Assembly: GCA_049968255.1 (NCBI GenBank)
Contig: JBMFRB010000002.1
Coordinates: forward strand, 128,001 to 192,000
From: Candidatus Sumerlaeaceae bacterium
Lineage (GTDB): Bacteria > Sumerlaeota > Sumerlaeia > Sumerlaeales > Sumerlaeaceae
DNA length: 64,000 bases
Direction of reading: 5' to 3'
Part shown: piece by piece, positions 1 through 64,000 of the stretch
Position numbering within the stretch: position 1 is the stretch's first letter
Layout of the letters: every line of letters begins with the position of its first letter
Made by a program: the position numbers and the translations under genes
Notes under the pieces: model-generated
What the model was told of the DNA's origin: nothing
What the model saw: the letters and a program-made list of their open reading frames with translations, nothing else
Database searches by the model: none

Positions 1-1217
1 TTGTGCTTGATATCAGCCTGTTCAAGGGCGAGCCGCACTTGGGCAAATTCTGGACGTTTGAGCAACGCCTGTTTGATAAACGCTGCCTCCTTGCCTCTGA
101 CGTCATATTCGGGCACTTCTGGGAGGTCCATCGGCACCAACGTGACCTCGCGCATGTCGGAGATTTCAGCAAGCTGATTCTTGAGTTGGTCACTAACTTC
201 CTCGACTGTTTGCAGCGCGTTGACGAGAAGTTGTTGGCGCGCTGCCACATCAGCTTTTGCCTGCAGGACGTCGAGCTCCGGAAGAACACCCGCATTGTAC
301 TTTGCCGTGTTGACGCGAAGAAGCTCCTGTGCCTGGGCGAGAGAGATCCGGAGAACATCCACGTTTGCTGTTGCGAAAATCAGCTCGTAATAAAGCGAGA
401 TGGACTTTGTGAGCTCGCCAAAGAGCTGTTGCCGGTAGCTCTCGTTCGCCAGCTTGCTTGCGACTTCTGCAAGCCGAATTCCCGCGTTCGTGACGAAGGT
501 TCCGGCGTTTTTCAGTAGCGGCTGAGAGACTTGGACTCCGGCGCCCGTGGAATAATATGGGCTAAAGTAGTACGGGGAATTGTTGTCCACGGAGGAGCGC
601 TGGAAGAGCAATTCGATGAGCCCACCCGTCGGAAGAAGCTGTCCGACACTGACGTTTGTGCTTGTGTCTTTTTGCTTCTGGTCGGCAGCCATGCCCGTCG
701 GTGGAGTTCCCTTATAGGGTGGCGGGTAATTCGTCCTATCCACAGAGATGCTGGCGCCAAGGCGCAGATCGTAAATGCCGCGCTGTGCCTCGATTTCGTA
801 AGCGGCGCTTTGCATGCCCAGATCCTGAATTTTGATATTCAGGTTTTTTGCGACTGTTCTTGCAATGACCCCTTCGAGGCCGATGACGACTTTACGGCTT
901 CGCTTTGAAGAGAGATATTCTTCGAACTCCGCGATATCCGGTAAGCGAAGGCCCGTGCCGCTTGTCTCTGAGGCGGTTAGCGTTCGACTTGTGCCACATT
1001 CGAGCGACGCCGAAGTGGTGAGAGTTCCGAGTTGGGCGCCACACCCGAGCAACTCATGCAGCGTTGGCCGGCGCTGAGTGCTCTGTCTGGCATCTGGCGG
1101 AAAATCCACTGAGTTGCCTGAGATCCTGGTGGGATTGTCGTCTTTGGCGTAGGCAAGCCCCCCCACGCATAAGGCTGCCACGAGAGTCATTGTCCAACTA
1201 TGCCGCATCCTCAACAT
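1..1217 (-). CDS. TolC-family outer membrane efflux protein (3' end runs off window)
   Basis: Absent from the ORF track because it has no stop in the window. Hand translation from ATG 1217 gives signal peptide MLRMRHSWTMTLVAALCVGGLAYA, then SQPLLKNAG, YYELIFA, GVLPELDVLQAKADVA and ALLKRPE, typical of outer membrane efflux protein repeats. The frame is open to position 1. Confidence 0.85.
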   Translation of the reverse strand, partial: MLRMRHSWTMTLVAALCVGGLAYAKDDNPTRISGNSVDFPPDARQSTQRRPTLHELLGCGAQLGTLTTSASLECGTSRTLTASETSGTGLRLPDIAEFEEYLSSKRSRKVVIGLEGVIARTVAKNLNIKIQDLGMQSAAYEIEAQRGIYDLRLGASISVDRTNYPPPYKGTPPTGMAADQKQKDTSTNVSVGQLLPTGGLIELLFQRSSVDNNSPYYFSPYYSTGAGVQVSQPLLKNAGTFVTNAGIRLAEVASKLANESYRQQLFGELTKSISLYYELIFATANVDVLRISLAQAQELLRVNTAKYNAGVLPELDVLQAKADVAARQQLLVNALQTVEEVSDQLKNQLAEISDMREVTLVPMDLPEVPEYDVRGKEAAFIKQALLKRPEFAQVRLALEQADIKH

Positions 1218-1240
1218 GAAGACCCTTTCCGTGAGTCACT

Positions 1241-2386
1241 TTAGTGAGTGCAAAAAATGGTGACCCTGTTTCCGCTGCGACTAGTCACTCGCAGCTGAAA
1301 TGCCTGAAAATCCTGGAGGGCGCGGTCGAGAGCCGAAAAATCTCGCGGTGTCGCCAGCGCGACCACCGCAGTGTTACCGAAATAACTCCTTACGAAGGCG
1401 CGAGTGCCGTAACCCAACGTGTTTTCAAGGTAAGACGTAACCAGCGCGAGTTCGTCGAGCGACAGGTCGGTAAATAGCAATTCATGCGAGGCTTTGGCTC
1501 GGACCGCATGGTTCCAATACATTTGGATTTCTGAGCCAAACCGGTCTGCTGCGAGGTCGATAGCATTCTTCAGAGCTTCGCGCCAAGCGGTCTCTCTTTC
1601 CTTGTCCGCTGCCCGTGCTACAACTTCGTCGCGCCCTAAGGAGGATCCGTCGTCGGTTCTCACTAACTGAAGGACTAGACGAGTTTCATAAGACACCATG
1701 GTGTCGTAGAGTACGGGCGTTTCGCTCACTTTTTTGCTGATGCTGCGTAGGGCAACCATAACGTGGGCACCCTGGCGTAGTGCAGCAATTCTCGCTGCAT
1801 CAAACACTGCGGGACACGCAAAGACATCGGAAAGCGGAGCTGGACAAGTGGGCAGAGATGGCTCGACGACTTTTGCCCCCTTAGCCTTGAATTTCTCGGT
1901 CACGAGCTGGCGTGCTAGACCCGATGACGTCGGCTCACCATCTAGTATTTCAGCGGCGTAAACAAAATAGCTTGGGTTTGCATCGGGGAGATACAAAAAC
2001 CTTTTTTCCCGCAAATCGCGCGTCAGTGTTTCCGGCATGGTTTGCACCCTAATCCGCACGCCGAAACCATCGCGCGAAGCGCGGCGCTCAAGCACATAGG
2101 AAGAGGCAACGAATTTAGGCCAGTTTTTCTGAAGATAAGCTTCCAGCAAGTCACGTCCCTGGAGAGCGTAATCCGAAAAAAGGATATGTCCTACTGTGGC
2201 ATTCACGGCCCTGAGACAAGCGAGCCTTACGGCTTCCTCCTCCGTGGCACCAACTTGCTGATACTCAAAGGTGAGGTAATCAGGGCTTTCCACTGCTACA
2301 GCAGCGAAACCTGTAGGCCGCACGCAAACAAGTGCAAAAAAGAGAAGTGCAAGTTGCCACTTCCGCTGTATGATATACTCATTCAT
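1241..2386 (-). CDS. Exported hypothetical protein, possibly FlgT/LPP20-like N-terminal domain
   Basis: ORF 1241..2446; likely start ATG 2386 (MNEYIIQRKWQLALLFFALVCV, signal-like). GATEEEAVRLACLRAV resembles FlgT-N/LPP20 helices. Ends 23 nt upstream of the tolC-like start. Confidence 0.55.
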   Translation of the reverse strand: MNEYIIQRKWQLALLFFALVCVRPTGFAAVAVESPDYLTFEYQQVGATEEEAVRLACLRAVNATVGHILFSDYALQGRDLLEAYLQKNWPKFVASSYVLERRASRDGFGVRIRVQTMPETLTRDLREKRFLYLPDANPSYFVYAAEILDGEPTSSGLARQLVTEKFKAKGAKVVEPSLPTCPAPLSDVFACPAVFDAARIAALRQGAHVMVALRSISKKVSETPVLYDTMVSYETRLVLQLVRTDDGSSLGRDEVVARAADKERETAWREALKNAIDLAADRFGSEIQMYWNHAVRAKASHELLFTDLSLDELALVTSYLENTLGYGTRAFVRSYFGNTAVVALATPRDFSALDRALQDFQAFQLRVTSRSGNRVTIFCTH

Positions 2387-2516
2387 GATTGTCCCATCCA
2401 GCTCCAGCAGAATCAAACTGCGGTATCTTAGAACTTTCCAAGACAACGTGAACGTGGCATCCGCTCAAGGGTCAAGCACAATTACCTACGTCCTGCGGCA
2501 GCTCCCTGCGATGTGG

Positions 2517-3287
2517 TCATTTGCAGCGCGGCAGTCGCAGGTCGCTTACAAGCGGCCGGTGATCTGATGCCACGCGCGCAAGTGATTTGCGCGATACATA
2601 GCAGCGCATGACTTCAATCTCAGGCGAGACATAGATGTAATCAAGAGCGAGGAACGTCATTGGATGACCGAACGTTCGAAGCCGTTTGCGGCCAGTGACG
2701 AGGCAGGTATTGCGAAAAGCCTCTTGCAGCTTTTTGCTGGTGCGAACAGGCCACCAGTTATTGAAATCTCCCAACACGATGGCGGGGGCTGGTGTTAGGC
2801 GCGGATTGTGGATGATTTCCTCGCTTGCCAAACGTGCCACTTGTTCGCGGCGTTCACTGTAGCGCAGACCCAAATGTACACAAAAGACATGCACGAGGCC
2901 CCACGGTGTCTCGATGAGAGCGTGAAGACATCCCCGTGGTTCTCGGCCACCCGCCACGGAGAGATCGAAATGCGAAGTCGACCGAATGGGGAATCTCGAG
3001 AGAATGGCGTTGCCATAGGCCGCGTGCGCGTGCTTGTCTGATTTGCGGTGGTCGCGTACGGGCGCAAAACAATAGTACATGTCAAGTGTTTCAGCCAGCA
3101 AACGGGGCTGATCATCGCGCCGGGAACGAGAACGGAAACGCTCAATTTCTTGCAAAGCGACAACGTCGGGGCTTTCGCTGGCTAGGACTGCCGCAATCCG
3201 AGAAAGGTCGTAGTGACCGTCGGTGCCACAACCGTGGTGGATGTTATAGGTTAGTACCCGAAGCGTCTCTTGTTCCGGCTCGGCCAT
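2517..3287 (-). CDS. Endonuclease/exonuclease/phosphatase (EEP) family protein
   Basis: LRVLTYNIH, DVVALQE, YGNAILSR, LGDFN, LDYIYV and SDHRPL motifs; likely start ATG 3287 (MAEPEQ). Confidence 0.9.
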   Translation of the reverse strand: MAEPEQETLRVLTYNIHHGCGTDGHYDLSRIAAVLASESPDVVALQEIERFRSRSRRDDQPRLLAETLDMYYCFAPVRDHRKSDKHAHAAYGNAILSRFPIRSTSHFDLSVAGGREPRGCLHALIETPWGLVHVFCVHLGLRYSERREQVARLASEEIIHNPRLTPAPAIVLGDFNNWWPVRTSKKLQEAFRNTCLVTGRKRLRTFGHPMTFLALDYIYVSPEIEVMRCYVSRKSLARVASDHRPLVSDLRLPRCK

Positions 3288-3395
3288 TGCTGAGCCGCTC
3301 GGTTTATGCTGCGGATGACGCAGGTTTTTCAGCGGACTTTGTATGTTCATCGCGCCAAACTCTATTCTTACCAACCTCGTGGAGGAAAACGTCAC

Positions 3396-4682
3396 GTGTG
3401 TGCACAGCCCTCGTTGCTTGCGTGGCAAAAGGCACTCACCATCACCGCGAATCATTCGCCGGAGCCCTCCCCAGTAACGATGCCGCTCGTTGCGGCCCAC
3501 GGTCTGGTGATTGCGGAGGACGTTGTATCTGCGCAAGATATTCCTCTATTCACCAGCTCTGCCATGGACGGCTTCGCTGTGATTGCCGATGACGTGAAGG
3601 GAGCCTCGCTCGAATCCGCCGTTACTCTGGAAGTGATCGGAGAAGCGCGAGCTGGTCAACCGTTCCGAGGTGAGGTGGAACACGGTCAGGCGGTGGAGAT
3701 CATGACGGGAGCACCATTACCGGCTGGGGCTGACACGGTTGTCAAGGTCGAGGAAACGCAGCGAATAAGCGAGCGCCAAGTGAGAATTTTTTCAGCAGCT
3801 CCGCCTGCGACAGCGGTCAGAATAGCGGGACGGGATTTTCGCAAAGGTGAGTTGCTGGTCCACCGCGGGGAAAAGCTCACGGCCGGCTTGGCAGCGCTTT
3901 TGGCTGCGGCTGGAATCGGTGAAGTTGCGGTTTATCCGCGACCAAAAGTCGGCATCGTCGTCACTGGCGATGAACTGATGCGACCGGGCAGAAATCGCGC
4001 TCAGATGGAATTTGGTGCTATCTTTGACGCCAACTCCGTCATGCTCGAACTTCTAGTGAAAGAAATCGGGGCTGATGTGATCTTCTGCGAGTGGGTGAAA
4101 GACGATCCTGGGGCTTTGTCCGATGTGTTTCGCAGCCAACGAGGCGATTATGACATACTTATCCTTTCGGGCGGCGTTTCGAAAGGCAAATATGACTATG
4201 TTCGCCCACTCTTCTCTGACTGCGGGGGGGAAGTGCTTTTTTGGGGTGTGAATCAGCAGCCAGGCAAGCCCCTGTTAGTTGGAAAGCTAGATGGCAAGCT
4301 AGTCTTCGGGCTTCCGGGCAATCCTGTCTCCGCTTTCTTCTGTGCGGATCTTTATTTGCGCACAGCTTTGCGGCGGATGAGTGGGGAATCCGACGTTGAG
4401 CCGATCATGGTTACTGTCCTCCTGGGCGAAGAACTTTGCAAAAATGATGAGAGATTGGCATTTCGCCGCGCATACCTCAGTGCTAGGGGGAAACGGGTGA
4501 TTGCCTATGCCTCAGGCCCCTCAGACTCAAATCTTGTTCACACGATCGCCCGTCATCATGGATACATCTTGATTCCGCCGGAAAGGGCTCGAATTCGTCA
4601 AGACGAGCCCGTGCAGTTTTTGCTCCCCGACCCGACGCGGGTGCCGAAGGAACTTTTGAAAACATTGCTTAGTCTCGTGTAA
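3396..4682 (+). CDS. moeA: Molybdopterin molybdotransferase
   Basis: SAMDGFAV, IMTGAPLPAGADTVV, TGDEL, SGGVSKGKYD, PGKP and GLPGNPVS. Likely GTG start at 3396 after GGAGGA; the ORF extends to 3306. Confidence 0.92.
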   Translation: MCAQPSLLAWQKALTITANHSPEPSPVTMPLVAAHGLVIAEDVVSAQDIPLFTSSAMDGFAVIADDVKGASLESAVTLEVIGEARAGQPFRGEVEHGQAVEIMTGAPLPAGADTVVKVEETQRISERQVRIFSAAPPATAVRIAGRDFRKGELLVHRGEKLTAGLAALLAAAGIGEVAVYPRPKVGIVVTGDELMRPGRNRAQMEFGAIFDANSVMLELLVKEIGADVIFCEWVKDDPGALSDVFRSQRGDYDILILSGGVSKGKYDYVRPLFSDCGGEVLFWGVNQQPGKPLLVGKLDGKLVFGLPGNPVSAFFCADLYLRTALRRMSGESDVEPIMVTVLLGEELCKNDERLAFRRAYLSARGKRVIAYASGPSDSNLVHTIARHHGYILIPPERARIRQDEPVQFLLPDPTRVPKELLKTLLSLV

Positions 4683-4758
4683 AAATTCTTCTGGTAAGCC
4701 AAAGAGTGGGTCTTGCGCTTTAGAGCGTCAGCGGCCGCTTAGAAAATGAGGAACACGA

Positions 4759-5064
4759 ATGGAAAACGAAGCTGGTAATGTCCGGCGCGGACGTTCAAAA
4801 AAGCAAGAGGTGCCGGTTGATCAACTCCCACTCGACAAGTGTTTCCAAGAGTTGGAGCAAATTGTAGAGTCATTGGAGCGGGAGAATGTATCGCTAGAGG
4901 AATCTCTGCGATTGTTCGAGCGTGGAATGGCCCTCAGTCGCCGCTGCCTGCGAGAATTGGAGGCTATTGAACAGCGGATTGAAATGATTGTGGAGGATTC
5001 CAAGGAAGGGGTGCGAACGGTAACTTTTGAAACGCCTGAGAACGAAACCGAAGCTGATGAATAG
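4759..5064 (+). CDS. xseB: Exodeoxyribonuclease VII small subunit
   Basis: ELEQIVESLE..VSLEESLRLFERGMAL..C...L...EQRI pattern; lies upstream of dxs. Confidence 0.9.
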   Translation: MENEAGNVRRGRSKKQEVPVDQLPLDKCFQELEQIVESLERENVSLEESLRLFERGMALSRRCLRELEAIEQRIEMIVEDSKEGVRTVTFETPENETEADE

Positions 5065-5133
5065 GATACCTCGCCATGGCAGCGATTGTGGTGCCTAACG
5101 TAGTGTTCGCAACTCAATGCTCCTGAGGATAAC

Positions 5134-7062
5134 ATGCTAGAACTTGAACATCTCGAGTCACCGGAACAGATTCGTCACGCTGATTTCAAAACTCTCGAAC
5201 AGCTGGCCCGGCAGATCCGCCGGCGCATCATCGAGACCGTTGCGGTCAATGGTGGGCATTTGGCATCCTCGCTAGGCACAGTCGAACTCGCCATTGCATT
5301 ACATTACGTGTTTCAGACGCCGCAGGATTTGCTCATCTGGGATGTTGGGCATCAAGCCTATCCCCACAAATTACTCACCGGGCGCGCGAAGTCATTTTCG
5401 ACACTCCGCAAACGCGGGGGGCTCAGTGGATTTCTTCGGCGTTCCGAGAGTCCTTTCGACGTTTTCGGAGCGGGACACGCGGGGACATCCATCAGTGCGG
5501 CGCTTGGATTGGCCTTGGCGCGTGATCTCAGGGGCGAAAAGCACAAAGTTGTTGCCGTCATCGGTGACGGCTCCCTTACATGCGGCCTTCCTTTTGAAGG
5601 CCTCAACAATGCCGGGCATTTGGGGACAGATCTCGTCGTTGTGCTCAACGACAACGAAATGTCCATTAGTGGAAACGTAGGCGCATTGGCCAAATACCTG
5701 AACCTGCTGGTTCAGTCGCGCCTCTACAATAAATCGAAAGAGGAAGCGTATGCGCTTGTTCGGCGCGCGCCCGCAGGCGACAGGATCATTCGCCTCGTGC
5801 ATAAGCTCGAAGAAAGCACGAAAGGGTTGCTCGTTCCCTCAATTTTCTTCGAGGATCTAGGCTTCCGCTATGTCGGCCCGATTGATGGGCATAATGTGGA
5901 GGAGTTGATTAGAACATTCCAGCGCGTGCGCGAATGGCAAGGGCCGGTGCTCGTTCATGTTCTCACGAAAAAAGGCAAAGGGTACAGTCAGGCCGAAGGC
6001 GACGCTGTATTTTGGCACTCGCCACCATCGTTCAAGGTCGAAACCGGCGAGACGAAAAAGAGTAGTACGCTCACCTACACGCACGTTTACGGCAAGACGT
6101 TAGTTGAGTTGGCGGAACAAGACGAGCGTGTAGTGGCCATTACGGCTGCCATGGCTACTGGCACGGGACTTGTCGAATTCAGCCAGAAATTTCCAAAACG
6201 TTTTTTCGATGTGGGGATTGCGGAAGCCCACGCCGTAACAAGTGCCGCGGGAATGGCTATCGGGGGTCTGCGCCCTTTTGTGACGATTTACTCAACGTTC
6301 CTCCAACGGGCTTTCGATTCCATTGTCCATGATGTTGCTCTGCAGAATCTGCCTGTCATTTTTGCCATGGATCGCGCTGGGTTCGTCGGATTCGATGGCC
6401 CTACGCATCATGGGCTCCTCGACATCGCGTACCTGCGTATCATCCCCAACATGGTCGTCATGGCCCCCAAGGATGAGCAGGAGTTGCGCGACATGATGTT
6501 GACAGCGAAAAATTACACGGCAGGCCCGATTGCATTCCGTTACCCCCGGGCTTCAGTGACAGGAGCGGACATCACCGGCCCGCCCAAGGAGATCCCCATC
6601 GGCAAAGCTGAACTTGTCCGCGAAGGTCGGTCTGGAGTTTGCATACTTAGTTACGGACACATTTATCCGAACGTGATGGCTGCTGCCAACTTGCTTGCTG
6701 AGCACGGGCTTGACGCCACAATTATCAATGCCCGTTTTGCCAAGCCGCTGGATCGCCAAATGCTGCAATGGGCGGCGAAGCATCATGCGTTCCTGTTCAG
6801 CGTCGAAGAGGGGGTTCTGGCCGGAGGATTTGGGTCAGCGGTCAATGAAGCACTCATAGAAATGGGACTGACAGCCAATTGCCAGATTTTTGCCGTGCCG
6901 GACCTATTTATGGAGCATGGGGACCAAGCCTGGCAGCAAGATCTCGTTGGCTTGTCGCCGGAAAAAATTGCCCAGCGGATACTCGAGACGGTTAGGTCTG
7001 CAGGGGAGAGATTTTCTTTTGGTGCGCCGCAAGCTGTTTCGGTTTCCTCGCCTCAGCGCTAG
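5134..7062 (+). CDS. dxs: 1-deoxy-D-xylulose-5-phosphate synthase
   Basis: GGHLASSLG, WDVGHQAYPHK, GDGSLT..NDNEMSIS, DVGIAEAHAV and DGPTHHG. Confidence 0.97.
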   Translation: MLELEHLESPEQIRHADFKTLEQLARQIRRRIIETVAVNGGHLASSLGTVELAIALHYVFQTPQDLLIWDVGHQAYPHKLLTGRAKSFSTLRKRGGLSGFLRRSESPFDVFGAGHAGTSISAALGLALARDLRGEKHKVVAVIGDGSLTCGLPFEGLNNAGHLGTDLVVVLNDNEMSISGNVGALAKYLNLLVQSRLYNKSKEEAYALVRRAPAGDRIIRLVHKLEESTKGLLVPSIFFEDLGFRYVGPIDGHNVEELIRTFQRVREWQGPVLVHVLTKKGKGYSQAEGDAVFWHSPPSFKVETGETKKSSTLTYTHVYGKTLVELAEQDERVVAITAAMATGTGLVEFSQKFPKRFFDVGIAEAHAVTSAAGMAIGGLRPFVTIYSTFLQRAFDSIVHDVALQNLPVIFAMDRAGFVGFDGPTHHGLLDIAYLRIIPNMVVMAPKDEQELRDMMLTAKNYTAGPIAFRYPRASVTGADITGPPKEIPIGKAELVREGRSGVCILSYGHIYPNVMAAANLLAEHGLDATIINARFAKPLDRQMLQWAAKHHAFLFSVEEGVLAGGFGSAVNEALIEMGLTANCQIFAVPDLFMEHGDQAWQQDLVGLSPEKIAQRILETVRSAGERFSFGAPQAVSVSSPQR

Positions 7063-7153
7063 ACGTCAGTTAGCTCTTCTGGCGGGGGAATTTTCCGTGT
7101 CGGGGGTGTGGGTGCAAAGTGCTACACCTTAGTTTGGCTCGGATTGTTCATAG

Positions 7154-7185
7154 AAAAAGGCCGCTTGTCACACGGCAAGCGGCCT
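7154..7185 (-). terminator. Rho-independent terminator of the convergent minus-strand gene
   Basis: Perfect 10-bp stem aggccgcttg/caagcggcct next to AAAAA on + (U-tract on -), 30 nt after the stop at 7216. Confidence 0.75.
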
Positions 7186-7215
7186 GAGTATTTACGACAT
7201 CCGGTGTATAAGCTC

Positions 7216-8205
7216 TTACTGGAAGAGCTGCCAATCGCTAGCGGCTGTTGAGGGAACGACGTCGGTAATCTTGAAATTGTCAAACAACATGAAAGACTCA
7301 CCCGGTGGATTAGACCAACTCGAGAACGGGTCCCCAGCGATAAGACCCACTTTTTTCTCGGTCTTGGAACTCGACACCGTGACAATTGGATAGCCATTGA
7401 TGTAGAAGGTTACATTTGAGCCCCGTACAGAGGCACGGATTGTGTTCCACAGCCACCCTGCCACATTGCCCAATGTCCGTCCAGCAGGAGGCGCCAGGAC
7501 AAAGCTAAACTGGGTGTTGAAATCATGAGAGACAAATGGCGACGGATCGCCGGCCTGGAACGTCCCGGTCTGACCGTTGAGAGTCGCGGTCGGGCCACCG
7601 GTTCTTGCTGCTGGATCATAGCAGAAAATATCCGTGGCGCTTTCGCCGTTCTCACCATTGAAGCCGAACGCGAGCCCGTCCTGAGGATAGCTGCTGGCGG
7701 TAGTAGAGAGATCAGCATATGCCGGGTTGGTGCCCCACACGCCAAATGCGGGGTTGCATCCGCTCAGAGCGTTGTTGCGCAGTCCTCGAATGCCATTGCC
7801 ATTGCTCTGAATGACAATACCGATATGCTCAGTGGTTCCGCCGGCAGGGGATGAAATTGGATACGCGATGAATGCGTCCACTTCCACGTCATAGTTGGAC
7901 GTCAGCGGCACTGCCGTGCACCACACAGTGACGCCTTCTTGGTAGTTAGTCGTGTCGTTGGTGTTGTTAGATTCAATTTTCAAGCCAATTGTGTCTCCGT
8001 GTGGAGATGCAGGAATTGTTGTGTAGCCGGTACCGGCGGGAGCAGTGTCCGTGCCCCAGTTGTACCCGAACGTCACAGTATTGTCTGGCGTTTGGGTTGT
8101 GACGAAATCACTCCCGGCGGAATTCATTCCGCTGGAGATGACGACTGTGTCGCTCCATCCCAAAAGTGGAAGGCCGGCGAGAAGTGCTAGAAATGTTGTT
8201 CTCAT
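7216..8205 (-). CDS. Secreted Gly/Thr/Ser/Asn-rich beta-sandwich (ConA/DUF1080-like) protein with a short Trp-containing C-terminal tail
   Basis: GGAGG RBS before ATG 8205; signal peptide MRTTFLALLAGLPLLGWS; WNTIRASVRGSNVTFYING...KVGL...FDNFKIT ConA-like strands; ends VVPSTAASDWQLFQ. Confidence 0.7.
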   Translation of the reverse strand: MRTTFLALLAGLPLLGWSDTVVISSGMNSAGSDFVTTQTPDNTVTFGYNWGTDTAPAGTGYTTIPASPHGDTIGLKIESNNTNDTTNYQEGVTVWCTAVPLTSNYDVEVDAFIAYPISSPAGGTTEHIGIVIQSNGNGIRGLRNNALSGCNPAFGVWGTNPAYADLSTTASSYPQDGLAFGFNGENGESATDIFCYDPAARTGGPTATLNGQTGTFQAGDPSPFVSHDFNTQFSFVLAPPAGRTLGNVAGWLWNTIRASVRGSNVTFYINGYPIVTVSSSKTEKKVGLIAGDPFSSWSNPPGESFMLFDNFKITDVVPSTAASDWQLFQ

Positions 8206-8436
8206 GGCAAACCTCCATAGGTGTCGATTATGACAAGCGGTCCATGCTGGCCGCTTTGTCATTTTTGTGAGAGAGTCTTTCGTCCTCTTGCAATTGTTTT
8301 TCAAGGAAAAAATGATGGGTACATAAAGCATTTCGACAAGGGGGACGCAAAAAAACAAGTTGCAATCATCTGGCGCGCGCCAACCATCGCAAAATCACAG
8401 TTTGCAACCCTAGATGAAGAAGAGAGTGTTGACGAA

Positions 8437-9948
8437 ATGCCCGTAACGATGGACGCGATAGTCTCGCTTTGTAAGCGGCGGGGCATTATTTTTCAGAGCA
8501 GCGAAATCTACGGCGGACTTGCCAGCACGTGGGACTACGGCCCGATCGGTGTCGAGCTGAAACGAAATGTTAAAGAAGCATGGTGGCGCGCCCTCATTTA
8601 TGAGCGTGATGACATTGACGGGCTTGATGCTGCGATTCTTATGCACCCACAGGTTTGGGTTGCGAGTGGTCATGTGAGCTCTTTCACTGATCCGCTTGTC
8701 GATTGCAAACAGTGCAAAAAACGTTGGCGTCAGGACCACCTTCCCAAGACGTTTTCGGTCTGTCTCGTTCCAGCAGACACGCCCGACGCGAAGGCGGTCA
8801 TCGTCAAAGTTGTGGCGGAAGACGCCGACGATGCGCTGAAAAAGGCTAAAGGATCTAAAGATTGGGGGAGCAAACCAAAGGGTTATTGGCAAGTTCTTGG
8901 CGAGCCCCAGCTTACTGAGCCCGTTTGCCCAGATTGTGGGGGAGAGCTGACCGAGCCCCGATTGTTTAACCTCATGTTCAAAACGTTCGTAGGACCAGTA
9001 GAAGAGGCTGCGGCTGTTGTGTATCTCCGTCCCGAAACAGCACAAGGAATTTTTGTTAATTTTGAGAACGTGCTAACGACGATGCGCCGCAAACTCCCCT
9101 TTGGGATCGCTCAAATAGGCAAAAGTTTTCGCAATGAAATCACGCCCGGGAACTTCATTTTCCGAACACGCGAATTCGAGCAGATGGAGCTCGAGTATTT
9201 CTGCAAGCCCGGCGACAAGTGCAAACCTGGCGAGCCGACCGACATGGACTGGTGGGAGCATTGGAAGGCGGAGCGACTCAATTGGTACAAGCGTTTTGGC
9301 ATTCGTAGCGAAAACCTACGCTTGCGCGAACATGCTGCCGACGAACTGGCTCATTACGCGAAAGGCTGCGTGGATGTCGAATATCGATTCCCTATCGGCT
9401 GGAGCGAGTTGGAAGGAATCGCGAACCGAACGGATTATGATCTGACGCAGCACATGAGACATTCTGGCCGTGATCTGCGCTACTTTGATCAGGAACGCGG
9501 AGAGCATTACGTGCCGTACGTGATCGAGCCCAGCGCTGGCGCTGATCGCGCCACGCTTGCTTTTTTGTGCGACGCCTATCGCGAGGAGATTGTCGAGGGC
9601 AGAGAACGGCGCGTCCTCAGCCTTCACTACGCACTCGCACCTATCAAGTGTGCTGTCTTCCCTCTCCTCAAAAACAAACCCGAACTCGTGGAAATTGCAC
9701 AAAAACTTGCTCGGGATCTTAAGCGGTCCTTTTTCACAGTGTACGACGACACGGCAGCCATCGGAAAGTTGTACCGCCGACAGGACGAAATCGGAACTCC
9801 CTTTTGCGTGACAGTGGATGTGGATACGCTCTCTGATGGTCAGGTGACCCTGCGTGATCGCGACACCATGCAGCAAGAGCGCTTGCCGCTAGAAAAGGTT
9901 CGTCAGGTCGTTGCAGAGCGACTGCAAGCAGCTTGGGAGAGAGCATGA
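8437..9948 (+). CDS. glyQS: Glycine--tRNA ligase, homodimeric alpha2 type
   Basis: [51 protein letters not shown] and [14 protein letters not shown]; likely start ATG 8437. Confidence 0.96.
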
Positions 9949-10028
9949 AATTCCTGCGAACTCGAGTGCAGAGCACGGATAGCAGAGTTTAGCGCTTATG
10001 AGCAATTCGCAAAGCCAGGAGCCTTCGA

Positions 10029-10856
10029 GTGGGACTGTGGCGTGCGTTTCGGCAGATCTCTGGCCTATTCACTGTGCCCGCTGACGGGCTGGCGCGGCGC
10101 GTGCTTTGGCAGCTCGCTTGCATTCGTTACCGTTACCCTGGCCTTCGGTTGCTCTCTGTTTTTTTAGGCAAGCCTGGGCCTGCCCGAGATGTTGTCGTTG
10201 GTTTGCGTGTGAAAGGAAGGCTACTGCGACTCCAGTTCGACCCTTCGGATAGCGGCGATGTGGCGAGTGTTTTTGAAAATTTTATCGAGTTGCCATTGCC
10301 GGAAAAATACATGCAAAACATTCATCGCGCTGTTTGCCTCGGTGGCCACATCGGGACTTTTGCCCTAGCGTTGCTAGCTCGCAATCCCGATTGCCGGGTG
10401 GTGATTTTTGAGCCAAACGCCCGTAATCGCGATTTTCTGTTACGTAATTTGCAGCTCAATGGTTTCCGCGCGGAGGTTCGTCCCGAAGCCGTTTGGATTA
10501 AAGCAGGAAAAGTACGGTTCTTAACAAGAGAATCGAATGCAGGGAAAATCCTGACAGCCGAGAGCGACTCCGACGAAAATGCCATCACAGTAGAGGCCGT
10601 TGACGTTAGGCAACTTGATGACAAGCTTTTGAGTCAGGTGCAGTTTGTGGAAATGGATATCGAAGGGGCTGAATGGGAGATTCTGCCGCTGTTATTACCA
10701 AAGCTTAGCCCTGGTTGTATAGTTTACTTCGAAGCTCACCATGTGGACCAGCATTGGCATGAGCTGGTCACCCTCCGAAACACTCACCCTTGTCAATCCT
10801 GGTCGTTAGGAAGGATTGGCAGCCACGAGTTACGAGTCATCCGTATTCTCAAGTAA
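10029..10856 (+). CDS. FkbM-family SAM-dependent methyltransferase
   Basis: LGGHIGTF, FEPN, NLQLNG and MDIEGAEWEIL. Confidence 0.8.
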   Translation: MGLWRAFRQISGLFTVPADGLARRVLWQLACIRYRYPGLRLLSVFLGKPGPARDVVVGLRVKGRLLRLQFDPSDSGDVASVFENFIELPLPEKYMQNIHRAVCLGGHIGTFALALLARNPDCRVVIFEPNARNRDFLLRNLQLNGFRAEVRPEAVWIKAGKVRFLTRESNAGKILTAESDSDENAITVEAVDVRQLDDKLLSQVQFVEMDIEGAEWEILPLLLPKLSPGCIVYFEAHHVDQHWHELVTLRNTHPCQSWSLGRIGSHELRVIRILK

Positions 10857-12345
10857 CGCTGGCGATTTCACTGGTTTTAGTCTTTTCTCGAAAGTGCTTT
10901 AAAGCGAAGTAGGCCCCGATCGTTGCGCCAAGTGCTTGAATCGTGACAAATGCTGCCAAAACATACGGGTAGCTTTGCACTGCGGTGCATGCCAGGAAAT
11001 AAAGACCCTGCGCAAGCGTGATAGCAGCGAATCCTCGGGCCGAAAACGCGGAAGGTAGGGTAATAACAAGAATTCCTAGCAAAACCACAGTGATCACTGT
11101 TTCGGAAATGATGCCCGCCAGCGCGGCTCCCACAGCTCCCAACTTAGGAATCAGAAGCCAGGAGAGAAAAATCTTTCCCAGGGCGGCGGCCCAGTTGGCG
11201 TTTGTCAGTATGTTTTGGCGGTCGGCTGCTGCATAGACGACGAGTAGTCCAGTGTTCAGAAAGATCCCTGGCAGCATCCAGGCAAGGATCCCTAGGAGGG
11301 GGATTGCCGGAGAGAAGTTTTTTCCGTACGTTAGTGGGATGAGTAGAGTTCGGCCAAAGTAGAGGAGGAGGGCAAGGCTTGATGCAACGAGATAGAGAAG
11401 GGTAAGCGTGGCAGCGGTAAGCTTGCAGAAATGTTTGCGATCTGCGAGGAATGTGCGGGCTAGCTCGGGATAAACGGCGCCGGCGAAGCTCGTAGGAATG
11501 AACAGCAGCGAGAGGACGAAGGGCGTGGCGCTAGCATAGAGCCCGATTTGCCGGTCGGCGACAGAACCCGCATTGGTAAACAAGAATTTCATCAGTACCA
11601 CGTCGAAGTAGTATCGCAGTTGCTGAGCCAGGTTTTGCAGACCAAACGGAAGTGCTTCGCGTAAGAGCGACATAACTGGACGCTTAGAGGCGGGCCATTG
11701 CGGTTTGCTAAAATTTCGGTAAAGATACCAATTGGCTGCCGCGCAATCGAGAAAATCTACGGCCACATAAGTGCAAATGATGAACCACAGCGGTGCCCGA
11801 AAAACGACAGCCAGAGTGACGCCCACCAACATGAGGACTCGATTACTGATGGCGAAGTAAGCATGATAGTGAAGCTGCTGGCGTGCCTGCCAAACGACTT
11901 CAGGATTCTTTCGAAATGCTTGGAACATTTGGCTCCACATGTAAATGGCACACAGAAAGCGGACATCGGTATGAACCTGTGATGAGGGCAGAATCGCGAG
12001 GGACGCAACGAGGATGGTGAAAGCAGCGAACGAAAGTATGAGCCGAGCACTGAAGAGCAGCCCGTGAATCGAGTTGTGCTGGGTGAGTGGTGCACGTGCC
12101 ATACGCCGCACTGCGACTCGCGATATTCCCGCGTCGGTCATCACAGCAAACAGAATAGTGAAGTTAACGACGAACTTGAAAACGCCCAGTCCTTCTGGCT
12201 GCAAATAACGCCCGAGCAGCGCCGACAAGAAAAAATTGACCGCTGTGCGGATAGCTTCGGCACTTAGGAGAAAAATAGAGTTGCGCGCAATCGCTGAGTC
12301 CCAATGTAACAGCGCTAGCGATTGACGGCTTATTTTTCGAAGCAT
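10849..12345 (-). CDS. Wzx-type polysaccharide flippase (MOP superfamily)
   Basis: Many TM segments; IARNSIFL, RYLQPEGLG, DAGIS, LLREALPF, IGLY..A and LIPKLGAVGAALA; likely start ATG 12345. Confidence 0.88.
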   Translation of the reverse strand: MLRKISRQSLALLHWDSAIARNSIFLLSAEAIRTAVNFFLSALLGRYLQPEGLGVFKFVVNFTILFAVMTDAGISRVAVRRMARAPLTQHNSIHGLLFSARLILSFAAFTILVASLAILPSSQVHTDVRFLCAIYMWSQMFQAFRKNPEVVWQARQQLHYHAYFAISNRVLMLVGVTLAVVFRAPLWFIICTYVAVDFLDCAAANWYLYRNFSKPQWPASKRPVMSLLREALPFGLQNLAQQLRYYFDVVLMKFLFTNAGSVADRQIGLYASATPFVLSLLFIPTSFAGAVYPELARTFLADRKHFCKLTAATLTLLYLVASSLALLLYFGRTLLIPLTYGKNFSPAIPLLGILAWMLPGIFLNTGLLVVYAAADRQNILTNANWAAALGKIFLSWLLIPKLGAVGAALAGIISETVITVVLLGILVITLPSAFSARGFAAITLAQGLYFLACTAVQSYPYVLAAFVTIQALGATIGAYFALKHFREKTKTSEIASVT

Positions 12346-12446
12346 GTTTGCACTGTTGCTATGGCTATGATCTCGCAATTGCAAGAGTCTGCACGCACAC
12401 ATTTGTGCGTGACACTCATGAGGGAACCCAAAACGGTAGGCTTGCA

Positions 12447-13856
12447 ATGCGTGACGAAAGAATCGTGATCATCGGTGCTGGTCCCACAGGGCTTGGAGCC
12501 GCGTGGCGACTTAACGAACATGGCTACGACAATTGGCTTCTCATCGAGCAAGCTCCCTTTGCTGGTGGCTTAGCAGCTTCTGTTGTGGATGAAAATGGTT
12601 TTACGTGGGATCTTGGCGGCCATGTTCAGTTTTCTCACTATGAGTATTTTGATCATTTGATGGATGAACTGCTAGGGCCAGACGGATGGCTTTATCATGA
12701 GCGTGAAAGCTGGGTATGGCTTTGCCAACGGTTCATTCCCTATCCCTTCCAGATGAATATTTGGAGATTGCCGCCCGAAAAGTTGAAGCAGTGTCTGTGC
12801 GGTCTTGTGCGTCTCTATCGTGAGGGAAACTCTAAGAACCCCGCTAATTTTGCCGAGTGGATCACTGCAACGTTTGGCGAAGGCCTAGCCGAAGTTTTTA
12901 TGCGCCCGTACAACTTCAAAGTGTGGGCTTACCCGCTCGAGCGGCTCGGCACAAGCTGGGTTGGCGAACGTGTCGCAGTCGTTGATCTCGAACGCGTTCT
13001 GTGTAATTTGGTCGATGGTAAAGATGATGTTTCGTGGGGCCCGAATAATACTTTTCGTTTTCCGAAGCACGGAGGCACTGGTGCCGTATGGCGTGCTTGC
13101 GCACAACGTCTGCCGCGAGAAAAGCAGCGCTACGGCCACGCTGTGGTGAAAATTGATCCCGAGAAACATCTTGTCATTCTTGATGACGGAGTGGAAATCG
13201 CTTATGATTTCCTGCTAAGCTCGATGCCGCTCGACGTGCTCACTCAGATCTCAGGATTATCGGCACTTCACAAATCTGCTTCCCAGCTTTGCTTCTCTTC
13301 GACGCACATTTTCGGAATTGGACTCGCTGGGGCGCCACCGGAGCATCTTCGCACAAAGTGCTGGATGTATTTCCCCGAGGATGATAATCCATTTTACCGG
13401 GTCACTGTTTTTTCGAATTACTCCCCAAACAATGTGCCCGACATTCGCAAATACTGGTCGCTCATGGCGGAAGTCAGTGAGTCCCCGTACAAGCAGGTAC
13501 CCGCCACGCCAGGCGAGCGCATCGAGCAAGTCATCGAAGGATTGCTCGCTACCAGACTCATCGCTTCGCGCGAGCAGATCGTCGATATTTGGTACACGCG
13601 CCTAGAGCGCGGATATCCCACCCCTACGGTCGAGCGTGACGCGATTATCTACGAAGTGCTGCCAGCCCTGGAAAAATACGGCATTTACTCGCGCGGACGG
13701 TTTGGAGCATGGCGTTATGAGGTCTCAAATCAGGATCATTCGCTCATGCAAGGCGTCGAGTGGGTAGATCATCTTTTTGACGGCGAAGAAGAACTCACTT
13801 TGTGGCATCCCGAAATCGTCAATCGTACTCATCGCCCTGCTATCCACGTGCGTTGA
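12447..13856 (+). CDS. FAD-dependent oxidoreductase, eukaryote-type UDP-galactopyranose mutase-like
   Basis: GAGPTGLGAA Rossmann motif; WDLGGHVQFSHY, YPFQ, WGPNNTFRFPKHGGTG, PFYRVTVFSNYS, GYP and SRGRFGAWRYEVSNQDHSLMQGVE; start ATG 12447. Confidence 0.8.
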   Translation: MRDERIVIIGAGPTGLGAAWRLNEHGYDNWLLIEQAPFAGGLAASVVDENGFTWDLGGHVQFSHYEYFDHLMDELLGPDGWLYHERESWVWLCQRFIPYPFQMNIWRLPPEKLKQCLCGLVRLYREGNSKNPANFAEWITATFGEGLAEVFMRPYNFKVWAYPLERLGTSWVGERVAVVDLERVLCNLVDGKDDVSWGPNNTFRFPKHGGTGAVWRACAQRLPREKQRYGHAVVKIDPEKHLVILDDGVEIAYDFLLSSMPLDVLTQISGLSALHKSASQLCFSSTHIFGIGLAGAPPEHLRTKCWMYFPEDDNPFYRVTVFSNYSPNNVPDIRKYWSLMAEVSESPYKQVPATPGERIEQVIEGLLATRLIASREQIVDIWYTRLERGYPTPTVERDAIIYEVLPALEKYGIYSRGRFGAWRYEVSNQDHSLMQGVEWVDHLFDGEEELTLWHPEIVNRTHRPAIHVR

Positions 13857-13952
13857 GTTATCCTATTTTCTGGTTGTCTCAATCCGCCTTGTGCGACAGT
13901 GTGTTTTCATCTTTTGGTAAATTTGCCTCACGCAGAGGGAGTGGTCGAATTC

Positions 13953-15212
13953 ATGGAAAACCCGAGACAAATGCTTGTGGAAATCGGCAAAAAAGCCCGC
14001 AAGGCCGCGGCTCGGTTGGGCTGTTTATCGCCAGCTGCGAAAAATCGCGCTCTCGCGGCCATTGCGGACATGCTCGTCGCGCGGTGCGAATCCATCAAGC
14101 AGGCCAACGCTCGAGACCTGGAGGCTGGCCAAGCGAAGGGGCTTAGCGCCGCAATGTTGGATCGACTTATGCTCGACGATAAGCGCATCCTGGCTATGGC
14201 CGCGGCTTTACAACAAGTTGCGCAGCTGGAGGACCCTGTTGGCGAAATCTATGATATGCATGTTCGCCCTAACGGCTTGCGAGTCGGGCGGATGCGAGTA
14301 CCCATCGGTGTGATCGGCATTATTTATGAGTCGCGCCCCAACGTTACCGTCGATGCGGGGGCCCTGTGTATAAAAAGTGGCAACGCCGTGATCCTGCGCG
14401 GGGGAAGTGAGGCATTCCACTCGAATCAAGCACTGGCCGCGATCATGGACGATGCGGCACAATCGGCCGGATTGCCGGAGGGCTCGGTTCAGCTCGTGCC
14501 CACAACGGATCGCGCCGCCGTCGAGGCAATGCTCACACTCAGCGAGTTTATCGATCTCATCATTCCCCGCGGTGGCAGGTCGCTTATCGAGCTTGTCGTT
14601 CGTATGTCCACGATCCCAGTGATAAAGCATTACGACGGCAACTGCCACATCTTCGTGGATGAGTCGGCCGATTTTGAAATGGCGGAGCGCATTATTCTCA
14701 ATGCCAAATGCCAGCGCCCTGGCGTCTGCAACGCTATGGAATCACTCCTTGTGCACGAGAGCATCGCCGCCGCGTTTCTCCCACGGATTTGCCAGGCTTT
14801 AGTAGCAAATGGCGTCGAAATACGTGGAGACGCGAAGACCTGTGACCTAATGCCCGGTGTCAAACTTGCTACGGAAGAAGATTACCGCACCGAGTTTCTC
14901 GATTTGATCCTCAGTGTGGCGGTCGTGCCATCGCTGGACGCGGCAATTGCGTGGATCAATGAATACGGCTCGCACCACACCGACGCGATTCTCACGCGCA
15001 ATCATCGCAACGCCATGCGTTTCCTGAGCGAGGTGGATTCTGCGTGCGTGTTTGTGAATTGTTCGACACGCTTTTCCGACGGCGGAGAGTTCGGAATGGG
15101 TTGCGAAATCGGTATCAGCACGGATAAACTCCATGCGCGTGGCCCCATGGGACTGCGCGAGCTGACAACCAGCAAATTTGTCGTTTTCGGCGATGGCCAA
15201 GTGCGCAACTGA
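13953..15212 (+). CDS. proA: Gamma-glutamyl phosphate reductase
   Basis: IIYESRPNVT, KSGNAVILRGGSEA, IIPRGG, RPGVCNAME and EIGISTDKLHARGPMGL. Confidence 0.96.
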   Translation: MENPRQMLVEIGKKARKAAARLGCLSPAAKNRALAAIADMLVARCESIKQANARDLEAGQAKGLSAAMLDRLMLDDKRILAMAAALQQVAQLEDPVGEIYDMHVRPNGLRVGRMRVPIGVIGIIYESRPNVTVDAGALCIKSGNAVILRGGSEAFHSNQALAAIMDDAAQSAGLPEGSVQLVPTTDRAAVEAMLTLSEFIDLIIPRGGRSLIELVVRMSTIPVIKHYDGNCHIFVDESADFEMAERIILNAKCQRPGVCNAMESLLVHESIAAAFLPRICQALVANGVEIRGDAKTCDLMPGVKLATEEDYRTEFLDLILSVAVVPSLDAAIAWINEYGSHHTDAILTRNHRNAMRFLSEVDSACVFVNCSTRFSDGGEFGMGCEIGISTDKLHARGPMGLRELTTSKFVVFGDGQVRN

Positions 15213-15235
15213 TACTTATACTGAGGTGAAAAATC

Positions 15236-15727
15236 ATGGGCGAGAACGACACGCTCACACCAACAGGTGATAGCCAGGCTTTTCGATTTCCGTACAACAC
15301 GGTGGAAGAGTATCTTGAAGCGGCGGAATCGGCGGCCGACACAAGCGAGCTTGAGCAGGCTGTCGAGATCTTGCGTGAAGCCGTTGCCCGCTTCCCTGAC
15401 TCACCTGAAGCGCAGTACGATCTCGGAGTCGCCCTTTTTATGCTCCTCGAAGCGCGTCTCTCACATTTAGAAATCTGGGAAAATCTTGCAGAAGAAGAGG
15501 AGCTTGCCGAAGAGTGCGTCGCAGCATTTGAAGCGGCGATCGAGAAGAAGCCGGACTTCGCGCCAGCTTACACAAATCTTGCTAATTTATTAGCATTGCG
15601 AGGCAGTCGAGCTAAAGCCGTTGAATTGTGGCAGCGCTCGTTGGAACTTGATCCGAACCAGCCTACTGTGGTGGAAAACCTCCAGCGATACCGGGAAGAG
15701 TTAGGCGATCAAGAAACGACTGAGTAA
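15236..15727 (+). CDS. Tetratricopeptide repeat protein
   Basis: PDSPEAQYDLGVAL, PDFAPAYTNLANLL and WQRSLELDPNQP; acidic composition. Confidence 0.8.
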   Translation: MGENDTLTPTGDSQAFRFPYNTVEEYLEAAESAADTSELEQAVEILREAVARFPDSPEAQYDLGVALFMLLEARLSHLEIWENLAEEEELAEECVAAFEAAIEKKPDFAPAYTNLANLLALRGSRAKAVELWQRSLELDPNQPTVVENLQRYREELGDQETTE

Positions 15728-15734
15728 TGAGACC

Positions 15735-16949
15735 TTGGCACGTGAGCCAGAGACCATTGGCATGCCGGATTTGGACGTGGGATCAGGGCCCGCTAAGGGA
15801 TGTCCACACCAGCGCTGGACGATCCTGTGTCTGTCGCATTTAGCGCTCGACTTCACACTGTTTCAACGCCCCCAGCAGCTCATGCAGCAGTTCGCCGCTC
15901 GTGGCCACGAAGTTTTCTATGCGGGTTGCCTGGGGTGGAAGCAAGCCATGCGCCAGTGGCTACGTGGGCAAGGCTGCGGTGTCTTTCGTGACGTCTTATA
16001 CGTGACACATCCTTATTCGCCTTTTGGCGGCGCGCTTCGTTCGCTTTCAGCGGTCCATTTGAAACGATGGGGCAAGCGTAAGCTCCACGCGAAGTCTGGC
16101 CAACATCATGGGGAGCTTCGCATTGTCTGGCTTTACCATCCTGATTTTGCAGCGATTGCGGACGAGCTCGCACCAGACCTCGTGGTTTATGACGTTATGG
16201 ATCGTTTTCGTTCTTTTCGAGCTTCGCCTGCAGATTTGTGGGAGGTCGAATGCATCGCGTACGAGCGAGCAGACCTTATATTCGCTGGCGGACACTCGCT
16301 CGCAAAAGCTGCTCAGCAGGATCTGGAGCGTTTGGGCATTTGCAAAGCGGTGCATTGTTACCCGAGTGGAGTGGATTTACCCCACTTTGAACAAGCGCTC
16401 GCACCAGAGACTAAAATTGCGCACGAGCTGATGGCGTTAGCGCATCCCATTGTTGGGTATTTTGGCGCGGTGGACGAGCGTCTTGACTTAGGATTAGTTG
16501 CTGAAGCTGCGCGGTTGCAGCCAAGTTGGAGCTTTGTTCTCATAGGTCCGATACTCGGTGAGGTCCCGAGCATGCCGCACAACGTGCATTTTTTTGGTGC
16601 GCGGCCTTACGCTGACTTGCCGCAGTATCTGAAAGGTTTTGACGTCTGCTTGCTGCCTTTTCGGCAAAGTGAACTTGTGGCGCATGTCAGTCCGACAAAA
16701 ACTCCGGAGTATCTTGCCGGCGGCAAGCCTGTGATCTCCACGCCCATACCCGACGTGGTTCGCGATTACGGCGACGTTCTTGCAATTGTGGAGAACGCGC
16801 AGGAACTTGTCGCGGCAACGGAAAGTTTTCTCGGCAGCCAATATTCGCCCGCCGATTGGCACGACGTAGCTCGAACCCGCGGTCGCACTTGGGAAGAAAT
16901 TGCTGCTGAGATGGAATCAAAAGTGTCGGAGAAAATGCACAGAAGCTAA
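15735..16949 (+). CDS. GT4 / TuaH-like glycosyltransferase
   Basis: FQRPQQLM, VVYDVMD, PSGVDLPHF, GYFGAVDERLD, PYADLPQYLKGFDVCLLPF and SPTKTPEYLAGGKPVIST. Confidence 0.88.
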   Translation: MAREPETIGMPDLDVGSGPAKGCPHQRWTILCLSHLALDFTLFQRPQQLMQQFAARGHEVFYAGCLGWKQAMRQWLRGQGCGVFRDVLYVTHPYSPFGGALRSLSAVHLKRWGKRKLHAKSGQHHGELRIVWLYHPDFAAIADELAPDLVVYDVMDRFRSFRASPADLWEVECIAYERADLIFAGGHSLAKAAQQDLERLGICKAVHCYPSGVDLPHFEQALAPETKIAHELMALAHPIVGYFGAVDERLDLGLVAEAARLQPSWSFVLIGPILGEVPSMPHNVHFFGARPYADLPQYLKGFDVCLLPFRQSELVAHVSPTKTPEYLAGGKPVISTPIPDVVRDYGDVLAIVENAQELVAATESFLGSQYSPADWHDVARTRGRTWEEIAAEMESKVSEKMHRS

Positions 16950-16998
16950 GGAAAGGTCTTGTTGACTAAGCAGGCGGACGCGCAAGGATAGGTTTGCA

Positions 16999-18150
16999 AT
17001 GGCGCAGAAACTTCGTACTATTCTTTATTCCCGTCATAAATTGCTTGGCGCAGCCATGACGGACTTTGCTGGATGGGAAATGCCTCTCTACTATTCCGGC
17101 ATTACAGAGGAGCACTGCCACACACGGTCCAAGGTCGGCCTGTTTGACCTGAGTCACATGGGTCGTTTCATTATTCGGGGAAGTGCTTTTCGGGAGTTTC
17201 TCGATTGGGTCACTCCCGCACCGATTGCCCTCGCCCAAGCTGGCAAAGTGCTGTATTCGTTTTTTCTAAATGAAAGAGGTGGAGTGATCGACGACATCAC
17301 TATCTACATGGGCACTGACTGCGCCATGTTGGTGGTGAATGCTGCGAATCGACAAAAGGATTACCTGTGGCTGATGCAACGTGCTGCTGAATTCACTGGC
17401 GTGGAGATTGAAGATCACTCTGAGCATTTGGCCATGATTGCTGTCCAGGGCCCCTTGGCTGACCGAGCTATGGAGTATCTCTTTGGCTCAGCTTTTTGCT
17501 CCTGCGCATATTATTCATTCCAAGAGTTAGCCGTGTCGCAACTACCCGTCCCGCTGGGGCCCATGGAATCCTCGACCAATGAGAGCCTGGTGCTGATCTA
17601 TTCTGCGACGGGTTATACGGGCGAGCTCGGGTACGAGATTTATGCTCATGCAGCAGTGATCGAAGCTTTATGGGACAAATTGATCGCAAACGCAACCGAC
17701 CTGGAGCTCAAACCGATCGGCCTTGGCGCACGCGATTCGCTTAGATTAGAAGCAGCCATGCCGCTCTACGGCCACGAGCTCACAGACGAGATTTTGCCCT
17801 TGGAGGCAGGACTTAGCCGGTTTGTCGATTTCTCGAAGCCAACGAGTTTCATTGGTCGAGAGGCTTTGGAGACACAACGCGAGCAAGGTGTGAGCCGAAA
17901 GCTTGTTGGGCTGGAAATGTCAGGCAGGGGAGCGATTCCGCGGCACGGCTGTGCTGTGAAGAACTCAGCCAACGAAATCATTGGCACAGTGACCAGTGGA
18001 GGCTATTCGCCGACTCTGGAAAAAAACATTGCGTTGGCTTATGTGGCGACCAGCCACACGGCCCCAGGCACATCGCTGCAAGTGGAAATTCGCGGTCGCC
18101 TCTGGCCTGCAACAGTTGTCAAAAAACCATTCTACAAAAGGAGTCGCTGA
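16999..18150 (+). CDS. gcvT: Glycine cleavage system T protein
   Basis: FAGWEMPLYY, LFDLSHMG, TGYTGELGYEI and GLGARDSLRLEAAMPLYGHE. Confidence 0.96.
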   Translation: MAQKLRTILYSRHKLLGAAMTDFAGWEMPLYYSGITEEHCHTRSKVGLFDLSHMGRFIIRGSAFREFLDWVTPAPIALAQAGKVLYSFFLNERGGVIDDITIYMGTDCAMLVVNAANRQKDYLWLMQRAAEFTGVEIEDHSEHLAMIAVQGPLADRAMEYLFGSAFCSCAYYSFQELAVSQLPVPLGPMESSTNESLVLIYSATGYTGELGYEIYAHAAVIEALWDKLIANATDLELKPIGLGARDSLRLEAAMPLYGHELTDEILPLEAGLSRFVDFSKPTSFIGREALETQREQGVSRKLVGLEMSGRGAIPRHGCAVKNSANEIIGTVTSGGYSPTLEKNIALAYVATSHTAPGTSLQVEIRGRLWPATVVKKPFYKRSR

Positions 18151-18152
18151 GA

Positions 18153-18545
18153 GTGTCTTGCCAAGAAATCCGCTTCTCCAAAACGCACGAGTGGGCGCGC
18201 GCCGACGGTGAATTGGCCACGATTGGCATCACGGACTACGCGGTGGAACAGCTCAACAAGGAAATAGTTTACGTTGAGCTTCCCCCCCTTGGAAAAACCG
18301 TCAAGCAAGGCGAAACGTTCGGAGTTGTGGAAGCCGTAAAAACCGCCGCAGATCTCTACGCGCCACTGTCAGGAACAGTCGAGGAGGTCAATTCGACGAT
18401 TTCAGAAGATCCGTCTCCTCTATGTCAGGATCCGCAAGGCGAAGGATGGTTGATCAAAATCCGCCCAGCCGATCCTGCAGAGTGGGGACGTTTGATGAAT
18501 GCCGATGACTACAAGAAGTTCGTGGAGGAAGAAGGGCACCATTGA
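18153..18545 (+). CDS. gcvH: Glycine cleavage system H protein
   Basis: HEW, GITDYA, VEAVK (lipoyl-Lys) and GEGWL. Confidence 0.96.
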   Translation: MSCQEIRFSKTHEWARADGELATIGITDYAVEQLNKEIVYVELPPLGKTVKQGETFGVVEAVKTAADLYAPLSGTVEEVNSTISEDPSPLCQDPQGEGWLIKIRPADPAEWGRLMNADDYKKFVEEEGHH

Positions 18546-19903
18546 GCCGAAATCCGTACGTCCAAACCACACCGACGCAAGAGCGCGAGATGCTTGCAGC
18601 CGTCGGGGCCGAAAGCATTGATGCGCTGTTTGAAGAGCAGGTGCCATCCCCATTGTTACGCGATGAGTGGCCCCCGCTGACTCAGCCAATGGCCGAGCTA
18701 GACCTCTTGTCCCGCGTGCGCGAGCTTGCTTCGTCATGCCTGATCACCACTGAGCGTGTGTCGTTCCTTGGCGGTGGGTGCTATGACCATTTCATTCCTG
18801 CGGCACTCGACTCCCTCGCCAGTCGCAGTGAGTTCGTCACAGCCTACACTCCGTATCAGCCAGAGGCCAGCCAAGGGACGCTCCAGGCATTTTTTGAGTA
18901 CCAGACGCTCATCGCGCGACTCTATGCCATGGATGCATCGAATGCTTCGCTTTATGATGGGGCGTCAGCCCTGGGGGAAGCGGTGTTTCTCGCCCTTGCT
19001 GCGCAACCCGACAAACGACGCATCGTTCTGCCTTTTGCCTTACATCCCCAATACCGTCAGGTACTGAAAAGCTACGTTGCGCATCTTGACGTCGAAGTCG
19101 TTGAGTTGCCGGCAAAGAACGGCGTAACGGATCCCGACGCGCTGGAGAAGGCCGGAGCACTCAGGCCGGCTGCGTTGGTTGCCATGCAGCCCAATTATTT
19201 TGGGTGCCTTGAAGATGTTGAGCTATTCCGAAAAGTTGCAACGCAAAGTGGCGCACTGCTCATTGCCGTTGCGGATCCTTTCTCGTTGGGCCTTCTTGCG
19301 CCACCGGGTGATTACGGCGCCGATATTGCCGTAGGGGAAGGTCAACCACTTGGATTGCGCCAGTACTGGGGTGGAGAGACGCTTGGCATTTTTACCTGCC
19401 GCAAAGATTTCGTCCGTCGGATGCCTGGGCGACTCGTGGGCCTAACGCGGGATAGAAACGGCAAACGCGGATACGTTTTGACTCTTCAGACTCGTGAGCA
19501 ACACATTCGCCGCGATAAAGCCACATCTAACATCTGCACAAATCACGCGCTCAATGCGTTGCGTGCAGCAATCTATCTGTCCCTGATTGGTCCCACGGGG
19601 CTACGGCGTCTGGCGCGCCAATGCGCCAGAAACCTCGCCTATTTCCGCAAGTGTCTGAGTCTCCGCTCGCCAGCGGCCGTGGCATTTCCCGGCCCCGCCT
19701 TCCGCGAAACGGTCGTGCGACTAAAAACCGATGCGCGTGAGGCTCTGCCCCGCCTTCTCGAACGCGGTTTTTTCGGTGGAGTGCCTCTCACTTCCCTCGG
19801 AACGGAGTTCTCGAACTTATTGCTGGTGGCTGTGACCGAGAAGAGAACGGATGCGGAAATAGAATCGTTTGTTACAGCACTCGCTGAAGAAAAGCTTGTA
19901 TAA
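18542..19903 (+). CDS. gcvPA: Glycine dehydrogenase subunit 1
   Basis: TAYTPYQPEASQGTLQ, NASLYDG and TREQHIRRDKATSNICTN. Confidence 0.96.
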   Translation: MSRNPYVQTTPTQEREMLAAVGAESIDALFEEQVPSPLLRDEWPPLTQPMAELDLLSRVRELASSCLITTERVSFLGGGCYDHFIPAALDSLASRSEFVTAYTPYQPEASQGTLQAFFEYQTLIARLYAMDASNASLYDGASALGEAVFLALAAQPDKRRIVLPFALHPQYRQVLKSYVAHLDVEVVELPAKNGVTDPDALEKAGALRPAALVAMQPNYFGCLEDVELFRKVATQSGALLIAVADPFSLGLLAPPGDYGADIAVGEGQPLGLRQYWGGETLGIFTCRKDFVRRMPGRLVGLTRDRNGKRGYVLTLQTREQHIRRDKATSNICTNHALNALRAAIYLSLIGPTGLRRLARQCARNLAYFRKCLSLRSPAAVAFPGPAFRETVVRLKTDAREALPRLLERGFFGGVPLTSLGTEFSNLLLVAVTEKRTDAEIESFVTALAEEKLV

Positions 19904-19923
19904 AGTCACAACGAGGGTGTGTT

Positions 19924-21396
19924 ATGACGACAGGGATTGGGCACCCAGAGGTGCCAACGCTTTTTGAGGAATCGGTAGCTGGTCGCCAGGGAATCTCGCT
20001 ACCCGACGAAGCCTCAGACACAGAGGAACTCCTTGCTGCCCTCATTCCATCCTCCTATGTGCGAAAATCCCGCCTGTCTTTGCCTGAGCTGAGCGAGTTC
20101 CAAGTGGTGCGTCACTTTACGCGTCTGTCGCAGCGCACGTTTAGTGTGGACAGCACTTTTTATCCACTGGGTTCTTGCACGATGAAATACAACCCAAAGG
20201 TGAATGAGGTTGTTGCTGCCAACGAAGCGTTTACTGCTGCGCACCCTTACCAGCCGGACGAGACTCTCCAAGGGCTCCTGGCAATTTATTATCAGTTGAG
20301 CGAATGGTTGGGCGTGCTAACAGGTTTACCCGGTGTGTCGCTCCAACCCGCTGCCGGCGCGCACGGTGAGTTCACAGCGCTCCTTGTGGCGAAAGCTTAT
20401 TTTAGTGATCTTGGGGAAACTCAACGCACTCAGGTTCTGGTTCCAGATACGGCCCACGGGACAAACCCGGCCTCGGCGGCGCGCTGCGGCATGGAACCTA
20501 TCGCACTGAAATCCAAGGACGGCCGGTTAGACCCGTGCGCGCTCAAACAAGTCCTGTCTGATCGCACCGCCTGTCTCATGATCACGAACCCTAATACCCT
20601 GGGGCTTTTCGAGTCCGAGATCATGGAGATTAGTGCGCTCGTGCACGAGGCCGGTGCTCTGGTTTATCTTGATGGGGCGAATTTCAACGCATTGGTCGGG
20701 CGTGTGCGACCAGCAGATTTTGGGGCTGATCTTATGCACATCAATCTTCACAAGACGTTTTCCGTTCCACACGGCAGTGGGGGGCCAGGATCGGGGCCGA
20801 TCTGCGTTCGCGAAAACTTAGCACCTTTTCTCCCCGTTCCGGTTGTTGTCAAACGCGATGACCGCTATGTTCTACGCTGGGAGCAGCCGAAATCCATTGG
20901 AATGGTTCGCACGTTTTTTGGAAATGTTCCGGGAATTGTGCGCGCCTGGGCTTACATCGCACAGCTCGGGTTCGAAGGGCTTCGTGATGTCAGCGGGCAT
21001 GCCGTGTTGAATGCCAATTACCTCCTCAAGCTCCTGGCCGACCGCTTCGACGTGCCGTATGGTCCCCGCTGTATGCACGAGTTCGTGATCGATGGCACAC
21101 GACAGAAAAAATGCGGAGTGAAAGCTCTCGATATCGCAAAGAAGCTTCTCGACTATGGTTTCCATCCACCGACGACTTACTTCCCGCTCATTGTGCCAGA
21201 GGCGCTGATGATTGAGCCAACGGAAACAGAAAATAAAGAAACGCTGGAGGCTTTTGCTTGCGCGATGCTTGATATTGCCAAACTTGCAGAACAAGATCCG
21301 GTAGCCGTGACCAACGCTCCCGAAAGCACCCCAGTGAGCCGGCTCGACGAGCTGTCTGCGGCGCGCAATCCGGTGGTCGTGTGGCCCGAGGCCTAA
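19924..21396 (+). CDS. gcvPB: Glycine dehydrogenase subunit 2
   Basis: YPLGSCTMKYNP, QPAAGAHGE, HINLHKTF (PLP-Lys), DYGFHPPT and EPTETE. Confidence 0.96.
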   Translation: MTTGIGHPEVPTLFEESVAGRQGISLPDEASDTEELLAALIPSSYVRKSRLSLPELSEFQVVRHFTRLSQRTFSVDSTFYPLGSCTMKYNPKVNEVVAANEAFTAAHPYQPDETLQGLLAIYYQLSEWLGVLTGLPGVSLQPAAGAHGEFTALLVAKAYFSDLGETQRTQVLVPDTAHGTNPASAARCGMEPIALKSKDGRLDPCALKQVLSDRTACLMITNPNTLGLFESEIMEISALVHEAGALVYLDGANFNALVGRVRPADFGADLMHINLHKTFSVPHGSGGPGSGPICVRENLAPFLPVPVVVKRDDRYVLRWEQPKSIGMVRTFFGNVPGIVRAWAYIAQLGFEGLRDVSGHAVLNANYLLKLLADRFDVPYGPRCMHEFVIDGTRQKKCGVKALDIAKKLLDYGFHPPTTYFPLIVPEALMIEPTETENKETLEAFACAMLDIAKLAEQDPVAVTNAPESTPVSRLDELSAARNPVVVWPEA

Positions 21397-21458
21397 GTTT
21401 CTTCTCGGTGCCACGAGGCGGCTGTGATCACTTGCAGGAGAGGATGTGAGGTTGCCGT

Positions 21459-23651
21459 ATGAGGGCGCATTACGTGTCTCGAACAGTGATAGGACTGTTG
21501 AGCCTGTTCTTAGTCTCGGCTTCGTTTGCCGCCGTACCCACGAAACCATTTTGGTTCGTGCAGATCACCGACACGCACATAGGTGTCAGCGGTGCAGATG
21601 AAAAGCTTAGCGCGACTTTGCTGGACATCAAGCGCAATTTCCCGGCAACGGAGTTCGTCGTGAACACAGGCGACCTCACGGAAATGGGCAGCGAGGACCA
21701 ACTTACCACGTACGTGCAACTCATTAAGTCATGGCCGTTTCCGGTCTATAACACAGTGGGAAATCATGACGCTCGTTGGTCGCCGAGTGGAAAAGAAAAG
21801 TTTCGAGAACTTGTGGGGCCGACCCGCTTCACTTTCGAGCATAGGGGAGTGCGTTTTTTCTTTTTAGATGTCTCCGTCGTTGCCGAGCATCACGGCCATT
21901 TCAACGCCGATGACCTGCAATGGCTTGACGAGGAACTTGCAAAATTGCCGCCAGAAGCTCCGGCAGTGATCTGTGTGCACCATCCGCCGCTCTTCCCGGG
22001 TTCAACAATAGATAACGACACCGAGTTCGGGAAAATTATCGCCCGTCACAATGTGCCCCTGGTTCTGGTCGGCCATGGCCACACGTTTCATCGGTATACC
22101 TTGAACGGCACGACCTTTGCGATGGGCGGCTCTACCTCCTACGCGAAGCGAATCGGTCAGCCATGCTACCGCGCGTACTATGTGGACATGACCGGATTCC
22201 TGCCTTATTTGCGAGTTGTCTCGCGCGATGTCACGACCTCCGAAAGTCTCATCCCAATTCAAAAGCCAAGTGATCCCTATGGAGAACTCGTTGTCAAACA
22301 ACCGGAAATCGGGTCGCGAAAGGAAGTTTATCTCGATTGCAGGATCACATCGACGGCCAAGGCGCGTCTCACAACAGGGACATACGAACTCGACAAAGCT
22401 TATCGTGGAGTTTATCATTTCCTGCGGGATGGACGTTTCCGCATACGTGTTTCTTCTCTTGCTCCCGGGGCTCACCGCCTGACTGTGACCTTTGTGGACG
22501 ACAAGATGAGCACCTACTCACGTTCGACCCTGTTCAACGTCGCTCCTCCGAGAACTGCCGACAGTCCGCGCTTTCTAAGAAAATTCGAAATGCCATCCAC
22601 TATCCAATCGAGCCCCGCTGTTCACAAGAATCTCATGTACGTTGGCTGCAACGATGGCACTCTCCGGGCGTTCGATTTATTGTCTGGTAGCACTTTTTGG
22701 CAGAGAAAGCTAGGCGCCGAGATCATTTCTACCCCTGCGGTGACAGACAACTTGCTTGTTGTTGGCTGCAGTAACAGTCTCGTGTACTGCTTTGATGCGT
22801 ACACAGGCGTGCCGCGCTGGGAGTTTCGCACGAACGGTGCAGTGCTTGCTTCCCCACGGATTGCGGACGATACGGTCTACGTTGGCTCGGGTGACGGTTA
22901 CATGTACGCGCTTGACCTCGAAACAGGCCGACTGCGTTGGAAATTTGCGGCGGAAAACATGATCAAGTGCCGCCCTGCTCTCGCACGCGACAATCTTTTC
23001 TTTGGTGCGTGGGACAATTGGTTTTACAATGTGGACGCTCAATCTGGCCAGCTTGTCTGGAAGGTGCCTGTCTCTGTGACAAGGCAGTTTTCTGCGGCAA
23101 CGGCAAATCCAGCCACGACCGGTACCCGAGTTCTTTTCACATCCCATGACTATTGCGTGCGATGCCTGGACCAGAAAACCGGATCGCATTTATGGATGTA
23201 TCGCCCACAGCCTGATGAGCTTGGTCCGAGTTATTCCTCCTTTGTTTTTTATCAAAACGTTGCTTATTCAGGTTCGATTGCAGGCAGCATAGTTGGATTT
23301 GATTTGCTAAGCGGCAAGAAAGTTGCGGATATTCCTGTGCGCGTGGGTATTCCTGACGAGCTATTCGACTCTGCGCCCGTTCTTGACGGTCATTTTCTTT
23401 ACGTCGGCTCAACCGGAGGAAATGTTTACTGCGTGGATCTCGCAGCAAACAAAGTACGTTGGTCATTTTCACTCCAGCCAGGGTTTATCTTTTCCGCGCC
23501 CGCATTGTGGGGAGATCGCCTCTTCGTGGCCTCGATGACTGGAACAATTTACGAAATTTCCCGGCCGGAAGCATCTGGCAAGCTTCCTTTCGAGATTGAG
23601 AAGCCAATCGTTCCTCTTGCGACACATGAGTTAGGAAGCAGGTCGTGGTGA
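21459..23651 (+). CDS. Secreted calcineurin-like metallophosphoesterase fused to PQQ-like (BamB-type) beta-propeller repeats
   Basis: Signal peptide; DTH, GDLTE, GNHD, HHP and GHGH metal motifs; about 8 'SP...vyvGs.dg..yalD..tG...W' repeats. Confidence 0.85.
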   Translation: MRAHYVSRTVIGLLSLFLVSASFAAVPTKPFWFVQITDTHIGVSGADEKLSATLLDIKRNFPATEFVVNTGDLTEMGSEDQLTTYVQLIKSWPFPVYNTVGNHDARWSPSGKEKFRELVGPTRFTFEHRGVRFFFLDVSVVAEHHGHFNADDLQWLDEELAKLPPEAPAVICVHHPPLFPGSTIDNDTEFGKIIARHNVPLVLVGHGHTFHRYTLNGTTFAMGGSTSYAKRIGQPCYRAYYVDMTGFLPYLRVVSRDVTTSESLIPIQKPSDPYGELVVKQPEIGSRKEVYLDCRITSTAKARLTTGTYELDKAYRGVYHFLRDGRFRIRVSSLAPGAHRLTVTFVDDKMSTYSRSTLFNVAPPRTADSPRFLRKFEMPSTIQSSPAVHKNLMYVGCNDGTLRAFDLLSGSTFWQRKLGAEIISTPAVTDNLLVVGCSNSLVYCFDAYTGVPRWEFRTNGAVLASPRIADDTVYVGSGDGYMYALDLETGRLRWKFAAENMIKCRPALARDNLFFGAWDNWFYNVDAQSGQLVWKVPVSVTRQFSAATANPATTGTRVLFTSHDYCVRCLDQKTGSHLWMYRPQPDELGPSYSSFVFYQNVAYSGSIAGSIVGFDLLSGKKVADIPVRVGIPDELFDSAPVLDGHFLYVGSTGGNVYCVDLAANKVRWSFSLQPGFIFSAPALWGDRLFVASMTGTIYEISRPEASGKLPFEIEKPIVPLATHELGSRSW

Positions 23652-24115
23652 CTTTGGATGGGTCCAGAATTCTTGCCCTCGACTTAGGGGATCGGCGGAT
23701 CGGTGTGGCGATTAGCGATGAACTTGGCATGCTCGCCCGTCCGCTGGAAGTCATTGATCGGCGTAAATCAGATGCCATCGCGCGGGTGTGCGAGCTCACG
23801 AAGAAGCATGGCGTGAGGAGCATTGTGGTGGGACTTCCCCTCAACATGGATGGCACGGAAGGGCGCCAGGCGAAACAGTGTCGGGAGTTTGTCGCTGTGC
23901 TCGAACAGCGCATGACAGGCCTTGCGATAGTGTGGTGGGATGAGCGCCTCACCACGCGTGCGGCGCATAATCTAACATTAGAAACTCGCTCGAAAAAACA
24001 GCGGCGCAATCAGTCGCTGGATGCTACCAGCGCATGCTTTATCCTGCAGGGCTATCTCGACTCCCAGAAGGCTTCGCAGACGAAGCAGGGTAGGGGCGGG
24101 GAGTCCTCGGGATGA
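23645..24115 (+). CDS. ruvX: YqgF/RuvX pre-16S rRNA nuclease
   Basis: ILALDLGDRRIGVAISD, VVGLP, WDERLTT and DATSACFILQGYL. Confidence 0.93.
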   Translation: MVTLDGSRILALDLGDRRIGVAISDELGMLARPLEVIDRRKSDAIARVCELTKKHGVRSIVVGLPLNMDGTEGRQAKQCREFVAVLEQRMTGLAIVWWDERLTTRAAHNLTLETRSKKQRRNQSLDATSACFILQGYLDSQKASQTKQGRGGESSG

Positions 24116-25122
24116 AGGCGGTTCTCGCGTACTGCCGCAGGAATATCTTTGTTCCGCTCTCGTTGATTGTCATTTTATCTGGCACCATTGGTTATCGGCT
24201 TATCGAAGGATACACGTGGCTCGATGCTTTCTACATGACTTGCATCACGGTAGCCACTGTCGGTTTTCGCGAAGTCCATGAGCTCTCCCCTGTCGGTAAG
24301 CTCTTCACGGTGGGGCTGATCGTCGCCGGCTTGGCCACCGTCGTCATTGCCATTTCGCGAATCGGTGAGGATTTGATTGTCGTAACGGCAAGAAAACGGA
24401 GGGAGCGTATGGAAAAGCGAAACAAAGAGCTCCGAAATCACTACATTCTCTGTGGGTATGGGCGCATGGGACGGGTCATTGCAGAGCACTTGAAGCAAGA
24501 GCACGTCGACTTCGTGGTTGTGGACAATCGTCCTGAAATTGTCGAGGCTGTTTGGGAGGCGGGGGGCTACGCTATCTGTGGCGATGCCACAGCAGATGCG
24601 ACTTTGGAAAAGGCAGGTATTCAATATGCGAAAGGTTTGGTGACAGTTCTTTCCAAAGACGCCGAGAATGTTTTTGTTGTACTCACGGCTTCGCAGTTGA
24701 ATCCCAAGTTGGTCATTCTTACGCGAGCGAACAACGAGGAGGCTATCCCGAAGCTTTATCGTGCCGGTGCCACAACAGTGATCAATCCCTATGAAAGCGC
24801 AGGAGCCCGCATTGCTCAGTCGCTTCTGCGGCCGGCTGTTACAGATTTTATGCGGGTTATGTCTGGGACTCGTGGTCTTGAGTTCGGTGTGGAGCAGGTA
24901 GAGATTCAGCAAGATTCGTCATTGGCCGGAGTGACGCTGCGCGACAGCAACATCCGCCAAGCGACCAATGCAATGATCGTGGCAATTCGCAAAGCCTCTG
25001 ACCAGCAGATGATTTTTAATCCTGCCCCGGAAACCCTCCTTGAGCCAAGTGACATTCTTATTGCCATTGGTAACAAAGATGCGCTCGATAAACTTGCAGA
25101 GTTGGCGCGAACCCGTGCGTGA
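24112..25122 (+). CDS. Potassium channel protein with RCK (TrkA-N/TrkA-C) domains
   Basis: 2-TM pore DAFYMTCITVATVGF, then CGYGRMG Rossmann, GDAT and TrkA-C (FNPAPETLL). Confidence 0.9.
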   Translation: MKAVLAYCRRNIFVPLSLIVILSGTIGYRLIEGYTWLDAFYMTCITVATVGFREVHELSPVGKLFTVGLIVAGLATVVIAISRIGEDLIVVTARKRRERMEKRNKELRNHYILCGYGRMGRVIAEHLKQEHVDFVVVDNRPEIVEAVWEAGGYAICGDATADATLEKAGIQYAKGLVTVLSKDAENVFVVLTASQLNPKLVILTRANNEEAIPKLYRAGATTVINPYESAGARIAQSLLRPAVTDFMRVMSGTRGLEFGVEQVEIQQDSSLAGVTLRDSNIRQATNAMIVAIRKASDQQMIFNPAPETLLEPSDILIAIGNKDALDKLAELARTRA

Positions 25123-25183
25123 TAGGTCGACGCGCAGTTTGTCCCCAATTTGTGTGTGAAAAGTGCAGAAAGGATAACACCAA

Positions 25184-26212
25184 ATGATCTCTCGGATGGG
25201 CTTATTCGTACTAGCTGGATTTGTTGGATTCTCGGCATGCCTGCACGGGGCTAGAGCAGATTCGACCACCGCTTCCAAGACAAATCTGAAAGTTGGTCTG
25301 GTGTTCGATGTTGGAGGACTAGGGGATAAGTCGTTCAATGATGCGGCCTTCGCGGGCCTCAAGCGCGCTGAAAAAGAGCTCGGCGTTGTGGGCGAGTATC
25401 GCGAGCCAGGCGAGGGAGCTCATCGCGAAGCACATCTTCGGCATTTTGCGAAAGGCGACGCCGACCTGATCATTGGTGTAGGTTTTCTTTTTACCGATGA
25501 AATTCGTGCGATGGCCATGGATTTTCCGAAGAAGAAATTTGCCTGCGTGGACTATACGGTTGACGAGCGCGAGATACCGCAAAATTTGGCAGTGCTGACG
25601 TTCCGGGAGGAGGAAGGATCGTTTCTCGTTGGAGCGATTGCAGCTCTAAGGTCGCAAACGGGCAAAATTGGCTTTGTGGGAGGCGTGGAGAGCCCCCTCA
25701 TTAAGAAATTTGAGGCAGGTTACGAGCAGGGTGCGAAATATGTCCGCCCCGATATCGAAGTGAAAGCTGTCTACGCTGGCGTCAGCGACACCGCTTTCAA
25801 AGATCCTCAAAAGGGCAAGGAGCTCGCTTCTAGTCTCTATGATGCCGGATGCGACATTATTTATCATGCGTCCGGCTCCACGGGGCTTGGAGTGTTCAAG
25901 GCTGCTGAGGAACGAAAAAAGTTTGCTATCGGGGTGGACAAAGACCAGTCCGACGAAGCTGCTCCCGGCGTCGTGCTGACAAGTATGACCAAAAACACCG
26001 ATGCTGCGGTTTACGAAATTATAAAAGAGGCGGTTGAGGGCTCCTTCAAGGGCGGCGTTGTCAGTCTCGGACTCAAAGAGGGGGGTGTGGGTTATGTGTA
26101 TAACGAGAAGAATAGGCACCTCATTGGCGAAGAGATTCACAAGAAAGTTGAAGAACTCAAATCCAAAATCATTCGCGGCGAGATAAGAGTCAGCCCTGTG
26201 CCGAAAAAGTAA
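25184..26212 (+). CDS. BMP-family ABC transporter substrate-binding protein
   Basis: DVGGLGDKSFNDAA, FREEEGSFLVG, IGFVGG, F.DP.KG, IGVDKDQ and LTSMTK. Confidence 0.92.
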   Translation: MISRMGLFVLAGFVGFSACLHGARADSTTASKTNLKVGLVFDVGGLGDKSFNDAAFAGLKRAEKELGVVGEYREPGEGAHREAHLRHFAKGDADLIIGVGFLFTDEIRAMAMDFPKKKFACVDYTVDEREIPQNLAVLTFREEEGSFLVGAIAALRSQTGKIGFVGGVESPLIKKFEAGYEQGAKYVRPDIEVKAVYAGVSDTAFKDPQKGKELASSLYDAGCDIIYHASGSTGLGVFKAAEERKKFAIGVDKDQSDEAAPGVVLTSMTKNTDAAVYEIIKEAVEGSFKGGVVSLGLKEGGVGYVYNEKNRHLIGEEIHKKVEELKSKIIRGEIRVSPVPKK

Positions 26213-26263
26213 AAGCAAGCAGACCAGACTCGCGCAGAGGAATTGATGTGGGCGGTTGTTTTC

Positions 26264-28828
26264 TCAATAAACAACCCTTAGCGCGATAGCGCGGGGATTG
26301 ACAGGAATGCTTATGCGAAGCACGCCGTCTTCCCACGTGGCCGGAATGCGCTTCCCCTCGACCGTAACTTCTTTGGGTTTTCGATTCAATGAGTGGATTT
26401 GTACAAGCCATCTTTTGCGGGGTGGCACGTATTTGCCTCGCCCTCTGCCAATAACGAAATTGAGCGTAGTGCCGTCGAAGGTGCCGTCAAAGGCTGTCCT
26501 GAGCTCTTCGCCATTGCGGTAAGCGGTCGTCTCGCCATCGTCCTCAACGAGCATGCCGGTGATTTTCTCGTCGGGGAAGATGTCGAGTTGCGTCACGTCG
26601 ACGGTTTTCTCTCCCACGTACTGAAGCACCTCTTGCCGGGGGATGACGGCGCCGGCTCTGACAAACAAGGGCGGCTGTGCCGACGGTGCCTCGACAACGT
26701 AGTACGCCAGCCCATCGAATCGCTTACCTGTCCACCAATGCACCCAATTTCCAGCAGGGAGATAGACCATCCTTCGATCCTTTGCTGGCTCGAGAACTGG
26801 GGCGACCAGAAGCGAATCGCCCAGAAGAAACTCATCTGCGATGCGCTGGCAGTTGGAGTCGGTGGGAAAGTCAACCACGAGAGCTCGGTTCACAGGAAGG
26901 CCAGTTTCACTGGCTTGCACGAATGCTGTGTAAAGATAGGGGAGCAATGTCATGCGGAATTCGATCATCGCACGTGCGACTTTTTCGACTTCTTGGCCGA
27001 AGGACCACGGTTCCTGAGCGGCTGTCCCCGTAGCGCTGTGCGTTCGACAGAACGGTTGGAAAACTCCCCATTCAATCCAGCGGGCATAGAGCTCAGGATA
27101 GCAATCGTGTGCAAATCCGCCGATGTCGCAACCAACAAACGAAATGCCTGTGAGTCCCATACTGAGATTGAGCTGCAAATCCAACGTCATACTTGCCCAC
27201 GTGGACTGGTTGTCACCGGTCCACATGAGCGCGTGACGCTGCACGCCAGCCCATCCGGAGCGCGTAATGACAAAGGGGCGTTTGTCGGGCCGAGCTTGCA
27301 CAAAACCCTCATGCGACGCCTGAGCCATCGTCAGACCGTAGACCTGATGCACACATGAGTGCGGGCTCTGCTGCCCGAAGTCGTACTGAAGAACGCGGCC
27401 AGGGAACTCTTTTTCCTCAAAAATGTGCGGTTCATTCATGTCGTTCCAAATGCCCGCCACGTCTTTGTCCAGCAGTGCCTTTTTCTGATAATCGCCCCAG
27501 CGCTTTCGAACGTCGCTGCGTGTGAAGTCAGGAAAATGCACTTTCCCCGGCCAGACGGTGCCAACAAAGGGGGCGCTTGTTTGCGGATCTATGCAGAAAA
27601 AACCTTTTCTCTCGATAAAGTCCCGATAAACCTCGTAGTTCGGGTCAATTTTCACCCCGGGGTCCACGATTGTGACGGTTTTGAAGCCTTGCTCACGTAG
27701 GTCCGAAATGAGCTTTTCGGGGTTTGGGAAGCGCGTCGGATGCCATGTGAACACGCGGTAGCCGTCCATATAGTCAATGTCGAGGTAAAGCACGTCGCAC
27801 GGAATTTTGCGTCGCCGGAACTCTGCCGCAATTTCACGCACCCGTGACTCAGGATAGTAAGACCAGCGGCACTGCTGATATCCGAGTGCCCAGAGCGGGG
27901 GGCGCTCCATGTGGCCTGTCAGATCAACCCACTCCTTGAGAATGTCCGCCAGTGTGTCGCCGAACAGGAGCCAAACTTCTGCGTCGCCGGAAATCGTCTG
28001 ATACGTGTGGACGGTTGGGCGCGTAAAGCCCAAATCCCAAATTTGTTTTCCCGGGTTGTCGACAAAGAGCCCGAAAGGCCGACCATTGCGTGGGTTGACG
28101 TGGATCACGAAAGGAATTTGGCAATAAAAATTCTGTCGGGGGTTTCGCGAGAAATCGTCTATATTCCAGAGCGTATAGCGTCCGCCCGAGCGATCGAATG
28201 TTTCTCCAACCTCGCCCATTCCCAGCGAAAGCTCGCCTGGCACGCATCGCCGTGCGAAGCTGATGCTTTCCCCGTCAAAACGAGTCGCTCGCGGGGCTGT
28301 TTGAAAAAGAGTTCGACCAACGTGATCCCTGACGAGCATCGCAAAAGGCTGGCTGCGCAACTCGACCTCAAGCTCTTCGGTCTGCAGACGGACGAAACCG
28401 CTTTCTTGCAAAAGCCGATAATTCGAATGCGGCCAATTGCGCCGCACCACCGCATAACTCAAATCCTTTCGGTGCTCAGGTTTTTGAGCAATGCGAAGGC
28501 GCAACACTTTTGGTGATGCTACTTCAAGCGATATCCGATGCGCATCTTCGAGAATAGACCAGACCTGGATCGGGCGTGGACACATAGAGGACGACGGCTC
28601 CTTTTCGGTGATGAGAGATTCTGTGGTTTGTGCATACGGTGCAAGGGAGCACAAGCACGACGTGATCATGACAAGGACACAAAAAAACGCAAGGATGCCA
28701 GAGGTGGGGCGGTGTCTTGTTTGTCGGGCCCCCCGTGCAGAGCGCTGCTTCTCCTTACACGCGGCCGCGACTTCGTGCGCGGAGGGGGAGAGGCTTTTTC
28801 CGTGCTGTGTCGTTCTAAGCATCATCAC
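26264..28828 (-). CDS. Glycoside hydrolase family 31 (alpha-glucosidase-like), probably exported
   Basis: PPLWALGYQQCRWSY, LDIDYMDGY, WNDMNEP (nucleophile), WTGDN (acid/base) and GCDIGGF. Hydrophobic N-terminal segment; start codon uncertain. Confidence 0.93.
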   Translation of the reverse strand: MMMLRTTQHGKSLSPSAHEVAAACKEKQRSARGARQTRHRPTSGILAFFCVLVMITSCLCSLAPYAQTTESLITEKEPSSSMCPRPIQVWSILEDAHRISLEVASPKVLRLRIAQKPEHRKDLSYAVVRRNWPHSNYRLLQESGFVRLQTEELEVELRSQPFAMLVRDHVGRTLFQTAPRATRFDGESISFARRCVPGELSLGMGEVGETFDRSGGRYTLWNIDDFSRNPRQNFYCQIPFVIHVNPRNGRPFGLFVDNPGKQIWDLGFTRPTVHTYQTISGDAEVWLLFGDTLADILKEWVDLTGHMERPPLWALGYQQCRWSYYPESRVREIAAEFRRRKIPCDVLYLDIDYMDGYRVFTWHPTRFPNPEKLISDLREQGFKTVTIVDPGVKIDPNYEVYRDFIERKGFFCIDPQTSAPFVGTVWPGKVHFPDFTRSDVRKRWGDYQKKALLDKDVAGIWNDMNEPHIFEEKEFPGRVLQYDFGQQSPHSCVHQVYGLTMAQASHEGFVQARPDKRPFVITRSGWAGVQRHALMWTGDNQSTWASMTLDLQLNLSMGLTGISFVGCDIGGFAHDCYPELYARWIEWGVFQPFCRTHSATGTAAQEPWSFGQEVEKVARAMIEFRMTLLPYLYTAFVQASETGLPVNRALVVDFPTDSNCQRIADEFLLGDSLLVAPVLEPAKDRRMVYLPAGNWVHWWTGKRFDGLAYYVVEAPSAQPPLFVRAGAVIPRQEVLQYVGEKTVDVTQLDIFPDEKITGMLVEDDGETTAYRNGEELRTAFDGTFDGTTLNFVIGRGRGKYVPPRKRWLVQIHSLNRKPKEVTVEGKRIPATWEDGVLRISIPVNPRAIALRVVY

Positions 28829-29183
28829 GGTGAACTTCGTGCAGATTACGTAAAGCCTCGACTACGAGCAGAGCCACATGCTTCTTTGTGCGAGGCAGCC
28901 CACCCAAAAGTTCTGCAACTGTCTGTTCAGAAATTTCTTCCAGGATAGCGCGAGGCTTACCACAAAGAAATTCAGCGACAACCGAACCAGCTGCAATTGT
29001 GGGCACGCAACCTTGCGCCTGGAAATTACACGCTTCAATTTTATCGTGCTTTACGAGAAGCAAAAAACGCAAACGATCGAGGCAAGCTTCGTTTGTGGCC
29101 TCACCCACATGGGTAGCATGTGCCAGCTCGCCGTTATTGCGGGGATGTTGGAAGTGATCGATGATAATCGTGCTATACTTCAC
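28815..29183 (-). CDS. IscU/NifU-N-like Fe-S scaffold homologue (atypical)
   Basis: YS..IIDHFQHPRN.G, N.ACLD, GC...IAAGS and LGGLP..K.H; the third Cys is absent. Confidence 0.85.
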   Translation of the reverse strand: MKYSTIIIDHFQHPRNNGELAHATHVGEATNEACLDRLRFLLLVKHDKIEACNFQAQGCVPTIAAGSVVAEFLCGKPRAILEEISEQTVAELLGGLPRTKKHVALLVVEALRNLHEVHRDDA

Positions 29184-29282
29184 AGGCGTGATTTGGTCTC
29201 GTCAAATTGGTCTAATCAAGCGCGGACTCTTCGGCACAATGTTAGCGTCTCGACAAGTTTTGCTTCCTGCAGGTAAGAAACC

Positions 29283-30311
29283 ATGACCATGCTTCGAAAT
29301 CGTCTTTTATTGTTTTTAACTTTGTGTACATGGTGGACAGCGCCAATAGCCACGCAGGCGTGCTTTTACTCTCTTTACGCATTCGACACACAGCATGACA
29401 GTCAGACCAACCTTGAGGACCTACTGCTTGATCGCTACGTCGAGGAAGAGAAGTCAAAGGCCCGGGCGAACTTCTATAGCCAAGAGCTCAAGCGCCGCGA
29501 ACGTGACCTCTCAGGCAAACGGCAGGATCCCGAATTTCTACGCGATTACGGCTATCTTTTGCATGTTACAGGCAACACTCCCACCGCAATTCGCATTTGG
29601 GAGGAAGCGTTAGCTAAAGCGCCAAACGATTATGCGCTTCTCTGTAATCTGGCAACGGCGCATCAGATTCTCGGCGTGGATCATTACGCCAAGGCCAGAG
29701 AACTGTTGCAAAAAGCTGTGCGCTTGAAGCCTGGGTTTCGTCACAAAGCAGAGGAATTCCATTTGCGGCTTATCGAGCACCTCATGGCTCAGAGCGAAGA
29801 TTGGCAGTATATCCGCCGGGAACTGCTTTTCCCTCAACTTACCCCTGCGTGGCGAGCACGCAAAGAGCCCCCCAACGAGTTCAATGCTTCTGGGCTTCCG
29901 AAAGATGCAATCCAAGGTCTTGCTGAGCTGTTGCGCCAGTTTCCCAAACAAGGTGATACCTGGATGGTTCTCGGTATGCTTCTCGAAACGAGAGGGAAGT
30001 GGCGTGAGGCGCGGCTGGCTTATCAAAAAGCCCTCAAGTTCGGCTGTGGCATGACCGAAGAATTACGGGAGTATTTTGAAAAATACCGTGCATTTGCGGA
30101 AAAAAAGAACCCTGTCCGCTACGTGGGCTGGCTTTTCCTTAGTGCGTTTTTTCTCATGATTGCTGCCTTCATAGGGCCACGCATGATTGCAACAGTGCGG
30201 GCCGTGGTCGAGGATATCCAAAATGTGCGTCGGCAGAAAGTCGACCGTGAGGACAAAACGAGCCGTCCTCAACCGAACTCACTATCCGGCAGGAAGGGCG
30301 GCGAACGCTAA
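29283..30311 (+). CDS. Exported TPR protein with C-terminal membrane anchor
   Basis: Signal peptide; TPR-like DYGYLLH..G/NLATAHQILG/WMVLGMLLE helices; TM segment YVGWLFLSAFFLMIAAFIG. Confidence 0.7.
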   Translation: MTMLRNRLLLFLTLCTWWTAPIATQACFYSLYAFDTQHDSQTNLEDLLLDRYVEEEKSKARANFYSQELKRRERDLSGKRQDPEFLRDYGYLLHVTGNTPTAIRIWEEALAKAPNDYALLCNLATAHQILGVDHYAKARELLQKAVRLKPGFRHKAEEFHLRLIEHLMAQSEDWQYIRRELLFPQLTPAWRARKEPPNEFNASGLPKDAIQGLAELLRQFPKQGDTWMVLGMLLETRGKWREARLAYQKALKFGCGMTEELREYFEKYRAFAEKKNPVRYVGWLFLSAFFLMIAAFIGPRMIATVRAVVEDIQNVRRQKVDREDKTSRPQPNSLSGRKGGER

Positions 30312-30326
30312 TTCTTTGGGGGTGCT

Positions 30327-32552
30327 ATGAGTTCCCTTTTCGACAATGCGGAGTCCCTTGTGGAGCTTACAGGCACAGTGGATCGGGTTATTTACACGAA
30401 CCCAGAGAACGGATATACGGTTGCAGCCTTGATTCCCAAGGGATCGCGAAAGGAAGTTACCATTGTCGGTTATTATCTCAACGTTCACCCCAACGAGGAG
30501 GTTCGCTGCCGCGGTGAATACATCGAGGACAAACGTTACGGTCGTCAATTTAAGGTCCACTGGTACGAGTCCATCTTGCCGACTTCACTCGAAGCGATAG
30601 AGCGTTATCTTGCTAGCGGTGTTATCAAGGGCATCGGCGAGAAATATGCTAAATTATTATTGGCACATTTCGGCAAAGATATCTTTGACGTCCTCGAACA
30701 TTCGCCCCAACAACTGGCCGAAGTTCCAGGGATTGGCCCAAAGCGGATCGAGAAAATTATCAACAGTTGGAATAGCCAGCGCGTACTCCGGGATGTCATG
30801 CTTTTTCTCCAGCAGCACGAAATTTCTCAATCGCTAGCCCCCAAGATTTACGCCCAGTATGGCCCCGATGCCATCAATCAGCTCCGACGCAACCCCTACC
30901 AGTTAGCGATGGACATTCGTGGTGTCGGATTCAAACGCGCTGATGCTATGGCGAAAAAGCTGGGGATTCCTCCTAACAGTCTCGAACGTGTGAAAGCGGG
31001 ATGTTATTATTTGTTAGCGGAAATGGCGGAGGATGGGCACACGTATTTCCCAGCTGATTCGTTTGTGCTGCGAGCGGCCCAAACACTGGAGGTTGCCGAA
31101 GACCTTGTCGTGCAGGCGCTCAATGCCCTCAAAGCAGAGCGCTACGTTGTGCTGGAGCGTTTACCGGATGGCGTGGGAGCTGTTTATCTACGACCACTTT
31201 ATCAGCATGAAGTTGGCGTGGCACAACAGCTTGCAGCGATTGCATCCACTGCCAAACTCCTACCAAAGATTCCCCTCGAGGAGGAACTGAAAGCGTTCGA
31301 AGAGGCGCACCAATTTGAGCTTGCACCGAATCAGAGAGCAGCTATTGCCATGGTGGCACGCGGAGGCGTTTGCGTGATTACGGGCGGCCCGGGCACGGGA
31401 AAAACGACGATCGTGCGCACGCTTCTCAAGATTCTCGAAAAATACGGCTTGCGTGTTGTTCTCGCTGCTCCCACGGGACGGGCTGCTAAGCGCATGCAGG
31501 AATTGACCCATCACACGGCCTCCACGATTCATCGCCTTCTCCAGTATTCACCTCGCGACGGCCGTTTTCTCAGGAACCGCCAGAATCCGATTCGTGCTGA
31601 CTTCGTTGTAGTCGACGAAACGTCCATGCTGGATATCTCGCTCGCGCATCACTTTTTGCAGGCTTTTCGTCCCACCAGTTCTTTGGTGTTTGTTGGCGAC
31701 GTGGACCAGTTGCCGTCGGTGGGCCCAGGCAATTTCTTGCGCGATTTGATTGCTAGCGACTGTGTGCCGGTCGTGCGTCTTCGCGAGATTTTTCGCCAGG
31801 CTCGGCATTCATCAATCATTCGTAATGCTCACCGCATCAACGAGGGCGAGATGCCCGTCGTCAACCTGAATGATGAGGCAGGCGAGTTTCAATTTTACCG
31901 CGCTGAGACCCAAGAGGAGGCGCTGGAGCTTATCAAGGAACTTGTTGGCACAAAGCTCCCCCAGACGCGTGGCTTTGATCCGAAATCAGACATCCAGGTT
32001 CTGGTTCCGATGCATCGGGGGCTTATCGGTGCGCAGAATCTCAATCGTGAACTTCAGATGCTACTCAATCCTCACGGAGCGACTCTCGAGCGGGGCGGAA
32101 CGCTCTTTCGCATAGGGGATAAAGTGATGCAGGTGGCCAATGATTATGAAAAGAACGTCTTCAATGGCGACATTGGCATGATCGTGGGAATAGATCGGGA
32201 CGAGCGCCTAATCAAAGTTCAGTTCGATCAGCGGATCGTTGTGTATGAATTTAGCGAGCTCGAGGAACTTGAACTTGCCTATGCAGTGACGGTCCACAAA
32301 GCGCAGGGTAGTGAATATCCTGCAATCGTGATTCCACTGCACTTTACTCACTCGGTGATGCTGCACCGCAATTTGCTTTACACAGCAGTAACTCGCGGAC
32401 GCCGGCTGGTGTGTCTCGTGGGACAATGGGGGGCTTTGCGCATGGCGGTCCAGAATATCCGAGAGACGCCCCGATTCTCGGCGTTGCACCTTCGGCTAAA
32501 ACAACGTCTGGGTTCGCGGGAACTGCAGTCTCCCCAAGCGTCTAGCGCCTGA
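30327..32552 (+). CDS. recD2: ATP-dependent RecD-like DNA helicase
   Basis: N-terminal OB/HhH (IKGIG, VPGIG), TGGPGTGKTT, APTGRAAKR, DETSM, GDVDQLPSVGPG and AYAVTVHKAQGSE. Confidence 0.95.
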   Translation: MSSLFDNAESLVELTGTVDRVIYTNPENGYTVAALIPKGSRKEVTIVGYYLNVHPNEEVRCRGEYIEDKRYGRQFKVHWYESILPTSLEAIERYLASGVIKGIGEKYAKLLLAHFGKDIFDVLEHSPQQLAEVPGIGPKRIEKIINSWNSQRVLRDVMLFLQQHEISQSLAPKIYAQYGPDAINQLRRNPYQLAMDIRGVGFKRADAMAKKLGIPPNSLERVKAGCYYLLAEMAEDGHTYFPADSFVLRAAQTLEVAEDLVVQALNALKAERYVVLERLPDGVGAVYLRPLYQHEVGVAQQLAAIASTAKLLPKIPLEEELKAFEEAHQFELAPNQRAAIAMVARGGVCVITGGPGTGKTTIVRTLLKILEKYGLRVVLAAPTGRAAKRMQELTHHTASTIHRLLQYSPRDGRFLRNRQNPIRADFVVVDETSMLDISLAHHFLQAFRPTSSLVFVGDVDQLPSVGPGNFLRDLIASDCVPVVRLREIFRQARHSSIIRNAHRINEGEMPVVNLNDEAGEFQFYRAETQEEALELIKELVGTKLPQTRGFDPKSDIQVLVPMHRGLIGAQNLNRELQMLLNPHGATLERGGTLFRIGDKVMQVANDYEKNVFNGDIGMIVGIDRDERLIKVQFDQRIVVYEFSELEELELAYAVTVHKAQGSEYPAIVIPLHFTHSVMLHRNLLYTAVTRGRRLVCLVGQWGALRMAVQNIRETPRFSALHLRLKQRLGSRELQSPQASSA

Positions 32553-32856
32553 GAAGCGAGCGCGAGAACGTGAGAAGTGTCCGTACGCCGTTGTGCCGGC
32601 GAGCTCTAAACGGTGTGCGCAGAATTCGTCCAGCCGTGACAACGAGAGCTACCCCTGTCATGAGAGTTACGGCCAAAACAATGCTAAGACCAGCGAGAAA
32701 CGCCGCTCCAACAATGCCAAGACCGGTTTGCATTTCTCTCGTGCGTGAGCGCTTATTTTCTGGCGCCTCGAAAGGGGTGGCCTCGACCTCGATTCGCTCA
32801 GTGCGCGTACGCTTGCTTCGAGGGGCTGTGACCACGGCGTGTTTGGTCTCGCTCAT
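32542..32856 (-). CDS. Small membrane hypothetical protein
   Basis: 104-aa ORF with one long hydrophobic segment (GLGIVGAAFLAGLSIVLAVTLMTGVALVV); fills the gap. Confidence 0.5.
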   Translation of the reverse strand: MSETKHAVVTAPRSKRTRTERIEVEATPFEAPENKRSRTREMQTGLGIVGAAFLAGLSIVLAVTLMTGVALVVTAGRILRTPFRARRHNGVRTLLTFSRSLLRR

Positions 32857-33061
32857 CGATCGTAGTTATCCGACACCGTGAACTTGAATTCGGCGAAATC
32901 GACAAAAACTTTGCAGGTCCTAGGGTTGCGGCAAAAACCGAATGTGTCATAGTTGTGACTCTGTTCCGCCACGTTGTGCAAAGATGAATAAAGCACGGAT
33001 TCTTTTTTTACGAAAAATCAAAGAAAGGCAATAGTCCCCCCAGTGGGACACAGGCAAAAAA

Positions 33062-33664
33062 ATGCCGTGTAGTGTTCTCAATGAAAGTGTCCTAGTGTTA
33101 AATAGACACTGGGTTGCAGTCCACGTGACGAACGCACGTCGTGCCCTCGTCCTTCTCTACGCCGCACATGCCCGAGTGGTGACGGAGGACTACTCTACTC
33201 ACACCTTCGAAAGCTGGCGTGAGCTTTCGGCCGCCATGAACACGGTGAAAAAGATCATCACTCCAAGCTTTGAGATTGCCGTGCCAGAAGTTATTATGCT
33301 TACGGAGTTTAGCAAGTTTCCGCCACGCCACGTCAAGTTCTCGCGGCGTAACATTTATCTGCGGGACAATTTTACGTGCCAGTACTGTGGAGCTGTTCCC
33401 CCACGGGAAGAGCTGACAATCGACCACGTTATCCCGCGATCGCGTGGGGGGCGAACCGTGTGGGAGAACGTCGTTCTGGCGTGTGTCAAGTGCAATACGA
33501 TGAAGGGCAACCGTTTGCCAGAAGAAGCTGGACTTGTGTTGCGCACGAAGCCACGAAAACCTCACTGGTTGGCTTGCACAAGCTTCAATCTGCCATCGCA
33601 GCCCAGTTCTCTGTGGCAGCGTTTTCTCGATAATGCTTACTGGAATACACCGCTCCGGCCCTAA
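33062..33664 (+). CDS. HNH endonuclease (McrA-like, Zn-binding)
   Basis: VLVLN, FSRRNIYLRDNFTCQYCG, TIDHVIPRSRGG and WENVVLACVKCN..KG. Confidence 0.92.
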   Translation: MPCSVLNESVLVLNRHWVAVHVTNARRALVLLYAAHARVVTEDYSTHTFESWRELSAAMNTVKKIITPSFEIAVPEVIMLTEFSKFPPRHVKFSRRNIYLRDNFTCQYCGAVPPREELTIDHVIPRSRGGRTVWENVVLACVKCNTMKGNRLPEEAGLVLRTKPRKPHWLACTSFNLPSQPSSLWQRFLDNAYWNTPLRP

Positions 33665-33715
33665 GCAAGAACCTTGTTGATAGTGCTTGCGAAGGCCAGC
33701 CTGTGCAAGGTGCCC

Positions 33716-34993
33716 TCACTCACTGAGTTCTACAATCATAAACTGGGTTTTGCCCACTTTGAGTTTGTAGGTGCCAGCAACCAGAGGCATCCGTGCCGAC
33801 GACAACACAGCAGCGTTATCCAGAAGATCGATTGGTTGACATGGCGGCTGATCAAATACCTTGACGCCGCCTTGCTGCACAAGGCGTTGGGCCTCACGTG
33901 CCGACGATGCTGCACCAGTAGCGGTCAGGAGCTTGATGAGATTGGGTGCCTCCGATAGGCGCAAACGGTAGCGGTCGGCACTCTCCTCTGGAAAAAGCCG
34001 GAGGCTAAAACGAGCCCGGAATGCTTCCGCTTCGCGCTCGGCTGCCTCAGGACTATGATAGAGCGAGACGATTGTCTTTGCCAGCAGTTCTTTTGCGTCG
34101 CGGGGGTGCAATTCCCCAGATTTTACCCGTTCGCGAATGGCTTGTGTTTGCGCCGAAGAGAATCCCGCAGCTAATTGAAAATAATCCCACATGAGCTCAT
34201 CCGGAATGCTCATGGTTTTCCCAAACATGTCGCGCGGAGGCTCTGTGATTCCGATGTAGTTGCCTAGGCTTTTGCTCATTTTATTGACGCCGTCGAGCCC
34301 CACGAGCAGCGGCATGGTCATAACGCACTGAGCATCCATGCCAGCTTCACGCTGGAGAGTGCGTCCTACTAATAAATTAAATTTCTGATCTGTGCCACCC
34401 AGCTCAATGTCCGCGCGCACCGCAATTGAGTCGTACCCCTGCAGCAACGGATAGATGAATTCGTGGAGGTAAATGGGGACCTCGCGTTCGAAGCGGCGAT
34501 GGAAATCTTCGCGTTCGAGCATTTGCGAGACCGTAAATTTGCTCATGAGCTCGATCGTTGCGGAGACGTCCATTTTCTCAAGCCACGTGGAGTTGAAGAC
34601 GACTTCGGTTCGATCGCGGTCGAGAATTTTGAAAATCTGTTCTAAGTAGGTGCGTGCATTTTGGAGGACTTGCTCTTTGCTCAGGCGCGGACGTGTTGTG
34701 TTTTTGCCGCTTGGATCACCAATACGAGCCGTGTAATCGCCAATCAGAAAAACCACTTGATGACCAAGGTCCTGAAATTGCTTCAATTTTCGAATGGGCA
34801 CGCTGTGGCCGAGGTGGATGTCGGGGGCTGATGGGTCTGCACCGTATTTCACACGGAGAGGTCTGCTCTCGCGCTTCGAACGCAACAGCTTCTCAATAAA
34901 TTCCTCAGAGGGGAGAATCTCGACAGTGTTGGAAGCCAAAATCTCGTATTCTTCGCGAATTTCGTCGGGAATGACCAGCGTTGTCTCACTCAT
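33716..34993 (-). CDS. tyrS: Tyrosine--tRNA ligase
   Basis: GADPSAPDIHLGH, YPLLQGYDS, GGTDQKFNL, KMSKS and a C-terminal S4-like domain. Confidence 0.97.
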   Translation of the reverse strand: MSETTLVIPDEIREEYEILASNTVEILPSEEFIEKLLRSKRESRPLRVKYGADPSAPDIHLGHSVPIRKLKQFQDLGHQVVFLIGDYTARIGDPSGKNTTRPRLSKEQVLQNARTYLEQIFKILDRDRTEVVFNSTWLEKMDVSATIELMSKFTVSQMLEREDFHRRFEREVPIYLHEFIYPLLQGYDSIAVRADIELGGTDQKFNLLVGRTLQREAGMDAQCVMTMPLLVGLDGVNKMSKSLGNYIGITEPPRDMFGKTMSIPDELMWDYFQLAAGFSSAQTQAIRERVKSGELHPRDAKELLAKTIVSLYHSPEAAEREAEAFRARFSLRLFPEESADRYRLRLSEAPNLIKLLTATGAASSAREAQRLVQQGGVKVFDQPPCQPIDLLDNAAVLSSARMPLVAGTYKLKVGKTQFMIVELSE

Positions 34994-35161
34994 AGCGATT
35001 TGCCCTTATGGACGTTAGACTCTGAAATCAATAGCAGAGTTCGCTTTTTGTTTGGATGTAACCCCCCCGACGGCAAAAGGCATGCCCCAGGGCATTCGCT
35101 TGCGGCAAACGGGGTGCCTGTGGGTGGCCCATAAGTGCATTCTGAATGCTAGCGAGCCAAC

Positions 35162-36748
35162 CTAAGCTTTCCCTAAGATGGCGATTAGTTGTTCGGGCGT
35201 GTGAGCGTCTACAAAGTCGCGGAACGATTCACCATTTTGGGCCCATGCTTCGAACGCTTTACACAGACGAACCAGGGTTGGAGCCAAGGCCGACGCTGGC
35301 ACCTTGCGCATAATAGTCTCAGCAAATCGGGGCTGCGCGCCGGTTCCACCGCCGAGTTGGATGTCGTAAACCTCCACGGGTTGACCTTCAACTTTGGTCA
35401 GGCCGCCGCGCAACCCAATGTCGGCGATGGCAGTCTGGCCGCAGTTATTGGGGCAGCCACTTATGTGGATCCTCAACTTCCGGTGAAAGTTTGGCAAGGC
35501 TTCCTCAAGCTTACGCGAGAGTTCGATGGATAAAGCTTTAGTCTCAGTGATGGCGAGGTTGCAGAACTCGGTTCCGGTGCAGGCTACCATATAGCGCCGG
35601 AAGCTACTTGGTCGAGGAGAAAATCCCAGCGCCTCGAGGTCATGAACAACATGGGGGATGTTGTCTTTGGGAATATGCGTAATAATGAAATTTTGCTTAT
35701 TTGTGTTGCGAAGAGTGGCGTGAGTCGAGTACTGGTCCACAATGTCCGCCAGGCGCAGGAGTCTATCAGCTGAAGTCCGGCCCGACGTGACACCCACTCC
35801 AACGTAGTAGAGGCCGTCCTGTTTTTGCGGATGAATGCCGAGATGATCGTCTTCTGTGTCGGCAGGTGGGGGCGGCGCGGTGTAACGTTCGAGCTGGTAG
35901 CCAAGCTTATTTTCCAAAAGGCGCAAAAAACCTTCCGCACCGATGCCTATTTTCGGATCGTGGATTAGGAACTTGAGTCGAGCTTTTCCACGATCTTCGC
36001 GCAGCACGTCGCTATCACGGAAAATCGTAGTGATTTCGCGCACGACGTCAAAAACTTGATCGTAAGAGAGAAACACATTGAGATCAGCGGCAAAATAGGG
36101 GCGTGTTGACAGCCCGCCACCCACCATGAGGCCAAAACCGAACTCGTAGCGATTGCCAACTTTCCGCTCGATGCCATATAATCCTACGTCGTTAATCTGC
36201 GGTTGGGCGCATCTCTGTCGGCACCCTGCGATCGAAATTTTGTACTTACGGGGGAGATTGGAAAACTCTTTGTTGCCCGTGAGGTAGGTGCTGATGCGCT
36301 TCACCAAGGGGCTTGCGTCGCAGATCTCCGTGCCGTCGATCCCTGCAATAGGGCAGCCGACAACGTTACGGGTCACGTCGCCGCATGCACCAACGGTGTG
36401 CAGTCCCACTCGTTGCAGCCGGTGGAAGATCTCGGGCACATTCTCGATCCGGATCCAGTGAAGTTGGTAGTTTTGGCGTGTCGTGATATCAACTAACCCT
36501 CTTCCGAACTCCTGGGCGATGGCGGCTACCTCGCGGACCTGATTTGCCAACAGATCGCCGTTGGGAATCTTGACCCGAAGCATGAAATAACCATTTTTGG
36601 GTTTTTGCTGATACAATCCATACCACCGGAAGAGATCGACGTACTCGCGATCCATTTTCTCGAACCCAGCCGCGGCGGCTCGAATGATATCTTCCAAAAC
36701 GTCCAAGCCGTCCTTCTGTCTTTTTAGGTGTTCAACAGTCGTAGCCAT
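35162..36748 (-). CDS. Ferredoxin-type nitrite/sulfite reductase (siroheme-[4Fe-4S])
   Basis: TTRQNYQLH, CGDVTRN, NLPRKYK, ACTGTEFC and SGCPNNCG cluster ligands. Confidence 0.92.
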   Translation of the reverse strand: MATTVEHLKRQKDGLDVLEDIIRAAAAGFEKMDREYVDLFRWYGLYQQKPKNGYFMLRVKIPNGDLLANQVREVAAIAQEFGRGLVDITTRQNYQLHWIRIENVPEIFHRLQRVGLHTVGACGDVTRNVVGCPIAGIDGTEICDASPLVKRISTYLTGNKEFSNLPRKYKISIAGCRQRCAQPQINDVGLYGIERKVGNRYEFGFGLMVGGGLSTRPYFAADLNVFLSYDQVFDVVREITTIFRDSDVLREDRGKARLKFLIHDPKIGIGAEGFLRLLENKLGYQLERYTAPPPPADTEDDHLGIHPQKQDGLYYVGVGVTSGRTSADRLLRLADIVDQYSTHATLRNTNKQNFIITHIPKDNIPHVVHDLEALGFSPRPSSFRRYMVACTGTEFCNLAITETKALSIELSRKLEEALPNFHRKLRIHISGCPNNCGQTAIADIGLRGGLTKVEGQPVEVYDIQLGGGTGAQPRFAETIMRKVPASALAPTLVRLCKAFEAWAQNGESFRDFVDAHTPEQLIAILGKA

Positions 36749-36761
36749 TGTGAATTTCCCT

Positions 36762-36790
36762 ATATATCCAGTAGATTATTAGTTTATTAT
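36762..36790. promoter_or_regulatory. Putative Rrf2-family (IscR/CymR-like) operator
   Basis: Very AT-rich imperfect dyad atatatccagtagattattagtttattat, 13 nt upstream of the reductase start codon. Confidence 0.4.
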
Positions 36791-36942
36791 TCCAGACAAA
36801 TCGTCTTATTCGTTCACACTGGAGGTGCTTAAGCAAAACCGCCAACGTACGCGGCTTCATGTCGCGCCACGATTTAGTTGTCTGCTCGGGCTCGGAAAAA
36901 GTGCAGCGGCCCCGTCGCGAGGTTTTTCGTAGGGGGACCTTT

Positions 36943-38661
36943 TCACTTCACATATTCGCTAATCACGCTGCGGACAATTGGGTTGCGTGCCAGGGCCTCG
37001 GAAGCCTCCGAATACGAGAAACGTCCCGTAGCCAACAGAAGGGCTTTGGGTACAACCTTTTCCACATTTTTGGCGATCTCAATACACAAGCTAATGGAAG
37101 CTTCCCGCTGCGCCTCTGTTAGCTCATCTGTTTGGAAAATGGACTTCAGCAGAGCTTCCAAAGCTTCCTCCGCGGACACCCCCATAAGGTCCGTGATGAT
37201 CGAAATTGTCCGATGAAAAAGTTTATTATTGGAAATACGCAGGTCAACCATGCGGTTTCCAAAAACTTTCCCCGCCAAAATATGCCCACCAGTCGTCGTT
37301 GCGTTCAGCACAAGCTTAATGGCCATTTCGAGAGGAGCGACGCCGAGGTGTGGATGAACGGAAATTGGTAAGTTTACCACGATGTCCGCTTCGGGTGGCT
37401 CCCCGCTCCAGTGAAGGCCAGCCATATGTGCACCACTGCGGCGAATGTCTTCAAGTAGATTGTGACTATCGGCGGGCTTACCTATGAAAATGCAAAGATC
37501 ATCCTCTTTGAGCTTCGGGAGTTTGTTCCGTCGAAAATCATCAAGCGAAACCTGGTAATGAGCGGCTCGCGAAGACAAATCGACCGACCCATCGGGGAAG
37601 AGGCATCTCCAACCACTTTCAACGAAGCCGCGCACGTCTTCGAAATCTGCTCCGAAGGTCGGGGGGCACTCGGATGCATCAATTAGGCCTAAAATTCCTC
37701 CATCTACCGCTGCGTACTCACCCGCATTGAGCCGCATCCGTCCTGCATTCCCGAGGTAGTAGATGTGGCATTTCTTGCGGAGTGCGTTTCCGCCCCACGC
37801 GATGAGCTGTGCGATTTTGTCAGCTTCTAAATAGGTTGTACGATATGCAGTTTCGTATTCCCGCAGGCACTGCAACACATACGCATCGAGGTCCTCTTCG
37901 TGCAGACCGCCTTTTAGCAGCTGGAATGCGCTAGAGAAAACAATTTCCAACACAATCTTTGTCGCAGTGCCGCTTTTCATGCGGGTGGAGCCCGTGATGG
38001 GCTCGGGGCCAACGATGGGATTCAGAATGGTGCCGTTTGGTGCCCCTGCCACCTTTTCTGCCGTAGCCTTGAACGAAAATGGCCAACCTTCCACCGGTGT
38101 TGAGCGGGCTAAGTCGACTGGATTGAAACCAACGAGTACGGCATGCCAGTTTCGGGTTTCGAGCGCGAGTTCAAGTTGACCCGCAATGTAGGGTGCGCTG
38201 AAACCGCACGTGATCCCAAAATAAAGCACGCGTGGCGCACCCTGCGCTAATTGTCTCAGTTCTTGTTGCGCTTTGTAAGGATCGTCTTCAGCTCCCTCTT
38301 GCGCTTGAATAAGTGCGGGTGGGCCGCCAGCAATCAGGAAGCGGAAAGGTTCGTAGCCAAGCGCACGCCATGCCGTGTTGAACTCGCGTGCAAGAAACAT
38401 CGCAAGGCGCCCACTCGTCCCGGCCCCACTCAAGACAATCACATTTTTCTGATCAGAGCAAAAGTCACGCACGAGCTTTGCGCTGCGCGCCATAGCGTCG
38501 ATGCAAGGCCGATCGTAGAAGCCGGCATAAGTACTGTAGCCTGCAAAAATCTGGGCGTCGGTTTGCCTAAGCAGCCGCACAATCCCGACGGGCGGAGCTA
38601 AATCAATATCAGTCGTCAATGGATTTGGTGTCTCTGTGAGCGACCGCAGTTTGCGCTCCAT
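36943..38661 (-). CDS. Glucokinase-regulatory-protein-like double-SIS protein (MurQ/GKRP family)
   Basis: TETPNPLTTDID, SGAGTSGRLA, EGAED, GITCGFSAPYIAGQ, GFNP, GPEPITGSTRMKSGTATK, DASECPPTFGADFEDVRGF and KVFGNRMVDLRISNNKL. Likely start ATG 38661 after a purine-rich RBS. Confidence 0.85.
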   Translation of the reverse strand: MERKLRSLTETPNPLTTDIDLAPPVGIVRLLRQTDAQIFAGYSTYAGFYDRPCIDAMARSAKLVRDFCSDQKNVIVLSGAGTSGRLAMFLAREFNTAWRALGYEPFRFLIAGGPPALIQAQEGAEDDPYKAQQELRQLAQGAPRVLYFGITCGFSAPYIAGQLELALETRNWHAVLVGFNPVDLARSTPVEGWPFSFKATAEKVAGAPNGTILNPIVGPEPITGSTRMKSGTATKIVLEIVFSSAFQLLKGGLHEEDLDAYVLQCLREYETAYRTTYLEADKIAQLIAWGGNALRKKCHIYYLGNAGRMRLNAGEYAAVDGGILGLIDASECPPTFGADFEDVRGFVESGWRCLFPDGSVDLSSRAAHYQVSLDDFRRNKLPKLKEDDLCIFIGKPADSHNLLEDIRRSGAHMAGLHWSGEPPEADIVVNLPISVHPHLGVAPLEMAIKLVLNATTTGGHILAGKVFGNRMVDLRISNNKLFHRTISIITDLMGVSAEEALEALLKSIFQTDELTEAQREASISLCIEIAKNVEKVVPKALLLATGRFSYSEASEALARNPIVRSVISEYVK

Positions 38662-38771
38662 TTTACCCTTTCCCCTTCCCATTTTTTGGCAAGTCGTCGC
38701 TTGGAAGTGCGCCAGCAAACGTCTCTTTTCCCAAGCTGCGGGCTCCAACCGTGCGCGCTCAGAAACGTCTT

Positions 38772-39824
38772 TCAACGAAGAAAAACAGGGACAGATACAT
38801 CGCTCCAATACGTGCCATCTTCTCTTACGGGGGCGATAGCTAGTGCAAAGACGTTGGATTCATCTGGTGTCGTGCTCCAAAAGCGAGCGCCAGCCCGTGC
38901 TCCAGCGAAGCTAATGGTGCTGACAAAATTCCCATTCTTGTCGACGGCAATTTTTTGAGCCCAGACCGGCACTCCACCATCTGGCGGCATTAGGTACACG
39001 ACAATTTGCCGGCAACTGCGCGAGACCTTTCCCGCGAGAACATAGATGGCGTCGCACCTGAGTTTCACGGAAATGAGAGAGCTTTGCGTGACATGAATAG
39101 CATTCGTAGTAAACACCTGATGAGGGAAGGGTGAATCACCCGGAAAGCTGTAGGCACTCTCGAGAGCATTCTGAGAGAAGTACTCCTTTCCTTCCTCCGG
39201 CACACCGTCTGGGCAATCTACGAACCTCGCAGGAAGTGATTGTCCTACGGCATTCTGCACCTGGAAATGTAAATGCGGTTTAGTGGAGTAGCCAGTGTTG
39301 CCGCTTTTGGCGATCGGCTGCCCGCGACACACGATGTCGCCTTCCCGCACGAGTGCCGAGTGGGCCTTTAGATGCAAATACTGGCTAAAAATGCCATGGC
39401 CGTGATCAATGATGATTCGATTAGCTCGGGTGCGCCCTTTTGGATCAAACGTCGGAGCAGTGTAACTTTGCTGAACGCACACCACTCGACCGCCCGCTGC
39501 GGCACAAACGGTTTCTCCCTCCGGTAAGTCAAAATCCCAAGCGTAGTGATTGAAGCCATAATGGCTGAAGCGCCCACCAAAACCCTGAATCACACGAAAT
39601 GCTTTTCCTTTCTCGTACGGTAGGCAAAACATGATCCCACTAGTAGCGACGTCGCACAGGTCAGTTGAAGCCACGTCGGCATCTTGCGCTCCTGCCCAAG
39701 GCGCGTAGCTCCACACGACCACAAGAAGCCAGGTCTGGATCACGCGCACGCAAGGACGTTTGTTACGCCAAAATTTGCAGAGAAAAGCCTTTGTCATTAT
39801 CTGTCCTAGGATACCAAAGCCCAC
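38772..39824 (-). CDS. Exported M23-family metallopeptidase
   Basis: H...HYAWDF, AAAGGRV, IDHGHG..SQYLHL and SGNTGYSTKPHLHF; signal-like N-terminus. Confidence 0.88.
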   Translation of the reverse strand: MGFGILGQIMTKAFLCKFWRNKRPCVRVIQTWLLVVVWSYAPWAGAQDADVASTDLCDVATSGIMFCLPYEKGKAFRVIQGFGGRFSHYGFNHYAWDFDLPEGETVCAAAGGRVVCVQQSYTAPTFDPKGRTRANRIIIDHGHGIFSQYLHLKAHSALVREGDIVCRGQPIAKSGNTGYSTKPHLHFQVQNAVGQSLPARFVDCPDGVPEEGKEYFSQNALESAYSFPGDSPFPHQVFTTNAIHVTQSSLISVKLRCDAIYVLAGKVSRSCRQIVVYLMPPDGGVPVWAQKIAVDKNGNFVSTISFAGARAGARFWSTTPDESNVFALAIAPVREDGTYWSDVSVPVFLR

Positions 39825-39996
39825 CCCTGATTCAACTCGATCCTTGCCGCAGAACCTGCCAGAGGATTGGCGATCCTCTTTGTCGTTTGGTGCTGGGCTC
39901 CATCAGGCGCGAGCATCGCGTAGCCAAGCTTGCTTGAGCGCTGTCCTTGAAACTTGTTTGATTTCCCTGTTTTAGCAGGGGATTTTACGTGAGCAG

Positions 39997-41055
39997 ATGT
40001 TTACGCAAATTCTATCGCAACCCGAAGTTGTGGCCGTTGCTGTCAGTGCAAGTGTTTGCTACGTTGCTACCTGGATTGTCCGGGGAGCCATGTGGCGTTT
40101 GGGCGTTCTGGACATCCCCACTGGCGAGCGAAAGCGCCATCGCTACCCTGTGCCTTATGAAGGGGGCGTTGCCATGTATCTGGGGTTCATCTCCGGCCTT
40201 GTTTCGTACGCACTCATGGATTGCTCGGCGCTATTGTGGTACGACGTCGCTAAAGCCCTTGTCATTGGCGCCACAGCCAGCACTGCGATTGGGGTGATTG
40301 ACGATGTCCTGGATCTTCGCCCGTGGGCTAAGTTTATTGCCCAGCTCTTCATTGGAGTGCTTATGTATCATTTCGGCTTCCGGATCGAACGGATCAGCAA
40401 TCCCTTCGGCAACGAAGTCAGTGTCATGGGTGGAGTGAGTTTGCTTGGGACGGTGCTGTGGTACGCGCTTCTTATGAATGGGATAAATATGATAGATGGA
40501 GTTGATGGCTTAGCGGCTGGCATCGTGGCAATCTCAGGCGCGACGCTTGGTCTTATTGCGCTGGATCTTCAACAACCCGTGGCAGCAGTGGTTGCGTTCA
40601 TTTTGAGCGCCGTCTGCCTTGGGTTTCTTCCTCACAATTTTTATCCCGCGCGAATTTTCATGGGTGATGCTGGCAGCTTGTTGCTTGGCTTTCTTCTGGC
40701 TTCCCTCACTCTCATGTCGAGCAGTAAAACGCCAGCGGTCCTCACACTGGCGGTCCCAATTGTAGCCGTCTGCCTTCCGCTTTTTGAGACGCTCTTTGCT
40801 TTTGCTCGACGGGTGGCAAAGGGCCAGCATCCTTTCAAAGGAGATCGCAGCCACCTGCATCACCGGTTTTTGGATTTGGGATTTACCGAGCGCCGCACTG
40901 TCCTTATTCTCTACTATCTCACGGCCTACGTCGGCGTCATTGCCTACGTGTTGCAAAAACTCGATTCGCGTCTGACTCTGCTCATGGCCTTTTTCCTTGG
41001 GCTGGGTCTCTATCTGCTCGCGGAGAGCTTGGCGTTTCTGCGGCGCCGCAGTTAG
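39997..41055 (+). CDS. WecA/TagO-like undecaprenyl-phosphate GlcNAc-1-phosphate transferase (MraY family)
   Basis: RKRH..PVP..GG, GVIDD, NMIDGVDGLA, IFMGDAGS and DRSHLHH. Confidence 0.92.
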   Translation: MFTQILSQPEVVAVAVSASVCYVATWIVRGAMWRLGVLDIPTGERKRHRYPVPYEGGVAMYLGFISGLVSYALMDCSALLWYDVAKALVIGATASTAIGVIDDVLDLRPWAKFIAQLFIGVLMYHFGFRIERISNPFGNEVSVMGGVSLLGTVLWYALLMNGINMIDGVDGLAAGIVAISGATLGLIALDLQQPVAAVVAFILSAVCLGFLPHNFYPARIFMGDAGSLLLGFLLASLTLMSSSKTPAVLTLAVPIVAVCLPLFETLFAFARRVAKGQHPFKGDRSHLHHRFLDLGFTERRTVLILYYLTAYVGVIAYVLQKLDSRLTLLMAFFLGLGLYLLAESLAFLRRRS

Positions 41056-41067
41056 CCGGTTGTTCGC

Positions 41068-41775
41068 TCAGCGTTTCTTGCGGCGCATGGTTTTCAGGCG
41101 CTCCCAAGCGTCCAGACGCCGTTGAATTGGCGCTGCGATTTTAGAATTTAACTCGTCAATATGCTCTTTGATCCTCGTACGGTCATCGAGCCGCTGAACC
41201 TGTATCGGCTGATGATAGGTGACGATGATCGGTCGGAACCAACGTGGCAAAAAATTGTGTCGTGGCCAAGCCTCGAATGCGCCGACTATCGAAACCGGCA
41301 CAATCGTCGCACCTGTTGCGAGTGCAAGCCGTGCTACACCGGGCTCAAACGGGCAAAGACGCCCCGCCGCACTCCGGCCACCTTCGGGAAAAATGAGCAC
41401 AACCTCATTGTTCTTTAGCACTTTCAGTGTTTCAACAATTGCGCTCTTATCTGGAGCCTCCTGCTTCACCGGAAACGCACCGTAGAGACTTATAAACCAA
41501 CCCAAGATCGGCACTCGGAACAATGGCTCCATGGCCATGAATCGCATGCGGTAAGGGATCCCGGCAGGAATCACGCATGCATCATAATAGGAAACGTGAT
41601 TTGGTGCAATGATCGCAGGACCATGCTGTGGCAAACTGTCCTGCCTACGGTAGCGGAGAAAGTGAAAGATGCGAAAATAAACAATAAAACAAATTCGCGT
41701 TATCTCCCAAAGAAGATTTGTCCGGAGAATATCGCCTTTCGGTCGGGCCAGCCCTGGCATGAGTTTCTTCATCAT
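41068..41775 (-). CDS. plsC: 1-acyl-sn-glycerol-3-phosphate acyltransferase
   Basis: NHVSYYD, IFPEGGRS and IVPVSI; likely start 41775. Confidence 0.85.
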   Translation of the reverse strand: MMKKLMPGLARPKGDILRTNLLWEITRICFIVYFRIFHFLRYRRQDSLPQHGPAIIAPNHVSYYDACVIPAGIPYRMRFMAMEPLFRVPILGWFISLYGAFPVKQEAPDKSAIVETLKVLKNNEVVLIFPEGGRSAAGRLCPFEPGVARLALATGATIVPVSIVGAFEAWPRHNFLPRWFRPIIVTYHQPIQVQRLDDRTRIKEHIDELNSKIAAPIQRRLDAWERLKTMRRKKR

Positions 41776-41937
41776 TGTTCGTTCAGATGTCCGCCTGGTT
41801 TTTGCGCTTTGTGCACCTTTTGAAATTGCGTACTTATTTCGTCGTATACTAGAGGTTGTTCTTAGTTTTGCAAGGCCGCAGGGCAGTATCGACATGCGGA
41901 CCATTGTCACATGTGGTTAGGAGCAAAGACCTAGGAT

Positions 41938-43443
41938 ATGCAAATCAGTGTTGTTTCGCTTCGTAAGGTTCGCCGCTACCACCGCAATTCTCTCCTTGCG
42001 CTTGTTCTGAAAGATTTTGCTCTGGTGCAGTCGCATATTCCCTCTACGTTGTCCGACGCTGGCTTGGCCTCCGTCCTGGGCCGTGTTCTTCCTCTTTGCG
42101 ACAAAGAAGAGGCGCCCGACCTGTTTGCGTTCATAGGACCCGAGATGTTACCAGAACACTTGGCGATCTTTGTCCCTTCGCGGATGAGGAATATCCCCGA
42201 GGACGAAGCGCAGCGCTTGATCGGCGCGCGCGTGGTAAAATATGCGCGAGATCTTGGTGTGCAACGTGCCTATGTGACGGCAATGCCGGGGCTATCTCAC
42301 GACGTTTATCTACGTGTGGCAGAGGGCGCTGTCCTTGGTGGCTATTCGTTTACGCGTTACAAACGTACGGTTGAGCAATCTGGGGTCAATGTTTCACTTC
42401 TTTGCGACGATGCCGACTACAGCCTACTCCGCAAAAAGCTGGTGGATGTGCTGGTTGTGGCCGAACATCAGAATCGCATCCGCGATCTTGTGAACGAAAC
42501 GCCGACGGAGTGTGGTCCGAGGCGGCTTGTTGAAGCAGCTCGTCGCCTAGGCCAAGCTGTCGGACTTGAGGTTGAGATTCTTGGGCCTCGTCAGCTGGAG
42601 CGCAATGGCTACACAGGTGTGTTGGCCGTAGGTAAAGGCGCCGATGAGCCTCCTGCTATGATGATCTTGCGCCATCCAGGCGCGCGGAAAAAGTCTGGTT
42701 CGCGCTTCGCCCTGGTTGGTAAGGCGGTGACGTTCGATACCGGGGGCTACTGCCTAAAACCAGGAAAAGATATGTGGGAGATGAAGGGAGACATGGCGGG
42801 TGGTGCAGCTGTGCTGGGCGCTATGGCTGCCCTTGCTCAGTTAGGCGTTGGCAAAGAAATTGTTGGCATTATTCCCTGTGCGAAGAATCTCGTGAGCAGG
42901 ACGGCTTACCTTCCAGGCGACGTCATCCGAACCAAAATTGGAAAGACAGTTCATGTGACCAACACCGACGCCGAGGGCCGTCTCTTGCTTGCTGACGCCC
43001 TGATACGGGCGGGCGAAGAAAACGCTTCCGTCATTGTGGACGTGGCAACCTTGACGGGCTCCGTTGTGCGAGCCCTAGGTGCTGCGGTGGCGGGAGTCAT
43101 GGGCAACGACTCGCAGTTGGTTCGCGCCATCATGTCTGCTGGTGCAGCAGTTGGAGAGGCGTATTGGGAGCTTCCCCTCGTTGCGGAATACAAGGAGCAG
43201 CTCAAAAGCGACGTTGCGGACCTAGACAATGTCGGGAAATCTCCCAATGCGGGCGCCATTGTTGGCGGACTTTTCCTACAGGAGTTTGTTCCCGAAGGCA
43301 CAAAATGGGCTCATCTCGACATCGCTGGCCCATTCTTGGTTGAAAAGCCGTGGCGTTACTACGGCCCAGGCGCAACGGGCTTTGGAGTTCGCACTCTCAT
43401 CGAATTTGCGACTCGGTATGTAGGGGAGTTTTTGGAAGGTTAG
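41938..43443 (+). CDS. pepA: Leucyl aminopeptidase (M17)
   Basis: GKAVTFDTGG, MKGDMAG, NTDAEGRL, ATLTG and WAHLDIAG. Confidence 0.93.
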   Translation: MQISVVSLRKVRRYHRNSLLALVLKDFALVQSHIPSTLSDAGLASVLGRVLPLCDKEEAPDLFAFIGPEMLPEHLAIFVPSRMRNIPEDEAQRLIGARVVKYARDLGVQRAYVTAMPGLSHDVYLRVAEGAVLGGYSFTRYKRTVEQSGVNVSLLCDDADYSLLRKKLVDVLVVAEHQNRIRDLVNETPTECGPRRLVEAARRLGQAVGLEVEILGPRQLERNGYTGVLAVGKGADEPPAMMILRHPGARKKSGSRFALVGKAVTFDTGGYCLKPGKDMWEMKGDMAGGAAVLGAMAALAQLGVGKEIVGIIPCAKNLVSRTAYLPGDVIRTKIGKTVHVTNTDAEGRLLLADALIRAGEENASVIVDVATLTGSVVRALGAAVAGVMGNDSQLVRAIMSAGAAVGEAYWELPLVAEYKEQLKSDVADLDNVGKSPNAGAIVGGLFLQEFVPEGTKWAHLDIAGPFLVEKPWRYYGPGATGFGVRTLIEFATRYVGEFLEG

Positions 43444-43470
43444 GACTGAGCGAGCTGGAGGTGCGGGAAG

Positions 43471-44211
43471 ATGTGGTCGTCGTTCACAAAAGACGAGAAA
43501 AAACTTTTCATCTTTCTCCTCCTTCTTTTGGGTGTAGGCGCCCTCGTGCTTCCTTACTTCGATGAGCGTCGCAGGACCGACATTTTCACGGCCCAATCGG
43601 TTGCGGATGCTAAACGTACTGCCGAGCGACAAGAATCGGGGCGTGCACTGCGTACGCAAACGGGCGCGCGAGGTTCACAGCGCAATGGGCCCCTCGATCT
43701 CAACACAGCAACCGAGGCTCAGCTCGTCGCGCTGCCTGGCCTAGGTCCCGTGCGAGCAGCTGCCATTGTTGCGTATCGAGAGCAATACGGGCCATTTGCT
43801 TCCTTACAGGATTTGGGCAAAGTACACGGCATCGGCAAAGCAACTCTCCGCGGGCTCGAAGGATTTGTCACTGTAGGGCGGCCCAACGTTGGAATAACTA
43901 CTGGTGTTGCTGAGCAAAATTTGAGGACATTTGGTTTCACTCCGACACCGATTGCCATCCTGCCAACGAAGCCACAGTCGGTTTCGTTTCTGCCATCACC
44001 ATCCCCGGCGCTTGCTAGTGTGCTCGATTTGAATTCTGCTACCGTGCAGGAACTGGCCGAGCTCGAACAAATTGGCCCGATCTTGGCGCAGCGTATAGTT
44101 GATTACCGCAATCAGCATGGGCGCTTTTCGAGCGTGGAGGAGCTCGACAAGGTGCAGGGCATTGGGAAAAAGCGGATTGAACGAAACCGACATCGCCTGA
44201 CAGTGCGCTAG
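43471..44211 (+). CDS. ComEA-family DNA-binding protein with two HhH modules
   Basis: N-terminal TM; two copies of LDLN.AT...L..L..(L/I)GP..A..IV.YR...G.F.S...L.KV.GIGK. Confidence 0.88.
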   Translation: MWSSFTKDEKKLFIFLLLLLGVGALVLPYFDERRRTDIFTAQSVADAKRTAERQESGRALRTQTGARGSQRNGPLDLNTATEAQLVALPGLGPVRAAAIVAYREQYGPFASLQDLGKVHGIGKATLRGLEGFVTVGRPNVGITTGVAEQNLRTFGFTPTPIAILPTKPQSVSFLPSPSPALASVLDLNSATVQELAELEQIGPILAQRIVDYRNQHGRFSSVEELDKVQGIGKKRIERNRHRLTVR

Positions 44212-44217
44212 TGTAGT

Positions 44218-45348
44218 TTAGAGGTAAATCCGCGGCAGGCGCAGTCCCACTCTCGTGGTTAGCTCGTAGCCGATAGTTCCGATCTTGTCCGCTACTTCCT
44301 CTGCCCGGAGCATGAGATTACCACTGCGCCCAAAGGCGAGAACCTCATCCCCAATTACGACTTCGGGGATATCAGTCACATCGAGTAGAGAAAGATCCAT
44401 GCACACGCGTCCGACCTGTGGGGCGAGCACCCCGCGCAATCCCATCTGAGTTTTATTGCTGGCGTGTCGCGGGTAGCCATCGGCGTAACCAAGTGGCACT
44501 GTGGCAATGCGTGAGTGGCGGGTCGTGATGAATGTGTGGCCGTAGCTCAGGCCAGTGCCGGGCGGCACCTCCTTTACGAAGATCACTCGCGACTTCATGC
44601 TCATTGCCGGGATAAGATTCGGACGCGCGACAACATCGAAACTGGGCAACTGCCCGTAGAGACTGATTCCTGGCCGCACCGCATCAAAATGAGATTCAGG
44701 AAAATCCAGCAATGCTGCAGAGTTTGCCAGATGAAAACAAGGAATGCGAAAGCCGCCGGCCTCGATCGTTTCTCTCACATCCGCAAAGGTTGCAATCTGC
44801 CGGCGAGTAAGTTCGCGCTCAGGGGTATCGGCGCACGGAAGATGACTCATCACTCCAGCGATTGCGAGACAATCGTAACTGGCAACTTTTCGCACGAAAT
44901 CTATGACGTCACTTGGCGCGACACCAAGCCGCCCCATTCCCACATCAACTTTCACATGGACACGAGCGGGTTTGCCAAGAACTCTCGCCGCCGCGGCAAG
45001 CGCCTCGAAATGTTCCTGAGCACACACGACTGCTTCACACCCCAAACCAACGAGTAATTGTGCCTGGCCTTGCAGAGGTGGTCCGAAAACGAGCACGCGC
45101 GAAGCAATACCCGCGGCACGTAACTCGGCGGCTTCTTCGCATCGCGCGACGCACAAAACTGGCGCGCCCTCATCCAGCAAGGCACGAGCAGTAGGCACCG
45201 CGCCATGTCCATAGGCATCCGCTTTGATTACGCCAAAAACTAGGACTTGTGAGCTAACGCGTTTTCGCAGCTCGCGATAATTGTGGCGAATGGCGCTCAG
45301 ATCTATCTCCAGCCACGACAGCGGTTCAGCCTCAGCCAGTTTAGCCAT
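44218..45348 (-). CDS. alr: Alanine racemase
   Basis: VIKADAYGHG, HVKVDVGMGRLG, GYADGY and GRVCMD. Confidence 0.96.
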   Translation of the reverse strand: MAKLAEAEPLSWLEIDLSAIRHNYRELRKRVSSQVLVFGVIKADAYGHGAVPTARALLDEGAPVLCVARCEEAAELRAAGIASRVLVFGPPLQGQAQLLVGLGCEAVVCAQEHFEALAAAARVLGKPARVHVKVDVGMGRLGVAPSDVIDFVRKVASYDCLAIAGVMSHLPCADTPERELTRRQIATFADVRETIEAGGFRIPCFHLANSAALLDFPESHFDAVRPGISLYGQLPSFDVVARPNLIPAMSMKSRVIFVKEVPPGTGLSYGHTFITTRHSRIATVPLGYADGYPRHASNKTQMGLRGVLAPQVGRVCMDLSLLDVTDIPEVVIGDEVLAFGRSGNLMLRAEEVADKIGTIGYELTTRVGLRLPRIYL

Positions 45349-45354
45349 TGTTTC

Positions 45355-45981
45355 TCACTCAGAGAGAAGGTCTCGATTTTTCCAGAGATACTGGAGTCCT
45401 GACGCAATCGTGAGTGTGATAATGACCACAAGCACAATCCAGAAAACAACGCGCAAGCCATACTCTGCAGTGGGCTGCCACGCTACAGAGTGCCATCGGA
45501 GGTAGTCGCGCAGACAAAGCCCAGCCAAGACAACTCCGATTCCCACGAGCTGACTGATTGTTTTGTGCTTCCCCAGATAATCGGCTTGAATGACTCGTCC
45601 TCGTTCGAGAGCGAGTGCGCGCAAACCCGTGACAAGAAACTCCCGTGCAAGAATCACGATAATTGCCCACGCGGGGAATATTGGTCGTTTCAGGTCGAGA
45701 TTAAGCTCCACGAATGCGACAAACGCCGACATGGTGAGAAGTTTATCCGCCAGAGGATCCATGAGCTTACCAAAATTTGTGACAAGCTGAAGACGACGGG
45801 CTAAATAGCCGTCAAGGAGATCGGTGAGGGCAGCGACGACGAAGACGAAAAACGCTGCGATGCGGCAAAAAAAGATAAGGTCGAGTCTAGTGGTGACATT
45901 TTCAAATAGCAGCAAGCTTACGAAAAGGGGGATCAAAATGATTCTCAATAAAGTTAGCTTATTAGGAAGATTTAGGTTCAT
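45355..45981 (-). CDS. pgsA: CDP-diacylglycerol--glycerol-3-phosphate 3-phosphatidyltransferase
   Basis: NLPNKLTLLRI and TDLLDGYLARR...TNFGKLMDPLADK. Confidence 0.95.
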   Translation of the reverse strand: MNLNLPNKLTLLRIILIPLFVSLLLFENVTTRLDLIFFCRIAAFFVFVVAALTDLLDGYLARRLQLVTNFGKLMDPLADKLLTMSAFVAFVELNLDLKRPIFPAWAIIVILAREFLVTGLRALALERGRVIQADYLGKHKTISQLVGIGVVLAGLCLRDYLRWHSVAWQPTAEYGLRVVFWIVLVVIITLTIASGLQYLWKNRDLLSE

Positions 45982-45993
45982 AGGGCGACTTAC

Positions 45994-46560
45994 TTAGTCT
46001 TCTCCCGTGGCGACATAGAAATGAAGACTTGTATCACCATAGTTCTCTTTTCGGAAACGCCGGAGTCGTGCATAGCTCTCAGCCAGTTCCTCCCGCGGCG
46101 ATGCCTGGATGACCACGACCGCACTTGGCTCAAAAGGCAGGTGAACTGCAACATATTCAAGTGAGCGCGCAGCATCACCACTATCGTATGGAGGATCCGA
46201 GAAAACAAGATGGTATCGTGGCCATCCCGTGCTCTTCTGCATTTCAAGCCATCGCAGAACATTGGCTCGAAACACTCGACATCGTTGCTCGTAGCTAAGC
46301 TTAGCGATATTGCTTTGCAGCGCCGCCAAGGCCCTGTCCGCCTGCTCAACAAACGTGCAATGCGAGGCGCCGCGACTGAGTGCTTCAAGGCCGAGAGAGC
46401 CCGCGCCTGCGTAAAGATCGAGAACTGTTGCGCCAACGACTTCGTGGCGCAGGATATTAAAGAGAGATTCGCGGACACGTCCGAGGGTCGGGCGCGTGTC
46501 GGTCCCTCGTGGTGTTTTCAAAACAAAACCTTTTTTCTCGCCGGCAATGATGCGGATCAT
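45994..46560 (-). CDS. rsmD: 16S rRNA m2G966 methyltransferase
   Basis: RIIAG, TRPT...VRESLFNIL, LDLYAGAGSLGLEALSRGA and DPPY. Confidence 0.94.
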   Translation of the reverse strand: MIRIIAGEKKGFVLKTPRGTDTRPTLGRVRESLFNILRHEVVGATVLDLYAGAGSLGLEALSRGASHCTFVEQADRALAALQSNIAKLSYEQRCRVFRANVLRWLEMQKSTGWPRYHLVFSDPPYDSGDAARSLEYVAVHLPFEPSAVVVIQASPREELAESYARLRRFRKENYGDTSLHFYVATGED

Positions 46561-46663
46561 TAAAGCTCTCTTGGTCTGAATGTCTCTTCTCCTGCAACAG
46601 AGATTGCGAAGTTATTGTAAGGTTGTTCAATGCTGAACCGATGCCATCCACGGAGGATGATTC

Positions 46664-47038
46664 ATGCCACATGTGATTTTTCGGGGCGCAGTGGCGCTGC
46701 AAGATGCTTGGGAAGGCTTTACCCCTTTGCTTGTGAATGAGCATGGTTGGCTAACAAAGGTCACGGATTGTTTTCTCAACGGACGGCGGACATGCATGTT
46801 GCTTGAGAGCACTGCAGTGTTCCAGGGAGTGACACATAACTTTTATGTGCGCGTGGACCAGAAGCAGGATCAAGTGACAGTGCGAGTTGAGCCGCGAACA
46901 AATGTGGAAAAGAACGAAGGTGTTAAACGAGCCGTTGCCATCGTGTCGCGGTTTTTAGCCCAGCGGTTTCCTTATCTTATTTTTGATAAGTCGAATTTGC
47001 CTCCCGAAATGTTGAGTGAGCTGGAGGATAAACAGTGA
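46664..47038 (+). CDS. Hypothetical protein, translationally coupled to trmB
   Basis: GGAGG RBS; 124-aa globular-looking ORF (MPHVIF...TVRVEP.T.VEKNEGVK); its stop overlaps the trmB start (GTGA). Confidence 0.7.
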   Translation: MPHVIFRGAVALQDAWEGFTPLLVNEHGWLTKVTDCFLNGRRTCMLLESTAVFQGVTHNFYVRVDQKQDQVTVRVEPRTNVEKNEGVKRAVAIVSRFLAQRFPYLIFDKSNLPPEMLSELEDKQ

Positions 47039-47688
47039 GCTTTGGCGAGATCTGCGGCGCAGTGGGAGCACCTCTGAGCTACGCGGATTTGCAGGAGCTC
47101 GGCGGACTAACCGGAATTTTTTCGCGGCACGCGCCGTTGGAGCTGGAGGTTGGTTGCGGGCGCGGAGATTTTCTCCTTGCCTACGCCTCTCGGCGGCCGG
47201 GAGTGAATTTCATCGGTGTGGAGCGAAAGCTCGTTATTGCGCGACGCGCCGCGAGTAAACTGGGCCGGGCAGGCCTAACAAATGTGCGCATTATCCACGG
47301 CGAGATCGGCTATCTTGTTGATCGGTATCTCCCGATGAACTCGCTGCATGCGATCCATTGCTATTTCCCAGACCCGTGGCCAAAAAAACGCCATGCAAAG
47401 AGGCGGCTCTTTCGGGAGGGGACACAAGAGCTTTTCGCGAAGCTCCTCCAACCGGGCGGGTGGGTTCACATTCGCACCGACGTTCCGGCCTATTTTGAGG
47501 CGATCTGCGCTCTTTTTGACTCCTCGCCTCTTTTTCAGCAAGTGGAACCACCTCGCGATCTGGTTGATTGCCTCACCGGCTTCGAACGGCGCTTTGTGGC
47601 CGAAGGGAAGCCAATTTACCGCGTGAGCTATCGTAGAGAACCGATTTCCCAGTCTCGGTCTGCTTTGGTGAAAAATAAGGTTGAATAG
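47035..47688 (+). CDS. trmB: tRNA (guanine-N7)-methyltransferase
   Basis: LEVGCGRG, FIGVE, FPDPWPKKRHAKRR, TD and TGFERRF. Confidence 0.93.
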   Translation: MSFGEICGAVGAPLSYADLQELGGLTGIFSRHAPLELEVGCGRGDFLLAYASRRPGVNFIGVERKLVIARRAASKLGRAGLTNVRIIHGEIGYLVDRYLPMNSLHAIHCYFPDPWPKKRHAKRRLFREGTQELFAKLLQPGGWVHIRTDVPAYFEAICALFDSSPLFQQVEPPRDLVDCLTGFERRFVAEGKPIYRVSYRREPISQSRSALVKNKVE

Positions 47689-47742
47689 GCTGAGAGGGCT
47701 GTGAAGCCGTAGGGGAAGGGTCGTAAATTTGATGAAAAACTT

Positions 47743-48723
47743 TTGGAGGCAAGAAACGTGCAACCGATTGTCGAGCGTGCCCTCGACGAGCATGGACGGC
47801 CGCCTGTCGTTTTTTCGGGAACTGGGAGCATCGAGCTAACACAAGCAATTTGCACCACCCTTGGAATCTCGCCTGGTGCTATAGAAATTCGGCGATTCAG
47901 CGATGGAGAGATCCGCGTCAAGATCAACGAGAGCGTCCGCGGTGCAAACTGCTTTGTCGTGCAATCCTGCTATACACCGGTGAACGAACATCTCATGGAG
48001 CTGTTCTTGATTCTCGACGCGCTCAAACGCGCGAGCGCGAAACAGGTCAATGCAATTATTCCCTACTATGGCTATGCGAGACAGGATCGCAAAGATGAGG
48101 GACGCGTAGCGCTATCCGCGCGCTTGGTGGCGAACCTTTTGACAGCTGCAGGGGCAACACGTGTTGTCGCAGTGGATCTGCATTCGGCACAGATTCAAGG
48201 ATTCTTCGACATCCCTGTGGATCATCTGTACGCCGCACCCGTATTGGTCGATTACATCCAAAAGCGCGGCTTTTCTAATTTCGTTGTCGTGTCGCCAGAT
48301 GTGGGAAATGTGAAACGTGCTCGTTCTTATGCTAATCGCCTCAATGCGCCGCTAGCTATTATTGACAAGCGTCGGCCCGAACCCAACGTGGCCGAGGTCA
48401 TGAATATCATCGGCGAGGTCGAAGGCAAAGACGTGTTCCTTTTCGACGATATCATTGACACGGCGGGCACGCTCGTCGGGGCTGCCGAAGCACTAAAGAA
48501 GCGTGGTGTCGGGCGAATCTACGCTTGCTGTACACATCCAGTGCTCAGTGGTCCCGCAAAGGAACGACTGGCCGCCTCCAGCATCGAGGAAATCATTGTG
48601 ACGGACACAATACCCCAGCGGAATAGTTTCCAGAAGTTGACAGTTGTTAGCCTTGCGCCGATGCTGGCCGAAGCTATCAAGCGGATTCATACGAACGATA
48701 GTGTGAGCACTCTGTTTCGATGA
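47743..48723 (+). CDS. prs: Ribose-phosphate pyrophosphokinase
   Basis: FSDGE, PYYGYARQDRK, DLHSAQIQGFF, VSPDVG and DDIIDTAGT. Confidence 0.97.
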   Translation: MEARNVQPIVERALDEHGRPPVVFSGTGSIELTQAICTTLGISPGAIEIRRFSDGEIRVKINESVRGANCFVVQSCYTPVNEHLMELFLILDALKRASAKQVNAIIPYYGYARQDRKDEGRVALSARLVANLLTAAGATRVVAVDLHSAQIQGFFDIPVDHLYAAPVLVDYIQKRGFSNFVVVSPDVGNVKRARSYANRLNAPLAIIDKRRPEPNVAEVMNIIGEVEGKDVFLFDDIIDTAGTLVGAAEALKKRGVGRIYACCTHPVLSGPAKERLAASSIEEIIVTDTIPQRNSFQKLTVVSLAPMLAEAIKRIHTNDSVSTLFR

Positions 48724-49679
48724 ACCACGCACAGCGAAAAATCCGTCTCCGCGTTCCCGCCACCACCGCGAACTTGGGTCCGGGCTTCGATTGTCTGGGA
48801 CTAGCATTGCAGTGGTACAACTTTGTCGAAGTGACTGAGCAGACTTCCGATGAGCCGACTTTGGTCATCGACGGACAGGAGGCGCCTGAGGACTTACCGA
48901 GAAGTGCTGAGAATCTGGTGTGGCGGGCTTTTGCTCACGTGTTCCATCTTGTTGCTACCGCGGTCCCTCCGCTGACTATGCGCGTGACAATCGGGACGCC
49001 TATTGCGCGTGGCTTAGGTAGCAGCGCTGCGGCGATTGTTGGCGGAATGGCTGCCGCAAACTTTTTTCTGGGCAAGCCGCTTTCACCGGATCAACTTGTC
49101 GCAGAAATGATCGCGATGGAGGGGCATCCCGATAACGTCGTGGCATGCTACTATGGAGGACTAACGGCCTCACTGGTCACCGATTCAGAAGTCTACGTGC
49201 GCAAGTACTATCCAGCGGAGTCCTTGCGATGCGTGCTCATCGTGCCGGATTATCACCTCTCGACGGCCAATGCGCGGCAGGTTCTGCCACGCCGCGTTTC
49301 GATGAAAGACGCCGTTTTCAACATGGCCCGTATTCCGTTTGTCATTGACAAACTATGTACGGGAGACGTATCAGGACTAGATGTAATTATGGATGATCGC
49401 TTGCACCAGCCTCACCGGCGCAAGCTCATTGCGGAATACGATCTGATCGAATCAGAGGCGATGCGGGCTGGAGCTGCTGCAGTTTGCCTTAGTGGCTCTG
49501 GCCCCACTTTGCTTGCAGTAACGGAACGCGAGCGAGCCGCTAAAGTGGCGGATGCTGTAAAAAAAATGCTCATCGAGATCGGAAAGGCTTTCCGTGTCCA
49601 GATCGTCGCACCTGATTCACACGGGGTGCATTGCGAAGAGGGTGATGCCGCTTTTGCCACGAAATGTCCTGCTCCCTAA
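48720..49679 (+). CDS. thrB: Homoserine kinase (GHMP)
   Basis: VPATTANLGPGFDCLG, PIARGLGSSAAA, EGHPDNV and LSGSGPT. Confidence 0.94.
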   Translation: MNHAQRKIRLRVPATTANLGPGFDCLGLALQWYNFVEVTEQTSDEPTLVIDGQEAPEDLPRSAENLVWRAFAHVFHLVATAVPPLTMRVTIGTPIARGLGSSAAAIVGGMAAANFFLGKPLSPDQLVAEMIAMEGHPDNVVACYYGGLTASLVTDSEVYVRKYYPAESLRCVLIVPDYHLSTANARQVLPRRVSMKDAVFNMARIPFVIDKLCTGDVSGLDVIMDDRLHQPHRRKLIAEYDLIESEAMRAGAAAVCLSGSGPTLLAVTERERAAKVADAVKKMLIEIGKAFRVQIVAPDSHGVHCEEGDAAFATKCPAP

Positions 49680-49726
49680 TTTCCCAGCTGCCCGCGGAGG
49701 ATTATGATCATGAGCTCCGTTACTGT

Positions 49727-49749
49727 GGGGGGACGGCGGGCTTCCCCCC
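49727..49749. terminator. GC-rich hairpin between convergent thrB and small lipoprotein genes
   Basis: gggggga-N9-tcccccc stem; no clean U-tract. Confidence 0.35.
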
Positions 49750-49789
49750 CTGCGACCATTTCCTTTCCGGCTCGCTGATGTGCGCTTGA

Positions 49790-50002
49790 TCACCACTCTG
49801 CGGGAGGAGGCGTCTTGGCGCGCGACTCGTTCGTCAGTGGTGTAGGCGAGAGGTCAGGAATCGGATAGGCTGGTGGAGGCACAGGGCGTTCAGTTCGGGC
49901 CCATCCAAACGTGTTTGTGCGTGAATTGTATGCACATCCACCAATGAAGAGGCTGGCAAAGAGCAGCGCTATGAAGAGAAGAATTTTCATCATAGGCCAC
50001 AT
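49790..50002 (-). CDS. Small putative lipoprotein
   Basis: MMKILLFIALLFASLFIGG-C signal with lipobox-like IGGC; Pro-rich tail. Confidence 0.55.
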   Translation of the reverse strand: MWPMMKILLFIALLFASLFIGGCAYNSRTNTFGWARTERPVPPPAYPIPDLSPTPLTNESRAKTPPPAEW

Positions 50003-50032
50003 TTACGATAGCTGGATTCCGGATGGTCAAGC

Positions 50033-51151
50033 ATGACTGAACGAAGACTCAGCAAGGTTTTGCTCGCGGCAGGTGGCACGGGTGGCCACATTCTGCCAGC
50101 GATTGCTCTCGGGCGTGCGCTAGAAGAAAGGGGCCTGGCAAAAGTCTCCTATCTATGCGGCCAACGGCCGGTGGAACTCGACCTCTACAGCCGCGAGAAC
50201 ATCGAGCCAATTGTGGTTCCCGTTCGGCAGTTGGGAGCTTCTGTGCTCGAACGACTACGTGGCGGCTGGGCCGCGATTGCGGTGACCTGGCGATGCAGGC
50301 GGTTGATCCACGAGGAGCGATTTGACGCGGTCGTGGGGATGGGGGGATACGTTTCAGGGCCGGCCGTATTGGCGGGGATCGTGACCAGACGCGCAACGGT
50401 TATTCACGAGGCGAATTCTGTGCCGGGCAAAACAAACCGCTGGCTGGCCCCATGGGTCAAGATGGTTGCGGTGAACTTTTCACGCACGGCCTCGCAGCTG
50501 CGCAGCAGACAATGTGAAATTGTGGGCATGCCAATTCGCAGCCGAATCTTGCATGGGTTTCGGGAAAAAGGAATAGAGCTTTTTGGACTCGATGCGCGCA
50601 AGCGAACCTTACTCGTTGTAGGGGGCAGCCAAGGCGCACGCAATCTCAACTACGCACTCGCTGGGGCGCTGCCCCTGCTCGACAGGCCGGAATTCTCGGA
50701 TGTGCAGCTCCTCTGGAGCACGGGAGCGAGTCATTACGACAACCTTGTAGGCTTGGTGAGTCGGCTAGGGCTTCAGCATTTACGTGTGAAATTGGTTCCG
50801 TTTATCGCGGAAATGGAGCATGCGCTCGCGTGTGCAGACGCGGCGATTTCTCGAGCTGGGGCGAGCGCGATTGCGGAGCTTCTTGCCACCGGTGTGTTTG
50901 CTCTGTATGTGCCTCTGCCAAATGCAATTTACGATCACCAGCGAAAAAACGCACTGGAACTGGTTTCTGCTGGACTCGGCATGATGTTGCTCGAGCACGA
51001 GATGACTCCCCAGACAACGATGTCTGCGATTGCCGAACTTCTTGCTTTAGCGCCAGCAAAGCGAGAGGCTGTGGCAGCAGCAGGGGAGATTCATCGCCAT
51101 GCGGCGGAGAAACTTGCCATGCTTGTGAGTGAGGCAGCGAATTCGCGGTGA
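50033..51151 (+). CDS. murG: UDP-GlcNAc:lipid I GlcNAc transferase
   Basis: GGTGGHILP, GMGGYVSGP, HEANSVPG.TN, GGSQGA and SRAGAS. Confidence 0.93.
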   Translation: MTERRLSKVLLAAGGTGGHILPAIALGRALEERGLAKVSYLCGQRPVELDLYSRENIEPIVVPVRQLGASVLERLRGGWAAIAVTWRCRRLIHEERFDAVVGMGGYVSGPAVLAGIVTRRATVIHEANSVPGKTNRWLAPWVKMVAVNFSRTASQLRSRQCEIVGMPIRSRILHGFREKGIELFGLDARKRTLLVVGGSQGARNLNYALAGALPLLDRPEFSDVQLLWSTGASHYDNLVGLVSRLGLQHLRVKLVPFIAEMEHALACADAAISRAGASAIAELLATGVFALYVPLPNAIYDHQRKNALELVSAGLGMMLLEHEMTPQTTMSAIAELLALAPAKREAVAAAGEIHRHAAEKLAMLVSEAANSR

Positions 51152-51166
51152 GCAAATGAGCCTTTG

Positions 51167-51988
51167 TTATTGAGTTAACTTCGATCTCCAGCGGACGTAT
51201 CCAAGGAGACCAATCCCAAGCAGAATCATGATGGCGCAGAGGATTTGTCCCATTGTCATCCAGCCGAAATAGTAGGGAAGTTGCGGATCTTTCTCTCGAA
51301 AGAATTCCAACAGGAAGCGGATACAGCCGTACCAAAGAAGGGCCACACTTGTGATTGTCCCATGATTTTTGACGCGCCGCCGTATGGACCAGAGCAAAAG
51401 AAACAGAAGGATGCCCTCGCCCAAAGCTTCGTAAAGCTGCGAAGGGTGACGAGCTGACGTGTAGTTGAGGATGTTGCCCATGTCGTCGTAGATCGGAAAT
51501 CGCATGGCCCACGGCATGGCTGTGGGGCGTCCGTAGAGCTCGGCATTGATAAAATTGCCGAGCCGACCGAGCGCAATGCCTGGGGCCGCAGCAATGGCTA
51601 GGCTGTCCGTCAGATTTAGCAGAGGAAGGCTGTGGCGGCGGGCATAGAAATAACAGATGAAGATCATGCCGATGGCGCCTCCGTGAAACGACAGGCCGCC
51701 GTGCCAAATCGCGAAAGGGGTGTACCACCAGACAAACGGCGAGTCGGGTGTTGGCACATAATATACGAGCATGTAAATGCCCCGTGCGCCAATCAGCATT
51801 CCCAGAAAAAGAGAGAGCAGAAAACTTTCGATACGCGTTTCTGACAGGCGTAAAAAGTTTTCGCGCGCGAGTTTCCGCAAAATTTGCCATCCGATGAGAT
51901 AGGCGAGAACGTACATCACGCCGTACCACCGAATGCGTAACGGGCCGATACGCAGCAGCTCTGGGCCAATTTCGGGATACCGAATCAT
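51167..51988 (-). CDS. lgt: Prolipoprotein diacylglyceryl transferase
   Basis: IRWYG, GGLSFHGG, GRLGNFINAELYGRPT, RHPSQLYE and EFFRE; likely start 51988. Confidence 0.96.
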   Translation of the reverse strand: MIRYPEIGPELLRIGPLRIRWYGVMYVLAYLIGWQILRKLARENFLRLSETRIESFLLSLFLGMLIGARGIYMLVYYVPTPDSPFVWWYTPFAIWHGGLSFHGGAIGMIFICYFYARRHSLPLLNLTDSLAIAAAPGIALGRLGNFINAELYGRPTAMPWAMRFPIYDDMGNILNYTSARHPSQLYEALGEGILLFLLLWSIRRRVKNHGTITSVALLWYGCIRFLLEFFREKDPQLPYYFGWMTMGQILCAIMILLGIGLLGYVRWRSKLTQ

Positions 51989-52064
51989 CTTGCGTGGATG
52001 CTCCGATTGATGCCAATCGCCTCGAACACGACACAGCGCCTTGTGTAGCAAAGTCTAGAGGATC

Positions 52065-53462
52065 ATGCGACAAATGGCAGCCAGCATGAACATCACGAAG
52101 CACTATTACACCCCGGATCTGAGCAGATTGAAGGCTATTGCATCTGAGGCTCCACTTTTGAGTCCAGAACAAGCGCAAGAGATCCTCGACCGTTCGGAGA
52201 TCCCCGCGCTTTCATTGCCTGAGGTAGCGGGCTTCGTAAAGGCAGTGCTGAGCAATCCTGTGGGCAAAGTGACGCAACTTGTGCTCGAAAAAGCTGTCGG
52301 ACTTCGTCGCGCACTGTTTAGTGATGCTGTTGTGCCGATGGCGCCGATGGAAATCGCTAACACCTGTGCTTCCGACTGCATCTTTTGTGGCTGGCGTATT
52401 TCCAACAGCGAAATGAAGCGTCTGCGCATGCCCGATGATCTTATTCTTCTTCAGGTCGAGTATCTCCTCGACTTGGGCATAAACTACATCGAATTTGTTT
52501 CCGGTGATGATCTGGTCGCTGTGCGACAGCAGTTGCCGCGATTACTTGCGCGCACGAAAGAACTTTTTCAGGCGCGCGGCGTGGAAGGCAAAACATGCTT
52601 TTGCACCTTGGCGCTAACCGAAAAGCAATATAGTGAGCTACGCGACGGTGGCGCCGATGCGATGATTGTGTGGCAGGAAACCTATGATCCGGACGTTTTC
52701 GCGCGTTACGTCACCGATGGTCCAAAAGCTTTTGGTATCCGTGACGACTGGACGTGGGATAAAAGTGGCAATGGCTGGTTGTTTCGTTACCAGTCGCAGG
52801 AGCGAGCCTTGCGCGCAGGCCTTGAAGTTGCCCTCGGAACGATGCTGGGTCTCAATCCTGATGTAACGTTTGAATTTCTAGCGACAGTGGATCATGCCCG
52901 GTACCTTCTCGACAATTATTCGCTTACGCCCGAACATCCGCTGATCATTGGGATGCCAATCTGGAATCCGATTCCAACTCGCACATCAGACATGCGGAGA
53001 AGCGATTTGCCGGATATCGAGAAGCTCTTTCCGGTTTTTGCTGCCTTGTATTTGCTTAGCCTTCCCACCCCTGCAACGTGGGTTTTCCCGAACTGCCGTG
53101 TGCCTCTGACCGTGCAAGTTGAAGCGGCTCGTGTGGCAGGCGCTTTCACGTCCACCGAGGTCAAGCTCGGTCCGGGAGGTTATCTACCCTCTGTCATTCA
53201 AAAAATGGAAATGCAGGGCAAAAACACGGTCGCGTTGCGCAAGCGACTGGCGAGATTGCTTCGCGAGGCAGGTGAAAATGTGGACGAACTAGCGCGCGCA
53301 CTCGATGAGCGGGAGCAGTTTGTGCACCACTACCATGCCCACGTGGCGTATCTGCGCGCGTTAGCAGACGCAGGCCTGTCCGTTGTGTCCGGGGTGCGCA
53401 TCCCTGAAGTCGCTAAGAATGTATGCCAGAGCCCAGATGTGGTCGTGTGCGGCGAAGGCTAG
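52065..53462 (+). CDS. Radical SAM enzyme, divergent ThiH/HydG/NosL (BATS) family
   Basis: CASDCIFC (CxxxCxxC), VSGD, WQETYD, GPK, RYQSQERALRAG, G.MLGL, PGGY and EQF. Confidence 0.85.
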   Translation: MRQMAASMNITKHYYTPDLSRLKAIASEAPLLSPEQAQEILDRSEIPALSLPEVAGFVKAVLSNPVGKVTQLVLEKAVGLRRALFSDAVVPMAPMEIANTCASDCIFCGWRISNSEMKRLRMPDDLILLQVEYLLDLGINYIEFVSGDDLVAVRQQLPRLLARTKELFQARGVEGKTCFCTLALTEKQYSELRDGGADAMIVWQETYDPDVFARYVTDGPKAFGIRDDWTWDKSGNGWLFRYQSQERALRAGLEVALGTMLGLNPDVTFEFLATVDHARYLLDNYSLTPEHPLIIGMPIWNPIPTRTSDMRRSDLPDIEKLFPVFAALYLLSLPTPATWVFPNCRVPLTVQVEAARVAGAFTSTEVKLGPGGYLPSVIQKMEMQGKNTVALRKRLARLLREAGENVDELARALDEREQFVHHYHAHVAYLRALADAGLSVVSGVRIPEVAKNVCQSPDVVVCGEG

Positions 53463-53965
53463 CGCACGCGACCAAAATCATCCTCGACGCGAACAATGTC
53501 ATCTTCGTCCGACGGATTCTCTGGATCTGTACTTTGCCAAATCTCGGCAATGCGCCCCCAACCGTGCAGGCCAGTGAGCCGATGCCATGCTCCGCAAGGA
53601 ATTTGCACAACTTCACCCGTATCAAACACAAAAGTTTCAAGGCTGGAACCATCTGGGCCGATTTCAATTTTTACCGGCCCGTCGATGACACGCCAGTGTT
53701 CGCATCGGCGATGATGATACTGCAGCGAGAGGCGCTTGCCTGGTGCGACAAGGAGAATTTTAGGGTCAAGACGAAGTCCCTTATCGAGACCACTAACTTC
53801 TGTTCCTTGCCAGTAGGCGTGAAAAAAACGCAGAAAACTCGCTTCGCTGAAGCGCAGAAATCCGCCCCACGGCCGATCGCAGGAAGAGAGTTCTTCAAGT
53901 ATCTCAATGCCAAACCCTCTGGCTTCAGCCTTGAGGCGTTCAAACAACCATTTTTTGAGTTCCAC
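53459..53965 (-). CDS. Stand-alone mannose-6-phosphate-isomerase-type cupin
   Basis: RPWGGF, PGKRLSLQYHHRRCEHW, HRL and EDDIVRVEDDFGR (type II PMI C-terminal cupin). Confidence 0.85.
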   Translation of the reverse strand: MELKKWLFERLKAEARGFGIEILEELSSCDRPWGGFLRFSEASFLRFFHAYWQGTEVSGLDKGLRLDPKILLVAPGKRLSLQYHHRRCEHWRVIDGPVKIEIGPDGSSLETFVFDTGEVVQIPCGAWHRLTGLHGWGRIAEIWQSTDPENPSDEDDIVRVEDDFGRVR

Positions 53966-54046
53966 CTTTCCAGGATCTCCTTCTTACGCGCAACTTGCCT
54001 GCCGACAGCCAGTAGAGTCTATGTTTGCAGGGCTTATTATACGTAA

Positions 54047-56299
54047 CTAGAGAAGGTCGTAGGGATCAACGTCCACAATAATTTGAATTCGGCTATGGCC
54101 ACGCTGCTTTGAGAACTCTTTTAGTGCCTGTCTTGTGATTTGCCGCATCTTGGAGCCAGCCTCGCCTCTTAGCAAAGCTCGCCAGCGGTATTGTCCTTCG
54201 AGCCTTTGCAGAGGGGCAGGGGTTGGGCCAAGCACTGTGACGCGATCACGGAGCGGATATGCAATGTCTTTTAAAATAATAATAAATTGTTTAAATAGCT
54301 CTTCTGTTATCTCTGGATTATTGCCCATGCCTAGAAATCCAACCAACCGATGATAAGGAGGAAAACGTAAGATTTTACGGATGCGAATCTCTTTTTCGTA
54401 AAAACCAACGAAGTCGTGATTTCGTGCGAATTGGATAGCGTAATGGTCGGGCACATATGTTTGAATAATCACCTTCCCCGGTGAGTCGCCGCGACCAGCC
54501 CGGCCAGCAACTTGGGTGAGTAGAGAGAACGCGCGTTCGGCAGCACGGAAGTCGGGCTGAAAAAGTGAGACATCTGCCAAAGGCACAACGACAAGGGCAA
54601 TGCCTTCCAGGTGGATGCCACGAGCGATCATTTGTGTGCCAACAATGATGTCCACCTCGCGGCGACTGATCTGTTCCCACGCTTCGATGTGTGCGGTGCG
54701 CCGGCGCATAGTATCGAGATCAATTCGGAGTACTTTCTTGTGAGGAAAAAGCCTAGCCAATTCCTCTTCTATGCGTTGAGTGCCGACGCCGACCATCGAA
54801 AGCTCGGTGGTGTCGCAGTAGGGGCAACTTGTGGGGCGTCGCAGCATATGCCCACAATAGTGACAGATCAACCGGTCGCCGACTTTGTGGTAAGTCAGGG
54901 CGACGTCGCAGTGTGGGCACTTGAGCGTTTGTTTGCACCCTAAGCAGATAACGAAATTGAAAAATCCGCGCCGGTTGAGAAAAACTAGCACCTGGTTTCC
55001 TGCATCGAGCGTAGCCGTCATGGCCGAGCCAATTTCGGGACTCAAAAGCGAAACGTCTTGGTCGAGTTGCACTTTCTCCGCGAGGTCAATCACCGTGATT
55101 GGGGGCAGAGGACGTCCGTCAATTCTCTGGCTCAGCGTGAGAAGCTCAAACTTCCCCGTAACAGCCTTGTGATAGGTCTCAACGCTAGGCGTAGCGCTAC
55201 CGAGCACGACAACTGCGCCGCACTGATGCGCATGAACGATCGCCACATCGCGCGCGTGGTATCTCGGTGTGGTATCTTGCTTGTAGGTGGCCTCGTGCTC
55301 TTCATCCACGATAATAATACGCAGGTTCTGCATAGGAGCGAAAATAGCCGAGCGAGCGCCGATAAGGATCCGGCAGCGCCCATCCTGGATTCGCCCCCAC
55401 AGATCAAATTTTTGCCCTACCGTCAGACGCGAATGGTAGACCCCGACGAAGTCGCCAAACCGGCGACGGAACCTGTCCACAGTCTGGGGGGTGAGCGAAA
55501 TTTCGGGGACCAAAACGATTGCAGAGCCCCCGAGATCAAGCGCGTGCCAAATGGCCTGCAAATAAACTTCTGTTTTTCCACTTCCCGTGATGCCGTGAAG
55601 CAGAAATGTACGATGCTCGCCTCGATCAAGTTGTGTGCTGATAGCTTCAAGGGCGGCGCGTTGCGCAGAGTTAAGGTCCAAAGGCTGCTCCGGCTCGCCG
55701 CCGGTCGGATAGTCATCGCTGCGCTCGATAATCTTTTCCTGCCATATGAGGATTCCAGTGTTCAGAAGTTTGCGAATGACTGCCTGTGAAACGCCCGTAG
55801 CGGTGCGTAGCTTGTCAGCGCAAGCTTTTCCTCCGTGGTTTCTGAGCCAAGACACAACCAGAGCCTGTTTTGGTGTCAGGTCTGTCAAATTGTTAGCTTG
55901 TGTTGTTAGGGCAAGAAGTCGTTGCGTCTTCGGAGTGACCTCATTGAATCCGATGAATGAGACACACGCCAAGGTCTGGCCAAATGGCGCGAGGTAGTAT
56001 TCGCTTATCCATCGGGCGAGCTCGATTGTTCGTGGTTCGATCATGAACTGGGGACTGATGATCCGCGCGATTGGTCTGATTTTTGTTGCGGGCAGCTCGC
56101 CTGGCGTATGTTTCAGGCCGATGATGCAACCCCGGACCAGCCGTTTGCCAAACGGCACAAGAACGAGACGTCCTGCACAAGCCGTGTTTTGCAGCGATTG
56201 GGGAACGGTGTATGTAAAAAGCCCCTCTACAGGCTCTTCCACCGCAACATCAGCGTAAAGGGTGCATGCCCGCTCCGAAGCTCGTGGGTCCGATTTCAT
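54047..56299 (-). CDS. priA: Primosomal protein N'
   Basis: GITGSGKTEVY, LVPEISLTPQ, DEEHE, SATPS, four CxxC and QVAGRAGR. Confidence 0.97.
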   Translation of the reverse strand: MKSDPRASERACTLYADVAVEEPVEGLFTYTVPQSLQNTACAGRLVLVPFGKRLVRGCIIGLKHTPGELPATKIRPIARIISPQFMIEPRTIELARWISEYYLAPFGQTLACVSFIGFNEVTPKTQRLLALTTQANNLTDLTPKQALVVSWLRNHGGKACADKLRTATGVSQAVIRKLLNTGILIWQEKIIERSDDYPTGGEPEQPLDLNSAQRAALEAISTQLDRGEHRTFLLHGITGSGKTEVYLQAIWHALDLGGSAIVLVPEISLTPQTVDRFRRRFGDFVGVYHSRLTVGQKFDLWGRIQDGRCRILIGARSAIFAPMQNLRIIIVDEEHEATYKQDTTPRYHARDVAIVHAHQCGAVVVLGSATPSVETYHKAVTGKFELLTLSQRIDGRPLPPITVIDLAEKVQLDQDVSLLSPEIGSAMTATLDAGNQVLVFLNRRGFFNFVICLGCKQTLKCPHCDVALTYHKVGDRLICHYCGHMLRRPTSCPYCDTTELSMVGVGTQRIEEELARLFPHKKVLRIDLDTMRRRTAHIEAWEQISRREVDIIVGTQMIARGIHLEGIALVVVPLADVSLFQPDFRAAERAFSLLTQVAGRAGRGDSPGKVIIQTYVPDHYAIQFARNHDFVGFYEKEIRIRKILRFPPYHRLVGFLGMGNNPEITEELFKQFIIILKDIAYPLRDRVTVLGPTPAPLQRLEGQYRWRALLRGEAGSKMRQITRQALKEFSKQRGHSRIQIIVDVDPYDLL

Positions 56300-56464
56300 A
56301 GATCTATGTTCCTGGGGTGCTCCCGTACCGTCATTAGCACAGATGTTTCGACGTTCGATAAGCTAAAAGGTTTTCACAGAGGGTGCACCTCACAAGCGGA
56401 ATGTTAGCGGCCAAAGCTCTACTTTAACTTGAACGGCGTGTGCCGCATGGATCATTTTCCGGGT

Positions 56465-57127
56465 ATGCGTTTGATAGTGAGTTGGATACTAAGTTATCTT
56501 ATCGGCTCTATCCCAACGGGCCTATTGATAGCCAAGCTCACGGGCAACCTCGATATACGTGAGCATGGCAGCGGAAACATTGGCGCCACAAATGTGGCTC
56601 GTGTGCTGGGCAAGAAGTGGGGAGCGATTGTCCTAGCTTTGGATATCTTGAAGGGCTTTCTGCCCGTTGTTATTCTGCCGGCGCTTTTTGGCCTTCCCAC
56701 GCGCGAGAGTGGTCTCGTCGAGATCACCATTGGCGCAGCGGCTGTTCTTGGCCATTGCTTCAGCATCTTCTTGGGATTCAAAGGGGGAAAGGGCGTGGCC
56801 ACGGCAATCGGTGTGTTTTTAGCCATCGCCCCGTTGCAGATTATTTTGCTAACGGTTATCGGGCTCATTCTTATTGCGTGGAAAGGGTATGTGTCGCTCG
56901 CGTCGGTCATGTGTGCCGCCCTGCTGCCTTTCTTTTTTTACTTTTCCCATCAACCTATTGCAGTGCTTCTCGTGGCAGAAATCCTTGCTGCGGTGGTGAT
57001 CCTCAAACATTGGCCTAACATGCTTCGCTTGATTCGGGGGGAAGAAATTCCGGTGTGGCAAGAAAAGCCCAACGGTGACGATGGCGAACGTATTCCAATC
57101 ACACGTGACGGGGACTCGAACGTCTAG
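56465..57127 (+). CDS. plsY: Glycerol-3-phosphate acyltransferase
   Basis: SYLIGSIP, GSGNIGATN..R, D.LKG, GH..SIFLGFKGGKGVAT and H..N..RL..G.E. Confidence 0.95.
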   Translation: MRLIVSWILSYLIGSIPTGLLIAKLTGNLDIREHGSGNIGATNVARVLGKKWGAIVLALDILKGFLPVVILPALFGLPTRESGLVEITIGAAAVLGHCFSIFLGFKGGKGVATAIGVFLAIAPLQIILLTVIGLILIAWKGYVSLASVMCAALLPFFFYFSHQPIAVLLVAEILAAVVILKHWPNMLRLIRGEEIPVWQEKPNGDDGERIPITRDGDSNV

Positions 57128-57129
57128 GG

Positions 57130-58137
57130 ATGGAGACTGTTACTGTTTTTGGTGCGGGTGCGTGGGGAGCGACGCTTGCCGATCTTCTGGCACGCAAAGG
57201 CGCTCAAGTTACGGTCTGGGATGTTGATTCTCGAATTCTTGAGCAGCTGCGCACCACGCGTCGGCGCGGCAAACCGCCAGCCCTCGTGGTTCACGACTCG
57301 GTTGTCTTTGAGGCAGAGCTTTCGACTGCTGCTCACAGAAGTGATGTGTGGGTTTGTGTTGTTCCCTCGTTTGCCGTTCGCGATCTTTGCAGGAGCCTCG
57401 GTGCGACGTTTGGTGACCTAGGGGAGCGCGTATTTGTGAACTGTGCCAAGGGAATTGAGGAGCAAACTTTGGCGATTCCCAGTGACATTTTTGCAGAGGA
57501 ATTGGGGCGAAATCGTCTGGTGCAGTACGCCGTGCTTTCCGGCCCAAGCCATGCAGAAGAAGTGTGCTTGGGAATTCCCACGAGCGTCGTGTGTGCCTCG
57601 GACGATGATATGACGGCGCGGCGGGTGCAGGCATTGTTCGGAACCCGAGTGTTTCGTATCTATACGCAAAAGGACCGAATTGGTGTGGAGATGGGCGCGG
57701 CGCTGAAGAATGTGATCGCAATTGCCGCAGGCGCCTGCGATGGTCTCGGATTTGGTGACAACACAAAAGCGGCTCTCGTGACGCGTGGACTTGCTGAAAT
57801 AACGCGGGCGGCGGTTGCTGTCGGTGCTTCCCCTCAGACGTTGGCAGGACTTGCCGGCCTCGGGGATCTCATTGTTACGGCAATGAGCCGGCACAGCCGC
57901 AACAGGCTGTTTGGCGAACTTTTGGCCAAAGGCCGTTCTGTTACTGACGCGCTTCAGGAAGTCGGGGCCGTCGTCGAAGGCTACCGGACTTGCAGTTCAG
58001 CTTACGCTCTCAGTCAAAAGCTCGGCATTGAGATGCCGATCACAGCAGCAATTTATGGCGTTCTTTACGAAGGGATAAGTATCCAGGATGCGACAGCGCA
58101 GTTACTTGATCGTGACCCCAAGCCAGAGATTTACTAA
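57130..58137 (+). CDS. gpsA: NAD(P)H-dependent glycerol-3-phosphate dehydrogenase
   Basis: GAGAWG, KGIE, LSGPSHAEE, ALKNVIAIAAG, GLGDLIVT and SRNR. Confidence 0.96.
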   Translation: METVTVFGAGAWGATLADLLARKGAQVTVWDVDSRILEQLRTTRRRGKPPALVVHDSVVFEAELSTAAHRSDVWVCVVPSFAVRDLCRSLGATFGDLGERVFVNCAKGIEEQTLAIPSDIFAEELGRNRLVQYAVLSGPSHAEEVCLGIPTSVVCASDDDMTARRVQALFGTRVFRIYTQKDRIGVEMGAALKNVIAIAAGACDGLGFGDNTKAALVTRGLAEITRAAVAVGASPQTLAGLAGLGDLIVTAMSRHSRNRLFGELLAKGRSVTDALQEVGAVVEGYRTCSSAYALSQKLGIEMPITAAIYGVLYEGISIQDATAQLLDRDPKPEIY

Positions 58138-59117
58138 GCCCAGAGACGGCCGATGATCTCTTGCCAAACTTTGCGGTAGGCACGCATGCGCTCGCGATTG
58201 TGACGGTTGCGAAGTCCGACAATGTGGGCTCCCGCGAGAAAGAGCATCCTTAGAGAAAGATCTCCAAGCATGGAGCATCGCACGGTCACGCGTCGCCATC
58301 GAGGGTAGTTTCGCGAAAGAAATGTCTCAAGCGCTGAGAAAAATTGCTGGATTGCTAGTGCACGGACTTCGGCTGTTGGCTCGCCCTGAGTGTGGATGAT
58401 CGAAATCTGCGGATCTTGGATAATCTCGTAGCCCGCCTTTCTCAGGCGGAAGCATAAGTCAGTGTCTTCCGCATAAAGAAAATACGCTGACGAAAAACCG
58501 CCGACGTCATCCCATGCTGCTCGTGGTATGAGCATCGCACTTCCCATGACCCATTCGGCAGCCCTTGGTTTTGACACTCCTGTGCTGAGTGAAGGCAGCC
58601 CGTAGGACTTTCGTAATCGTTTCAGAAAGCCAGCCAGGAGACTGTGATTTAGCCAATACGTAAGGGCCCCAGGGAACCGGTACGTAGAACGTTGAATGGT
58701 CCCATTGTCATTGCAGAGGACGGGGGCGAGAACTCCTACGCGCACTCCTTCCGATTGCAAACGAGCCAAGCTTTGTAGCCAGGCCCGCATCGCCTCAGGA
58801 GGCACAACCGTATCGGGGTTGAGCACGCACAAAAGTGGCGCCTGTGCTTGCTGGGCTCCTAAGTTGCAGCCTTTTCCGTAGCCTAAATTTTCCGCGTTGC
58901 GAACCAGCAAAATTGGGAGATCTAGAAGGCTTTGCCAGTCATCATTCGGTGAGGCATTGTCTACCACAATGATTTCAAGGGGGACGTCCTGGCAGCAAAG
59001 AGAGCGGACACATCGGCGAACAAACCCACTTGTTTGATAATTCACAATAATCACTGAAACTGCAGGAGGCGTCCCGAGCCCTCCCTCAACGAGCGGCGAT
59101 TTGGTGTCGAGATGCAT
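58134..59117 (-). CDS. GT2 glycosyltransferase (WbbL-like)
   Basis: VSVIIVNY, VVDNAS, NLGYGKGCN, LNPD, WVMGSAML and YFLYAEDTDLC. Confidence 0.9.
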   Translation of the reverse strand: MHLDTKSPLVEGGLGTPPAVSVIIVNYQTSGFVRRCVRSLCCQDVPLEIIVVDNASPNDDWQSLLDLPILLVRNAENLGYGKGCNLGAQQAQAPLLCVLNPDTVVPPEAMRAWLQSLARLQSEGVRVGVLAPVLCNDNGTIQRSTYRFPGALTYWLNHSLLAGFLKRLRKSYGLPSLSTGVSKPRAAEWVMGSAMLIPRAAWDDVGGFSSAYFLYAEDTDLCFRLRKAGYEIIQDPQISIIHTQGEPTAEVRALAIQQFFSALETFLSRNYPRWRRVTVRCSMLGDLSLRMLFLAGAHIVGLRNRHNRERMRAYRKVWQEIIGRLWA

Positions 59118-59132
59118 ACATGTTCCCAGACT

Positions 59133-60713
59133 TCATGGCGCAGCATTCCAAAGCTTGTTGGCGAGTCTACTCTGCAAATTGCCGTGCTTTCGACAGTAAA
59201 GACGAAAACGATCGCCTAGCGGCGGTAGGTCCGGATGTGCAACATAGTTTGCATAAAACCATTGGACGATGGGATGCGCTGGAGGGGACGGAACGTCTTT
59301 TCTATCTATGGCGATTAGCTCGGGCTGTGTCCGCCGCAAATCTTGAAGCGCTCGGCGAGTGAGCGTTTCTGTGGTTGGACCCCATAACAATGGGATAACG
59401 AAAAAGATGCCGCTTGCTGGACGACGGTTTGCTGCCTCATAGAGGGTTGGTGCGGTGCCCCAGACGTAAAGCGTCTCATCTGGCGCCAAATAGCGTTGGA
59501 GTTCCCTCCCTTGCCGATACTGCTCTATAAACGCCGGGCCATATTTTGCTAAGGACCACGTTTCAGCGGATCGTAAATAGAAGGGGAGTTGTACAAGTGC
59601 CTGAGTGAGGACCAACCCGCCCACCAGCAGTCGCAAACGAAGTCGATCGCGTGTTGCGCTGAGTCGTCTGATCCCCAAGACCGTAGCGCTAGCTAGCACA
59701 CACAAAAGTGGAAGCCACAGCTGGTAGTAGTGGGGATAGAATCGTCCGGGAAGTGAGTACGCGAGAAACGTGGCCGCAGTCCACCCTGCAAGCCACTCCG
59801 TACCTTGGCGGCGAGGAGTTTGGAGGAGGTGAAAAATACCGACGAGGGCGAGAACGATTGCGGGCAAAACATTATTAGCAGCGTGCGGGACAACACGAGA
59901 AGGGACAAGCGCCGCAAAGATGTTGCTCAAAGGATTGTGGGTGTAAGCTCGTCCCCAGTAAAATAGCGTCGCATAGGCCTCTGCGAGGGTTCCTTGCCAT
60001 ACAGCGTTGACAAGAAACAGCACCCAGGGCAAGGCAGCTCCAGCAGTGAAAGAGCCAATTAAGTTCAAGGCGCTAACTTTCTGAGAACTAGCGCGCCGAA
60101 GACGACTCAGCACCAGCACGATCCAAAACACCACGATGTGGGCCATCATGACCGTCTTGTAGAGTGAGCCTAATGCCAAAAGGATGCCCCCCAGGAAAGC
60201 CCAACGGTTGCTGCCTGCGTTGCTCTGACAGTTGACCAGGGCAGCGAGTCCCCAGACGGCACAGACATTCATAAAGACCTCGGCGTTTGGTTGGTTGGCT
60301 TGCAACCAGCAATCAGCAGCCACAAGAGTCCACAGAGCCGCCGCAAGGATTCCTCCGCTTTCCGAACGATACAACTTTCTGGTGAGCTGGAAGATGCCGA
60401 GTAAGGCGAGGGTGCTGGCCACGCACCAGAGCAGGTAACGCGCGAGGAAGGGGTTGTCGGACAACCATGCTCCTGCCGCATAGGTCCAGTACACGGCCGG
60501 CGGCTTGATGTCCCACACCTCAGAATAGAGCCGCTTGCCGTGCAGCAGTTCGCGCGCAACCAACCAATAAGTTGCCAGATCTGTTTCTGGCGGTTCTGCC
60601 CAAGTGCGCAATCTCATGAGCAAGAGCAAGCCAGCGCAGGCGACGAGAAAATAGCGACGAAATCGCCGATACTGACGGAGGCTTATTCTTTGCGCGCGAG
60701 GAGAGCTGCCCAT
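59133..60713 (-). CDS. GT-C (ArnT/PMT-like) integral membrane glycosyltransferase
   Basis: ETDLATY and WDIKPP loop motifs, about 11 TM segments, YPHYY and a soluble C-terminal domain; start 60713 overlaps the prmA end. Confidence 0.75.
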   Translation of the reverse strand: MGSSPRAQRISLRQYRRFRRYFLVACAGLLLLMRLRTWAEPPETDLATYWLVARELLHGKRLYSEVWDIKPPAVYWTYAAGAWLSDNPFLARYLLWCVASTLALLGIFQLTRKLYRSESGGILAAALWTLVAADCWLQANQPNAEVFMNVCAVWGLAALVNCQSNAGSNRWAFLGGILLALGSLYKTVMMAHIVVFWIVLVLSRLRRASSQKVSALNLIGSFTAGAALPWVLFLVNAVWQGTLAEAYATLFYWGRAYTHNPLSNIFAALVPSRVVPHAANNVLPAIVLALVGIFHLLQTPRRQGTEWLAGWTAATFLAYSLPGRFYPHYYQLWLPLLCVLASATVLGIRRLSATRDRLRLRLLVGGLVLTQALVQLPFYLRSAETWSLAKYGPAFIEQYRQGRELQRYLAPDETLYVWGTAPTLYEAANRRPASGIFFVIPLLWGPTTETLTRRALQDLRRTQPELIAIDRKDVPSPPAHPIVQWFYANYVAHPDLPPLGDRFRLYCRKHGNLQSRLANKLWNAAP

Positions 60714-61558
60714 TCGTCGTTCTTCTCGGAGTGTGTTATTTCGAATCCAAGCTGTTTCACTCGCGTTTTCGCAACCTCGCTTTCTGAAGCAAGGAATCCA
60801 GACAAGCATAACAGGCCGCCCGGACAGCAGAAGCGAGGGACAAGCTCGGCCAACGGCTCGAAATTCGAGAGTAGCATGTTACACACAACGACGTCGAACT
60901 CTGTTGGCCGTAGCGACTCAAGCCTTGCGATCACGACGCTTACTTTTTTGAAAGCGAGATGGTTAAGATGAAGATTTTCTGCCACGTTTTCAATAACGTC
61001 GCTATCAATGTCAGTTGCAAGGCACCACGCTGCGCCACTCAGCGCTGCTGCAATTGCCAAGATCCCACTGCCGGTTCCGATGTCCAGGACGCGTTTATCC
61101 TCGAGGGGAATTTTCTCCATGAGCGAAAGACAAAGCTGCGTGGTGGCGTGAGTACCAGTGCCAAAAGCCATCCCAGGCTCGATAACAATTGGAATGCGCC
61201 CCGATCGGGGCAAGCCTGCCTCAACTTCCCACGGTGGCAGAACCAGAAAACGCGAACCGACTTCTACCGGCACGAAGTATTTCTTCCATTCGTCGTTCCA
61301 ATTGCGTTTAGCTATCTTTTGCGCGTGAATCGCAACAAGCTCTTTGTAGCCGCGCTTGTTGAGCCACTGTATGATTTCACTGCAAATGTGCTCGGCGTTG
61401 ATCTCCGCAGGAAAAAAAAGGCGAAACTTTGTCCCCGGGATGTCCGATTCAATGCCTTGACACTCAAGTTCTGTTAGAATCTCCCAGAAGACCTCGTCGA
61501 GTCCGGCTTGTGAAGAGTTAAACACTAGTTCGATATATTGCCACGTCATCGAGTTCAT
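60683..61558 (-). CDS. prmA: Ribosomal protein L11 methyltransferase
   Basis: W...WKKYF.P, IEPGMAFGTGTHATT, VLDIGTGSGILAI and LSG. Confidence 0.93.
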   Translation of the reverse strand: MNSMTWQYIELVFNSSQAGLDEVFWEILTELECQGIESDIPGTKFRLFFPAEINAEHICSEIIQWLNKRGYKELVAIHAQKIAKRNWNDEWKKYFVPVEVGSRFLVLPPWEVEAGLPRSGRIPIVIEPGMAFGTGTHATTQLCLSLMEKIPLEDKRVLDIGTGSGILAIAAALSGAAWCLATDIDSDVIENVAENLHLNHLAFKKVSVVIARLESLRPTEFDVVVCNMLLSNFEPLAELVPRFCCPGGLLCLSGFLASESEVAKTRVKQLGFEITHSEKNDEWAALLARKE

Positions 61559-61683
61559 GCGAACTATGCACGGCGATGAACTGAGGAAGGCAAGCTGACT
61601 TTGTGCGTTTTAGGTTGAACGCAAAGCTTGGAGCCAACACTCTGGCGTTCCGAATAGCAACGATACCGGGAAAATCGAAGGAA

Positions 61684-62289
61684 ATGGCCGAACAAAAAGC
61701 GAAAAAAAGCACAGCAGGGAAGAAAGAATCGAGCCCGATTACTTTTAGTGTTTCCGACATCAAGGAGCTTTTCATCCTGATGAAGGAGAACGACATAGCC
61801 GAGCTCAACATCGAACAGGGTGAGACCAAGATTCACATTGTAGGGTCGCGCGCGTCCGCAGTGCAGGCCGCCGCAGTATCCCCTGTCGTGCCGGTCGTGT
61901 CGAGCCTTCCGCCTGTGGGCATGGTTGCGCCAGCGACGCAACCCGCAGTAGCTGCGGCGCCAGTTGCAGCCGCATCCAGTCCGTCGGATGCTGCAGGCAC
62001 TATCGAAACAGCCTTGCCTACGGCCGAGTCGGAGACTCTTCCTTCAAATGTTAAAACGATCAATTCTCCGATGGTTGGGACCTTCTATCGTGCTCCAGCC
62101 CCTGACGCACCTCCGTTTGTGGACGTTGGTGATCGCGTTAAAGAAGACACCACCTTGTGCATTATCGAAGCGATGAAACTCATGAACGAAATCAAAGCCG
62201 AAATGCGAGGGAAAGTGGTCAAAATCCTCGTCGAAAATGGCATGCCCGTCGAGTATGGTCAGCCGCTGTTCTTGATTGAACCCGAATGA
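61684..62289 (+). CDS. accB: Acetyl-CoA carboxylase biotin carboxyl carrier protein
   Basis: Ala/Pro linker, SPMVGTFY and EAMKLMNEI (biotinyl-Lys); start 61684. Confidence 0.96.
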
Positions 62290-62352
62290 CAATCGAACGC
62301 GTGCAGGACGAGCTCAGTACTCACAACAACTCAGGCGGTCAGAAGAAAACTT

Positions 62353-63696
62353 ATGTTTAGAAAGATCCTTATAGCCAACCGTGGTGAAGTTGCTCTGCGT
62401 ATCATTCGGGCATGCAAGGAGCTGGGAATACGCACCGTTGCCGTGTATTCGGAAGCCGATGCAAACTCGCTGCATGTGAAATTTGCTGACGAGGACGTAT
62501 GCATTGGACCAGCCCCAAGCGCGGAAAGCTACCTAAATGTCGCGCGTATCATCAGCGCTGCTGAAATCACCGATGCCGAGGCAATTCATCCAGGTTATGG
62601 ATTCTTGGCTGAGAATGCGGAGTTCGCCGAACTCTGTGAGACTTGTAAGATCAAGTTCATCGGGCCGTCACCGGAGGCGATCCGTCGTATGGGCGACAAG
62701 GCGGAAGCCAAGAGAACAATGCGCGAAGCAGGGGTGCCATGCATTCCCGGAAGCCCTGGCTTGGTGACCGACATTGGGGAAGCACGAGCAATTGCCGATG
62801 AAATTGGTTATCCTATTATCATAAAGGCTGCTGCTGGCGGCGGTGGTCGTGGCATGCGCGTAGCGCACACACCCATCGCATTGTCTACTTCTTTTGCGAC
62901 AGCGCAGGCCGAGGCGGAGAAAGCTTTCGGCAATCCCGGAGTTTATATCGAAAAGTTCATCGAGAACCCCAAGCACGTGGAGGTTCAGATTCTTGCTGAT
63001 GAGCACGGGCATGCAGTCTATCTGGGCGAGCGTGACTGTTCGGTCCAGCGTCGCCACCAAAAGCTGATCGAAGAGAGTCCTTGCCCAGTTCTTGATGAAG
63101 AGACACGGCGCAAGATTGGAGAGGCTGCAGTCCGTGCAGCCCAGGCCGTTGGTTATGCAAATGCCGGCACGATTGAGTTCCTCCTTGATAAGGATAAGAA
63201 TTTTTATTTCATGGAAATGAACACCCGGATTCAGGTTGAGCACCCTGTCACCGAGCAGGTCACACTGTTCGACCTTGTCCAAGCGCAGGTGCGCATCGCG
63301 GCCGGCGAAGAGCTACCAATACGTCAGGAAGACATCAAGCTTATTGGGCACTCGATCGAATGCCGCATCAATGCAGAGAATCCGGACAAAGGGTTTATTC
63401 CCTCGCCAGGGCGAATTACGACGTATCACGTCCCAGGCGGACCAGGCGTTCGAGTGGACTCGCACTGTTACCAGGAGTATGTAATTCCGCCCTATTATGA
63501 TTCTATGATCGGAAAACTCATTACGTGGGCCCCAAGCCGCGAGGAATGTATTGCCCGTATGCGCCGCGCCTTGGACGAATTTGTCATTGAAGGTGTGGCC
63601 ACAACCATTCCATTTCACCGCGCCGTCATGGACAGTGAAGAATTTTTGCGTGGGACGTTCGGCACGAACTTTGTCGAGAATTTCTGGAAAAAGTAA
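62353..63696 (+). CDS. accC: Biotin carboxylase
   Basis: [47 protein letters not shown] and YDSMIGK. Confidence 0.97.
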
Positions 63697-63697
63697 G

Positions 63698-63726
63698 GCT
63701 CTGGGCTGCTGAGTGCGGCCCAGAGC
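63698..63726. terminator. Hairpin between convergent accC and fusA
   Basis: 12-bp stem gctctgggctgc/gcggcccagagc (one G-U pair) immediately after the accC stop. Confidence 0.55.
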
Positions 63727-63762
63727 TGAAGTGTTTGGCAAGCGCCCAGCCCAGACCAAAAG

Positions 63763-64000
63763 CTAGCGCACCAAATCCTCGCCAGTAATTCTCTCTGCGA
63801 TGGCCTTTGGAACCTTGTCGTAGTGAGAGAACTGCATCGTATAGGTGGCACGCCCTTGAGTTCGGCTACGAAGGTCGGTGGCGTAGCCGAACATTTCGCT
63901 CAGCGGAACGTTGGCTCGGACTACTTGAGAGTTGCCGCGTCGCATGGTCTCTTCGATTTTACCGCGGCGCGAGGTCAAGTCGCCAAGTACATCCCCGAAG
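63763..64000 (-). CDS. fusA: Elongation factor G, C-terminal domain V (partial)
   Basis: [12 protein letters not shown]..., [30 protein letters not shown]. Confidence 0.93.

What the first reader, a model, noticed from the sequence alone, without database searches (positions are those of the whole stretch)
36943..38661. Full-length bacterial homologue of vertebrate glucokinase regulatory protein retaining MurQ catalytic motifs
Seen: about 570 aa, twice the size of MurQ, with two SIS halves. It has TETPNPLTTDID..IVRLLRQTDAQIF, VLSGAGTSGRLA, LIAGG..EGAED, SAPYIAGQ, VLVGFNPVDLAR..PVEGW..F, LNPIVGPE..GSTRMK..ATKIVLE, TFGADFEDVRGF, DLRISNNKLF.R and ALLKSI…ASIS…VVPKALL. Established, recalled rather than aligned: human GKRP has the same ordered motifs (TEKSNPLTQDLD..IVRLLGQCDAEIF, SGGGTSGRMA, EGTED, VLVGFNPVSMAR..PIEDW, TFGADFRDVRGF, DLRISNSKLF), including segments absent from ~300-aa MurQ. 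Here the MurQ signature DASECPPTFG lies in the second SIS half and EGAED in the first. Inference: a single-chain pseudo-dimer keeping one composite sugar-phosphate site with both MurQ-type glutamates. It could be an enzymatically active relative of the ancestor of GKRP, or a bacterial sugar-phosphate-sensing kinase regulator.
Basis: partly seen in the sequence, partly recalled or inferred. Interest (0 to 1): 0.85.

Follow-up and report, generated by a model that had tools for sequence, protein, structure and literature searches.

The report
Bacterial GKRP-shaped MurNAc-6-phosphate etherase
This bacterial gene encodes a full-length look-alike of the animal glucokinase regulatory protein that most likely still does the ancestral job of splitting a cell-wall sugar, and it belongs to a large, undescribed bacterial family that bears on where the animal regulator came from.

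Summary
The minus-strand ORF 36943-38661 encodes 572 aa. It aligns end to end with human, rat and Xenopus GKRP (E about 1e-95) and hits all three GKRP Pfam domains. Its AlphaFold model superposes on GKRP crystal structures at TM 0.84-0.89. SIS1 keeps the phosphate loop and EGAED, SIS2 keeps DASECPPTFG, and the lid keeps its lysine and arginine. Twelve of 19 published human ligand-contact residues are identical.

It is most likely an active single-chain MurNAc-6-phosphate etherase. The genome has AnmK, NagA, a NagB-like gene and two GH3 genes, but no separate murQ. Across 75 genomes of its phylum, 49 carry the long form, 13 carry a bona fide short MurQ, and none carries both. Of 33 genomes with AnmK, 32 have one or the other.

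A kinase-regulator role is not supported. The vertebrate N-terminal extension and the glucokinase-contact region are missing, and no hexokinase-family gene was found.

The protein is not rare: 417 clusters at 50% identity score E<=1e-30, eukaryotic ones included. I found no paper describing bacterial members. Bacterial and eukaryotic forms separate on the tree, but rooting with MurQ is uninformative, so the direction of transfer stays open.

The parts
36943..38661 (-). CDS of the 572-aa GKRP-architecture protein P0001 (stop codon 36943-36945)
38666..38680 (-). Purine-rich run (GGGAAGGGGAAAGGG), a likely ribosome-binding region 5 nt upstream of the ATG at 38661; an alternative ATG lies at 38680-38682
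   Evidence: sequence read directly; the start is supported by the homologue N-termini
37927..38661 (-). Residues 1-245: N-terminal helix plus the SIS1 domain, which aligns with MurQ residues about 1-217
38407..38427 (-). GAGTSGR phosphate-binding loop (T82 and S83 match human GKRP T109 and S110)
   Evidence: (120 of 120); PMC4109836 Fig. 1 legend
38284..38298 (-). EGAED motif of SIS1 (E122 and E125; E125 matches human ligand-contact E153)
   Evidence: (EGxED in 119 of 120)
37975..37992 (-). GSTRMK motif of SIS1 (G224, T226 and R227 match human G256, S258 and R259)
37327..37926 (-). Residues 246-445: helical linker plus the SIS2 domain, the module that MurQ lacks. It is itself MurQ-like: TIGR00274 positions 67-255 match residues 320-507
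37651..37680 (-). DASECPPTFG motif of SIS2 (E331 matches human E348; P334 stands where human has H351)
   Evidence: (117 of 120)
36946..37326 (-). Residues 446-572: C-terminal lid domain (Pfam PF20741, 469-567)
37210..37257 (-). Lid motif NRMVDLRISNNKLFHR (N478, K480, L481 and R484 match human N512, K514, L515 and R518)
38772..39824 (-). Context only: upstream same-strand gene for an M23 peptidase (a peptidoglycan endopeptidase family). It is a conserved neighbour in 5 of the 23 loci compared, the window's among them; 4 of the 5 lie in the window's own family, L009 and L010 carry no family code
35162..36748 (-). Context only: downstream same-strand gene for a nitrite/sulfite reductase (NIR_SIR); a lineage-specific neighbour with no functional link inferred

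Best explanation
[quoted passage not shown] The chain is a MurQ-like SIS domain, a second truncated MurQ-like SIS domain and the MurQ C-terminal helices used as a lid, the same architecture as animal GKRP.

Only one of the two ancestral active sites survives. It is composite. SIS1 gives the phosphate loop (T82, S83), E122/E125 and G224/T226/R227. SIS2 gives E331 of DASECPPTFG. The lid gives N478, K480 and R484.

In the cell it would take the MurNAc-6-P made by AnmK from recycled or scavenged anhydro-muropeptides and cleave the lactyl ether, giving GlcNAc-6-P and D-lactate. NagA and a NagB-like enzyme then carry the product into central metabolism. In this lineage it stands in for the missing short MurQ.

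Shown here: the architecture, motif conservation, gene content and phyletic pattern. Inferred: the catalysis, the substrate and a monomeric state.
For: (1) Architecture and fold. There is an end-to-end alignment to GKRPs and three GKRP Pfam domains. The AF2 model has mean pLDDT 88.5 and pTM 0.90. It matches Xenopus and human GKRP structures at query-normalised TM 0.84-0.89 over about 590 columns, against 0.35-0.38 for single MurQ chains.

(2) Both halves are MurQ-like. NCBIfam MurQ subfamily NF003915 scores 172 bits against a cut-off of 168. TIGR00274 matches residues 320-507.

(3) Site conservation. Of the 19 human GKRP residues listed as F1P/F6P contacts (PMC4109836 Fig. 1 legend), 12 are identical in P0001, 4 are conservative and 3 differ, mapped through the alignment. 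Among the 120 best hits, the motifs occur as follows: G[AC]GTSGR in 120, EGxED in 119, GS[ST]RMK in 118, DASECPPT[FY]G in 117, and the lid NxKL motif in 116.

(4) The pathway has a gap that only this gene fills. The genome has AnmK (E 1.4e-90), NagA over its cut-off, a Glucosamine_iso protein and two GH3 genes. The MurQ model hits only the two halves of this ORF plus weak generic SIS matches.

(5) Phyletic complementarity in 75 genomes of the phylum. The long form is in 49. A short MurQ over the family cut-off is in 13. None has both. In all 49 long-form genomes, every TIGR00274 hit at E<=1e-10 lies inside the long-form ORF (checked against the coordinates).

(6) AnmK is in 33 of the 75 genomes. 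Thirty of these have the long form, 2 have the short MurQ, and 1 (89% complete) has neither.

(7) Published biochemistry on relatives. The Naegleria GKRP homologue, lancelet GKRP and resurrected pre-mammalian GKRPs are active MurNAc-6-P etherases (bioRxiv 10.64898/2026.05.08.723886, Introduction and Results read).
Against: There is no biochemical test. Genomic context gives no operon link: the neighbours differ between families. They are an M23 peptidase and a sulfite reductase in the window's family, and the adk-rpsM-rpsK-rpsD-rpoA-rplQ block in another family. AnmK lies on another contig.

Nineteen of the 49 long-form genomes lack AnmK, so another source of MurNAc-6-P, or another substrate, must be assumed there.

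The TIGR00274 equivalog score (157 bits) is far below its cut-off of 302. That is expected for a split match, but membership is formally not met.

The DASECPPT loop is the least confident part of the model (pLDDT below 50 at 332-334). I could not measure distances in the model because no coordinates were available.

Which MurQ glutamates are catalytic is recalled (Hadi et al. 2008), not taken from any call. The phylum genomes are related, so the counts are not independent.
Confidence: 0.8

Rival explanations
1. It is an enzyme of the MurQ/GKRP fold that acts on a different phosphosugar (another 3-O-substituted or unsubstituted hexosamine or ketose phosphate), or acts as an isomerase rather than as the MurNAc-6-P etherase.
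For: Nineteen of the 49 long-form genomes have no AnmK. No conserved cell-wall-recycling operon surrounds the gene. The GKRP site is known to accept several phosphosugars: F6P, S6P and F1P inhibit or bind (text). Three of the 19 contact positions differ from human GKRP.
Against: The motifs that differ from mammals revert to the MurQ state (CPPT, EGAED, GSTRMK). Distribution with short MurQ is strictly exclusive, with 0 of 75 genomes holding both. Thirty-two of 33 AnmK genomes carry one of the two forms. Eukaryotic members of the same architecture that were assayed use MurNAc-6-P.
Confidence: 0.12
2. It is a sugar-phosphate-sensing regulator that binds and inhibits a sugar kinase, as vertebrate GKRP does with glucokinase.
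For: It shares the overall fold and the sugar-phosphate site with GKRP. Enzymatic activity and glucokinase binding are not mutually exclusive in reconstructed gnathostome GKRP (text).
Against: [quoted passage not shown] GK-contact D413 aligns to A397 (PMC4109836).

The roughly 22-residue N-terminal extension of vertebrates is absent. No hexokinase-family (PF00349) gene was found in this 95.75%-complete genome. No kinase gene is a conserved neighbour.
Confidence: 0.03
3. It is a decaying or non-functional relic, or the contig is eukaryotic contamination, so the gene says nothing about bacterial biology.
For: None beyond the general possibility. The genome is a draft of 31 contigs.
Against: The reading frame is intact and site residues are invariant across 20 divergent homologues. 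In the phylum, 49 of 75 genomes hold a full-length copy, and similarity falls off with kinship: 79% identity in the same genus, 49-62% in the same family, and 41-54% beyond. The flanking genes are bacterial: an M23 peptidase, NIR_SIR, GT4, and in relatives the ribosomal-protein and rpoA block. Contamination is 0.23%.
Confidence: 0.02

Closest known systems
Vertebrate glucokinase regulatory protein (GKRP/GCKR; PDB 4BB9, 4LY9, 3W0L, 4LC9)
   Same: Same domain order (SIS1, linker, SIS2, lid) and collinear over about 560 residues. Identity to fish, shark and amphibian GKRPs is 36-38%. TM is 0.84-0.89. The composite sugar-phosphate site is in the same place, with 12 of 19 contact residues identical.
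   Different: P0001 has no N-terminal extension. The GK-contact region before the lid is shorter and unrelated, and D413 aligns to A397. It carries the MurQ-type CPPT in place of the mammalian CIHT (H351 becomes P334), and EGAED rather than EGTED or QExxED. The host has no hexokinase-family kinase. GK regulation is therefore not expected.
Eukaryotic GKRP-like etherases (the Naegleria gruberi homologue and lancelet GKRP, both reported as active MurNAc-6-P etherases)
   Same: Same fused architecture, retained catalytic-type motifs and no GK inhibition. This is the closest functional analogue (PMC7052976 section 11).
   Different: Those proteins are thought to digest the cell walls of bacterial prey. 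Here the host is itself a bacterium with AnmK, NagA and NagB, so the role would be recycling or scavenging of murein. The bacterial sequences sit on the other side of the main split of the family tree from the named eukaryotes. I had no labelled Naegleria sequence to compare directly.
Bacterial MurQ (about 300 aa, homodimer; PDB 4LZJ, 4M0D, 4S12, 1NRI)
   Same: Same chemistry is expected. The P-loop, DA[SV]E..PT[FY]G, EG[AV]ED and GSTRMK motifs and the C-terminal helices are shared. It fills the same slot in the pathway and is mutually exclusive with the long form in genomes.
   Different: MurQ carries all motifs on one 300-aa chain and forms two sites per dimer. P0001 spreads them over two non-identical SIS domains of a single chain and keeps one site. 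Extra segments at 184-202, 235-448 and 509-534 are absent from MurQ. phmmer gives only E 1e-17 to 1e-23 against MurQ structures.

Membership tests
GKRP structural family (Pfam GKRP_SIS_N / GKRP_SIS_2 / GKRP-like_C) | All three domains are present, in order, above the curated cut-offs | tested here: met
   117.4, 61.8 and 108.6 bits against cut-offs of 27, 27 and 27.7. TM 0.84-0.89 to GKRP crystal structures.
GKRP structural family | Segments absent from about 300-aa MurQ but shared with GKRP (the insert in SIS1, the whole SIS2 module and the insert in the lid) | tested here: met
   MurQ aligns only to residues 1-45, 54-183, 203-234, 449-508 and 535-572. Searches show the other segments aligned to GKRPs.
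GKRP as a glucokinase regulator (functional family, jawed vertebrates) | A GK-binding surface in SIS2, including the loop inserted in the gnathostome ancestor and contacts D413 and Q443 | tested here: not met
   the region is about 15 residues shorter than in human, is not conserved, and D413 aligns to A397. The features are taken from passages of 10.64898/2026.05.05.723016 and PMC4109836. The exact six residues of the insertion are not given in the passages I saw.
GKRP as a glucokinase regulator | The N-terminal extension (human residues 1-30) that couples ligand binding to GK binding | tested here: not met
   P0001 residue 8 aligns to human residue 30 (chain index 41 minus an 11-residue tag); the extension is present in shark, sturgeon and axolotl, and absent in bacteria, Amoebozoa, sponge, scallop and amphioxus.
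GKRP as a glucokinase regulator | A partner hexokinase-family glucokinase in the same organism | tested here: not met
   there is no PF00349 match at E<=0.001 in the 95.75%-complete genome. Other kinase families were not searched.
GKRP as a glucokinase regulator | His351, which is linked to the fructose-phosphate response (its replacement by Pro in Xenopus is said to explain insensitivity) | tested here: not met
   H351 aligns to P334. PMC4109836 passage.
MurQ-type MurNAc-6-P etherase | A match to curated MurQ models | tested here: inconclusive
   NF003915 (subfamily) scores 172 bits against a cut-off of 168, which is met. NF009222 scores 160 against 255 and TIGR00274 (equivalog) 157 against 302, which are not met. 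The match is split over the two halves.
MurQ-type MurNAc-6-P etherase | The phosphate loop plus the two acidic motifs (DASE..PT and EGAED) that hold the catalytic glutamates. Their catalytic role is recalled from Hadi et al. 2008 and was not seen in any call. | tested here: met
   all are present and nearly invariant, but they are divided between SIS1 (P-loop, EGAED) and SIS2 (DASE).
MurQ-type MurNAc-6-P etherase | A chain of about 300 aa that acts as a homodimer with two sites | tested here: not met
   the protein is 572 aa with two unequal SIS domains in one chain, and the SIS2 P-loop is degenerate. The oligomeric state was not tested.
MurQ-type MurNAc-6-P etherase | It occurs with enzymes that make MurNAc-6-P and use GlcNAc-6-P, and it is the only etherase candidate | tested here: met
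   (own genome). (75 genomes: 49 long form, 13 short, 0 both; 32 of 33 AnmK genomes have one of the two).
MurQ-type MurNAc-6-P etherase | Catalysis of MurNAc-6-P to GlcNAc-6-P plus D-lactate | not testable with these tools
   This needs an enzyme assay.

The most novel reading that the evidence does not exclude
The two-SIS-plus-lid 'GKRP' architecture was invented in bacteria, by duplication and unequal fusion of murQ in a Sumerlaeota-like lineage where it replaced MurQ. Eukaryotes then received the gene already fused. Under this reading the animal glucose-sensing regulator descends from a bacterial single-chain etherase, not from a fusion made in eukaryotes. Bacterial long forms such as this one would be the best living proxies for the pre-eukaryotic ancestor.
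Probability: 0.5. Interest if true: 0.65.

Novelty: new member of a known kind. Interest (0 to 1): 0.5.

Why it matters
GKRP is a textbook case of an enzyme turned regulator and is a drug target in diabetes. Its evolution is under active study: two 2026 preprints reconstruct ancestors and use E. coli MurQ as the bacterial benchmark.

[quoted passage not shown] A large, slowly evolving bacterial family with the complete GKRP architecture changes that picture. It is 36-40% identical to animal GKRPs.

It matters in four ways. It offers far closer outgroups for ancestral reconstruction. It raises the testable possibility that the fusion pre-dates eukaryotes. It supplies a soluble bacterial model of the fold. 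For microbiology, it fills an apparent murQ gap in the peptidoglycan-recycling pathway of Sumerlaeota-like bacteria and some Phycisphaerae.

It is not a new kind of molecule, and databases already tag these proteins with GKRP-named domains.

Tried and rejected
Direction of transfer.
- A FastTree of 116 of the 151 cluster representatives (those of 520-720 aa; 35 shorter or longer rows dropped) left the base of the family unresolved.
- So did an IQ-TREE 'quick' tree of 106 hand-picked long forms plus 12 of 16 extracted MurQ.
- treekit's AU test of 'named eukaryotes are one clade' ran through. Its constrained search finished with a better likelihood than the free quick tree (-103144.86 against -103178.54). 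The AU step itself never finished within the 300-s limit, so no p-value came from it.
- I replaced it with my own IQ-TREE scan of 21 outgroup positions under the simpler LG+F+G4 model. All 21 lie within 6.4 lnL units and 20 of 21 have p-AU >= 0.105. The root is therefore not recoverable with MurQ as outgroup.
- Eighty of the 106 ingroup rows have no organism label.

The low-complexity runs in those sequences suggest eukaryotes, but that is only an impression.

Scan of genome contigs. Only 2 long forms came back (L009, L010). I used the MurQ loci as an outgroup instead.

Neighbourhood. No neighbour is conserved across families, so no operon argument can be made.

Expression. The look-up of sequencing runs listed no RNA holder, and only one DNA row with a small share of the words.

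RNA features. There is no Rfam match and no tRNA in the window.

Literature.
- Veiga-da-Cunha et al. 2009 (Biochem J 423:323) is not held. I know it only through citing papers and from memory.
- MurQ catalytic residue numbers were sought and not found.
- Searches found no paper on bacterial two-SIS GKRP-like proteins. Subscription journals and all supplementary files were not searchable, and the supplements of the two 2026 preprints (phylogenies and alignments) may bear on this.

Full report
WHAT IS THERE. One search lists a minus-strand ORF 36943..38808. The ATG at 38661 gives a 572-aa protein, P0001. This start agrees with the N-termini of 19 aligned homologues and follows a purine-rich run at 38666-38680.

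The gene sits between an M23 peptidase gene (38772-39824, same strand) and a NIR_SIR reductase gene (35162-36748, same strand). A family-4 glycosyltransferase gene diverges at 39997. The window is C2:128001-192000 of a 3.12-Mb draft genome of 31 contigs, 95.75% complete with 0.23% contamination. Fourteen of the 120 rows carry an organism name, and these come from MAGs labelled Candidatus Sumerlaeaceae, Sumerlaeia, Sumerlaeota, Phycisphaerae or 'bacterium'.

IS IT REALLY GKRP-LIKE? Yes.
- phmmer against PDB chains gives Xenopus GKRP E 8.3e-96, human 8.7e-95 (one stretch, query 8-565) and rat 3.8e-90. MurQ structures reach only 6e-23 to 4e-17.
- Pfam finds GKRP_SIS_N, GKRP_SIS_2 and the GKRP-like_C lid, all far above their cut-offs.
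- An AlphaFold2 model built from a 20-sequence alignment has mean pLDDT 88.5 and pTM 0.90.
- Foldseek places that model on Xenopus, human and rat GKRP at query-normalised TM 0.84-0.89 over 588-596 columns at 32-34% identity. Single MurQ chains give 0.35-0.38.
- blastp identity to named animal and amoebozoan members is 33-40% over the full length.
- In a joint alignment, short MurQ sequences cover only P0001 residues 1-45, 54-183, 203-234, 449-508 and 535-572. So the SIS1 insert, the whole second SIS module and a lid insert are GKRP-type features.
- NCBIfam shows that both halves are MurQ-like: NF003915 matches residues 7-181, and TIGR00274 positions 67-255 match residues 320-507. This is the 'duplication and uneven fusion' described for GKRP.

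THE SITE. In MurQ the phosphate loop, the DA[SV]E..PT[FY]G motif, EG[AV]ED and GSTRMK all lie on one chain. In P0001 they are divided:
- SIS1 keeps GAGTSGR, EGAED, CGFSAPY and GSTRMK but has lost DASE.
- SIS2 keeps DASECPPTFG but has a degenerate phosphate loop (YYLGNAGRM).
- The lid keeps NRMVDLRISNNKLFHR.

PMC4109836 (Fig. 1 legend, seen as a passage) lists 19 human residues that contact F1P/F6P. I mapped them through the alignment, where chain index equals natural numbering plus 11.
- Twelve are identical: T109/T82, S110/S83, E153/E125, G181/G153, S183/S155, G256/G224, R259/R227, E348/E331, N512/N478, K514/K480, L515/L481 and R518/R484.
- Four are conservative: L178/I150, S179/T151, L182/F154 and S258/T226.
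- Three differ: G107/A80, V180/C152 and H351/P334.

The last change restores the MurQ 'CPPT'. The same paper says a His-to-Pro change at this place explains why frog GKRP ignores fructose phosphates. Among the 120 best hits the motifs are nearly universal, present in 116 to 120 of 120. The 20-sequence alignment has them invariant at a mean column identity of 49%. That is the mark of selection on a working site.

WHAT IT DOES. The own genome encodes AnmK (303.8 bits), NagA above its curated cut-off, a Glucosamine_iso protein and two GH3 enzymes. The MurQ model TIGR00274 finds only the two halves of this ORF, plus weak matches in other SIS proteins. P0001 finds only itself.

I then examined all 75 genomes held for the phylum.
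- With P0001 as query, 49 have a full-length long form, 15 have only weak partial matches and 11 have none.
- With TIGR00274, 13 genomes have a bona fide short MurQ above the cut-off. All 13 are among the 15 weak ones, and none carries the long form.
- In each of the 49 long-form genomes every hit at E<=1e-10 falls inside the long-form ORF (compared by eye with the coordinates).
- AnmK is in 33 of the 75. Thirty of these have the long form, 2 the short MurQ, and one (89% complete) neither.

So the long form occupies exactly the place of MurQ. The caveats are that the genomes are related, 19 long-form genomes lack AnmK, and there is no conserved operon. In the window's family the neighbours are the M23 peptidase and the reductase. 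In another family the gene follows the adk-S13-S11-S4-rpoA-L17 block (23 loci compared, in 2 of which my ORF clustering did not recover the gene).

Published work supports catalysis in this architecture. The Naegleria homologue, lancelet GKRP and resurrected chordate, vertebrate and gnathostome ancestors are active MurNAc-6-P etherases, and only mammalian GKRP has essentially lost the activity (10.64898/2026.05.08.723886, Introduction and first part of Results read). I put the etherase reading at 0.8.

NOT A KINASE REGULATOR. According to 10.64898/2026.05.05.723016 (passages only), GK inhibition arose in jawed vertebrates through a six-residue loop insertion. The first preprint ties allostery to the N-terminal residues 1-30.
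- P0001 starts at the equivalent of human residue about 23.
- The stretch between SIS2 and the lid is about 15 residues shorter than in human and is unrelated in sequence.
- GK-contact D413 aligns to A397.
- No hexokinase-family gene was found in the genome.

HOW COMMON, AND WHERE.
- One search scored 8000 candidates and found 5495 proteins with E<=1e-10. The best 120 are all 561-643 aa with the three GKRP domains. Where a name exists, they are called 'hypothetical protein' or 'MurNAc-6-P etherase'.
- The exhaustive search of 50%-identity representatives found 3366 proteins at E<=1e-3, 1246 at <=1e-10 and 417 at <=1e-30. The last figure includes eukaryotes.
- In a 251-genome sample of the phylum that holds the Phycisphaerae MAG of L010, only that genome has the long form. 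A further 139 have hits to about 300-aa MurQ-like ORFs.
- In its class, 2 of 201 sampled genomes have the long form.
- The ESM Atlas hints at further phyla (Aminicenantota, Bdellovibrionota, Pseudomonadota, Verrucomicrobiota). These are leads only.

The form is thus dominant in the window's phylum and patchy elsewhere.

EVOLUTION. Names recovered let me label 14 eukaryotic rows (molluscs, an annelid, a brachiopod, a hemichordate, a crinoid, amphioxus, a sponge, a shark, a sturgeon, an axolotl, two dictyostelids and Pelomyxa) and 12 bacterial rows among 106 long forms.
- In the quick IQ-TREE tree rooted on 12 MurQ, all named bacteria but one fall in a 32-row clade (SH-aLRT 97). Metazoa fall in a 25-row clade (97). 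The base is a polytomy, and the outgroup branch is about 3 substitutions per site.
- A search that held the named eukaryotes together against named bacteria plus MurQ found a better tree than the free quick search (-103144.86 against -103178.54).
- In that tree the root falls among bacteria-like rows, and a Sumerlaeia sequence (P0067) is sister to a 73-row clade holding all named eukaryotes.
- The constraint itself puts the outgroup on the bacterial side. A scan of 21 outgroup positions on this ingroup tree under LG+F+G4 shows them all within 6.4 lnL units. A root inside Metazoa-containing eukaryotes scores 0, the bacterial-side root 0.60, and the branch between the two groups 1.38. Twenty of the 21 have p-AU >= 0.105.

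The data therefore support a fairly clean split between bacterial and eukaryotic long forms, hence few transfers, but say nothing about direction.

My prior leans slightly to a bacterial origin. The parts are bacterial, the function is bacterial, the bacterial sequences lie nearest the family consensus (a profile built almost wholly from rows of the eukaryote-holding and unlabelled clades, 23 of its 24, ranked bacterial proteins on top), and transfer into phagotrophs is the commoner route. The very broad and deeply diverged eukaryotic range argues the other way. I give it 0.5.

NOVELTY. The molecule type is known: fused GKRP-like etherases were characterised in a protist in 2009 and in amphioxus in 2026. 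Databases already model the domains. What I could not find in print is any description of bacterial members, or of their replacement of MurQ. The 2009 paper and all supplements could not be read. I class the finding as a new member of a known kind, of moderate interest, chiefly for the origin of GKRP and as a missing step in peptidoglycan recycling in these phyla.

Noticed in passing
window 37696-37749 (P0001 residues about 305-322); A1 columns about 354-390: Just upstream of the catalytic-type DASECPPT loop, the window's clade has an extra segment (NAGRMRLNAGEYAAVDGG), modelled with pLDDT below 50 at 309-316. In the same place some relatives (P0035, P0040, P0056, P0063) carry a longer insert rich in His, Asp and Glu that looks metal-binding. 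Most other homologues have no insert.
   Followed up: no
L127, L129, L130, L132, L133, L137 (loci of one family of the phylum): In this family the long-form gene lies directly downstream of the conserved adk-rpsM-rpsK-rpsD-rpoA-rplQ block. This is a housekeeping position quite unlike the window's neighbourhood.
   Followed up: partly
L139-L167 (loci from a 251-genome sample of the phylum of L010): The about 300-aa MurQ-like proteins of these genomes match the C-terminal half of the long form (query 250-505, up to 117 bits, 35-39% identity) much better than its N-terminal half. This may say something about which murQ lineage gave rise to the second module.
   Followed up: no
G071:C448:1380-2858 (not fetched as a locus): A 607-aa ORF in a family that otherwise lacks both forms gives only weak MurQ and long-form matches (80 and 48 bits to TIGR00274; E 1.3e-6 to P0001). 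It may be a strongly diverged long form.
   Followed up: no
window 38772-39824 (-): In the upstream M23 peptidase, only residues 92-191 match Pfam. The C-terminal 160 residues or so have no family match. The mechanical TTG-start version of the GKRP-like ORF would overlap the peptidase's 3' end by 37 bases.
   Followed up: no
G023:C57:10234-11385: The AnmK match in one related genome contains an in-frame TAG, while two genomes of the same genus have intact copies.
   Followed up: no
window 1-64000: There is no tRNA gene and no Rfam family at gathering threshold anywhere in the 64-kb window.
   Followed up: yes

Follow-up and report, generated by a model that had tools for sequence, protein, structure and literature searches.

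P0001, a protein encoded in 64,000 nucleotides of DNA from Candidatus Sumerlaeaceae bacterium (the whole stretch analyzed, hereafter the window), represents a discrete, unnamed subfamily of the ThiH/HydG/NosL structural clade of radical SAM enzymes. We favor, with about even confidence, its being an amino-acid radical lyase or mutase that acts on a substrate other than tyrosine and whose acid product is handed to a ligase.

The P0001 gene and its immediate neighbors are as follows:

51167..52051, minus strand: lgt, divergent from the radical SAM gene; context only
52065..53462, plus strand: radical SAM gene (P0001), open frame of 465 aa, with an alternative start ATG at 52074
53459..53965, minus strand: neighbor gene, found at loci L001, L011 and L024 too; context only

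Translation of 52065..53462 is uninterrupted over 465 aa, confirming the ORF first picked out from the letters of the DNA; AGAGGA lies upstream, at 52057-52062. The database twin, P0002, has 462 aa, and the Protein Atlas record of P0001 starts at residue 4. The neighbors (murG-like, lgt, cupin, priA, plsY, and gpsA) include no thi, hyd, cof, or RiPP genes adjacent to P0001, as the sequence-only reading had said; in this organism the gene is isolated amid envelope and lipid housekeeping genes, and any partner would be encoded elsewhere. Adjacency of lgt to a family gene is confined to Sumerlaeota loci (the window, L002, and L008), and an lgt linkage at distant loci that arose in the initial clustering was dropped as an artifact of long ORFs that run antisense across the radical SAM gene. 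In G059, a genome taken up below, lgt sits in another context. An Rfam search found no match within the window, and PADLOC defense models returned 0 families for P0001 and 0 for P0253. One hot-spring DNA run contains 0.29 of the stretch's words; no RNA runs were listed.

A discrete subfamily of the ThiH/HydG/NosL clade

The family is sharply bounded. Relatives of P0001 comprise 108 clusters at 90% identity with E ≤ 6e-62, after which the next match drops to 1.8e-10; 44 family representatives lie at E ≤ 1e-30, with a drop in score, among full-length representatives, between P0137 (221.7 bits) and P0149 (94.8 bits). The term "orphan" that the sequence-only reading had applied to the enzyme therefore holds for its local gene neighborhood but not for a family with this many clusters and with informative fusions. 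P0001 scores far under the cut-offs of the models for its named relatives: 93.9 to 94.5 bits against a cut-off of 380 for ThiH (TIGR02351), 53.6 against 312.15 for HydG (TIGR03955), 22 against 400 for NosL (TIGR04158), and 33.1 against 348.2 for PylB. The nearest outsiders include true ThiH, true HydG, and look-alikes that score 206 to 340 bits on the ThiH model. In the tree, a branch (SH-aLRT 86) sets 53 family rows apart from a 23-row ThiH/HydG clade (SH-aLRT 98); two outgroup rows, ThiH_G035 and HydGlike_G069, are wrong ORFs (branch lengths 3.7 and 4.48) that were retained, which weakens support at the root. Score and tree thus agree with the earlier proposal of a separate subfamily, and the family does not cluster with bona fide ThiH or HydG.

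We found no curated model for the family; the Protein Atlas returned ThiH- and HydG-labeled clusters only, and a search of open-access PMC and bioRxiv found no paper on the subfamily. Two "ThiH-like" mentions in the literature proved unrelated to the family, and the accessible part of a phosphonate inventory paper makes no mention of such an enzyme.

In the predicted structure of P0001 (pLDDT 93.0, pTM 0.91), the (beta/alpha)8 radical SAM barrel is complete and carries both an N-terminal alpha-domain and a CX3CX2C cluster site. The overlay on NosL and HydG that the sequence-only reading had proposed gave close superpositions, and ThiH proved closest of all: by VIA-align, ThiH 7pd1_A gave Z 45.4 (rmsd 2.0 Å over 361 aligned residues of 366), followed by HydG 4rtb (43.4), NosL 6hto_B (38.9), HydE (36.7), PylB (32.8), and BioB (32.4), with 356 to 365 residues aligned in the ThiH, HydG, and NosL superpositions. 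Foldseek returned the same family order, with E-values of 1e-23 to 1e-18. On sequence models, the radical SAM domain PF04055 is matched at 30.2 bits, barely above its gathering cut-off of 29.5, and the BATS domain PF06968 has no match at E ≤ 0.1, although that region is covered in the structure superposition.

The known members of the clade resemble P0001 in different respects. ThiH (2-iminoacetate synthase, a tyrosine lyase; PDB 7pd1/7pd2) shares the whole fold, N-terminal alpha-domain included, along with the CX3CX2C, QExY, and GPK motifs, at ~20% identity; unlike ThiH, P0001 has a 14-residue insertion after GPK and ~60 extra C-terminal residues that carry a His-rich motif. HydG, the [FeFe]-hydrogenase maturase (PDB 4rtb, 4wcx), is of similar length, and no other solved structure matches P0001 better in sequence (6e-17 alone, 2.9e-34 with a profile), but P0001 lacks its C-terminal motif for a Cys-ligated auxiliary cluster, its tyrosine crown is changed, and the genome has no HydF. 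NosL (tryptophan lyase/3-methyl-2-indolic acid synthase; PDB 4r33, 6hto) has the same fold (Z 38.5 to 38.9), but thiopeptide genes were not seen in the P0001 family contexts examined; PylB (methylornithine synthase) belongs to the same structural clade, but those contexts hold no pyl genes.

Some sources label family members "2-iminoacetate synthase ThiH," and ThiH is the best HMM match of P0001. That P0001 is an ordinary, divergent ThiH (a tyrosine lyase) or HydG is nevertheless highly unlikely: its score is about one quarter of the ThiH cut-off, the tyrosine markers R306, S321, T299, and E158 are all replaced, the family co-occurs with true ThiH in three genomes, and the genome has no Hyd system.

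Family motifs and the substrate pocket

The motifs of P0001 map to the window as follows:

52344..52352, plus strand: P94-M-E96, which replaces PLY of ThiH/HydG
52365..52388, plus strand: C101-x3-C105-x2-C108, the radical SAM [4Fe-4S] cluster ligands
52602..52604, plus strand: C180, where strand beta3 ends, present in 131/133 members; column of ThiH E158 and HydG Asn
52671..52685, plus strand: W203-Q-E-T-Y207, common to ThiH/HydG (YQEVY/FQESY)
52719..52775, plus strand: G219-P-K221 and a family-specific 14-residue insertion that ends G-N-G237; G237 is invariant
52950..52970, plus strand: G296-MPIWNP302, which replaces SxPRxxP of HydG; I299 is aligned with the Arg of that HydG motif
53088..53102, plus strand: P342-N-C344-R345-V346, which replaces STRE
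53115..53117, plus strand: Q351, present in 132/133 members; shares its column with ThiH R306, which marks tyrosine selectivity
53145..53162, plus strand: F361-T-S363-T-E-V366; S363 is ThiH S318, kept, and V366 is ThiH S321, changed
53169..53306, plus strand: GPGGY (barrel end) and a ~40-residue helical insert (374-414) absent from ThiH
53313..53342, plus strand: E417-QFVHHYHAH426, a conserved His-rich C-terminal motif in a confidently modeled coil

Conservation was counted over 133 aligned family members, each of at least 400 aa. The three cluster cysteines are each kept in 132 to 133 members; E96 (HydE has Glu in the same column too), H277, and R345 are found in all 133, C344 in 130, and S363 and V366 in 131 each. 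Within the His-rich motif, E417, Q418, and F419 are each present in 131 members, H421 in 130, H426 in 126, and H422 and H424 in 100 each. Such conservation marks these motifs as family hallmarks rather than chance. All motifs that the sequence-only reading had named occur in the P0001 translation, including R241...E246-R-A, GTMLGL (258-263), GPGGY (369-373), and EQF (417-419), as do the changes from PLY to PME and to GMPIWNP and PNCRV, and the His cluster EQFVHHYHAH. The insertions that it described are equally real: the segment AFGIRDDWTWDKSGNG (222-237) lies opposite the 14-residue gap in HydG and ThiH, and residues 374-414 are modeled as three helices with no counterpart in ThiH.

We mapped the pocket by sequence-profile alignment to HydG and ThiH, taking residue roles from the accessible part of PMC9046217. 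According to that part, R300 (of the STRE motif) and E158 of ThiH hold the tyrosine carboxylate and amine; an Arg faces the substrate amino group in both ThiH (R300) and NosL (R323); and NosL has neither a Glu on the substrate carboxylate nor an R306-type Arg. ThiH R300 is kept in P0001 as R345 (133/133) and S318 as S363 (131/133), whereas E158 is changed to C180, T299 to C344, R306 to Q351, and S321 to V366; all six positions are constant in at least 130 of the 133 members. Among the tyrosine contacts T299, S318, S321, R306, and E158, S318 alone survives, and the Tyr of PLY has become Glu. The earlier inference of changed tyrosine-recognition positions is thus upheld at these four sites, but its statement that the carboxylate-binding Arg is lost is not, since the counterpart of R300 persists as an invariant residue within PNCRV. 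The Arg of SxPRxxP, which aligns to I299, is not named as a substrate contact in the accessible part of PMC9046217. As judged from the alignment, the pocket keeps an Arg for the amino and carboxylate groups of a free amino acid, the residues that recognize tyrosine are replaced, and two family-specific cysteines, C180 and C344, are predicted to line it.

In the model, C180 follows strand beta3 and C344-R345 follows beta7, both inside the barrel, a placement that invites comparison with BioB. The [2Fe-2S] cluster of BioB is ligated from comparable strands, including by an Arg, and BioB is itself a structural relative of P0001. BioB-type sulfur insertion or thiol-dependent chemistry, with the Cys pair as sulfur donor, H-atom donor, or redox pair, is nonetheless quite improbable: BioB is more distant than ThiH, HydG, or NosL, two cysteines and no more are available, and sulfur-carrier genes were not seen in the contexts examined.

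The two extra near-invariant cysteines, taken together with the four conserved histidines of EQFxHHYHxH, could alternatively form a putative metal site in a HydG- or HydE-like metallocofactor or second-metal enzyme. The closest structures include those of HydG and HydE, and E96 corresponds to the HydE Glu in that column. Weighing against this idea, which we consider improbable, are the absence of a HydG-type CX2CX22C, the number of extra conserved cysteines (two only), and the failure to find HydF in the genome (best match, 97.4 versus 325.55 bits). No conserved Cys follows C344 among the 133 aligned members, and the two tail cysteines of P0001 are unconserved and lie in the low-confidence end of the model.

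We return to the favored reading, a non-tyrosine radical lyase or mutase. We infer its substrate, the bond broken, and the product alike. The substrate would be some non-tyrosine alpha-amino acid in its free form, or a close analog of one; the 5'-deoxyadenosyl radical would take H off its amino group, with breakage or migration of a bond at C-alpha. ThiH's carboxylate-contacting Glu is absent here, as it is in NosL, which makes a rearrangement of the NosL or PylB type likelier than simple tyrosine-type C-alpha-C-beta lysis, and such a rearrangement would keep or create a carboxylic acid.

Ligases in relatives of P0001

Evidence that such an acid may be passed to a ligase comes from relatives. 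All 14 relatives of at least 815 aa measure 836 to 886 aa, and the three fused forms scanned, which measure 873 aa, 881 aa, and (N-truncated) 758 aa, each carry an N-terminal PaaK-like domain, one of them matching PaaK 4r1l in the PDB at 6.3e-21. The fused forms make up a separate clade (SH-aLRT 99, 46 to 50% identity), and their scores against the PylB model reach 78.5 bits; P0001 itself is stand-alone, without an adenylate-forming domain. PF27533 is annotated on two fused proteins. Elsewhere, a stand-alone PaaK-like gene lies two genes from the family gene at L029, and at L034, L035, and L045 an ATP-grasp gene sits directly downstream of it, accompanied by transporters; the L035 cluster has two ATP-grasp genes and exporters. 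Counted over the 15 non-Sumerlaeota loci with a complete gene and a visible neighbor, a carboxylate-activating ligase is fused or at most two genes away at nine; none was seen at the other six (L010, L031, L032, L038, L041, and L042). Near-duplicates among the 15 (L005/L033, L012/L013, and L031/L032) reduce them to about five independent lineages. A true PEP mutase (383.3 bits versus a cut-off of 319.55) has the family gene directly upstream of it at L031 and L032.

These arrangements recall known pathways. The NosL product is an acid that is then activated by an adenylating enzyme, an order that the ligase links of the P0001 family may resemble by analogy. PylB works with an ATP-grasp ligase, PylC, and this partnership between a radical SAM amino-acid mutase and an ATP-grasp enzyme would be paralleled at L034, L035, and L045. 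By extension from the relatives, the acid product would go to an ATP-dependent ligase (a fused PaaK-like domain, a nearby PaaK-like gene, or an ATP-grasp), in a pathway that would build a small molecule or decorate a glycan. The window's own lineage has no adjacent ligase; the PaaK-like paralogs of its genome are far from the gene and 24 to 28% identical to the fused domain, and neither a PEP mutase nor a homolog of the ATP-grasp partners was found in that genome.

Thiamin biosynthesis in Sumerlaeaceae

The phyletic pattern in Sumerlaeaceae speaks against the favored reading, since it suits a thiamin role instead: the P0001 family enzyme may stand in place of ThiH in this lineage. On this main rival to the favored reading, the less likely of the two, the Sumerlaeaceae enzyme could replace ThiH/ThiO as the source of dehydroglycine (2-iminoacetate) for ThiG, by C-alpha-C-beta cleavage of what is probably a different amino acid. 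The genome, 95.75% complete, encodes ThiG (372.8 bits), ThiC (681.4 bits), two ThiE-like genes, and two ThiS-like genes. The search for a canonical thiH elsewhere in the genome, a check suggested by the sequence-only reading, found none: the best ThiH match is the P0001 gene itself, below the cut-off of 380, and the best ThiO match reaches 22.7 against 250.8. The family occurs in 10 of 75 Sumerlaeota genomes, all within a single family, f1 (10 of its 13 genomes), and all 10 holders have ThiG, with ThiH or ThiO above cut-off in none. Two f1 genomes fit the same pattern from the other side: G058 (66% complete) has adjacent thiG-thiH and no P0001 family member, and G061 (89% complete) has neither ThiG nor a family member. 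That ThiH is the best structural match of P0001, and that R300 is kept, is also consistent with replacement.

Several observations weigh against such a role. Outside the phylum, all three holders that bear ThiG (G075, G076, and G078) have a canonical ThiH (401 to 448 bits) adjoining ThiG in addition to the family member, and the pocket residues are uniform across the family, which gives no indication that the Sumerlaeaceae members differ in chemistry. Of the six tyrosine contacts, four differ from those of ThiH. Unlike ThiH, the family never adjoins thiG, and thiC, thiE, and thiS are likewise found in 0 of 43 family loci (415 kb); true thiH adjoins thiG in the same phylum, for example in G058, G035, and G029. 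Moreover, G059 (94% complete) has ThiG without ThiH, ThiO, or a family member, and outside f1 the same three are lacking in 11 of 38 ThiG-bearing Sumerlaeota genomes. The pattern within f1 may trace to just one or two events in the evolution of related genomes. The only TPP riboswitch of the window's genome lies ahead of thiC alone and does not discriminate. A predicted complex of P0001 with the genome's ThiG scored 0.00, which has no bearing either way.

A composite of these ideas seems rather doubtful to us: a non-tyrosine radical lyase branch, with a Cys-pair pocket and a His-rich second-metal or relay site, would have displaced ThiH as the supplier of dehydroglycine for the thiazole in Sumerlaeaceae, and elsewhere (Acidobacteriota, Kiritimatiellia, and other lineages) would feed fused or adjacent ligases toward peptide-like or phosphonate products and glycan decorations.

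The ThiH/HydG/NosL clade serves as the textbook example of one radical SAM scaffold steering amino-acid radical fragmentation, and a sister family with many members makes a natural experiment on what decides which bond breaks, in which the backbone-binding Arg appears to be kept while the carboxylate Glu and the side-chain crown are swapped for two cysteines, Gln, and Val. The adenylating-ligase fusions, together with the ATP-grasp and PEP-mutase clusters, point to new metabolites. If the Sumerlaeaceae enzyme does supply dehydroglycine, that step of thiamin biosynthesis would have a third solution, and the automatic "ThiH" labels on these genes would be corrected, or justified.

A separate variant of the ThiH/HydG/NosL enzymes

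The sequence-only reading had proposed an orphan ThiH/HydG/NosL-like enzyme with a rewritten pocket. Its observations were borne out: the frame is open, and every motif that it named lies at the claimed place in the translation (465 residues; product P0001, whose numbering we use throughout). The frame may equally well start at 52074: the database twin, P0002, is 462 aa long, and the Atlas record starts with residue 4. The features of this region discussed here are:

52057-52062: AGAGGA, ahead of the radical SAM ORF
52065..53462 (+): radical SAM ORF
50033-51151 (+): murG-like gene
53459-53965 (-): cupin gene
53423-54046 (+): 207-aa ORF, almost fully overlapping the cupin gene

Pfam recognizes only the generic Radical_SAM domain in P0001, barely above its cut-off (30.2 versus 29.5 bits). 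ThiH is the top NCBIfam match, at 94.5 bits against a cut-off of 380; the HydG model gives 53.6 bits against 312.15, and HydE, PylB, and NosL-type models give 48.3, 33.1, and 22 bits. The closest solved structures by sequence are HydG 4rtb (6e-17), HydG 4wcx, and ThiH 7pd1. For a structure model that used 33 aligned family rows (A1; mean pLDDT, 93.0; pTM, 0.91), Foldseek ranked HydG, ThiH, and NosL in the lead and HydE, PylB, BioB, and MqnE after. Together with the VIA-align overlays, this placement shows that the earlier claim of a ThiH/HydG/NosL scaffold is correct.

VIA-align overlays on the P0001 model
Structure; Z score
ThiH 7pd1_A; 45.4 (rmsd 2.0 Å, 361/366 residues)
HydG 4rtb; 43.4
NosL 6hto_B; 38.9
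HydE; 36.7
PylB; 32.8
BioB; 32.4

The family of P0001-type proteins is sharply bounded. A word-indexed search returned 110 proteins, 108 of them at E ≤ 6e-62 and the next at 1.8e-10; an exhaustive search over 50% representatives gave 44 at E ≤ 1e-30, and among its full-length rows a score of 221.7 bits (P0137) is followed by one of 94.8 bits (P0149). Fifty of the next-nearest outsiders, scanned with profile models, include true ThiH (e.g., P0174, 455.5 bits), true HydG (e.g., P0198, 532.3 bits), and look-alikes scoring 206 to 340 bits on the ThiH model, all much nearer ThiH than P0001 is. In a quickly built maximum-likelihood tree (78 rows, with two outgroup rows kept that are wrong ORFs on very long branches), a branch with an SH-aLRT of 86 divides the 53 family rows from the rest; the ThiH/HydG clade has 23 rows (98). 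The family itself divides in two. Clade A (support, 99) contains the window's group, the PaaK-fused group (99), a group that joins the PEP-mutase loci with Bradyrhizobium-labelled P0090, and also P0084 (Evansella-labelled) and P0070 (Kiritimatiellia-labelled); the ATP-grasp contexts belong to clade B. Sources label members "hypothetical," a "radical SAM protein," or a "2-iminoacetate synthase ThiH."

P0001 carries two extra parts: a 14-residue insertion past GPK and about 60 C-terminal residues, modelled as helices 374-414, a coil with EQFVHHYHAH, and a final helix. The histidines of this motif, highlighted earlier, are a family feature conserved beyond a lineage quirk: among 133 members, H421 is kept in 130, H422 in 100, H424 in 100, and H426 in 126.

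A substrate pocket without tyrosine markers

In passages of the ThiH-tyrosine structure paper (PMC9046217), ThiH R300 (NosL R323) binds the substrate amino and carboxyl groups; E158, which is Asn in HydG, contacts the carboxylate, and this contact is the sole notable difference between ThiH and NosL near C-alpha. T299, S318, and S321 form the phenolate crown, with R306 underneath, and the S321 bulge and R306 are the primary markers of tyrosine versus tryptophan. We mapped these residues by profile alignment; the HydG string STR-x5-R-x11-S-x2-S matches the spacing given there exactly. The column of C180 also holds ThiH E158 and the HydG Asn, reproducing the Glu/Asn statement and thus checking the mapping.

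Predicted counterparts of ThiH substrate-pocket residues, by alignment
ThiH residue; role in ThiH; P0001
T299; phenolate crown; C344
R300; amino and carboxyl groups; R345, kept
R306; below crown; Q351
S318; phenolate crown; S363, kept
S321; phenolate crown, bulge; V366
E158; carboxylate contact; C180

Each of these P0001 residues is kept in at least 130 of the 133 members of 400 aa or more. As aligned, then, the enzyme retains the amino-acid backbone grip, through R345, and has lost the tyrosine markers E158, T299, R306, and S321. The earlier interpretation is partly right: a separate subfamily with an altered pocket stands, but not the loss of a carboxylate-binding Arg. The passages on ThiH do not list the Arg of SxPRxxP, which aligns to I299, among the contacts, and the key Arg, the R300 counterpart, is kept. 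The family is a new, well-defined variant inside the ThiH/HydG/NosL clade with a non-tyrosine pocket.

A possible thiamin role in the window's lineage

A HydG role is excluded because the window's genome has no HydF; defence models gave no match. Could the enzyme instead supply dehydroglycine for ThiG, as ThiH and ThiO do? The window's genome (95.75% complete) has ThiG, ThiC, two ThiE-like, and two ThiS-like genes, without ThiO and without ThiH apart from the radical SAM gene itself. Family members occur in 10 of 75 genomes of the phylum, all in the Sumerlaeaceae-type family f1 (10/13); every one of these 10 encodes ThiG, with neither ThiH nor ThiO over cut-off. Of the other f1 genomes, G058 (66% complete) carries thiG next to thiH and lacks the family, G061 (89%) lacks both ThiG and the family, and G059 (94%) has ThiG alone. 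Among the 38 ThiG-bearing genomes outside f1, ThiH occurs in 13 (one partial, at a contig end), ThiO in 14 (5 over cut-off, 8 at 223 to 246 bits, 1 partial), and neither in 11. While this phylum-wide pattern favours a thiamin role, three other genomes (G075, G076, and G078) pair canonical ThiH beside ThiG with a family member, thi genes are found in none of 43 family loci, and the pocket is the same across the whole family (133 members aligned). G077 has no ThiG. The sole TPP riboswitch of the window's genome (G000:C1:54830-54951) does not discriminate, since it precedes thiC only; thiG, thiE, and thiS are scattered, without a riboswitch. On balance, we consider a thiamin role in this lineage less likely than the reaction proposed below.

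Twelve Sumerlaeota genomes (G005, G006, G030, G036, G037, G048, G053, G059, G068, G069, G070, and G072) have ThiG with no ThiH or ThiO over or near cut-off and no family member; G068, G069, and G072 encode a ThiH/HydG-like protein of ~480 aa (263 to 282 bits). For G066, taxonomies seem at odds: P0011 is labelled Candidatus Hydrogenedentota, versus the genome search, which places G066 in the window's family.

Ligase links and a proposed reaction

The window's gene order (upstream, trmB-like, prs, GHMP kinase, murG-like, and divergent lgt; downstream, convergent cupin, priA, plsY, gpsA, and GT2 and PMT_2 glycosyltransferases) recurs in related loci, the closest labelled Sumerlaeota/BRC1, and looks like inherited synteny. 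The murG-like gene, flanked by GHMP kinase and lgt, scores 247.5 bits against an equivalog cut-off of 250.25; other cell-wall synthesis genes are absent among the scanned neighbours. The 207-aa ORF is probably a shadow frame, because of the two only the cupin gene matches Pfam and NCBIfam models; apparent homologues occur in loci L008 and L025.

Elsewhere, the radical SAM gene keeps company with ligases in several loci. Five loci (L005, L012, L013, L027, and L033) encode fusions of 865 to 873 aa, and 14 proteins, each of 836 to 886 aa, came from a search of longer sequences. Their first 430 residues form a PaaK-like adenylate-forming domain, with a hit to PaaK 4r1l (6.3e-21) and a score of 141.9 bits against the DVU_1553-family ligase model, under its cut-off of 300. 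L005 and L033 also have pyruvyltransferase and sulfatase genes, and L013 a sulfatase; in L029, the PaaK-like gene stands apart, two genes off, and sulfotransferase, sulfatase, and GT2-pyruvyltransferase genes accompany it. An ATP-grasp ligase lies immediately downstream in L034, L035, and L045, loci that also have MFS or EamA transporters. A carboxylate-activating ligase is fused or within two genes in 9 of 15 non-Sumerlaeota loci with a complete gene and a visible neighbour, and in that range absent from 6 (L010, L031, L032, L038, L041, and L042); because several loci duplicate one lineage, independent cases number about 5. A LuxE-like acyl-protein synthetase lies two genes off in L036 and ~6 kb off in L004, with a homologue (52% identity) in the window's genome ~119 kb from the radical SAM gene. 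That genome also has three PaaK-like adenylating-ligase paralogues, two adjacent (G000:C2:438364-441207, G000:C4:70533-71759), 24 to 30% identical to the fused domain.

The compact L035 cluster (L035:5439-13298) consists of an MFS transporter, a second, weak ATP-grasp-like gene upstream of the radical SAM gene, that gene, and the ATP-grasp ligase, a distant DdaF-like match, with a periplasmic binding protein and a histidine kinase next; L034 has an inserted EamA exporter, and L045 is related too. The arrangement resembles a cluster for a small peptide-type natural product. In the near-identical L031 and L032 (co-directional clusters L031:2760-12746 and L032:3529-13517), the gene is flanked by a class III aminotransferase and a true PEP mutase (383.3 bits versus a cut-off of 319.55) whose ~226-aa C-terminal extension matches no known family. 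Other genes there encode a Cys/Met-type PLP enzyme, a glutamine amidotransferase, a methyltransferase, an Ldh_2-type dehydrogenase fused to a further methyltransferase, a LysE exporter, and a 128-aa unknown, and no phosphonopyruvate decarboxylase was seen in the cluster, which may encode an unassigned phosphonate.

The family's fold, cluster site, conserved Arg, and ligase links are shown here; beyond them, we propose a reaction whose chances we put at about even. A bound amino acid would have hydrogen abstracted from its amino group and would then undergo a bond change like those of NosL or PylB, and the resulting acid would go to the ligase; substrate, broken bond, and product alike are putative.
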